Assembly: GCA_024679065.1 (NCBI GenBank)
Contig: JAGIQG010000016.1
Coordinates: 39,804,001-39,868,000, forward strand
DNA from: Sphyrna mokarran
Lineage: Eukaryota
DNA length: 64,000 nucleotides
Reading direction: 5' to 3'
Below are positions 1-64,000 of this stretch, in pieces. The notes under the pieces are model-generated. The model made no database searches and had not been told where the DNA came from. It worked only from the letters and a program-made list of their open reading frames with translations. The first letter of the stretch is position 1, and every line of letters begins with the position of its first letter. Made by a program: the position numbers and the translations under genes.

Positions 1-2734
1 TTCAGAAACAGCACACAAATGCTTGCCCATGGTTGGATTTTAATGAGCAAACTAATAGGTGTAGAAGTTTAACTATCAGAGGGCTAAATTCCACTACAGC
101 TTTAAGTGCATGTTGGATAATTTACCTTGTCTAGTACAATCCAAATCTCACTGAAGCAAATCTTTGCTAAGTGTAAGATTGCTAGTGATTAAATGTATTC
201 CTAAGGATTCATTCCGTAACTTGCCCACACTCCAGTCATTAGTTGGTACACACACATATCCTTGTGATGCACATCCTTCTTACACCAATTGAACTCATTA
301 CCCAATTGTATGATGCTTAACTTTCAGCCAGTCTTTTTCAATATCTATTAAGAGAAATGTTCAAAGAAAATTACAAAAAAAGCTTCTTTATAATATACTG
401 ATGATTTTTCTCTGGGGTTGCATACAGCCCCAGAGAAAGTCTGGAGCCTGGAGACTCCAGGCCAATCCTGGAGGGTTGATAACCTCAGCTGAGACATACA
501 TACAGCATAATCTGCAAAATGCTTTTAACCATTAGAACCAACTTGAAAGAACAGGCATCATTTGATAGCATCCATTTGATACCATTGTTTCTGGCAAATG
601 GTCATTGCCCTGAGACATTGACTGGGGATTGTTGCGATGTTTGGAAGATTTGACTGACCAACCAGTGTGACCAGAAATTCCAGGCCATTAAATCTGTTTC
701 TCTCTCTACAGGTGCTGCTAAACCTGCTGAGCAGACATTCACAGTGAAGGCCTCAATGCTTTGAACTTTTATGCAGCAGTCCTCTTACCACTTTTCTCTA
801 TCTGCTGTCCACTTTGAGATCATGCAGGTCTTCACTTCAGATTCTCATCGTCTGCTGTATTTTGCCTTTGATGTTGAAGGTTAGCCTATTGAGTGACTGT
901 GCCTCCTTTTGTATTGAGGGGAAAGTGCTATTTCTGTGAGTGTAACAAGAGATTATATTGCACTTTGCAAGCAGTTTGTACGCAAGGTCCAAATACACAC
1001 TGAGCATCAGGGATGCATTATTACCATTAGCTAGGTGTGTCAAGTACGCAGTAAATGCCAGGTAGCTGGGTGACAGTATGAAGAGCTGATACGTATCAGC
1101 TTAATGGTCATGACCTATCACATTAAGGATCCCCATGTGACTTTTTTTAACACTTACTTCATATATTTGAAAACTATTTTTCAACCACATTCAGTTTTGA
1201 CATTTATGCAATTCAGTAATCACTAACGTCTTTAAAAAGGTGGTTATTTGTTTTTCATCATGTCACTTTGCGCTACTCTTAATGTATATTTTCCATTTTA
1301 GATCATTCTGTACTTGTGAAAGTTAATTGTCTGATAGGGACTGAGACAGCTCTTGGCTTTTCTAAGTGCGCAGTCGCTATGAGATTTGTGAGAGCAGCTC
1401 GGTGATTTAACTTCTCTTCCTTTAGGAATACACCTGACCTCCGATGCTTCAGAAGGCTTCTCTGTAAGCAGGAACTTGCTGATGAGGAGGGGGAGGGTGG
1501 GAGGGGGCGGGGGAGGGGGACGAAATAACATTTTATTAAAATCCAATTTTTGTCATGGTTAAAAATCCCAATGTTCACCCGGAATTATGTAATAATTTCG
1601 GATCAACACCCTCATTTTTAACTCCACTACTTAATGTACAACTATGACAACATTATTGTGTTTAAAGAAACAAAGTGGTTTAATTGAGGTGGGAAACTGT
1701 GAAAGCGAGGCCATGAGCACTGCGACCAACAGCTTAAAGCCATCCCAGAGGTGTGTGTAAACTCAATGACCTGGTGGGATTACATATTGGACTCTGGAAA
1801 AGCAAGAGAATGTTTTGGAACCCTGCAGCTAAGGAACGTGACTACTCATCCAACACCCAGAGATGATGTAAAAATAATGCGGTTCCCCCAAGGGTGACCC
1901 TCAAAGTGCTGCGATGGAAAATATTTTGCTTAGCTATAAACTGAAGTAGGTGGCGTGAGAGCCTGACCTGGGCTAATTTCTTTTCTGTGCCTTTCATTTC
2001 TATTTTTCTCTTTACTTTTAGCGGACTGGAGAAATAATCATAAGGAAGTTGTGCACAATCCCATATTTTGTTGGAGTTCAAATAGCCTTGAGAACACAGA
2101 TTGTTTTACATGTGAATTCACTTACTGTACCCAAAGGCCCTCCTAGTTCCAGAGGTTGAAAGGTGCTGAATTTCCATGATTCATTTTTGCGGAAAAAAAC
2201 TGAAAATGCAAATACCTTGTTTGAAAACAATGCCCCAACGTAAATACAACTAATTTTCTTTTAAAAGCTGTGTACAAAATAATTGATTCCGGACTATATT
2301 TAGAGCACACAGTGGGATAGTATTTCTGCTGCCAATAACATTTAATAAGTTGAGATTCCAGCTGGAACGTTGAATTCCTAGCTGGAGCTCAAATCCCAGG
2401 CTTGGCTGATGATCCTATTCAGGCTTCCCTCAAGTGAATGCAGAATTTCCTGGAGATAACTTGTTTGATATTCTTCGTTTATGGCGCTGTGTCACGCAGG
2501 AGAGGGATGGTGACAAGGAGATGATGATGACTCTGTTCTCAATCTAATAATTGTGGTTTGTTAAACTCAAATCTGGCTGGTGGGTGTAAACTGTCAATTC
2601 TCGACTGGGGTATTTCAGGTCTCGTGACATGGTTGCTGATTAGTGATGTGGGAAATTTTATTTCAAGGCTTCATTTGGTGAATTTGCTACCCAACTTGGG
2701 GATTGGTGTAGCTCCAAGCGAAAGTGAGTTTTTT

Positions 2735-3130
2735 TAAAAATTCATTCATGGGACATGGGCATCGCTGGCTGGGCCAATATTTAATGTCTATCCCTAGTCA
2801 CCCTTGAGATGAATGGCTTGCTAGGCCATTCCAGAGAGCAGTACAGAGTCAACGACATTGCTGTGGCTTTGGTATTGCATTTAAGCCAGGTGGGGTAAGA
2901 ATGACAGATTTCCTTTCCTCAAGGACATTAGTGAGTCAGATGGGTTTTCTCAACAATCAACAATAGTTTCAATGGTCATCAGTAGATTCTTAATTCCAGA
3001 TATTTTTTATCGACTTTCAGTTCCACCATCTGCTGTGGAGAGATTCGAACCTGAGTTCACAGAGTTTCTGGATTAATAGCCCAGCAATAATGCAGTCTAA
3101 CAATAATACCTCTAAGCCATCACCTCCTTG
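2735..3130 (-). mobile_element. Deu-domain SINE (SacSINE1/AmnSINE1-like), degraded
   Basis: The reverse complement contains the Deu-domain-like core (AACCCATCTGACTCACTAATGTCCTTGAGGAAAGGAAATCTG), a B-box-like GGTTCGAATC near 3045-3054 and a 3' tail ending CCCATGAATGAA. A second copy lies at 14070-14420. Confidence 0.75.
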
Positions 3131-3769
3131 TGCACGTACTCCTGAACAGTCAGCAACTAATAATGATATCGATGGAAGTTCAGGCCCCCTTAGCTGTCCC
3201 TTAAAGACTAAAAGCTGGAAATGACATAAGTATTTTGGGTATTTGATTATGAACAGTTTCAAACTGAAATGAAGGTAAGGGGCTGTATGATCAGTGTAGA
3301 ACTGCACTGTCAGCTAGACTGCATTGGGTTGAATTCTACCAGCCTCCCAGAGATGGGCCATGAAACAGGAAGCTTCATAAAACAGTGATCAAAGATGTCA
3401 GGAGGGGAACCTGACTTTCTCCAGTCACCATGTGATATTTTCAATAGTGGGAATAGCAGCAGTGACCTGGCAACCAGAGATGAATAGTCAATAGAAATCA
3501 ACTTATTGACCAAATAACTGTTGCTCCACTCTATTTACCTTTTACTAGAATGGGACAGGTCCCTGCTGCAGGTCAAGACTTCCAAGTAAACTGTGACGAG
3601 GTTCATGGTTTAGAGCTGAAAGGTGGTGAAAAGGGACCTCCCTTAATAGTTGGTGCATGGTTCAATGTCCTCCCATGGATCCAATACAGCGAGGTGGCTC
3701 ACCCCTCTAATCACCATGGCCAGCCTATTCCGGACATGTTGAATAAAAAAACTTACTTATCCTTCAAAA

Positions 3770-4110
3770 CGTAGAAACTAGAAACACGAGTAGTTTGAAC
3801 TTGCTCCACCATTCATTTTAATCATGGTTGATCTTTAAATTCAATATCCTGATCCTCCCTTCCCCCCTATCCCTTGATTCCTTTCCCAAGAGTTACATCT
3901 AATATCTTCTTCAAATCAGACAATGTTCTGGCCTCAACTACATTGATGAATGTAGTTCATGAATTCCACGTATTCACCACCCTCTTAATGAAGAAATTCC
4001 TCCTCACTTCAGTTGTAAAAGGTTTACCCCTTCTCCTCAAACTATGACTCCTAGTTCTGGACTCGCTCACCATTGAGAACATTCTTTCTGAATCTACCCT
4101 GTCTAATGAA
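3770..4110 (-). mobile_element. CR1 LINE 3' end fragment
   Basis: Reverse strand reads as the CR1 ORF2 C-terminus (SRTRSHSL..KG..F.TEVRRNFF..RVVN.WNS) plus a 3' tail like that of the 18850-19650 copy. Confidence 0.7.
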
Positions 4111-4846
4111 GACTCCTTCTCTCCTCATCTTGTAGCCTCAGCTGTGGCAACCTCTAATAATGGCACTGCCAAGACTGCCAAGCTGCTGGCCAACTGATCA
4201 GTGGCAGCCTTTTACTTGGCTGTTGTCAGGAATATCCCATTCAGGGTCTTGTCATCCATTGGCACAGACTGAGAATGCGCTTTTGGACAGGACAGCCTGT
4301 GATTTGGCAGAATTCTGGTCACTGATTTCACTGCACTGTGAATGGAAATGACCAAGTCACAAATTCTGCGTTGAGAATTGTCCTTTACTAAATGATTCTT
4401 CAGAAATAGATTCATAAGATTTGCTAATTTAATTAACGGCTGATTACCTGAACATAATCGGTTTTGTTGCTTAATGGAATACATTTTACTCGTTAGTCGG
4501 GAGTAAAGTGTTAAATTTTGAGCCAGTTGGCAACTTGGAAAATGGGACAAATCCTTTCTAGGGAAAGGGAAGACATTGTGATTTGATTCTGGTTTCCCTT
4601 TGTTCAAATGTGTTGGCTGTGATTCTCTAATCACTCTCTGTGGGGGCACTAAGGCTGTATTAAGAGTAGTTTTTTGTACCTGAGTGCAAAGTTGATATTT
4701 TACATGGTGGTGCATTATGCCTAAAAGTAGAAGCTTTTTCATTTTACGTTAACGTCATTTTTGTGCCATGTTTCTAACTCTGATGAAGTTTGTTCAAGGG
4801 TGAAAAGAGCACTAATAGAGAAAAGTCTTAATGCCACTTACTTTCT

Positions 4847-5140
4847 GTGGCTGGCATAGTGGTTTGCACTGCTGCCTCACAGCACCAGTGACTCGGGTTC
4901 GATTCCTGGCTTGTGTCACTGTTGTGTGGAGCTTACTTGTTCTCCCCATGTGTGCGTGGGTTTCCTCCATGTGCTCCAGTTTCCTCCCACAGTCCAAAAA
5001 ATGTGTTGGTTAGATGCATTGGCAATGCTAAATTTTCCCTCAGTGTAGCCAAACAGGCACAGAGTGTGATGATTAGGGCATTTTCAGACTAACTTCTACT
5101 AATGTAAGCCAACTTATGGCATTAATAAATAAACTTTAAA
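4847..5140 (+). mobile_element. HE1-like V-SINE (tRNA head + V domain)
   Basis: A box TGGCATAGTGG, B box GGTTCGATTCC, V-domain (GTTCTCCCCATGTGTGCGTGGGTTTCCTCC...TTTCCTCCCACAGTCCAAA), tail AATAAATAAACTTTA. Confidence 0.85.
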
Positions 5141-6289
5141 AAAGTTTCTCCCTCTTTTGATTCCACTAGATATAAATAATTTCATAAATTAAACAGTTAT
5201 AAATTATTATTTTATTCAGGAAGTCATTTGGTCATTTTGACAATTATTGACCTATCGACAAATCCTTCTTTTCACTGAGTTGTTTATCTTGACTTAAAAA
5301 GAAATTCAGTGACAACTTCAAAACCAGGAACAGCAAAAACAGATAACCTTTGGAGAATGTGTTCCACATTCTCACCAATTTACCAACTCCAAACTACTAG
5401 GCCCAGGTCTGGAACAGAACCCATCTAACAGAACTGCGTGTAGGGGTATAATTCTGTGTAAGTAATAGGGAACACTTCGATACCTAAACATTATTAACAA
5501 AGTAAAAATATGGCCGTGGACACAGTTTACTCATAGTGGTGAACAATATGAATATTTACCTTTAAAAATAAGGTTTTCGTGATTTTATTGAGTTGATTTT
5601 TTTTCCCTAAACCTGATGGGAATTCCATTTAAAAACAGGGGTTCAAGCAGTCAAGCTATCCCAGCATGCACTCACTGATGTTGTCAATGACTGCGGTAGT
5701 CTAAAAAAAATTCATCTTTAAAAAGACCAGTTTCCGGAAAATGCTATGCTCCACACGCACCTTGGCAATTCTTCAGAAATGCCTCAACCAAAATTTGTTT
5801 ATAGTGTTTAGCTCCTTCAAAAATGATCATTCTGTCCCTAGCACATTTGATTTATTTCCTTCCTTATGTCTAAGGTTTTGCTCCACATGACTCTGCCATG
5901 CCTTGTGCTATGTCAGGTAATCTGTTTAAACTTGCTTATGTTCCTTTACAAGCAGTGAGCTTTTATGTTTTAGAGTGACCGTATTGATTCATCCACGATT
6001 TTCCCCTTATGTTGGGAAGTATCTTCTATCCAGCAAATTCCTGAAGTGACTCAGTGGAAATCAGGAACTTATTTTGTGGTAAATCTCAGGATGTAAGCTA
6101 ACTTGCCACCATGGACACCATTGAAATGCCTCATAAGCTACTATTTCTAAACTGGAGTTATGCCATCCCATGGAGCAAATGCAAGATGGCATCAACATTA
6201 ATAAATATAAAATCATGCTTCCTGACCTGCATCCTGAAGGGAGTTAACCTCAGTTCTGCTGCAATATGTTATCAAAAGTTCCTGACCAC

Positions 6290-6439
6290 TTAAAGTTCAT
6301 TTATTAGTCATAAGTAGGGCTTATATTAATACTGCAAAGAAGTTACTAGAATTCCTCTAGGTGACACAGTCCGACGGGTCAAGGTACTTAACCAGCACAT
6401 CTTTCAGAATGTTGGAGGGAACTGAAGCATTTGGAGGAA
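6290..6439 (-). mobile_element. HE1-like V-SINE, 3' half (split by CR1 insertion)
   Basis: Tail TAAAGTTCATTTATTAG.. and V-domain ending ..GGAGGAA. It continues at 9378 with AAACCCATGCAG (consensus GGAGGAAACCCACGCAG). Confidence 0.7.
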
Positions 6440-9377
6440 TAGGAGCAGAAAGAACAGAGTCGTTATAGTGGGAGATTTTAATCTCCCTAGGGTGGATTGG
6501 AAAGTACCTGGAGCTGGGGGTTTGGACGGGCAGGAATTTGTAAAATGTGTACTGGAAGGATCGTTGGAGCAGTATGTGGCTAGCCCGACTAGAGAAGGGG
6601 CTATATTGGATTTAGTTCTGAGTAATGAGCCAGGGCAGGTGGTTGATGTTGTAGTAGGGGTACATGTGGCTAACAGTGACCACAATTCTGTCTATTTTAG
6701 GATACAGATGGAAAAGGATGCTTGTTGCCCTAGGGGCAGGGTGCTGAATTGGGGGAAGGCTAACTATGGTCGGATTAGGCAGGAACTTAGGGAAACTGAT
6801 TGGGAACGGTTGTTCGAGGGTAAGTCCACGCTAGGCATGTAGGACTCTTTCAAGGGAATACTGAAAATGTTACAAGATAAATATGTGCCGGCCAAGAGCA
6901 AAGATGGGAAAGGTAGGATTAGAGAGCCGTGGATTACTAGGGATATTGAGGACTTGGTTAGGAAGAAAAGAGAGGTGTATAATAGGTCAAAGCAGCTGGG
7001 AATGGAGACAGCGTTGAAGGAATATAGAGAGAGTAGGAGGGAGCTCAAACGGGGAGTTAGAAGGGCAAAAAGGGAGCATGAAATGATTTTGGCGGATAGG
7101 ATTAAGGAAAATCCAAAGGCTTTTTACTCCTATGTTAGGAATAAAAGGGTGGTTAGAGGAAAAATCAGATCTCTTAGGGACAGAGGAGGGGAACTGTGCT
7201 TCGAGCACGAGGGAATGGCAGAGATCCTGAATAAATACTTTGCGTTGGTATTCATGAAGGAGAGGGGCTTGTTGACAGCTCCTGTCTCTGAGGGAGCTGT
7301 GGACCAGTTGAGGGAAATATCCATACCGGGGGAGGAAGTATTAGAGCTTCTAGGTAGTGCTAAAACTGATAAATCTCTGGGGCCTGATGGCATTTATCCC
7401 AGGCTGCTTAGGGAGGTGCGAGGTGAAATTGCTGGGCCTCTGACGCAAATCTTTGCCTCTTCCTTGGACACAGGTGAGGTTCCAGAGGACTGGAGAATAG
7501 CTAATGTTGTACCGTTGTTTAAAAAGGGTAGTAGGGATAACCCTGAAAATTATAGGCCGGTGAGTTTGACGTCAGTGGTAGGGAAGCTGTTGGAGGGGAT
7601 TCTTAGAGGCAGGATGTATAGGCACTTAGAGCGTTGCGATCTGATTAGGGATATGCAACATGGATTTGTTAAGGGGAGGTCGTGCCTTACAAATCTGGTA
7701 GAATTTTTTGAGGAGATGACGAAAATGGTGGATGAAGGACGAACCGTTGATGTCGTCTATGAGGATTTTAGGAAGGCATTTGACAAAGTCCCTCATGGGA
7801 GGTTAGTTGAGAAGGTCAAGGCTAATGGGATAAAAGGACAGGTAACTAGATGGATAAGTAACTGGCTTGGTAATAGGAGACAGAGAGTAATAGTGGAAGG
7901 GTGTTTTTGTAGCTGGAGATCGGTCACTAGTAGTGTGCCGCAGGGCTCGGTACTGGGACCTCTTCTATTTGTAATATATGTAAATGACTTGGAAGAGGGA
8001 GTAAGTGGAGTGATCAGCAAGTTTGCAGACAATACAAAGATGGCTGGACTTGCAGATAGTGAGGAGCTTTGTCAGGCAATGCAGCAGGACATAGATAGGC
8101 TGGTAGCTTGGGCAGACAGATGGCAGATGGAATTCAATCCTGATAAATGTGAGGTGATGCATTTTGGGAGAAAGAATGTAGGGGGGAGGTATATGATAAA
8201 GGGTAGACCTATTAAGAGTACAGGATCGCAGAGGGACCTGGGGGTGCAGGTGAACAAGTCTCTGAAGGTGGCAGAGCAAGTGGAGAAGGTTGTGAAGAAA
8301 GCATATAGTATGCTAGCCTTTATAGGAAGGGGTATAGAGTACAAGAGCTGGCCTTTAATGTTGCAGTTGTGTAAAACGTTGGTTAGACCTCATTTGGAAT
8401 ACTGCGTCCAGTTCTGGTCGCCTTACTACCGGAAGGACGTGGAGACTCTGGAGAGAGTGCAGAGGAGGTTTACCAGGATGATGCCTGGTATGGAAGGTCT
8501 GAGTTACGAGGAGAGGTTAGGCAAATTGGGACTGTTTTCCTTAGAAAGACGTAGACTTAGAGGAGATCTGATAGAGATGTACAAGATTTTGAAGGGGATG
8601 ATAGAGTAAACAGGGCTAAGCTTTTTCCTAGGATGGACTCAAATAGCACGAGGGGTCATGGGCTTAGGGTGAGGGGGATAAGGTATAATTTGGATGCTAG
8701 AGGGAGTTTTTTCACACAGAGGGTGGTGGGGGTATGGAATGCGCTGCCAAGTAAAGAGGTGGAGGCAGGTACTCTGGAGTTATTTAAGAAATACTTAGAT
8801 GGGCACATGAACAGAATGGGAATGGAGGGGATAGAAAACTGATTTAAAATAGGGATCATGAGCCTTGGGAGTCCCTGGGAAGTGTGTAAATAGATGATGA
8901 TATTGATGTACTTGTTTTTATCCTACAAGTGCTTTGGTCCACCTTGTTGTCTAACGAGGGACATACACGCGATGGGTCGTGAGAGGGCTGCTCTTGGATC
9001 TTTTTCGAGAGTATCCCAGTGCTTCATGTCGTTAGTGTACGCTTGACCTGGACCATCTGATGGGCAGCACGACAGCTCAGTGACTATCGCTATGCTGTGC
9101 AGATACATGGATTTGGGCCTGTGGGAGTTTGCGCATTCTCCCCGTGCTTGCGTGGATTTTCTCTGGGCACTCTGGTTTCCTCCCACAGCCCAAAGATGTG
9201 CTCTTAGGCTAATTGGCAAAACAAATTCTCCCTAAATTGTCTCAAATTTTGTTTTTAATCCATAAATCTATAAACATGGACAGGGATCGCGGGTAGAGGT
9301 GGGAACATCGGGGTGGCGGCATGGGCTCGTTGGGCCGAAGGGCCTGTTTCCTGTGCTGTTTTGTTCTTTGTTCTTTG
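6440..9377 (+). mobile_element. 5'-truncated CR1 LINE (copy A): ORF2 remnant + long 3' UTR
   Basis: ORFs 6468-6842 (GDFNLP, LDLVL, SDHN: AP-endonuclease C-part) and 6867-8609 (NYRPVSLTS, QHGF..GRSCLTNL, KAFDKVPH, VPQGSVLGP, FADNTK, RPHLEYC) are separated by a premature stop. There is a frameshift near 8600 and a (TTCTTTG)n tail. The catalytic DD is mutated to DN. Confidence 0.95.
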
Positions 9378-9495
9378 AAACCCATGCAGTCATGGGGAGA
9401 ACATGCAAACTCCATGCAGACAGTGACCCAAGCTGGGAATCAAACCCTGGCACTGTGAGGCAGCAGTGTTAACCACTGTGCCACCATGCCGCCCA
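9378..9495 (-). mobile_element. HE1-like V-SINE, 5' half (split by CR1 insertion)
   Basis: Reverse complement GGGCGGCATGGTGGCACAGTGGTTAACACTGCTGCCTCACAG... is the tRNA-derived head and joins 6290-6439. Confidence 0.8.
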
Positions 9496-11069
9496 CAATG
9501 CTGCCCTCACTTTCCTATGAGGAGATCTTTCTGTGTTGTTTTCTTTTGCTGCCATTGTCATTCAGGCAGCTGTCTTTCTTGTTAACTACATGCCTATTTA
9601 GCTCTGAGATGTGTGTACCAAATTACGAAAACAGCAAGAAATCCACATTCCTTTTAACTTTTTCATTAAGTAGTGTGATTGAAGATAGGGCAGTAGATCA
9701 CATGTTGGATCAGTGCAATTCAACTGAAGATTACACATGCCTAAGTGGGAAAATCTTGCCTCAATATGAGCAGCACTTGATTGAATTTCTGTAATGGAAT
9801 TGCTCCTAGTTGTGTCTTATTTTGTATGATGTTTATTTGGTAAACATGCTGTAAAACAAAGCTGGAAGTTTGCAGAGCAGAGCACAGTGACGTATTCATA
9901 TTTTTAGTGGGTCGTTAAGGTGCAGGTTTCTGTCCTGGCTTAACAAATATCAATTCCCCATCTCAACCGTATTATCAGGCAGAGAAGAAGGGGGGTGACG
10001 GGGGGAAGGGGCGGCGTGGTGACAGAGAAGGAGCCTGCCTGGGAAATGCTGATCAAAGAACAACGACTTCACCACAGGGAGGGAGGAGTGGACCTCAAGT
10101 CCCCTGGGTTGGTGTCTCATACTTCAAGCAGTAAGATCAATAAAGAAACAGGGGCTGGTGTGCGAACAAGCCTCTGCTTGCCTGAGTAATAGGCGGTGGG
10201 AAGAGATCTCTAAAAAGAGCAAAAATATTGAATGTCGGCTTAAAAAAAAGAAAAGTTAAACTTAAGTAACAATGATATGATCACTGTTATTCCTGGTGAA
10301 GTTTTAGTCTGGTGTCCAATTGCAGAAAGGGTTTAGGGATATAGATAAAAAGAGTCCTATCTCTATTAATACATATGAGCCAGTGTAAAAACAGAATGTA
10401 ACGATTGGGTTCATCTGTTTAAATAGAGCACTATTTGTATTTTGTGGAGAAAATACTTCAATCCTCATTGTCCATTCCCAATTGTGGGAGTCATGTAAAT
10501 TTACAGGTGAATTATCTTTACATAACATGGAAATGGCCCTAGCTATATCATAAACTGCACATCCTTCAGTGATTTACGGACAATAGCTTGAGAGTCAACG
10601 AAATCTCACTGTCATTCTGAATAAAATATAGACTAGTGGCAGATTTTAGGCCCCTCTAAAACACTGCACATTTGAACCAAGGGTACCAGGATTGATGAAC
10701 ATTGATTACCAGGCCTCAGCCAAATGCTTGGTGGGACTAGCAAGCACTGGTTGCTTCTTCATGTGCCGATCACCCGATTGAAGAGATTGTGCCAGAACGC
10801 CTGTCTTGCCAACTTAGGCCCTCAGTCCATGGCAACAGGTTGAAGCAGCCAAGGGGGAAGGTTGATCGAAATGCCTGTGGAATCACAGGGGCATGCTTGC
10901 TTTTCAAAAGAAAAGAAAAATGAATCTGCATTTTGCTAGCAGCCTTAAGTTCCATTGAAGAATTATACAACAGGGCAATCCCAGTGTATGTCCTGTTAAT
11001 CATCACTTTATTTCTTCATGGTTCCTTTCAGCAGGCAATGGAACCTACATTTACATAAGTCAAAAATAT

Positions 11070-11400
11070 GAACATAGAAACCCCACACTGCAGAAGGAGG
11101 CCATTCAGCCCATCTTATCTGCACTGACAACAATCCCACCCAAGCCTTATTCCCATAACCCCATTGTATTTTGGATCATAGAATATCTGCAAAAAGAGTT
11201 TCTGTCCAGCTTATTCTTTAATTAACATGACCAAACTGAGAAGAAATAGAGTACCTCCAAATACACGGAAGGTTTTCTCCTGGGGATTCAGGAGCAGTCC
11301 GTTAACCCATGCAAAATCCACACAGACAGTGACCCAAGGCAGGAACTGGACCTGGGTCTCAGGAGCTACAAGGCAGCAATGCTAACCACTGTGCCGCCCT
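11070..11400 (-). mobile_element. HE1-like V-SINE, degraded
   Basis: Head (..GCTAACCACTGTGCCGCCC on +), CACACAGACAGTGACCCAAG, and CR1-type tail (CACTGCAGAAGGAGGCCATTCAGCCCATC). Confidence 0.75.
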
Positions 11401-13629
11401 AAAATTTAACCCCCAAAAATTTAGCTGTGGGACCAATAGGTCACACAGATTGCACCTGCACAAGGTGCAGGTTGCACTGCTGGCTATTCCACTGCTAAAT
11501 TGGGATGTTTTGTGTCTCTTTCACACCTACAAAACATGCACATGGAAACCAATCTTCCTGTTAGAAGCTCATTTTTGAAATGCATTTATTTCCTTTTAAA
11601 AATTCATTGCGAGACAAACACACCGAGTGCCACAGAGGTGAGAGAAGAAACAGCAATTGGTAATCCAGGCACAGTTATACAGGGGTTGACAGATTGCTCC
11701 TGAATTCCCAAGAGAAAACCTTCCACGTATTAGGAGGTAGTTTGTTTCTTCTCACTTTGGCCACATTAATTAAACAATAAACTGGGCAGAAATTCTTTTT
11801 GCTGATAGTCTATGATCCAAAATGCATGTGTAAGTTGTGAAGGAAGGTTCAGTACTCAGAGGGTTAATCGAGACTTTTAATCAGGAAATTGCATTTGAAA
11901 TTTCACAAGGAGAAAGAAATTAAATGCAATTTAAAGGCTTTGCCAGAAAAGATTTGGAGACTTGGGAAAAAAAATAACCTTTGTCTCCCGAGTACAAACT
12001 TATTCACTGACTCCTTTAGATGACTGCAATATTTTTCTGTTTCAATGTCGCATGCTGTTATGCATAACACTAATCATGTGCAATGTACTCAAGTATGTGA
12101 ACAAGCAGAGTGCTATGTGATTTACAGACATTTCTGTTTAAGCCAAGCAATAAAAGTGACATTTATTCTATGAGAATTTCACAGTGCTCACCAGCATCTC
12201 TGGAAGCTCTGAGACTGAATATCTGCGCTCCTTCCTGTATCCTGTGCCAAGAGCACCACTGTGGCGTTCTACCCCACGGATTGATGAGCCCTGGGATGCC
12301 AGTTCACTGCGCTTTGCAGCCACTCTGGAGCCAGCACACATCTGGAGTGCAGTAAACGTACCCAGAAGCAAAAAGCAGCTCTGTAAGGGTCATCAGTACA
12401 CAGAGCGGCCGCTGACAAGAGGCGCCATCCCAAACCCACATGCATTTCCTTATGTAAACACATGTGGCCAAAAGGCATCTATGGTCACCCTTTCCTAACT
12501 GGGTTATATGAAACGGCTTGAGCCATTCGAAACAATGCCACCATTATTGTTTGAGCATTCCTGCAACTAAGGAAAAGTTTTTTTTTCACACAGCACAAAA
12601 CTGTTCTTTAAAGAGAACAATTATACTCATTGTGGATTTAGGATAATTAAAAAAAAGTGTAGCACCGCAACAGTGACATTGTATACTTTTCGTGCTATTA
12701 AAGGGTGATTTTAAAAGAAAATATTGAATCAGTTTATTTCTTTTCTTTTGCTTTCATTTATCTCTTGGTTTTCACCAGAGCTATAATTATACGTTTGTGA
12801 TAACTGTCCAGGAAATAATTTTTTCACACAAACCACCGTCTAAATTGGCTGTCTCCAGAGTACAGCTGGCAAACACTTGAAGGAAGTGCTTGTGGTACTG
12901 TGTGCAGTTCAACACACCACCATACTGTTTCAGACTCCTTATAAGGACCTGTGCATGGCTTTATGTGCTTTTTATTGGTCACAGGAGAAAAGGTCGTCTG
13001 ATCACCATAAATCAACAAAACATAAAATGAACTTTTAAATGCAAAATTTTAACAATGTAAGCAATTTATTAGAATTACAGAACAGTGGGGCATAAATTCT
13101 CACCTAAACTGCATGTGTTTGTTAAGCTGTGGGTCACTGAATATCGGAGAATTGAAACCTTCATCGTTACAAGCAAAGAATTAACTAACTTACATTTTTG
13201 TTTTACATTTCATTAAGGCTGAATTACTATGCAGCATTGGTTTCAGGGGGCTCTGGACAATTAAAGAGCTGCTCAAATAATGGGTCTTAACCTTATAGTG
13301 CCACACGTATTGATATATGCACTGATAAAGTTACACTAGGATTGTATTTAAGCATCTGTTCTGCTACATTACTCCAAGAAGCTTTTGTTTAACCTAGTGA
13401 ATGTTTTGTGCTGCTAATATTTAGTCTTAGCCACTGAAAACAACCAAGTGGAAGCCTCATGAAAGGTTTAACAAAAATGAAATCCCTTGAACTTTTTCCC
13501 AGAGAATAAATGGAGTTTATTGTGTTTGTGTATGGGTGTTTGTATCCTCTGTGTGTAGCTTAGCAGTGATTAGAAATAAGATATGAAATGCTTTACTCTA
13601 CACGACAAATCTTCAGGTTATTGAATTGA

Positions 13630-13970
13630 GAATCATAGAAACCCTACAGTGCAGAAAGAAGCTCTTCGGCCCATCAAGCCTGCACCGACCACAATTCCAC
13701 CCAGGCCCTACCCCGCTATCCCTACACATTTACCCCACTAATCCTCTAACCTACACATCTTAGGACACTAAAGGGCAATTTTAACATGGCCAATCAATCT
13801 AACCCGCACAATTTTGGAGTGTGGGAGGAAACTGGAGCACCCTGAGAAAACCCATGCAGACATGAGGAGAATGTGCAAACTCCACATAGACAGTGACCTG
13901 AGCCAGGAATTGAACCCAGGTCCCTGGAGCTGTGAAGCAGCAGTGCTAACCACGGTGCAACTATGCCACC
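13630..13970 (-). mobile_element. HE1 V-SINE, near full length
   Basis: tRNA head with B box GGTTCAATTCC, V-domain, and CR1-derived tail (CTGCACTGTAGGGTTTCTATGATTCT on -). Confidence 0.9.
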
Positions 13971-14069
13971 TCTAATTGACCTCATTGATTTACTGAACAT
14001 GATGGGGGATTCTCCTATCACACTGCGCTGCTTTTTTAGCGCAGCGAGCTCGGAATCTGTAATGAGACT

Positions 14070-14420
14070 TTTTTTTATTCATTATGGGACACAGGCGTCA
14101 CTGGCTGGCCAGCATTTATAGCCTGTCCCTAATTGACTGAGGTCAGTTTAGAGTCAACTACATTACTATGGCTCTGGAGTCACATGTTGGCCAGAGCAGG
14201 CAAGGTTGGCAGATTTCCTTCCCTAAGGAACATTAATGAACCAAACAGATTTTTCCAACAATCGGCAATGATTTCATGGTCACCAGCTAGATTCTTAATT
14301 CCAGATGTTTTCAAAAATTCAAGTTCCACCATAATGGGATTCGAATGCGGATCCTGAGAATATTAGCTGAATTTCTGGATTAATAGTCTAGTCATAATAC
14401 CACTGGGCCATTGCCTCCCC
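14070..14420 (-). mobile_element. Deu-domain SINE
   Basis: Colinear with 2735-3130; Deu core GGCAGATTTCCTTCCCTAAGGAACATTAATGAACC on +. Confidence 0.75.
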
Positions 14421-15049
14421 TTTGGGGGTGCCCGGCTGGGTGTCTGGGTGATATATGGAGGAAATCACCAGATTTCTTGTGCCGTCAGCTCCACGCCAAT
14501 TTCTGGTGCAGAGTTGAATGGATTATTTAAATGTGCATCTCTGTGTCCTTTAGATCACTTTAGCAGGCCCAGGACTGAAGTCACCGGGCCTGCTAACCTC
14601 TCCCTCCACCCACCAGGGGTAGTGTTCACTCCAGCCGGATTTACTGTAGCTCCCCACTTGCGGGGAGCTAGCAGTTCGATCTGCTGGAGTAAAGGGGGAG
14701 CAATCGAAGCCCCTCATAAGGTCGGGCGATGGGGTGGTGCCCCCGTGGGTATTGGCATCTTGGCAATGCCAGCTTGGGCCTCCTAGCATTGTGCAAGGGG
14801 CAAAGTGCCAATGCCCGGGGGGCACCTTGGCACTGCCTATTAGGCATAAGGCAGTGCCAAGGAGGAAGGGGTGGGGCCTGATGTGGGTAGGGCCTTTGTG
14901 GGTGGGGGGTGTTGCAGCTGTCTCTCTGCAGTCAGGATTAGTAGAGGAGGGTGAGAGGCCAACGATTGGGGCTGGCCACTCCCCCATGAAAGGTCAGGCA
15001 GGAGTGACAAAGATTGACAGATGTATTATTTGTCATATATTATTTGGTT

Positions 15050-15640
15050 AATGTTGCTTTCTGTGGCTGAAGTCAGCTGCTCGCTGTATTGCCATTGTAT
15101 TTTGACCCAGAGATGACGTTTTGACTACTTTTTCCGCACCGCCATTAAGTCTGCCTATTTCCATCTTTGGAATATTGCCCTACTCTGCCACCACCTCAGC
15201 TCATCCCCTGCTGAAATCTTCGTTCCTGTCTTTGTTACTGACAGACTTGACTGTTCAAATGTACTCATGCCTGGTCTTTCACATCCACCATTCATAAACT
15301 TGAGGTTATCCAAAACTTAGGTGTTTGCTTACTCACACCTATTGCGCTCTGAACAACACTGGCCGTCAATCAAGTAATGCTTCCGTTTTTAAATTCTCAT
15401 TTTTCTTTACTAATTCCTTCATAGCCTTGGCTGTCCATCATTCTTTAATCTCCTCCAGCCCCACAATCTCAGCTGAGATATCTATGCTTATCCAATTCTA
15501 CCACTTGAGCAACCTGACTTCTAACTGCTTCACTGTTGGTGGCAGAGACTTTAGTTGCCTCAGCCCTGAATTCCTACTTAATCATCGCTATCTTTCCTCC
15601 CTCCTTTAATACACCCCTTAAAATGTACATATTTGACCCA
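15050..15640 (+). mobile_element. L2-clade LINE 3' fragment
   Basis: Degenerate translation LS..AEIFVPVFVTDRLDCSNVLMPGL resembles the L2 ORF2 C-terminal AFVTSRLDYCNSLLAGL motif; GGRDFS follows near 15540. Confidence 0.65.
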
Positions 15641-16099
15641 TCATTTTCATACACTTGAATAAAGCCCAATTTTCTTTGTTAGTTATTCTTTCATGGGATG
15701 TGGCTGTCGCTGGCATTTACTGCCCACTCAAGATTGTCCTTGAGATGATGCTGGGTGAGCCATTTTCTTGAACTGCTGCAGTCCATCTGATGTAGGTATA
15801 GCCACAGTGCTGTTAGGGGGGGAAATGCCAGGATATTGACTCATTCACAATGAAGGAATGGTAATATATTTCCAAGTCAGGATAGTGCGTGTCTGCTACC
15901 CTCGCCTGCAGAAGCCACGTGTTTGGAATGTGTTGTCAAAGGAGCATTGATATGTTTATTTTCAAATGCTGGCGTGAAGCATTTGGGATGTTTTATTACA
16001 TTAAAAACTAAATTGAAGTTACTCTTATTGTACTGTGTCCAGTGTGACTCAGTGTTTTTGAATCATTAATTTCCTGCTAAATTTCTATAGAACATTCTA

Positions 16100-17240
16100 G
16101 TGTATTAGAACATGGTATGTTCACATCACAAAAGGAGGCCATTTGGCCCTCTGAGGGGGCAATTCACCTCATGTCACTTCCCTTCCTTTTCCCCAAAGCC
16201 CTGCAAACATTTCCTTTTCAGATAATGATTCAGTTTCCTGTGGAAAGCCTCTATCATACGCCCGGGCAGTGCATTCTCGATTCTAATCTCTTGCTACGTG
16301 GGAAAGGATTTCCTCGTGACACTGTTGCTTCTTAAAAATCCGAGTCCTCTTATTTCGTTCCTTCCATTAATGGGAACTGTTTCTCCCTCTCTATTCTATC
16401 CAAACTCCTCATGATTTGAAAGCCCCCTTGCAAACTTTTGTTTGAAAAGGAAAACAGTATCACCTTTCCCAGTCTTTCTATGTAACTGAAATTCCTCACC
16501 CTTGGAACCATTCACATCAATCTTTTCTGCACTCTCTCTGGTGCCTTCATATCCTTCCTAATGTATGGTGTCCAGAACTGGATGCAATACTCCTGTTGAG
16601 GCTGAACCAATGTTTTACACTGGTTTAATATTACCTGCTTGCTTTTGGTCCCTGTGTCTCTACTAATAAGGCCTTTCATGCTGCGTGCTTTATTAACCAC
16701 TCTCTCAACATATCCTGCCACTTCTACTGATTAATGTAATATGCACCCTGGTCTCTCTGCTTCTGTACCTCTTTTAAAATTGCATTCTTTATTCCAAATC
16801 ATCTCTCTGTGTTATCCCTAGCAAAATGAATCACTGAACACTGCTTTGCATTAAATTTCATCAGTCACCTGTCCGCCTACTCTACCAACATGTTGAAGCT
16901 CTATACTCTCCACCTCATGGTTTGCAATACTTTCAATACTTTGTATTATTCATACATTTTGAAATTTTGCCTTGTATATCAAAGTCTAAGTCATTTATCA
17001 GAAGAACACAGAAACGTAGGAGCAGCGGTAAGCCATTCAGTTCCCCAAATCTGCCATTCAACTAGATCATGGCTCATCTTCTACCTAGATGCCATTTTCT
17101 TCTAGTATTCCCATATCCCTGATATCTTAAATATGTAGAAATCTATTGACCTCTTTCTTAAGCATACTCAGTGACTAAGTCTCCACAGCCCTCTGCGTTA
17201 GAGAACTCCAAAGATGCACTACCCTCTGTGAAGATGTTCC
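16100..17240 (-). mobile_element. CR1 LINE fragments
   Basis: ORF 16512-16721 (TLVQPQQEYCIQFWTPY..ERVQKR) is a CR1 ORF2 C-terminal motif. CR1 3' tails occur near 16110 and 17005. Confidence 0.75.
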
Positions 17241-17378
17241 ATGATGGCACTGTAGTTAGCACTGCTGCCTCACAGAGCCAGGGACTCAGGTTCGATTCTG
17301 AACTTGGATGACTGTGTGGAGTTTGTATATTCCCCCTGGGTTTGGGTTTCCTCCAGGTGCTCTGGTTTCCTCCCATGG
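17240..17378 (+). mobile_element. HE1-like V-SINE fragment
   Basis: GTTAGCACTGCTGCCTCACAG, B box GGTTCGATTC, V-domain. Confidence 0.75.
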
Positions 17379-17939
17379 TTGGCGAGAGGCCTAAACACAT
17401 CAGTGAGCTTGGTTGCCATTTTTGTAAAGATGCCTCAATTTCAGTACACTTGGAGACCCTCTCTCCTCAGCAGCATCAGGATCCCTCCCCACCCTCCCCC
17501 CCGCCCTCCTCATTGGTGGCAGCATACTACTCCAGCCCTCCCGGCACATTTTACAGGTCTCCTTGCCTGACCCTGGAGATTCCTTCCCATCATGCCCCAT
17601 TCATGCTCCACTCATGGACAATCCTCCAGCATAGCTTCCCTCTACTTAGCCCCCTTCCAGCATAGCCCCCACAGCTCCCTTCCGGAATAGCCTCCCCCTG
17701 ATTAGCCTCTTGCAGCATATTGTCCTCCTGCTTAACCCCCTTCCAGCCTCACTCAGGCCCATCCGTCATAGGCTGCACTCAGGCCTTTGTCATAGCCTCC
17801 ACTCAGGCGCCTCCTCTATTCAGATCCCACCCCACTCAGGGCCCACTCCCTTGCCACTGCCCATGGCACACTGGCAATGCCCAACCGGCATTGTCAGTGT
17901 GTCTGATGGACACTGCCAGGGTATCCATTGGCCACTATC

Positions 17940-18295
17940 AGTGTGCAGAGATGCCGGCATTGGACTGGGGTAAACTCAGTAAGAGGTCTGATAACACCAA
18001 TTTTAAATCCAACCTCACTTACTGTGCTGTCTGGAGACAATACACATCTCTCTAACCTGTGCTCAGTGCTCCTTCCACTCACATTGTTAGCCACTTTAAG
18101 ACTTGAATAGCAGGTTAGGTGTAAGGATTCACATTCTAATCAGCAATCTGTAAACTGTCTGTGCTGATATGTGTGCTATTGCAGACCAGACCACCTCATT
18201 CACCTGACGAAGGCTACAAAGGCCAAAAGCTTGCAAGTTTACTATCAAATAAATCAGTTGGATTTAAAATTGATGTTGTCAGACCTCTTACACTG
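17940..18295 (+). mobile_element. Penelope-like element pLTR remnant with inverted termini and decayed hammerhead
   Basis: Terminal inverted repeat (GTAAGAGGTCTGATAACACCAATTTTAAATCCAAC / GTTGGATTTAAAATTGATGTTGTCAGACCTCTTAC). CAC-CTGACGA-AGGC..GCC-AAAAGCTT is a hammerhead with GAAA mutated. Confidence 0.75.
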
Positions 18296-18849
18296 TCAGT
18301 GTGCCAGATGGATACTGTCCAGTTAATCCTCCCAACCACCTGGAGGCTTCAATAGCCTCCTAGCCCCTTGGAGACAAGTGGTGATTCCCACCATTCTTGT
18401 GCCATGCTGAAGATGAGAAGATCCCAGGAACTGGGAGAATTTGGTGTCAAATAGGCTTATACATATCTAAATCTACTTTTATTTGCTAATTGATCTTATG
18501 TCTTTTCTGAGTATAATTTAGTTTGCGCCATTAGAAAAGGACTGGGATGACTGTGAACTGTTTGAAACCAGCTGCGGAACCAATTTTTAGGCCCACACGT
18601 TATTTTCCGTGATCTGGACCAGGCGTGGCAAGGTTGGGAAATTACCCCCATCCTTTTTGCTTCAATCTGTCAAGCCCTGTAAGAATTTTGTTTGCTTCAA
18701 TTAGATTACCTCTTGTTCTTCTAAACTCTAGAAAATATAAGCCCAGTCTTCCCAATCTCTTCTTATAGTACAATCCCGCCATCCTAGAATCATCTGGTGA
18801 ACCTTCATTGCATTCCCTCTATGACAAGCATATACTTAGGTAGGGGGAT

Positions 18850-19650
18850 AAACATAAAAACATAAGAAATAGGAGCAGTAGGCCGTCTAGCTCTTCGAGC
18901 TTGCCCTGCCATTCAACAAGATCATGGCTGATCTGAAGTGGATCAGTTCCACTTTCCCGCTTTCTCCCCATAATGCTTAATTCCCTTGTCTATCAGAAAC
19001 CTATCTACCCTTGACTTAAATATATTCAGTGAGGTAACCTCCACCACTTCAATGGGCAGAGAATTCCAGAGACTCACCGCCCTTTGAGTGAAAAAGTTCC
19101 TTCTCAACTCCGATCTAAACTGCTCCTCCCTTATTTTGAGACTGTGCCCTCTAGTTCTGCTGTCCTTTCTAAGCGGGAAGAATTTCTCTACCTCTACCCT
19201 ATCTAGCCCCTTCATGATCTTATATATCCCTATAAGATTCCCCCTCAGCCTTCTAAACTCTAACGAGCAAAGACCCAGTCTATTCAATCTCTCCTCATAG
19301 GCTAACCTTCTCATCTCTGGTATCAGCCTAGTGAACCTTCTTTGCACTCCCTCCAAGGCCAATATATCCTTTCGTAAATGTGGTGACCAAAACTGCTCAC
19401 AGTACTGCAGTTGTTGCCTCACCAGTGCCCTGTACAGTTGCTGCAAGACCTCCCTGCTTTTATATTCTATCCCCCTCGCGATAAAGGCCAACATTCCATT
19501 CGCCTTCTTGATCACCTGCTGCACCTGCAGACTGGGTTTTTGCGATTTGTGCACAAGAACCTCCAGTCTCTCTGCACCATAGCATGCTGCAGCTTTTCAC
19601 CCTTTAAATAATAGTCCCCCCTACCATTATTTCTACCAAAGTGGATGACC
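18850..19650 (-). mobile_element. CR1 LINE 3' portion
   Basis: ORF 18943-19554 (KKANGMLAFI, FWSPHL, LEGVQRRFTR, TRGHSLKI, WNSLP) plus 3' tail. Older CR1 fragments flank it at ~18650-18845 and ~19655-20400. Confidence 0.92.
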
Positions 19651-21429
19651 ACTTTAATAATGAAAACTGTACACAATATTCCAGATGTGGCCTCAACAAC
19701 GCTCTACATAACTGTAACAAAACTTTAAACTCATGTATTTAAATCCTCTTTCAATATAGGCCAAGATTTTATTCACCTTCCTAATTGCTTATTGCAACCG
19801 AAGTTCACTTTCAATGATATATGAACATGGGCAGCCAGATCCATTTGGTCACCAACACTTCCTAAAGTCTCAACACTTAAGAAATGGTCTGCATTTCTAC
19901 TTTTCCTATCATAGTGGATAAATTCAGATTTTTCTAAATTGTAAAATCACAAGAAATAGGAGCAGAAGTAAGCCATTCAGCCCCTCAAGCCTACTCTGCC
20001 ATTCAATATGATCACAGCTAATCATACTTAATACCACTTTCATGCCTGTCCCCAAATCCCTTGACTTCCATGTTGATCAAAGTCTGCCCAACTCAATCTT
20101 GAATACTTTCAGTGACTCAGCTTCAATCGTTCTCTGGGGCAAATAATTCTACACTTTATAAACTCTCTTTATCTTTCTCTTAAATGGGAGCTCCTTTATT
20201 TTGAAACTGTGTCCCCAGTTCTAAGTTGCACCATGAAGTGAAACATCTTCTCATCATCTACTCTGTCAATCTGAATCTTGTGTGTTATATTGCACTTGCC
20301 AAGTTCTTGCCCTCTTACTGAGGCAAAGAAGCTTTTTTTATCCTCCTCACAACTCACATTCACACCAAGTTTTGTGTCATCAGCAAATCTGGAGATATTG
20401 GTCAGGGGTTGGGGGGGGTGGATGCGAGGGGATTTTACAGCCTCACTCAACTCAAGACAGGAAAGCCCCACCGAAGGTCAGCGGACATTTCCATTGCCCA
20501 CTCCTCACCCACTCCAATACCATGGCGGACAGGGCAATAGCATTCCAGCGATTAAATTTAGTCCCAACATCCAAATCATGAATATAGACTATGAATAGCT
20601 GGGCCCCAAGTTATCAGGCAGTCGAAGGGTTAGATAGAGTTCACAGAGATGTCACACATTACCAGCAGATGGGACATTGGCACCGAATGTCTATCAGTTG
20701 CTTTAAAATCACCATTTCATGTAAGATCCTGCACAAACTGGGGATGGATTCAGCACAACCAACATGCATGCATGCCTCAGAAATGCTCTTCAATCAATAG
20801 GGCTCCCAGGCAATCCAACTGCCATTTAGTAGCATTAGACAGGAATGAGTTTGTACTTTCCGAGATGTGTGCCCATCTACTTACCTGTATGGATTGTAAT
20901 TTATCCTGAACGGCTCCCTAGTGGTGCTTTACAGAATCCCTCTGTGAAGCCTCAGAATGCAAATAAATATAGGCCCATGTTTTATGCCCCTCTCCCCATT
21001 CGCCGGATGGGTTTTGAGGCAGGGGGAGACTATGTAATCACATGGACAGGATTCCCTCAGCGAGGCCGCCTACTGTGATTTTATGGTGGGATAGGTCAGA
21101 CCTCAATGGGAAGCCTGTCCTTACCCTTTAAAGGCTCCACAGTAGTCACTTCATGACCACTTAAGAGTCTTTTCCCATCCATTCTCAATTCTCAGGCTGG
21201 TGGGTACCTGCTGACTGAACGCAGGAAATAGAAAAAGTTTTCATTAGGCTTTGATAGTGTGTGGGCTGAGGTGAAAATTGCTGGTGGAGCTCTTTTCATG
21301 TGCCTGCTACCCTTGTTCTTTATGGTAGAGAGTTTGGAAGATGCTGCCTGAGGATCAGGTGAGTTCCTGCAGTGCATCAGGAAGATGAGCATTGTAACAG
21401 GTCAGGGATAGACATGTGGGCATGTCGGC

Positions 21430-21725
21430 AAAATGCTAAGTCAGATGACAAGCAACAGGAAGATTGGGGTCATGTTGTGGACTCAGCAAAGGTGTTTGCA
21501 ACGTGGCCACCCAGTCTGCATTTAGTTTCCCCAGTGTAGAGGAGAGTGCATTAGGAGCAGAGAATAAAATAGACCAAATTGAAGGAAGTGCAAGTGAAAT
21601 GCTGCTGAAACTAAAGGGAGTATTTGGAGCCTTGAACACTGTGAAGGGAAGAGGTAAAGTGACAGGTGTTGCAACATCTGTGATTGCAAGGGAAGGAACT
21701 GTGGGAAGGGAATGGGGAGTTGGAC
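21430..21725 (-). mobile_element. Neptune-type Penelope-like element fragment (Cys-rich linker + GIY-YIG)
   Basis: Minus-strand translation FPCNHRCCNTCHFTSSL..VQGSKYSL*FQQHFTCTSFNLVYFILCS*CTLLYTGETKCRLG. Confidence 0.85.
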
Positions 21726-21763
21726 AGCTTGGATGAGTGAACCGTCACATAGGGAACACTTAT

Positions 21764-24570
21764 ATAGGAGTGGACGGGGAGGAATTTGTACAGTGTGTTT
21801 TGGAAGGGTCCTTGGAGCAGTATGTGGATGGCCCGACTAGAGATGGGGCTATACTGGATTTGGTTCTGGGGAATGAGCCAGGCCAGGTGTTTGATGTCGA
21901 GGTAGGAGAGCATGTGTCAAATAGTGATCACAACTCTGTCTGCTTTAGGATATTAATGGAAAAGGACGAGACCTGCCCAGAAGGGAAGGTATTTAACTGG
22001 GGGAGGGCTAGATACAGCCAGATTAGGCAAGATCTTAAAGATACCGACTGGGATAAGCTTTTCGAGGGCAGGTCGACGAGGTACATGTGGGAGTCTTTCC
22101 AGGGAAAACTAAACTCTCTGCAGGAAAGATACGTGCCGGCAAGGAGGAAGGATGGGAAAGGTAGGATTAGAGAACCGTGGCTTACCAGGGAGATTGAGGA
22201 CTTGATCAGGAAGAAGCAAGAGGCTTACATTAGATCTAGGCAACTGGGGACTGAGACAGCGCTGGAAGCTTATAGAGAGTGTAGACGGGATCTTAAAAAG
22301 GGTATTAGAAAGGCAAAAAGGGGCCACGAGGTGGCTCTGGCAGGTAGGATTAAGGAAAATCCAAAGGCATTTTACACCTATGTAAGGAGCAAAAGGATGG
22401 TTAGAGGCAAGATTGGACCTCTTAGGGACAGAGGAGGGGATCTATGCTTAGAGACTGAGGGAATGGGGGAGATCCTGAATGAATACTTTGCGTCGGTATT
22501 CACGCAGGAGACTGGACAGATGTCTGTGCCTGATGTTGACAAAGTTGAGGATCGGTTGAGGGAAATGAGGATTACGAGGAAAGAGGTGTTGGGGCTGTTA
22601 GGCAGCTTAAAGACATATAAAGCTCCGGGGCCTGATGGCATTTACCCCCGGCTGCTAAGGGAGTTGAGGGAAGACTTGGCTGGGCCTCTGACGCAAATCT
22701 TTGTCTCTTCCTTGGACACAGGTGAGGTCCCAGAGGACTGGAGGATAGCAAACGTAGTACCGTTGTTTAAAAAAGGTCAGAGGGCTCACCCAGGGAACTA
22801 TAGGCCGGTGAGCTTGACTTCAGTTATAGGTAAGCTAATGGAGAGGATCCTTAGGGGCAGGATGTATGAGCATCTGGAGCGCTGCGATCTGATCAGGGAT
22901 ACGCAGCATGGCTTCGTCAAGGGGAAGTCTTGTCTTACAAATCTAGTGGAAATTTTTGAAGAAGTGACAAAAACAGTTGATGAAGGACAGGCTGTTGATG
23001 TCGTCTACATGGATTTCAGTAAGGCGTTTGACAAGGTTCCTCATGGTAGACTGATAGAGAAGGTGAAGGCGCATGGGATACAGGGTTGGGTATGTAGATG
23101 GGTCGAAAACTGGCTCGGAAGGAGGAGACAGAGGGTAGTAGTGGAAGGCTCTTTTTCCAGCTGGAAGCCTGTCCCTAGTGGAGTGCCACAAGGCTCAGTA
23201 CTAGGTCCTCTTCTATTTGTGGTCTACATAAACGACTTGGAAGTTGGGATAGGTGGTGAGATCAGCAAATTTGCTGATGACACCAAGATGCTTGGATTGG
23301 CGGGTACAGAGGAGCAGTGTCAGGCAATACAACAGGACATAGGTAGGTTGGTAGACTGGGCAGATAGATGGCAAATGGAATTTAATCCGGATAAATGCGA
23401 GGTGATTCATTTTGGCCGGAAAAATGTAGAAGAGAGTTATAGGATAAAAGGTAAAACTATTCGGAGTATAGAGACGCAGAGAGACCTGGGGGTGCAGGTT
23501 CACAAGTCTCTAAAGGTGTCTTTACAGGTGGAGAAGGTGATAAAGAAAGCGTATAGTATGTTAGCTTTCATAGAAAAGGGTATAGAATACAAGAGTAGGA
23601 GTTTGATGTTGCATTTGTATAGAACGTTGGTTAGGCCTCACTTGGAATACTGCGTCCAGTTCTGGTCGCCGTACTATCGGAAGGATGTGGAGTCCTTGGA
23701 GAGAGTGCAGAGGGGGTTTACCAGGATGCTGCCTGGTATGGAAGGACTGTCTTATGAGGAACGATTAAATAGACTGGCGTTGTTTTCCCTTGAAAGACGT
23801 CGGCTTAGAGGGGATCTCATAGAGGTGTATAAGATTATAAGGGGTATAGATAGAGTAAATGGAGGTAAACTTTTTCCACCTTCAGAAATGGATAGGACGA
23901 GGGGTCATGGCCATAGAGTGAGGGGGGCTATGTATAAGACGAATATTAGAGGGCAGTTTTTCACACAAAGGGTAGTGGGGGGTGTGGAATGCACTGCCGA
24001 GTAAGGTGGTGGGAGCAGGCACGCTAGGGCTGTTTAAGGGTCTCTTGGACAGCCACATGAGCGTTATGCAGATAGAGGGATACAGTAGGACTGTTTAACT
24101 ACGGCTTTTTTTTTTCCCACAGGTAATTCGGTCCAACTTGACCAACAAGGAGCATGCATTCGGCAGGTGGTGCGAGGACAGCTCTTGGGTGTTGATTCAT
24201 GGGTTGCCTGGTGCTTCATGTCGTAAATGAGTGCTTTATGTGGACCATCTGAAGGGCACCATGACAGCTCAGAGACTATCGATGTGGCTGTGCAAACACT
24301 TGGAATTGGGCCGGTGTCTGCGGGAGTTTGCGCGTTCTCCCCGTGGTTGCGTGGGTTTTCTCCGGGCACTCCGGTTTCCTCCCACATACCAAAAATTCGC
24401 TCTTAGGCTGATTGGGAAACAAATTGTCCCTATAGTGAGAGTCTTCCATATTAGGAATAACCTAAATCTATAATAGGATAATGGATTTGCTACTATATAG
24501 TTATGACGGCGGCGCGGGCTCGTTGGGCCTAAGGGCCTGTTTCCCGTGCTGTGTTGCTCTTAAAAAAAAA
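21764..24570 (+). mobile_element. 5'-truncated CR1 LINE (copy B): long open ORF2 + long 3' UTR
   Basis: ORF 21737-24004 (755 aa) is colinear with copy A and keeps intact RT motifs (DFSKAFDKVPH, VPQGSVLGP, FADDTK). It has a frameshift in the G-run near 23977-23982 and ends ..GGCCTGTTTCCCGTGCTGTG + A-run. Confidence 0.95.
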
Positions 24571-24706
24571 TATACAAACTTTATTCAAGTAATATTTGGT
24601 AAGTGGAGGTGATGTGTGGGTAACTGTTGATAGAAAATGCCAACGAATACTGCTCTAACTGACTGCTGATGTTACACGGGTTTCTAAAGTTCTGTCTGAC
24701 TTTTCT

Positions 24707-25192
24707 GATGTGGAGGTGCCGGTGTTTGGCTGGAGTGGGCATAGTAAGAAATCTCACAGCACCAAGTTAAAGTCCAACGGATTTATTTGGAATCATGAGC
24801 TTTCAGAGTGCTGCTCCTTCATCAGACATGGCACCTGCTGTCAAGCTGGTGTACAAAGTAGTTGAGGAGTATGAGAGAAGTGTGATGGCAGAGTCTCTCA
24901 GCATATTCTATATTGTAGGTCGACTTGAGTGGGTTCATGGTCTATAGTCCTTTTGGGATCTTGTCTGCTTTCTTGCATCTTTGTAAAAGCTTGATGTCTG
25001 TGTCGATATGCACAATCTTCTTGGAGATCCTCTCTACTCTAAGCCAATGATTTGTAGTGTCGATGGTAACCATGATGTAGAGATGGATTGGGGTGGGCAC
25101 ACTCACTTTTTGGAGGAGCAGCTCTCCGAAAGCTTGTGATTTCAAATAAGCCTGTTGGACTTTAACCTGGTGTTGTGAGACTACTTACTGTG
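24707..25192 (-). mobile_element. Short Penelope-like element: pLTR pieces + ORF N-terminus
   Basis: Minus-strand MVTIDTTNHWLRVERISKK..IKLLQRCKKADKIPKGL (PLE N-terminal C..IPKGL motif) starts right after the pLTR end CTACATC. A hammerhead-bearing pLTR lies at 24707-24826 (-) and an inverted pLTR piece at ~25100-25192 (+). Confidence 0.8.
24793..24830 (-). ncRNA. Minimal type I hammerhead ribozyme motif (PLE pLTR)
   Basis: Minus strand: CUGAUGA-A-GGAG(CAGCA)CUCU-GAAA-GC-UC^AUGA. The conserved core is complete, with the palindromic AGCU stem III typical of PLE minimal hammerheads. Stem I pairing is weak. Confidence 0.7.
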
Positions 25193-26039
25193 ACTTCTCT
25201 GAATAATGAATCCTAGACGATGGTTTTGATTCAAAATGAAAGATGACCTCAGATTAACGATATTGCGTGGGATTGAAGACTGATACAATTGTATTTGAAC
25301 CTGTCTCATTAGGCTGTAATACTCGTTGCAAAGTCCCTGCTGCATTTTTTTAGAACTCAAGTTTACTTTGTGACCTCTCTGTTTTAAATAATTATATGGC
25401 CTTTATTGAAATTCACTTGTTTGATGTTTCCTTCAAAAATTACCCCAATGTTGTTTTAATGGAATAGAGAAGTTTAATGTTGTAAGCCTAAATGTGTTCA
25501 GGTGCCATGCAGAAGGTCTTCTGTTTAATCTATTATATATGTTTAACCTGCTAAAAAAGGATTAAAGACTAGGACATTTTGATTCATGACTCAGAGTTAA
25601 ATGGAAGTTCTGACCCAAGCCTCTGAACATCTATATATCTGTGTCAGAGACTAAACATCCCAATAACATCATTCAGGTTTTATTTGACTAATGGATAAAT
25701 TGCAAAGTGGTATATCTTTATAGCATTCTAAAAATCCATTTGGGGTTGTCTCCAGCCTTATATGTTTATTCACCTTTGGATTTTCTGTATCATGTGTGAT
25801 GATGAAACCAATTAGAGGGTATGCTTTCCTCCCATGTCTAACTGTCTTGTCATTGGGATATGACTGACAGCAACAAGGGCCACACTGCTTGACATGCCTG
25901 CTGTGGGATGAAAATGATGTTTGCCTCTGAGAACAGATCAGGAACTAGGGAGAGTAACCCATTACACCCATTACATCTCCAAGTCCATGGGTGATGATTA
26001 TATTATGTTCTTTTACATAGTGAGACCAGATAATAGTGT

Positions 26040-26700
26040 TTCATATGACTGATCACTTGCATTCTGTTCCATCTCCTCCCCTCTGTTATCCAGCACTATA
26101 GCATCCTCTTTACCTGCCTTAATGCAGTCTATGTCTCAACCATAGGCCTCTCCTCCCCCCTCTGCACACTCACTGCAAATCCCCAAGGATCTATCCTCAA
26201 CTTTTTCTTTTTGCTAATCATGCTGTCTCTCAGTTTCAGGCAAAGGATCAGCAACCACATATATGCTGCTGTCACCTTTAGCTTTGCAGCAGTCCCTTCA
26301 ACTGTGTAATTACGCTGCGCTGTCAACGTGCATGGAGGATGTTAAAAAGTGGGTGATTCCTGGAATCTTGTAGCCATGATGTTGTCCCCAGTTTATCTAC
26401 TACATTGTGCCCATGCAATGGCATTCTGACGTGACTTACCTGAATCCTGGTCCTCTTCAGATTCAACCCTTTCAATCGCTTGGGGTCCATGCTCCTTTCT
26501 GGCCAGTTACTGAGGCTGAACCAGACAACTTTGACATCCTTTTTGATCCAGGGCTGAGCTTCAAACTTTATCCTATCAATCACTAAGAATCTCAATTCCA
26601 TACCACAGTTGGATCTCTGCCCTAGCTCACCAGTGCTAAAACCCTTATCAACACTTCTGTCACGTCTGCATGGTCCTCTGTTCACAAGTTTCAACTTATC
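26040..26700 (+). mobile_element. L2-clade LINE RT fragment, highly degraded
   Basis: PQGSIL at ~26182 and a H.YA.. (YADD-equivalent) remnant at ~26257. Confidence 0.55.
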
Positions 26701-26834
26701 TAAGATACAGTTGTTTGTACTCTGTTCTGTAATTAGTTACTGCAGACACGTCATCCTCTTCTTGTTGGATCCTCTAGTGTATTGAATTTAACTTTCCAAT
26801 CTGAATTTTTATTTACATTCATGGCTTCTGGTGC

Positions 26835-27055
26835 ACAATCAGACCGGATAGACTACAGCCCAGGGTTCTAAAAGACATAGCTGAGGAAATTGTGGAGGTA
26901 TTGATAGTGATCTTTGAGGAATCACTGGAGGCGGAGAGGATACCACAGGACTGGGATGTAGCTAATATAATACCACTTTTAAGAAGGGAAGGAGGCAGCA
27001 GATGGGAAATTGTAGACCAATTAGCCTGACTTCAGTCATTGGCAAGATTTTAGAG
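26835..27055 (+). mobile_element. CR1 ORF2 internal fragment
   Basis: PDRLQPRVLKDIAEEIVEVLIVIFEESLE..IPQDW.VANI.PL..RPISLTSVIGKILE. Confidence 0.8.
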
Positions 27056-27772
27056 TAAAGAAGTCTCACAATACTAAGTTAAAGTCCAACAGGTTTATTT
27101 GGTAGCAAAAGCCACTAGCTTTTAGATAGCTGGCTGCCACTTCATCAGGTGAGTGGGAGTTCTATTCACAAATAGGGCATATAAAGGTACAAACTCAATT
27201 TACAGTATGATGATTGGAATGCGAATCTTTACAGCTAATCAAATCTTGAAGGTACAGACAATATGAGTGGAGAGAGTGTTAAGCACAGGTTAAAGAGATG
27301 TGTATTGTTTCCAGAACATCAGTTAGTGAGATTTCGCAAGTTCAGGCAAGTTGTGGGGGTTACAGATAGTGTGACATGAACCCAAGGTTCAGGCCATCCT
27401 CATATGTGCGGAACTTGGCTATCAGTCTCTGTTCAGTGACTCTGCGCTGTCGTATGTCGTGTCATCTCATGTGAGAACACCGTCCACCAGGTACACGGTA
27501 CATACACTTGCAACACGGCCAATGTTGTCTACTTGACGCGCTGCAGGAAAGGGTGTCCCGAGGCATAGTACATTGGGGAGACCATACAGATGCTATGACA
27601 ATGGATGAATGAACACCACTTGACAATCACAGGCAAGACTGTTCTCTTCCTGTTGGGGAACACTTCAGCAGTTACGGGCATTCAGCCTCTAATCTTCAGG
27701 TAAACGTTCTCCAAGGCAGTCTTCACGACACAAGACAGCACACAGTCGTTGAGTAGAGATTAATAGCCAAGT
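27055..27772. mobile_element. Penelope-like element with inverted pLTR and GIY-YIG endonuclease remnant
   Basis: 27055-~27460 is a minus-strand pLTR/ORF end with a decayed hammerhead (CTCAC-CTGATGA..). ~27470-27772 on + translates HGTYTCNTANVVYLTRCRKGCPEA*YIGETIQML*QWMNEH..VGEHF. Confidence 0.85.
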
Positions 27773-28439
27773 CCCTGGTGCTGTGAGGTAGCAGTGCTAA
27801 CCACTGAGCTACCCCTTGATGATTGTAATGGTAATATGCAATGGGATGACAGAGTAAAGCATGCTGGAGCCATACTGAAACTCTTGCATCTTGGCATTAA
27901 ATCTGCAGATTGCTGTGTGCCAGAAGATCGACATCAGGCTGCCAGGAGCATCTAATATAAATTTACTGCGAGAGGAAAAGTGCAAAAGTTTGCTGATCTG
28001 AACAAAATTGTGCTGTATTCCATTGTTGAATGGCCCATGGACAAGGTATGGAGAGTTGCTGATACCTGTGGAATTGGATATGGAGGAATACTCAGCAACA
28101 TTAGAATAACTTGAAGCTAAACTCCAGAAATATCATGTGGGAATAGAAAAGTTATTCTGCAGAGCATAAGAACAGTGGTTAGTACACACTCAAAAGTAAT
28201 TTATTTTAGTTCCATCGCTCGTTAGTTACACATTTGGCAATAATTTACAAAAATATCTGAAAATATTCAGTTATGTTTCACTTCCAATACCTAAAGGATT
28301 ATTGTCAGTAAGTCATTATTTTAGATAAAAACAATCTTGCAAACCATTGCTTATAAAACTTAAAAAAAATCTTTTGTATCCTCTGGTTCTGAATCTGTTG
28401 ATTTTTTCCAGACTGGGTCCAAGCCTGAATTCCCTAACA

Positions 28440-28745
28440 GGGTGGCACGACAGCACAGTGCTTAGCACTGCCACCTCACAGCGCCAGGGACCTGGATTCG
28501 ATTCTTGGCATGGGTCACTGCCTGAGTGGAATTTGCGCGTTCTCCCTATGTCTGCGTGGGTTTCCTATGGGGGCTCTGGTTTCCTCCCTCAGTCCAAAGA
28601 TATGCTGGCTTGATGCATTGGTCATGCTAAATTCTCCCTCAGTGTTCCCGAACAAGCGCCGGAATATGCCAACTACAGAATTTTCACTGTAACTTCACTA
28701 TCGTGTTAATGTAAGCCTATTTGTGATACTAATAAATAAACTTGA
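28440..28745 (+). mobile_element. HE1-like V-SINE
   Basis: tRNA head, GATTCGATTCTT B box, V-domain, same tail type as 4847-5140. Confidence 0.85.
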
Positions 28746-30911
28746 AACCTTTCCTATGGTGAGAATATCCGGTCCCGCTGCAGGGAATGGAGATTTGACT
28801 GATTGCCAAATTCTCCATCTCACTACCATGCAACATCGGAGGATTCCCAAGTGCTCAAATCACATCTACCCTGAGCCAGTGATTTCAGGCAGATCATTAC
28901 AATTTTGCAACCATTACTGCAAAATCCAATCTTATCCTTGCCCCATATCTGGTGTGTATTTCAGCAGGGGTTAGTAATTTAAGTTTCCTTTCCCTTATCA
29001 ATAGTGGCAGCAGCGAATTGGACTACTTCTAGCACAACTTGCAAACCTCTATGAAGAAGACCTCTGAAAATGCTAAAATGTGAGAGGGGTAAGAAATAGT
29101 TATTAGCGAGTAGGAAGAGGAAGAGGACAAGCAGATGAAATGATCAAGCAGCAGATGCAGATAAAGCCAAGTGATCCCTCAATCAACTAATTACATCAGA
29201 GCTCAGCAGTCTTGGCCCATGAGTTGTGAGTGGTGGAGGACAGCTCGATAACTAATGGGAGGATGTGACTCCATGGACACATCCACCATCAATGATGATG
29301 GTACTGTGTGTGTGAAAAAACAAGGGTGAAGAGTTTACAATCATCTTTAGCCTGGTTAATCCATTTACTTTTGAAGACCTCACCATCATAACCATTGTCC
29401 TTCAACCAATTTGATTGGTAGAAGTGAGAAGACGGAGACCTTGGATGAATTTGAAAATAAGGCCAGTAATTTTGCATTCAATCTATTGTGATATGAAGAT
29501 TTTGTGCGTGGCACAGCTCAACAAACTTATGGATTTACATCAATATGGCATGGGGTTTAGTGCATGCAAGGCAAGTTTCAATTCCACATAGTCAACCAGA
29601 ATGTTGAACAACTGTTGCGATTCCATGAAAATATTGCACTCGGGCTAATCCTCCTTAGGCCGGACATGCACATCTTACAACAACAAGCACTAGAGATGTA
29701 GGAATATTAGAGACTATTTGACTGTGATATTATTAGGAAGATATCACATGAGGCTGGATGATTCAGTGTCACCCACTCTCTGCAGTCCAAGGAGATTAGG
29801 AAGCAAAAGACAAACTAGACAGAATGACAGGACTGGATTTTGTAGACCCGTAGATGGAGCCATGGAATGGCTGTCTGCAATGAGTTACCTTACATGGGCC
29901 ACTTACTAATTGCTGATGGTGCGAAGCCAGACTAGCAAGACAAAGGATACATAGCAGATGGCCACTCCTGAGGACAAATATACCCTGCAGTATTTCTTCA
30001 ACGTGACAAATCATCTATCAGAGTTATTCCTATAAATACTGAACAGACTGCATCCCTGCACCAACTTCTCCCCCAGGACGCTGGCAAGAGAACTACAACA
30101 GTGCATTCAACACACACAAGGAACCTGCTTTCAGCCTATCCTGTGTCATAATACTTTGATATCTGAACACCTGTAGTGTTATCAACAGGTGTATCTCAGT
30201 GCGAACTTGGAGCAGTGTGTATCCAGAATGGCAGACCAGTGGCTTTTGCATTGAGAGACCTCACTGATACTGAAACTCGCTATGCAAACATCTCACTCTT
30301 GTTTTTGCATATCAGAAACTTCAAGGTTTAATTTAAGGCCTGCCCACCACTGAGGCTAACCACCATCCTCTAAACACCCCTCCAGTCACCACATCACAGA
30401 AAATGAGGCTCCACGGTACAATCTCAGTGCAATCTATAAGTGTAATAAGGAACTATACTTAGCAGATCCCTTTTAAGAGACCACCTACCCACACTGACCA
30501 AGCTGAGCACAAGGAGGGTGGTGACTGTATGGCAATCTGAGTGCTGTCATCACAGAAAACTGAAGAACTCAAAGCTGTCCTACAAATGGAGTATACATGC
30601 AAGCAACTCCACAACATCATCATGTTGGGCTGGCCTCATTCGCAAAAGAACTTTCACATGAGCCCTGCACTTTTTATGCCACGAGGAAGAAGTTACCAGT
30701 GCAAGATGGACTGACATTGCTTGTCTAGATGTTTGTAATCCCTCTGCAGAAACACTACATCCAGCAGCCCCACCAAGGACATCTGGGGTTCGAACCGACA
30801 AAGCGAAGGGAAAAATAAACTATGTATTGGCCATCAATGTATGGTGACATAGAGAGAAAGGTGTCCAGATATGCAGCATGCAATATACTCAAGCCCCACC
30901 AAACCAAAGAA

Positions 30912-31226
30912 CTGGGTGGCACAGTGGTTAGTACTGCTGCCTCACAGCGCCAGGGACCTGGGTTCGATTTCTGGCTTGGGTCACTGAATGTGTGGAGTTT
31001 GCACATTCTTCCCATAACTGTGTGGGTTTCCTTTGGGTACTCCGGTTTCCTCCCACAGTCCAAAGACGTGCAGGTTAGGATGGATTGGCAATGTTAAATT
31101 GTCACTTATTGTCAGGGGAATAGCCAGGGTAAATGCATGGGTTATGGGGCTGGGACATGGGTGAGATTGCGGTCAGTGCCGATTCAATAGGCCAACTAGC
31201 TTCCTTTTGCACTGTATGATTCTATG
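30912..31226 (+). mobile_element. HE1 V-SINE inserted in Gypsy integrase
   Basis: Full head, V-domain and tail. The Gypsy reading KE|PLL resumes after it, and GAAC is present on both flanks. Confidence 0.9.
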
Positions 31227-31499
31227 AACCACTGCTTTTTCATGAGATTCCAGAAGTTCCATGATCACTCATTGCAACAGGTGTAATTGACACGAATGGG
31301 AAACAGAATCTGCTCCTTTTTGATTCATTCTCAGGGTGGTTTGAAGCAGATTACTTACCTAACATGAAGACCACCACTGTAATCCAGAACCTGGAGGGAA
31401 CTTAGCCATGTATGGCACTCAATAATGACTAATAATGGACAATGCCAGGTAGTTGTATGCAGGGAATCCGAGGAACATTGTAAGGAGCAAGGAATCCCA

Positions 31500-31997
31500 G
31501 GAAGCATCATGGAAAGCATTCTTTCTGGTTATATCACAGCTTGCTTTGGCTCCTGTTCTGTCCAAGACCGCAAGAAACAACAAAAGGTCTTGAATGTGGT
31601 CCAATCCATCACGCAAACCTGCCTCCCATCCATTGACTTGTCTATACGTCCCTTTGCCTTGGCAAAGCAGCTGCATAATTAAGGGCTCCATACAACTCAG
31701 ATATTCTCTCTTCCACCTTCTTCCATCAGGGAAAAGATACAAAAGTCTGAGGTCATGTATCAATCAACTCAAAAACAGCTTCTTCCCTGCTATTGTTAAA
31801 CTTTTGAATGGACTTACTTTGCATTAAGTTGATCTTTCTCTACACCCTAGCTATGGCTGTAACACTACATTTTGCACTCTCTTATTTCCTTCTATATGAA
31901 AAGTATTCTTTGTCTGTATAGTGCGCAAGAAACAACACTTTTCACTGTATGTTAATACATGTGCTAATAATAAATCAAATCAAATCAAATCAAATCA
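31500..31997 (+). mobile_element. Rex1/Babar LINE 3' fragment
   Basis: ESILSGYITACFGSCSVQDRKK..LPSID, LFHLLPSGKRYKS..LKNSFFPAIVKLLN, and an (AAATC)n tail. Confidence 0.85.
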
Positions 31998-32914
31998 AGG
32001 ACTTTGAACACACATGGGACTTTGAGCATGTTACAAGCAACCCTTTTATCCACAATTGAATGGCTTGACGGAGCTTGCAGAAAGTTCAGCAAAGCACCTC
32101 CTCAGTAAATGCCTCTGCAACAATTCGGACTGGAAGGTCTGCCTCACCAGTACAGAGATTGTTCTCCCAGCTGCTCCAGGACTATTATGCCTGTTGCCAA
32201 ATCCCTGCTGCAGCCAAAAGCGGAAATGAATAAAGACAAAGAGGGAAGAGCTACTGCGATCACAAAGCCCGTGAACCCCAGACTCTGGAGCTGGGCCAGA
32301 CAGTCAGAATACAAATTCTGAGGGGTTATGACAAATTTACTGTTGTGTGCAGCCATGGTGCCCAACCCAACAGCTATTTGGTTACCGCAGAGAGCGCCAT
32401 ATACTTCAAAAACCGGTGTCATCTGCTTCAGGTACCTGAACTAGCCCCACTAACTACCACAGAAGCTGACACACTGAGTCTGCAGTATGTGCCTCCCCAC
32501 ACCAGCTGAGACGGAGACCCTTCCTGTGACCAGTGTAACAAACCTGCTACCACCATGCATACACCAGGCTTGCCTGGCATCATCCACCATGTGGACAACA
32601 ACCCAGCTGCCTCCCAGAGCAAATTAACCTGTGTGACTACATGCTTGGGCAGGCTGAGCAATGCAAACATCTGAACAGAGCAAACATATATACATATATG
32701 TGCTGCTTCTGAAAATGGAGCTACAGGATACATCTGTGCTAGTTCTAACTCATTTTCATGTCCTGGTGCACTGCAAGTTCTCCATTGTTTTTTATTGTCA
32801 TTTTTTTGTACTATTCTGTTTTTCATGCAATTACAGATCATTCTATCTAAATGGGGAAAATGTAGAATGTGTATTAATTTACAAATTGCCAAATGCATTG
32901 GTATTAGTAGGTTA

Positions 32915-33112
32915 AAAGCATAAAGCCGCTATAGTACCAGATGACCTTAGGCTGGCGGTGATTTAACCTGAGGATCACCAAACCTCAAGTGAATGTTTGA
33001 GAACACAGGACCTTCACAAATAATCTCAGGACTGAAGCAGGAATTGAACCCACTCTGTTGTCAGCACTCTGTATCACAAGCCAGACATCCAGCAATTGAG
33101 CTAACTGACCTC
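32915..33112 (-). mobile_element. tRNA-derived SINE (non-V family)
   Basis: Minus strand has A box TAGCTCAATTG and B box GGTTCAATTCC; the body differs from HE1. Confidence 0.6.
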
Positions 33113-33729
33113 CTACTGGTACTGATGTGGGAAATGGGGAGGGTGCTGGAAGTCATTCCAATATGGCTACAGGCATGATATGTAAGAGCAGTAGAGTATT
33201 TCAGCAATAAACTGTTTAAACTACTCATTGTGTCCTCATTCCCATAGAACCACACAATATTACAATTTCAAATTGGTTAGAAGAGAAGGGGAAAAAATGC
33301 AAGACATGTCTTCCTGAGTGGGCTGGGAGTTGCCAGCGTGAAACTTTTGCTTACTCCTTTCCTTTAAAACTAATATCTAATTTAATAACACAATATAATG
33401 TAATATCCAACACACATGTTCAAAATGTCTCACACCATCAGTGTCCATTCTGATCCCACCTCAAGTGCAATAAGTAAAGCCATATCAGCCATATCCCAGT
33501 TTTGTGCTTGGTCAGATCCGGGATGAATATAGAGAGCAACAAGTCAGTTTCTACATCTTTTTATGATTTGTATAAGGTCTTATGAGATAATATTTGGATC
33601 AAATACTTCATTAGTAATAATGCATATTCACATTGTTAAATATTAGCACCACTGGTTACATCATTTTCCCCTCAATTTTGAAACAAGATGAATTAAATTC
33701 TCAAAGCAAGTTTTTAACAGAAAAAATAA

Positions 33730-33940
33730 TGGATGGAATTCTCAGGCCACTCACGCTAGTGGATTCTCTGTTCCTGCTGACAGCGCATCCCAGTCTATGG
33801 GTTTCCCACCAGTGTGTGACGACATCAGTAAGAATTCCCATTGACAGCTATGGGACCAGGGAATCCCACTGCCCGCAAACAATGCATCACCTCCTGCCGG
33901 CGGTAAACACGCGGCTGGGAGGCCCGTGAATCTGGCCCCT
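33730..33940. mobile_element. Small TIR element (MITE-like)
   Basis: Imperfect inverted termini GGATGGAATTCTCAGGCCACTC / GGGAGGCCCGTGAATCTGGCCC. Similar TIR-bounded GC-rich pieces occur at ~39258-39388 and ~61173-61295. Confidence 0.45.
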
Positions 33941-34724
33941 CATTTTGCAGTTACAGAGATTTCTGAAGCAGTCAAATAAAGTGAATAAATTATAATATTT
34001 ATGAGACAAGACATTTTATATTAAGTTACTTTTTCGCTCTGATATTAATGGGTGCTTTCTATAATTTTTGTGAATGGGAATATCTTCTTCAAAAACAAGG
34101 GCGTCCACAAAATGACAATGGACATCTCCATGCAACCATCTTCTGTCAGGCAAGATCTACCAGAGGCTGAGAAGACAACAGCTAGGAAGTTAGAGTGGTC
34201 ATTTACAATAGAGAAAGACAAACACATGTCGAACTGTTTCCAGCTGGGCCTCTCCATCGGATTCAAGGTATGAATAATTTTGGGAAACATTGCAGAATAG
34301 TTGGTAATCTTCAAAAGAATGATTAAGGAGTGTGCAGAAGTCACCATTAGAGAGAGAGGGAGAGAGGAACCGATAAAGAACGTTGGATTACTGAAGTTGA
34401 TTGATGAAAGAAAGATGCTGAAGAGTAAGAAGGGCCATGGAAAGACTATTGGCCAAAGAGCTGCAGGAGGGACAAATGAGAATGGATAGAGTTAAAGGCA
34501 TTAGAGGAAGCAAATAGGAACAATGTATAGGATTGTATGGGAATTGACGGGTGCAAGAAACAACACTCATTGTATCAATCAAAGGCAAGGATGTTTAGAT
34601 CTTATTAATGATGAGAAGCAGGGGGCAAGGCGAGGGGAACACTTTCAGGTGGTCCAAATACAGTTCCATTCCAGCTCCACATTTGGGTTTGATGACAGAA
34701 TTGCACCTCACCAGCTGGGCTAAA

Positions 34725-35178
34725 TTGTGATGGGCATTCAGCCTTTGATCTTCAGGTAAGCGTTCTCCAAGGCGGCCTTCACGACATACAATAATGCAGA
34801 ATTGCTGAGGAGAAACTGATAGCCAAGTTCTGCACACGTGAGGATTGTCTCAACCAGGATCTTGGGTTCATGTCATACTATCTGTAGTCTCCATGAATTG
34901 CCTGGGGCTTGCAAAATCTCACTAACTGTCCTGGCTGGAGACAATACACATCTCTTTAACCTGTGCTTAATCCTCTCTCCACTCACATTGTCTGTACCTT
35001 TAAGACTTGATTACCTGTAAAGACTCACATTCCAACCATTACCTTGTAAATTGAGCTTGTGTCTTTATATGCTCTGTTTGTGAACATGATTCCCACTCAC
35101 CTGAGCAGCACTCCGAAAGCTTGTGCTGCCAAATAAACCTGTTGGACTTTAACCTGGTGTTGTGACACTTCTTACTGG
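34725..35178 (+). mobile_element. Penelope-like element 3' end + pLTR
   Basis: GHSAFDLQVSVLQGGLHD..AEEKLIAKF..LNQDLGFMSYY matches the 27470-27772 family. The pLTR has an internally deleted hammerhead (CTCACCTGA--GCAGCACTCCGAAAGCTTGTG). Confidence 0.8.
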
Positions 35179-35559
35179 GCTAAGCTGTCGGGTCAGAGGA
35201 TCAAAGAGCTATCAGGAGTCTGAAGTACAGCAAGGCACCTGGGCTTGATGAGACATCAGCAGAGCTGTTGATTAATGACAAGAACATGGTCTCGGGACCT
35301 GTTCAATAATATTTGGACTGCGGAAGTTGTCTCAGATGACTGGGGGAAGCGAATGATTGTCAAGCTGCCAAAGAAAGTGGACTCCACTGACTGCAATAAT
35401 TGGAGAAACACAACACTGTTCTCAGCACCAGTCTTCAGCATGGTGCTTCTCAACACACTGAGAGCAGAAATAGACAATACATTTTGGGAAGAATAGGCAG
35501 CTTTCTGGGGTGACAGATCAAGCTGCAAACAAACATTTACACTCAGGAACGCAGCAGAG

Positions 35560-35910
35560 GAGTGACACAGTGGCACTGCTGCTTCACACCGCCAGGGACC
35601 CAGGTTCAATTCCAACTTTGGCTGACTGTCTGTGTGGAATTTGCACATTCTTCCTGCATCTGTGTAAGTTTCCTCCAGATGCTTCAGTTTCCTCCCACGG
35701 TCCAAAGATGTTAATTTGTTAGGTTAGGTTAATTGGCCACGCTAAATTGCCCTTTAGTGTCCCCAGATATGTTGATCAGAGGGATTGGAAGAGTAAATGT
35801 GTGGGGTTATGGGGCAAGCCTGGGTAAGAGTCGGTGCAGACTCAATTGGTCAAATAGCCTCCTTCTGCACTGTACTGTACTGTTCTGCACTGTAGGGATT
35901 CTATGATTCT
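35560..35910 (+). mobile_element. HE1 V-SINE
   Basis: B box GGTTCAATTCC, V-domain, tail CTGCACTGTAGGGATTCTATGATTCT. Confidence 0.85.
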
Positions 35911-36404
35911 TTAATAGAGCAGAACAGAGAGTATCATTAGCCACTTGATATCTATTTCATTGATTTCAAAAAAGACTTTTGATAGTATCCACCAGCAGTC
36001 ATTGGACATTGCAAGAGAGTACAGCAGCCTGCAGCATTAACATTTCAAAGCCTTATTCTGTGACTCTAGCTGCTGCATCAAGAAGAGCATCAACATCACG
36101 GACTCCTGCGACATCATTACAGACATACAGCAAGGCTGCTTATCCAACCCATTTCTTTTTCCCTTGGTTATTGATTTCATCACAACAAAGGTGATGGTGG
36201 GTGCAGATTTTGGCATCCTGCGGCAACACCAGCTTATGGACCTGGATTTTACATCATCTTGCTGGCTGAAGAACTGTATGTTCTTCAAGACATGACCATC
36301 TGTATATCAAGTAGCAGCATCAGGTTGGTTTACACATCAGTTGAGCAAAGACCAGGCAATGATGACTAGACAGCAGTAAGCCGATCAATCATCACTGGGC
36401 AACG

Positions 36405-36727
36405 TATCTGTGTGAAAGTGAGTGTGTGAGAGAGTGAGAGTGTGAGAGAGTGTGTGTGTATAAGAGTGTGGATGTGAGTGAGTGTGTATGAGAGTGTGTG
36501 TGGGATGAGTGTGTGTGAGGGTGAGTAGGTGGCCTGTCCTGAGTGGAACGCACAGAGGGAATCAACTTCAGCGGAACTGGAAGATTCCATCACGGTGTGT
36601 GAGAGAGTGAATAAGAATGTGTGCGCATGTGTGAGTATGTGTGAGAACATGTCTGCAAGGATTTGTGGGGAGAATGTGTGTATGAGTGAGAATGTGTATG
36701 TGTTTGTGAGTATGTGTGTGCATACAC

Positions 36728-36760
<33 letters not shown>

Positions 36761-36789
36761 CGTGTGCATACATGAGAGTGAGAACTCTG
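36405..36789. repeat. Degenerate (TG)n/(GA)n microsatellite region
   Basis: Visible dinucleotide runs leading into the gap. Confidence 0.85.
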
Positions 36790-36981
36790 NNNNNNNNNNN
36801 NNNNNNNNNNNNNNNNNNNNNNNNNNNNNNNNNNNNNNNNNNNNNNNNNNNNNNNNNNNNNNNNNNNNNNNNNNNNNNNNNNNNNNNNNNNNNNNNNNNN
36901 NNNNNNNNNNNNNNNNNNNNNNNNNNNNNNNNNNNNNNNNNNNNNNNNNNNNNNNNNNNNNNNNNNNNNNNNNNNNNNNNN
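36790..36981. other. Assembly gap (N run)
   Basis: Run of n characters. Confidence 1.
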
Positions 36982-50895: not shown

Positions 50896-51344
50896 ATGTA
50901 TGCTCACAGTGTCACAGGGTGCTCCTGGGTCTCCCAGCTCCATCACCATTTTCAGATCACAGGCTGATACAAATGTGTTATTTGTTGTCTTAGAGGCAAA
51001 CACATCGTTGTATAAAATTAATGTCCTTACAACAAAATATATCTCCATTAAAACTGAACTTCTCTCTTCTTCTCGCTGTCCAATTCCCTTCAGAAAAGTG
51101 GTGGGAATGTTGCCTTCATTGCCTGGGTCAAGTGTCTCTGGTGAACTGTGTCCCCTAAATAAAGTGCAGACAATAGACACAAACATGTACAGATATTCGC
51201 AGACACTGACAGATGCACAGAGGCACACATGCACATGCAGACACACACAGAGACACGGGCATGCATACAGTCGCACGCAGAGACACAATTGTATGATATG
51301 AAGCCATGTTGCCATTTACAGAACACAGCCAATCCGCTGGTGAA

Positions 51345-51350
51345 TTTATT
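51345..51350 (-). terminator. Candidate poly(A) signal of the LSR-like 3' UTR
   Basis: AATAAA on - followed by a GT-rich stretch (GGCTGTGTTCTGT). Another AATAAA on - lies at 52161-52166. Confidence 0.4.
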
Positions 51351-52880
51351 TGATTAACAAGCGGAAAAAAAACCTGACCATTTCATTTGGAATGGGTCTT
51401 CTCCAAAACAGCTTCCATCACATTTTAATTCCTCTTTTTATCTGACAGATTACTGAAAGCAGTTTTGGGTTTCAGTCTGTGATGGTTTGGATGTTGAGTT
51501 AATCTGGGGCCAAGGAGAATGACAAACATGGTATTTAATTGCTGCGGCACCCGCTATTGCTATCGGACTGGAGAGAGCCCAGGGTAAGGGCTTCACAGCA
51601 ACCAGCACAGAAATTAGGGAGAGTGAGGAGGAAGAAGCCTGAACTTTCACACTCTCCCTGTGGTACAGGAGGTTCCGAACCCAGTAAAGTGTTCCTAGAG
51701 TCTAGGATTCCCCCTCACGGAACTCCCTATTTACAGGAGAGTGTGGGGCAGAGAAATGAGCTTTCCAATCACAGGGACTGCGCCTGATAAACAGGAATGA
51801 CGATAAAGAGAAGAGAAGACATTGCCCAGAGAAGTACTCACAGGAAAAATGTTACAGCACTTTAAAAAAAACCTGAATCTAAAATCATTTACACAGAGTC
51901 CCAAAAGACAATTATAAAAATACAGAACCTTCCCAAAACCCAAATTCCCCCTCCCAATCCCTAACCTCTCCCCCATCCCTCCTAATCCCAACCTCCCTCT
52001 CCCAACCTGTAACCTCCACCCAATCCTAAACTCCCCACTTCCCCCTCCTACACCCCATCACCCCCTCCCAACCCCTAACTTCCCCACCTCCCCTCCCAAC
52101 CCCTAAACTCTCCACACCCCCTGCCCTTATCTTCCCCTCCCCTCTCTTCATTTTGGTCAATTTATTTCGTGAGTCAGCTTTGCAGGTCCTGTACAGACCA
52201 CCCCTCCCCTCCAGACCCACTCCCTCTTTTTCCAGACGCCCCCTTCCCCTTCTTTCCCACATTTGCTACCTCTTCCCCTCTTCCCTTTCCCCCGTCCACC
52301 CACCTCCCATTCCAGATATCAGGAAGAAACACCATTAGAAACATCAGGCAAAAGTTTGGACATCTAGTTCCGGAAGCTTCCGGAAGAATCTGGGTCCATA
52401 AACTCTTACGATTGAAGATTGCTAAAAGTGTTGTTCTAAAATGAAGCAGAAATTATTAATCACAGCGAGAAGAGGAGGGGGAGCGGGGAGGGGGAGGGGG
52501 AACAGGAAGAGGAGGGGAACGGGAGGGGGAGTGGCAGTGTGAGCGGCAGGGGTGAGGCGGAGGGGGGGCTGGATGGGGAGGGGGAACAAGAGGGGGAGGG
52601 GGAGGGGAGGGGGGGATGGAAAGGGGAGGGAGAGCGAGAGGGGAAGGGGCAACCGGGATGGGGGACAAGGAAGGGGAGGGGGTGCGGGAGGGAGAGGGGT
52701 AGCGAGAAGGGGAACGAGAAGGGGAGGGAGCGGGAAGGGGAGTGAGGGGGAGGGGACAGGGAATCAGTTGATAGCTTTCACTGGCTGTTGTGTTCTGTGG
52801 CCTGGACACATGATGCAGTGGAATCGAATGTAATATGGATGACGATTGGTCCTGGGTTAACTCTAAACCAGCATCATCCA

Positions 52881-52916
52881 TTAAACCAGCAGACTCTTGC
52901 AGCTCAGTGTGTCATT
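52881..52916 (-). pseudogene. LSR: LSR last coding exon (NDTLSCKSLLV*)
   Basis: Matches the LSR C-terminus pattern N.ALSRESLVV*. It is in phase 0 with the upstream donor, and the acceptor is mutated (TCCAA| instead of CAG|). Confidence 0.8.
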
Positions 52917-53462
52917 TTGGATTCAAACAAACCGCCTGAATATTAAACACACCCATTTTAATTTTCCCATCAGTAAAACCCACCTATTGTTGCTCTCACC
53001 CCCTCCAGAGAAACCTCTTCCTTTCACTGGCTGTACCCATGCCTGTGACAGGACTCCCCCTGTCCCTACCACCTACACCCTGGGCGCAAGGCTGTATCTG
53101 CTCCCCACCGTGAGGCCCCCCCCTGCCCTCCCCATCCCCTCCCTCTCTCCCCCAGCCCCAATCACCTTCCCACCCCCCACACCTTTCCCACCCCTTCCCT
53201 CCTCCCCACCCAAAACCTCTGCCCACACCTCCCACCTTCTCCTGCCTGTCCCTCCTCCTCCCCGCCCACTCCTCCGACCCCTGTCTTGCCATTCCAACCC
53301 TGCCCCTCCCCCCATCTCTCCCAGGCCCCTTCCGCCGTTCCCAGCACACTTCCCCACGCCGCCTCCTTTCCCAGGGTTTAAACATTGTTTATTCGATCCC
53401 AATCCCAACCCCTACAGTAATTCCAACTCTCTACAAACTCCTGGGAATTCTCATTTCCTCAC

Positions 53463-54006
53463 CTTCCTCAGCTGCTTTTCCGTTTTCCCTCTTGAGGACA
53501 CAGACTCAGTCTTGGTGTACGGAGGTGGCAGGAAAATGTTCTCCTCTCTCTGGTTTCCTGGAATGTGATGTGGAATTGCTACTGCTGTCCGCCTCGCGGT
53601 TCACACCAGCCTTCTTCCGCAGAACCTCATCGAGGAAGGAGTCATCGTATCCGCCTCGCGGATAGTTTCTCCCTCTCTCCAACTCTGTCAAATCATCACG
53701 ACTGTGGCTTCACTTCCGGTACGCTCCACGATGCTCCGGGGAATAATCTCTCCATCTCTGATCCTCGGCTGAAGGCTTTGCTGTCTGACTCACGTCTTCC
53801 ATGGTTCTCATCGTAACCCTGGCCACCCTGGTCATAGTTTTGATCCCTGCACCAACGTCATTCAGGCTTTCCATCGATCGAGCTTGCCGATAAATCCCTG
53901 CACAATAGTGATTGTTATGGTCCCAGCGGTAATCCCGTCTTGGAGTATGATGAGAAACAATGCTAACAACAGTCTCCTCATCTTTATCACGGATGGCAGG
54001 CATCAT
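53463..54006 (-). pseudogene. LSR: LSR (angulin-1) penultimate exon, 5'-truncated
   Basis: MPAIRDKDEE, RQARSMESLND, RK*SHSRDDL, YDDSFLDEVLRKK and (shifted frame) FLPPPYTKTESVSSR..QLRK|GTGAGG. These are LSR cytoplasmic motifs (RARS.D.L, RSRSRDDL, PPPY). In-frame TGA at 53710-53712, plus frameshifts. Confidence 0.85.
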
Positions 54007-56690
54007 CTGCAGCCGGCCTGTCCAGTGCAGCCAGCGTCTCCAGTGCAGCCAAGCACTTCCAATGCAATTCAATGCCGATCTCTCTCATGACCTTCAGTGG
54101 CTGCAATGCATTTTGCTGAGGTTAGCTCCAATGCAGCCAGCTTCTCCAATGCAGCCAGCATCTCCAGTACAGCTGGCATGTCCAATATATCCAGCGTCTC
54201 CAATGCAGCTGGAAACTCCAGTGTAGTTCAATGCCAGTCTCTCACATGCATCTCAGTGTCCTCAATGCTGATGTTTTCCCCAATGCAGCCGGCATGTCCA
54301 GTGCAGCCAGTGACTCCAATACAGCCTGCATCTCCAGTGCTGCTGGTGTCACCAATGCAACCATCGTCTCTAATGCAGCCAGTGTCTCTAATGCAGCCGG
54401 TGTCTCTAATGCAGTCAGCATCTCCAATGCAGCCAGACTCTTCAATGCAACAGGTGTCTCCAGTGCAGCCGGTGCCTCCAGTGCAGCCGGTGCCTCCATT
54501 GTAGCTGGGATCTCCAATGCAGCCGGCGTCTCCAATGCAGTCGGAGTCTTTAATGTAGCAGGTGTCTCCAGTGCAGCCAGTGTCTCCAATGCAGCTGGGA
54601 TTCCAACGCAGCCAGTGTCTCCAACGCAGCCGGCCTCTCAAGTGCAGCCATCGTCTCTAGTGCAGCTAGCATTTCCAATGCAACTGGTGTCTCCAGTGCA
54701 GCCAACGTTTCCAGTGCAGCCAGTGTCTCCAGTGCAGCCAGCATTTCCAATGCAGCTGGTGTCTCCAGTGCAGCAAACTTCTCCAATGCATTCAGCATCT
54801 CCGATGCAGCCATTATTGCTAGTGCAGCCAGTGTCCAGCAGCCACTGCAGCCAACATCTCCAGTGCATCTAGAATCTCCAATGCAGCCGGCGTGTCCAGT
54901 GCAGCCACTGACTCTAATGCAGCTGACGCCACCAATACAGCTGGTTTGTCCAATGCAGCCGGCATCTCCAGTACAACTGGTATCTCTAGTGCAGCCGGTG
55001 TTCAGCTGCCAATGCAGCCAGTGTCTCCAGTGCTGCCAAGCACTTCCAATGAAGTTCAGTGCCGGTTTCTCTCAAGAACCTCAGTGTCTGCAATGCATTT
55101 TGCTGATGTTACCTCCAATGCAGCCAACATCTCCAACTTGACTGGTGTCTCCAATACAGCCAGTTTCTCCAATGCAGCCAGCTTCTCCAGTGCATCTGTC
55201 ATCTCCAATGCAGCCAGGGTCTCCAGTGCAGCTGGTGTCTCCAGAGCAGTTCAGTGCCAGTCTCTCTCTTAAGCATCTCAGTATCCTCAATGCATTTTGT
55301 TGATGTTTTCCCCAATGCAGCCAGCATGTCTAATGCAACTGGCATCTCCCATGCTGCTGGTGTCTCCAATGCAGCTGGCCTCTCCAGTGCAGCCAGTGTC
55401 TCCAATGCAACCGGCGCCTGCAGTGCAGCCAGCATCTTCAATGTAGCCCACATCTTCAAAGCAGCCAGTGTCTCCAATGCAGCCGCTGTCTCTAATGTAG
55501 CTGGGTCTCCAATGCAGCTGGGTTCTCAAATGCAACTAGTGTCTCAGGTACAGCCAGTGAATCCAATGCAGCCGGCCTCTCCAATGCAGCCTCCCTCTTC
55601 AGTGCAGCCAGCATCTCCAATGTAGCTTGCCTTTCCAGTGCAGCCAGTGTCTCCAATGCAGCTGGAGTCTCTAGTGCAGCCAGTGTCTTCAATGCAGCCA
55701 GCGTCTCCGATGCAGCCAGCATCTCCAGTGCATCCAGTGTCTCCAATGCAGCCGGCGTCTCCAATGCAGTCGGCCTCCCCAGTGCAGCCGATGTCTCCAA
55801 TTCTGCTGGTGACTTCATTGCAGCCAATATCTTCAATGCAGCTGGCGACTTCAATGCAGCTGGTGTCTCCAGTGCAGCTGGCATCTCCCGTGCAGCCTAC
55901 ATCAACAATGCAGCCAGCGTCTCCAGTGTAACCAGTACCTTCAATGTAGCTGGCATTTCCAATGCAGTTGGGGTCTCCAATGCAGCCAGTGTTTCCAATG
56001 CAGCCGATGTCTCCATTGCAGCCAGCGTCCCCAGTGCAGCTGTCATCTCCAATGCAGCCCATGTCTTCAAAGCAGCCAATGTCTCCAATGCAGCAGGTGT
56101 CTCCAATGCAGCTGGGGTCTCCAATGCAACCAGTGTCTGCAGTATAGCCAGTGTCTCCAATGCAGCCAGAATCTTCAATGCAACCAGTCTCTCCACAGCA
56201 GTAAGCAATGTCTCCAATGCATCTGAGTGAGAATCCCTCCAATGGAGCTTTGTGCTTTCAATGCATTTCAGTCCCAGTCTCTCCAAGGCAGCTGAGCATT
56301 CCAATGCAGTTCAGTGCCAGTCTCACACATGCACCTCAGTGTCTGCAATGCATTTTCCTGATGTTATCTCAAATGTAGCTGGCATCTCCAGTGCAGTAGG
56401 GTGTCCAATGCAGCCGACGTCTCCAATGCAGCCGGGGTATCCAGTGCAATCAGCGTGTCCAGTGCAGCTGATGTCTCCAATGCAGCCAGAATCTCCAGTG
56501 CAGTCGGCTTGTCCATTGCAGCCAGCCTCTCCAATGTAGCCGGCATCACCAGTGCAGCCGGCGTCTCCAGTGCAGCCTGTGTCTCCAATGAAGCCTGTGT
56601 CTCCAGTGCAGCCAGCGTCTCCAGTGCAGCCAGCATCTCCAATGCAGCTGATGCCTCCAATACAGCCAGAATGTCCAATGCAACTGCCAT
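54007..56690. repeat. 18-bp minisatellite array (right arm) with recurring spacers
   Basis: Same unit and orientation as 43012-46072. Confidence 0.95.
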
Positions 56691-58330
56691 CTAACACACT
56701 CCTCCCACTGCCCCATTCTAACAGATTCCCCCCCATTGTCCCCATTCTAACACACTCCCCCCACTTCCCTCATTCTAACACACTTCCCCCACTGTACTCA
56801 TTCCAACACACTCCCCCCCCCGACCCCATTCTAACCCACTGCCCCCATTCTAACACACTCTCCCACTGCCCCCATTCTAACACACTCCCCCTACTGCCCC
56901 ATTCTAACACACTCCCCCTACTGCCCCATTCTAACCCCCCACGCCCTTCTAACACACTCCCCCACTGCCCCCATTCTAACACATTCCCCCTACTGCCCCC
57001 ATTCTAACACACTCCCCCACTGCCCCCATTCTAACACATTCCCCCATGCTAACTTCCCACTGCCCCATTCTAACACATCCACTGCCCATTCTAACACATT
57101 CCCCCACTGCCCCCATTCTAACACACTCCCCCTACTGCCCCATCTCCCACCACACTCCCCCCTACTGCCCCCATTCTAACACACTCCCCTACGCCCCCAT
57201 TCTAACACACTCCCCCTACTGCCCATTCTACACATCTCCATTGCCCCATTCTACTCCCTGCCCCATTCTAACATACTCCCCTTACTGCCCATTCTAACAC
57301 ACTCTCCCATGCCCCCATTAACACACTCCACTGCCCCCTCTACCACTCCCCCGTGCCCCCATTCTAACATTCCCCTTACTGCCCCATTCTAACACACTCT
57401 CCCCACTGTCCCCATTCTAACACACTCTCCCACTGCCCCCATTCTAACACACTCTCCCACTACCCCCATTCTAACCACTCCCCACTTCCCCCATTCTAAC
57501 ATAGTCCCCCACTTCCCCCATTCTAACACACTCCCCCACTGCCCTCATTCTAACACACTCTCCTGACTGTTCCCATTCTAATACACTCTCCCCACTGCCC
57601 CCATTCTAACATAATCTCCCGACTGTCTCCATTGTAACACACTCTCCCCACTGCCTCCATTCTAACACCCTCCCCCACTGCCCCCATTCTAACACACTCT
57701 CCCTACTGTCCCCATTCTAACACATTCTCCCGACAGCCCCCATTCTAACACACTCCCCCACTGCCCCATTCTAAAACACTCCCTCCACTGCCCCATTCTA
57801 ATACAGTCTCCCACTAATAAAACTCTCCGAGCCCCATTCTAACACACTCTCCCCACTGTCTCCATTCTAACATACTCTCCTCACTGCCCCCACTCTAACA
57901 CACTCCCCCACCCCATCTAACACACTCTCCCCACTGCCCCATTCTAACACACTCCCCCACTGCCCCATTCTAAACACTCCCCCTCCACCGCCCCATTCTA
58001 ACACACTCTCCCCACTGTCTCCATTCTAAAACACTCCCTGCTCCGCTGCCCCCACTCTAACACACTCTCCCCACTGTCTCCATTCTAACACACTCTCCCC
58101 ACTGCCCCCACTCTAACACACTCTCCCCACTGCCCCCATTCTAATACAGTCTCCCCACTGTCTCCATTGTAACACACTCTCCCCATTGCCCCCATTTTAA
58201 CACACTCTCCCCACCCACTGCCCTTATTCTAACACACTCTCCCCACTGGCTATTTTCTAACACACTCCTCATTACACTGTTTCTAACACACTCCCCCATT
58301 GCTCCCATTCTAATACAATCCCCCTACCAT
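56691..58330. repeat. C-rich 25-28 bp minisatellite (CCCCATTCTAACACACTCCCCCACTG)n
   Basis: ~1.6 kb tandem array; the opposite strand has regular G4-G5 runs. Confidence 0.95.
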
Positions 58331-60524
58331 TGCATTTGTGAGCTATCTTGGTTATGAGAGCAAAAAATATAGCAAACAAATTTAGTGAAATGAGGGAGAG
58401 GTATTTTTAGTCATCGGTCGAAGTCAAGTAATTCAAGGCAAGTAAGGTGAGAAGCACGGATGTTAGGCATGTTGTTGTCATAGAAACTGTTTTAGTGCTG
58501 GCGGTTAAAGTGAAACCGATAAATTAAGGTGTTTTTTTTTATTTCCTGCCTGTCAATCTAGTAGCATATTTGATCTCTGGCATTCAGTGACCAGTGTCTG
58601 GTGTTTTGTTGAGCAGGCTAGTGGATTCCTGGAGTATGGAGATTCTAGTCCCTGGTAGCCTGATGATGGAAACTCTAATCTTTGGGAAGGATAATGCAAT
58701 TGATCTTTGATGATCTGTGGAATATTCAGCTCTAGGATGAGATTCCGTAAATTAATACTATGGCATCAAAATATGCCCCTGTTTTCTTGGGTGTTGCATG
58801 TCGATAAGCTTTAAGAAGAATGAGAATTTGTATTTTGCTCTTCTCTGTAAGTCCAGAGATGAAAGTGCAATAATTTATTAAGGTACAGTAATGGGTGCGA
58901 GGGTGGGGGGAAATAGCTCTACTTTCTTTTCTTAAGTCAAATATTCCAAGAGAGATAATTATTCCTGTGAGCATCTCATTGTGGAGATTATGGCTTGGAT
59001 TCCGATTTTGACTTTGAGCTTGCAATTTTATGACATTGTAAGATAGAGTCAAAAGCAAATCAGGAAAAGATATCCAACTCTAATCTCTTGGGAGGCGATA
59101 AATAAGATGAAATCCTAATGTTCACTGATGTCGCAGAGCACAGGGTGACCAAAAGAGGGAATTTCCAGTTAAGCAATTTAATTTAGCTCTTGGGTATAAT
59201 AATCAAATACTGACAGCAAGTTCAGCCTGTAATTAGTGGACTAATGATAAGTTTATTGCAGAAGTACCTAATCCTGAATGTGCAGTAACACTCCCAAGTT
59301 GATGGCCTCAATCACGATACAATGTTCTGCCATTCTATAACCTTCAAGCTAACAATACAGCTACAGCCTTTGATTCCAGTCAGTGTTTCTGTAACATACT
59401 GCAATGTTCACAAGCAGTTACATGTACAATGTTAGTATGTAGATACATTTCGACATTTGTGGTGCTTGATGATTTAAAGCCTTGGGGTTTAATCATGAAA
59501 TTAGTGCAAATTTCACAGCAGTATTTCTGATAAAAGCAAGCGCGCTGGTTTCTTGGTTGCTGTGAATGTAGTGTGTGAAAATGTGGTGGGAAAGCTGGGT
59601 TTTCACAGGAAGAGTAATGCTGCCTTCTAAGTGGCAGCAGCTGGTCTTCTTGACATGCTGCTGTACATAAAGGAGAAGAATGTTTTGAAATAAAATTATT
59701 TGCAACATTAAAATTGTTTTTCTTTCTTCCTGTTTTATTAGCATGTAACAGCACTCCTTTTCTTTTACAGTTGTGGGTGAATTAAGCACAAGTGTACAGT
59801 GAGCACTAATAAGTAGATGGGAATGATTTACAAGACAGTACCAGAAACAAGGAACTCAGCTTTTGTCTCAATCATAACAGCAAGGTTCCTGCCTTTTGCA
59901 AACGTTATCTGGACTCTCTTATCTTGTGCCTCATTCTATGGCTGTTACTGTAACAGATTAGTGACTGAGTTAACTCTGGGATCAAGGGTGAGACAGAACT
60001 TATGGTCAAATATTCCAACAGAGATAATTATTCCTGTGGGCATCCCATTGTGGGGACTAGGTTTAATAGTGGACATGTAAATGGACATTCTGCAATTTTA
60101 AATGATCCCCCTTTGAAAGTCAAGAGAACATTTTTTGAGAAAGTTCCTCCAGGGACTTAATTATCATGGATAGAGTCAGTGGTTGGTTAGATTATGCATG
60201 GTCTGCAGCGAGGAGTCTTAACAAACTTTGCTATGTTCCTATGGTCACAGGGCCAAGTGTAGTGATTTGCCCAAGGCTTCAAATCTAAATCTAACATTTA
60301 AAAGCAGCAATTCTCTCTCCTATATTGTGTAACATTTGTAGCTTAAAATCGCTTCCTAGAAAGAAAGAAAAATCAACTCTTGCTGTGAGAAAACTCATCT
60401 GACAATTCAGATTCGGACGTTTATCAGCATTGTGTAGTGGGAGTTTTTATGTAATATAAAACAGAGAGAAGGTTTTTATCTCCATTTGGTGGCATGATGA
60501 CCCAACAACAGTTTGTTTTGCTAA

Positions 60525-62370
60525 GATTCATTCATGGCATCAGAGTATTGCTGTAAAGGTCAATATTTGTTGCCTATTCCTCATTGTTCTGGAGAAGTTG
60601 ATAGTAACCTACCTTCTTGAACCATGTAGTCCATTTAATGTAATGCAGATAGGGAGGGAGTTCCAGTAATTTGACCCAATGACAGTGAAGGAATGATTCC
60701 AAGTCAGAACGATGCGAGGTTCGGAGGGGAGCTTGCAGATGGTGCTGCCCCCATGCATCTGCTTTGTACTTTGTCCTTCTAAGTGGTAGAAGTCAGAAGT
60801 TTGGAAGTTTCTGTTGAAGAAGGCTTGCTGAGTTGCTGCAGTGTATCTCGTAGATGGTACACACTACTACTACTACTGCGCAGCGGTGATGGAGTGAGCA
60901 AATGTTTAATTTGATGGATGGTATTCTAATCACGTGGGCTGCTTTGTCCTGAATAGTGTCAACCTCCCTGATTGTTGTCGGGGCTGCCCTCCTACAGATA
61001 AGTGGATAGTATCCTATCATTGTCCTAACTTCTGCCTTGTAGATAGGGAGGGAGTTCCAGTAATTTTGAGGACTTGTCCACTAAAACACAAAGTAAAACA
61101 CTCTAAAAACACAGAGTAATTTTGTACTACTCTGCACAAAATTCCCAGCTTCTGACCTGCTCTTGTAGCCACAGGGCGGGATTTTCCAATCATCCCAAGG
61201 ATGGAAATTCCCACCCAAGGTCAATGGACCTTTGCATGATCCGTTCCCGCCTGCTGCAATTCCCATGGTGTGTGGGACAGGAGAATTCCTCCCACAGTAT
61301 TTATATGGCTAATCAAGTTCAATTTCTGGTGAATAGTAACTCTTAGGATAGGGATTGATAGGGGAATTCAGTGAGGGTAATACTGTTGAATGTCAAAAGA
61401 TGAAAGATAGATTCTCTCTTGTTAGAGATGGCCATCATTTGGCACTTGTGTGGAATGAATGCTACTTGCTACTTTATTGACCAAGCCTGAATGTTGTCCA
61501 GTTTTTGCTGCATGTGAGCACAGAGTGCCTCAGTATCTGAGTTACGAATGTAATGAACACTGCAGTCAAGGAACATCCCTATTTCTGATCTAAGGATGAT
61601 GGGAAACATTAATGGAGCAGCAAAAGCCACCTTGGTCTGGGATATTGCCCTGAAGAGCTCCTGCAGTGATTGGGTGAGATGATTGACCTCCAACAACCAC
61701 CAGACGTGACTTCTTCCAGTGGAGGATCTCCCCCAATTCCCATTGACTTCAATTTTGCTAGGTTTCCTTAATACCATACTAGGTCAAAAGCTGTCTTGAT
61801 ATCAAAGGCAGTCATTCTCACTTCACCTCTGGAATCCAGCTTTTTTCTTCATGTTTGGACAAATGCTGGAATTAGATTAGGAGCCTAGTGGATCTGTGAA
61901 ACCAAAGCTGAGTGTCGACGAGCAGTTAGTGTTGTTGTGCTGCTTGATAGCACTATTGATGATACTCTCCATCACTTTGTTGATGAACATAACTAGACTG
62001 ATGGGGTGATGCAATTTTCCAACATTGTTGAAAAGATGCCAGTGTTGTAGTTGTACTGGAACATCTTGGCTAGGGACATGGCTAGCTCTGGAGCAAAAGT
62101 TTTCACTATTACTGCCAGGATGTTGTCAGGGCCCATATCTTTTGCTGCCTTCTACACTTTAATGTGATATCATGTGGAGTGAATCAAATTGGCTAAATAC
62201 TGACATCCGCAATACTGGGGACCTCAGCAGGAAGTCGAGATGGATCACTTACTTAACACTTTCTAGTCAAAGATGGTTGCAAATGCTTCAGCCTTTTTCT
62301 TTTGCAGTGATGTGTAGAGTTCCTCCATCATTAACAATGTAAATGTTTATGGAGCCTCCTCTGTTGTAAT
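60525..62370 (-). mobile_element. Old CR1/L2-type LINE remnant sharing its 3' tail with the Deu-SINEs
   Basis: The 3' end TTCATTCATGG..TTGCTG resembles 2741ff and 15680-15960. Minus-strand fragments read MQQKLDNIQAW, RAGQKLGIL and DTIQDKAAHVI. Confidence 0.65.
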
Positions 62371-62374
62371 ACAA

Positions 62375-62495
62375 AACCCACGCAGTCACGGAGAGAATGT
62401 GCAGACTCCGCATAGATAATGACCCAAGTTGGGAATCGAACCCAGCTGCCTGGCGCTGTGAGGCAGTAGTGCTAACCCACTGTGCCATATGCCGT
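62375..62495 (-). mobile_element. HE1 SINE 5' half
   Basis: B box GGTTCGATTCCC and start of the V-domain. Confidence 0.8.
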
Positions 62496-64000
62496 TCAAA
62501 ACAGAAGAAAGATTTAGGGGAAATTTTCCCAATCTGTCCACCACGAGAATAGAAGTAGATGAGGGGCAGACCATGGAAAGGTGGGATTTTCTGGTTTGAG
62601 GGCAAGTGTGTCCGAAAATTCCACTGAATTTCTGGTGAAGGGAGAAAAAATAATCAACAGAAAGGAAAAGTAAGAATTGAAAAAAAGTGACATTTTGAAA
62701 GACTGATCATTTCAAAACATGACAGCATGAGACTCCACAATTGTAATAGTTAATTTTTAGTGCTAGAGATGTTGATTGGCTGTTTTTGTCACATTGTTAA
62801 GAGAGTACTTACATTTGTAATGGCAAAACTGAACTTTCTGTCACAGGTTTAATAGACAATTAATGGGCAAATTGAATGATTTCTTAAAAACAAGAATAAG
62901 ATGTTTCGTACTTTTGTGAAGTTACTGACAGCAATGTTTATATATTCATATTTAATACATCTGCTCTCTCCCTGAAACTATTAGCCCTACACTTTATCCA
63001 CAAATAACAGTGACCACCAGCACTTCATTATTTTGCTTTTATTAAGACATATTCACTAAGTTAAATTTATTTCTATATAGTTAAATGGTCTAAATGCAAA
63101 AAGCGATCTCTAATTAATCTAAGAATGCTTTTAGCTAGTATCAATGTACTGAGAATCAGAATAATAGAATGCCTGTTTGCATCTATAATACCAAAAAGAG
63201 CAAGTGGATGATTGCAGGTGTGTCATTGGGCAAAACCAGACACCAGTGATGAGGGAGGATAAGCAGGTAGGTGAGTCATTAAGACACCACAAGGCACTCT
63301 TTCATTTATACATACACAGCAACACCACATCTTGTATAATTATCATTACAGCGCAAGGTGGAGGCTGCATCATGCATGACTAATGCTTTTCTACCTTGAG
63401 GTTTTTGGGTCTCTGATTACTGTATCCTGCTGTTTATTCAGAATGTCTTTTTCATGAAGGTTGAAAAGCCTGTACTTATGTCTCACCTTTTCAATAATCA
63501 ACCCTCCACTGACTTTCAGCTATCACTAATTAGGTGGCAGCCAAAATTTTGGTTTCCTGATGATGGGTTGAGATGCAGAGATTTAGTCAGCGCCATTTCA
63601 GTGGCTGTTTGTGTCTCATGCTGTCTGGTGGTGACTTGCTGTTTTCAATATATTTGCAGCCTCCAAATACTCATTACGCATTATTTTAAACAAATGTCAG
63701 GGTCCTGAGTGTTGATGTGTCCGTCATAGGGTTGGTCCACAGTTACTAGAGAAGGTTGATTTGGTACCAGAGCAGGTCCAGCTGGAGGTACGTCAGAGGG
63801 CAAGTTAAGGGGTTGTAAGGTCATGATAATGGAGGATCTAGGATCAGAGGAGGAAAATCCATGATGACAGGACTGGAATCAAGATGGAGAGGTAAAATGT
63901 TCTCTGTCAGTGTCACAGGGTCAAGGATGATGATAAGATGTTCAAGGGTGACAGAGGGGAGGCACACAATGATACATACAGGGTCAAGGATGATGGGCTC

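Follow-up and report, generated by a model that had tools for sequence, protein, structure and literature searches.

Two LINE copies in the genome of Sphyrna mokarran end in long 3′ UTRs that contain what looks like a SINE deprived of its promoter. This raises the question of whether an autonomous LINE lineage captured a SINE, and whether the V domain of that SINE has since been kept because it serves the LINE that now carries it. We addressed this question within a 64,000-nt stretch of contig JAGIQG010000016.1 (the window), which holds both copies, called here A and B, together with free SINEs and other LINEs; its CR1 and V-type SINE content is that of typical elasmobranch DNA. CR1 for the LINEs, and V and HE1 for the domain and the SINE family, are names that we assume here, homology having been tested against the free SINEs of the window.

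Two CR1 copies with long 3′ UTRs

Copy A (6440-9377, plus strand) and copy B (~21740-24561, plus strand) are both 5′-truncated inside ORF2, and both reading frames are lightly damaged. The ORF2 of A (6440..8843, plus), truncated within the endonuclease, has one stop at 6840 and one frameshift near 8607, and matched the Pfam families Exo_endo_phos_2 (in its 5′ part) and RVT_1; that of B (21737..24098, plus) has a single frameshift near 23983, keeps a 755-aa open frame and matched RVT_1, so that both an APE endonuclease and a reverse transcriptase are represented. The ORF2 stop codons lie at 8841-8843 in A and at 24096-24098 in B. Over their whole length the two elements are 75% identical (2860 columns), and identity at the first, second and third ORF2 codon positions was 84, 87 and 66%, indicating that ORF2 has been under purifying selection and, by the same token, that the lineages of A and B were active while they diverged.

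Several hallmarks of CR1 are present in A and B, namely a 3′ stem-loop with short terminal repeats, 5′ truncation and, in A, a short target duplication. Among the relatives of their reverse transcriptase those with names were bird and turtle proteins (42-50%), unplaced ones reached 66-70%, and none was labelled CR1. In an ORF2 tree of 15 rows, from which a further CR1 copy (D) was left out on account of its length, 2 of the 12 inner branches were supported, and A and B were mutually nearest (83%), a pairing to which we give no weight.

The first-pass annotation had described UTRs of about 500 nt, unlike those of the other CR1s, and this held: the UTR measures 534 nt in A (8844-9377) and ~463 nt in B (24099-24561), against ~80-100 nt at two further CR1 3′ ends read in the window, those of copy C (minus strand, stop near 18943) and copy D (minus strand, tail near 49330-49385). 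Only the start proposed for the UTR of B, ~24085, was about 14 nt too early. The two UTRs align with 339 of 470 columns identical (72%, E 3e-76), and have the same layout from 5′ to 3′: an unalignable spacer, then the linker (150 nt) and the tRNA-like head, next the V-type domain, and lastly an AT-rich spacer followed by the CR1 stem-loop. In A, where the post-stop spacer occupies 8844..8910 (42 gap columns and 16 matches against B), the linker (8911..9061) opens T-rich and continues as a long, branched hairpin whose closing stem pairs 8936-8941 with 9049-9054; it is followed by the decayed head (9062..9123), the V-type domain (9124..9232), the AT-rich spacer (9233..9316) and the CR1 3′ stem-loop with its short T-rich terminal repeats (9317..9377; 46 of 52 positions as in B). 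The corresponding features of B are the linker hairpin (24105..24253), the head (24254..24322), the V-type domain (24323..24430) and the stem-loop (24510..24561), all of them, like those of A, on the plus strand. That the 150 nt 5′ of the head are also common to A and B had been overlooked in the first-pass annotation.

The conserved block has no reading frame shared by A and B and no clear codon periodicity (15, 7 and 11 mismatches by position). Hammerhead, snoRNA and coding roles were rejected for it, the motifs being misplaced or not common to the two copies and a joint frame being absent. Separately, the T-rich tract that opens the linker in both copies (24085-24120 in B, 8905-8930 in A) looks like a canonical 3′ splice acceptor in B, and in A the AG is off by one base; such an acceptor, clear in B only, could trap host exons onto a tail that CR1 can mobilise.

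The insertion of A can be followed at its edges. It splits an older V-type SINE on the minus strand, whose 3′ part lies at 6281..6439 and whose 5′ part, comprising the head and the start of V, lies at 9378..9494. When 9494..9378 was joined to 6439..6281, the rejoined SINE aligned end to end with the free copies 28436-28760 and 4838-5150, with two extra bases at the junction, and the target-site duplication is 2-3 nt long (left copy GAA, 6437..6439, plus strand; right copy 9377-9379, whose first base could equally belong to the tail repeat). The proposal that the SINE was split cleanly (6439|9378), and that LINE and UTR moved as one unit, is thus borne out. Within the window a linker profile matched A and B only; the block does not occur there as a free short unit, and in A it moved together with ORF2.

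Several other repeats surround these elements. At 18663-19943 (minus strand), copy C apparently lies within or beside another CR1 fragment, the ORF2 of which continues at 18782-18663. Just downstream of B there is an inverted pair of an ~80-bp repeat, 83% alike (24740-24821 and 25192-25111), with further copies at 35103-35176, 27058-27102 and 18246-18291. A related 18-bp minisatellite forms two arrays (43013-46055 and 54126-56682, with 169 and 138 copies) that contain many spurious open frames, additional tandem arrays lie at 56690-58324 (28 bp), 48013-48662 (16/32 bp) and 47411-47589 (25 bp), and an assembly gap at ~36800-37000 (192 N in the window) adjoins a dinucleotide-rich repeat.

Origin of the SINE-derived segment

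The window holds V-type SINEs at 11 other loci, of which one is in two pieces, and a profile built from six free copies matched the V-type domain in both UTRs (A 9118-9219, E 3.9e-20; B 24307-24417, E 6.6e-19) without reaching the head; a well-preserved V domain ahead of the CR1 terminal motif had been claimed for both copies, and these matches confirm it. A and B agree at 95 of 108 V positions, and with a CpG-restored consensus of the free SINEs at 83 of 109 (A) and 82 of 108 (B). The restoration matters to this comparison, as three of eight V-core sites earlier taken as shared and derived resembled CpG decay in the free consensus. In the V tree A and B form one clade apart from the five free SINEs (support 100/99), and at 17 of the 108 ungapped columns they share a state unlike the free consensus, one that in 9 columns occurs in none of the five free copies. 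The start of the head and the gap in its T arm are likewise common to both.

The segment therefore has a single origin, and the V clade indicates one SINE capture by the LINE lineage and not two insertions, in line with the earlier proposal that an autonomous LINE had taken up the SINE. Since the 5′ truncation points of A and B differ, their flanks are unrelated and the divergence of their ORF2 is codon-structured, the two copies represent two active sublineages of a common master that already carried the SINE piece. The abundance of V-type SINEs around them would make two independent insertions into dead LINEs conceivable, with a segmental duplication or an assembly artefact as further options. 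The derived V states with the clade support, the identical head start and T-arm gap, the different truncation points, the unrelated flanks and the codon structure of ORF2 speak against this whole group of explanations, to which we give a very small probability.

Of all parts of the UTR, the head has the least secure identification. Under plain scoring its z was 2.0 in A and 0.0 in B. In an ungapped 31-nt test A matched at 19 of 31 positions, a score reached by 45 of 5000 shuffles, with 9 of the 12 mismatches being transitions, and B matched at 17 of 31, reached by 590 of 5000 and hence not significant. With transition-aware scoring against six free heads, the observed score was reached by 0 of 2000 shuffles for A and 3 of 2000 for B. 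We accept the homology as real but modest, weak in B by two of the three tests, because the best site in both copies is the first base of the SINE, 62-69 nt before V, and the differences are mostly transitions. The decayed tRNA-derived head that had been reported for both copies is significant under transition-aware scoring and weak under plain scoring.

Anchored at this site, the head alignment contains one gap, of 24 nt in A and 19 nt in B and with uncertain edges, over the T-arm hairpin that bears the B box; in A, the A box is altered as well. The motif GWTCRANNC, which we take to be the B-box consensus, is absent from both UTRs even at one mismatch, and it is exact in 5 of 10 free SINE copies. 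ARAGORN found no tRNA anywhere in the 64-kb window. Neither A nor B has intact Pol III A and B boxes, as the T arm is deleted; the promoter has been lost, and the absence of the B box noted at first reading is upheld.

The head also bears on the direction of transfer, since V might be native to the UTR of this CR1 lineage and have been taken from such a LINE by V-SINEs. In RTE and Vingi, SINE bodies have come from LINE UTRs (PMC5786205), and attempts have been made to trace V to a LINE. This direction is nevertheless quite improbable, given that the tRNA-head remnant upstream of V begins exactly at the SINE 5′ end, that V-SINEs range to cnidarians and molluscs, that the best V-like match in 87 distant loci of the CR1 group, many of them without a 3′ end, had E 0.52, and that both of the other CR1 3′ ends read in the window have a short UTR.

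With capture by the LINE as the preferred reading, the tail bears on the identity of the donor. The tail has 14 diagnostic columns: in 8 of them A and B share the state of CR1 copy D, in 4 that of four free SINEs, and in the remaining 2 they match neither, a balance that leans to D. The final stem-loop may thus be the LINE's own, the SINE having been inserted upstream with loss of its own tail, or the donor may have had a different one. In the idea that the LINE absorbed its own SINE parasite, capture stands and the word "own" is weakened by these columns. The free V-type SINEs themselves carry two kinds of tail, a CR1-type stem-loop at 4841-5140, 28440-28750 and in the split copy 9494-6281, and an unrelated tail ending in an AATAAA-like motif at 13971-13630, 30906-31230, 35557-35900 and 11407-11070, which by comparison of the copies points to tail exchange within one genome.

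Beyond the window, 3 of the 23 sequencing runs listed contained 50% or more of the 31-mers from 8500-9377. One of them (0.88) may be the source itself. The other two, from one study and with other organism labels, held 0.67 and 0.53, above the ceiling of 0.50 expected from ORF2-only, V-only and tail-only 31-mers if sampling is even, a hint that this UTR may also occur outside the present sample. A run guessed to be RNA reached 0.46, and runs with a share of up to 0.30 fit ORF2 alone. An ORF2 search of public contigs found no close relative (80 metagenome loci kept out of 243, with best segments at up to 48% identity; 0 viral loci; 7 genome loci, at up to 55%), and a linker-head pattern had 0 matches in viral and metagenome contigs. 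The 87 distant CR1-group loci, many of them lacking a 3′ end, gave no SINE or linker profile match below E 0.49, and the linker has no counterpart in these fetched loci or elsewhere in the window. Searches for relatives also met vertebrate-type LINE reverse transcriptases annotated on short contigs of bacterial assemblies (P0071, P0083 and P0100; L081-L086), probably host contamination.

Evolutionary rates along the UTR and their possible cause

The distances between A and B, which all rest on two copies in one window, differ sharply along the element. The neutral references gave K2P values of 0.60 at fourfold ORF2 sites (158 sites) and 0.66 in the spacer after V, the latter from a gappy AT-rich alignment. 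The V domain stands at 0.13, roughly a fifth of the neutral rate, and is accompanied by the head (0.18), the tail (0.13) and the second codon positions of ORF2 (0.15), with the two halves of the linker at 0.41 and 0.27. The contrast stays when CpG columns are removed (fourfold 0.54, V 0.10), and for the 78-nt V core it is significant both against fourfold sites (Fisher p 7e-6) and against the spacer (p 3e-5). Slow stretches of the UTR are interspersed with fast ones, and a positive control is provided by the tail, whose function is established.

The possibility raised at the outset that V is no more conserved than neutral UTR sequence can thus be set aside. That V was retained after the promoter was lost also holds, V being far slower than neutral DNA and the B box gone, but retention is not a property of V alone: in A-B divergence the V core is indistinguishable from the head (p 0.63) and from the tail, and the linker is slow too. 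Since the promoter-dead head and the linker also appear constrained, the argument goes to a module of ~300 nt (linker, head and V), to which the V domain would belong, and not specifically to V. We infer that selection is the cause of the slow evolution, and the comparison of the two copies suggests a function in cis for V or for the module as a whole.

A neutral history would produce a similar pattern if the SINE were a passenger and the block 9018-9232 had recently passed from one CR1 sublineage to the other through gene conversion or template switching. There is little interruption in the slow block, a double crossover at 9018-9232 would yield much the same block, and module swapping is common in SINEs, whose conserved domains have been proposed as recombination hotspots (PMC5804259). 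A double crossover would, however, be required, because the spacer between V and the tail stands at 0.66. Moreover, the distances from linker to V grade from 0.41 through 0.27 and 0.18 to 0.13 without a step, the changes in the linker mostly keep its base pairs, and the clade formed by A and B rules out free SINEs as the source of a conversion, so that we regard exchange as unlikely.

The base pairs in question belong to a consensus fold of the linker, a branched long hairpin whose 32 pairs comprise 21 unchanged, 8 with one-sided and 3 with two-sided changes, the fold having been fitted to both sequences. Its z was -3.3 on the plus strand (1 of 300 column shuffles) and -2.0 on the minus strand, compared with -4.0 for the tail and -2.9 for the best of 17 ORF2 windows. 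Taken alone, the linker of A gave -2.1 or -0.8 depending on the bounds and the hairpin of B -2.9 (1 of 200 shuffles), making the fold signal modest and suggestive. The linker matched no Rfam family, the best E values of 1.4 (A) and 5.5 (B) being far below gathering scores. V has no conserved fold (consensus z -0.3) and is therefore probably read as sequence, which a role at the DNA level fits as well as one at the RNA level.

The selected block could accordingly be a DNA site in the 3′ UTR, acting through transcription factors or chromatin, by which master copies are expressed more strongly in the germline. Besides the conservation of V without a conserved fold, this would agree with the exaptation of SINE conserved domains as enhancers (PMC4824008) and with the persistence of V in the DNA transposon MER6 (PMC6887750). 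The copies of MER6 nevertheless decay at an approximately neutral rate in the latter account, the adjoining linker folds better on the sense strand, and the segment lies in sense orientation in both copies; a DNA-level role is, in our view, improbable.

We infer instead a mechanism at the RNA level. A V-type SINE would have entered the LINE 3′ UTR once, in sense orientation, in the ancestor of both CR1 sublineages, whether by insertion into a master copy, by template switching or by transcription running on into a SINE downstream. Deletion of the T arm with its B box would have removed the internal Pol III promoter and hence any competing SINE RNA bearing the LINE's own tail. The linker hairpin, the dead head and V would then have been kept by purifying selection on the copying success of the LINE, the module most likely acting on the LINE RNA itself, where V, read as sequence, would be bound by a host factor and the RNA would thereby be stabilised, localised or favoured in the competition for ORF2p. 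The advantage of V to the LINE would be the same as that which keeps V in SINEs. We consider it rather probable that the module works in this way, as an RNA-level cis module whose V binds a host factor favouring its RNA and whose T-arm loss stops a competing Pol III transcript.

Precedents and significance

The arrangement in A and B has parallels among other transposons. BovB lineages with SINE-derived ends are, like A and B, autonomous LINE lineages with fixed SINE sequence; unlike A and B they belong to the RTE clade, and their SINE parts come from BovB itself or lie at the termini. We know of no conserved-domain retention in BovB.

Closer by taxon and clade, HE1 and the CR1-like LINE HER1 of sharks and rays are listed as a tail-sharing pair (PMC3747384). 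A and B resemble this pair in the succession of tRNA-like head, V-type domain and CR1 stem-loop tail, and in having a CR1-type ORF2. The sharing described for HE1 and HER1 is, however, confined to the 3′ tail, whereas A and B hold the head and V inside the LINE without a B box, and their tail appears to differ from that of the free SINEs of the window.

The capture of V by another transposon is not new as such, its nearest precedent being the MITE MER6/MER6A, which captured a V-SINE, lost the promoter and spreads V (PMC6887750). As in A and B, a V-SINE was caught by another transposon, its promoter was lost and V was spread by the host element. On the passages of that paper considered here, MER6 differs in that it is a non-autonomous DNA transposon, does not pass through RNA and has lost the whole head, whereas the host of A and B is a retrotransposon; those passages also show no constraint against an internal neutral control, which in A and B is supplied by ORF2.

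In a Repbase-wide survey of LINE-SINE relationships only RTE and Vingi contribute to SINE bodies, and no source is given for conserved bodies such as V in the part considered (PMC5786205). The RTE and Vingi LINEs described there carry SINE-related sequence in a UTR, as A and B do, but belong to other clades, the sequence being RTE-derived and, in Ingi-3_AC, located in the 5′ UTR (PMC5786205). Alu/L1 and U6/L1 chimeric insertions are products of template switching or ligation between SINE and LINE RNA (bioRxiv 2025.02.02.635956); unlike A and B, these have the small RNA 5′ of a truncated LINE and are single dead insertions.

According to a 2016 paper, the highly conserved domains of SINEs are not found in LINEs. 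Our search of openly accessible papers returned no description of a CR1 with an embedded V-SINE UTR. SINEs and 3′ UTRs are not discussed in the passages found of a 2026 survey of vertebrate CR1s, and the UTR may already exist unannotated among the shark CR1 consensuses of its supplement (PMC13343379).

Taken further, the findings allow the tentative reading that a CR1 lineage domesticated the core of its parasite. The Pol III promoter would have been deleted, and V, the dead head and the hairpin selected as strongly as the second codon positions of ORF2, with V acting as a cis enhancer of retrotransposition independent of Pol III. If this is true, no highly conserved domain of a SINE would have been demonstrated within a LINE before, and the idea could be tested in a single cis reporter. 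A V domain in a LINE brings its own neutral clock, in the form of the fourfold sites of ORF2, and is no longer coupled to transcription by Pol III. It would therefore separate the host-benefit, promoter-support and RNA-level explanations of V, and allow deletions within a single element to take the place of the two-component assay that a SINE requires.
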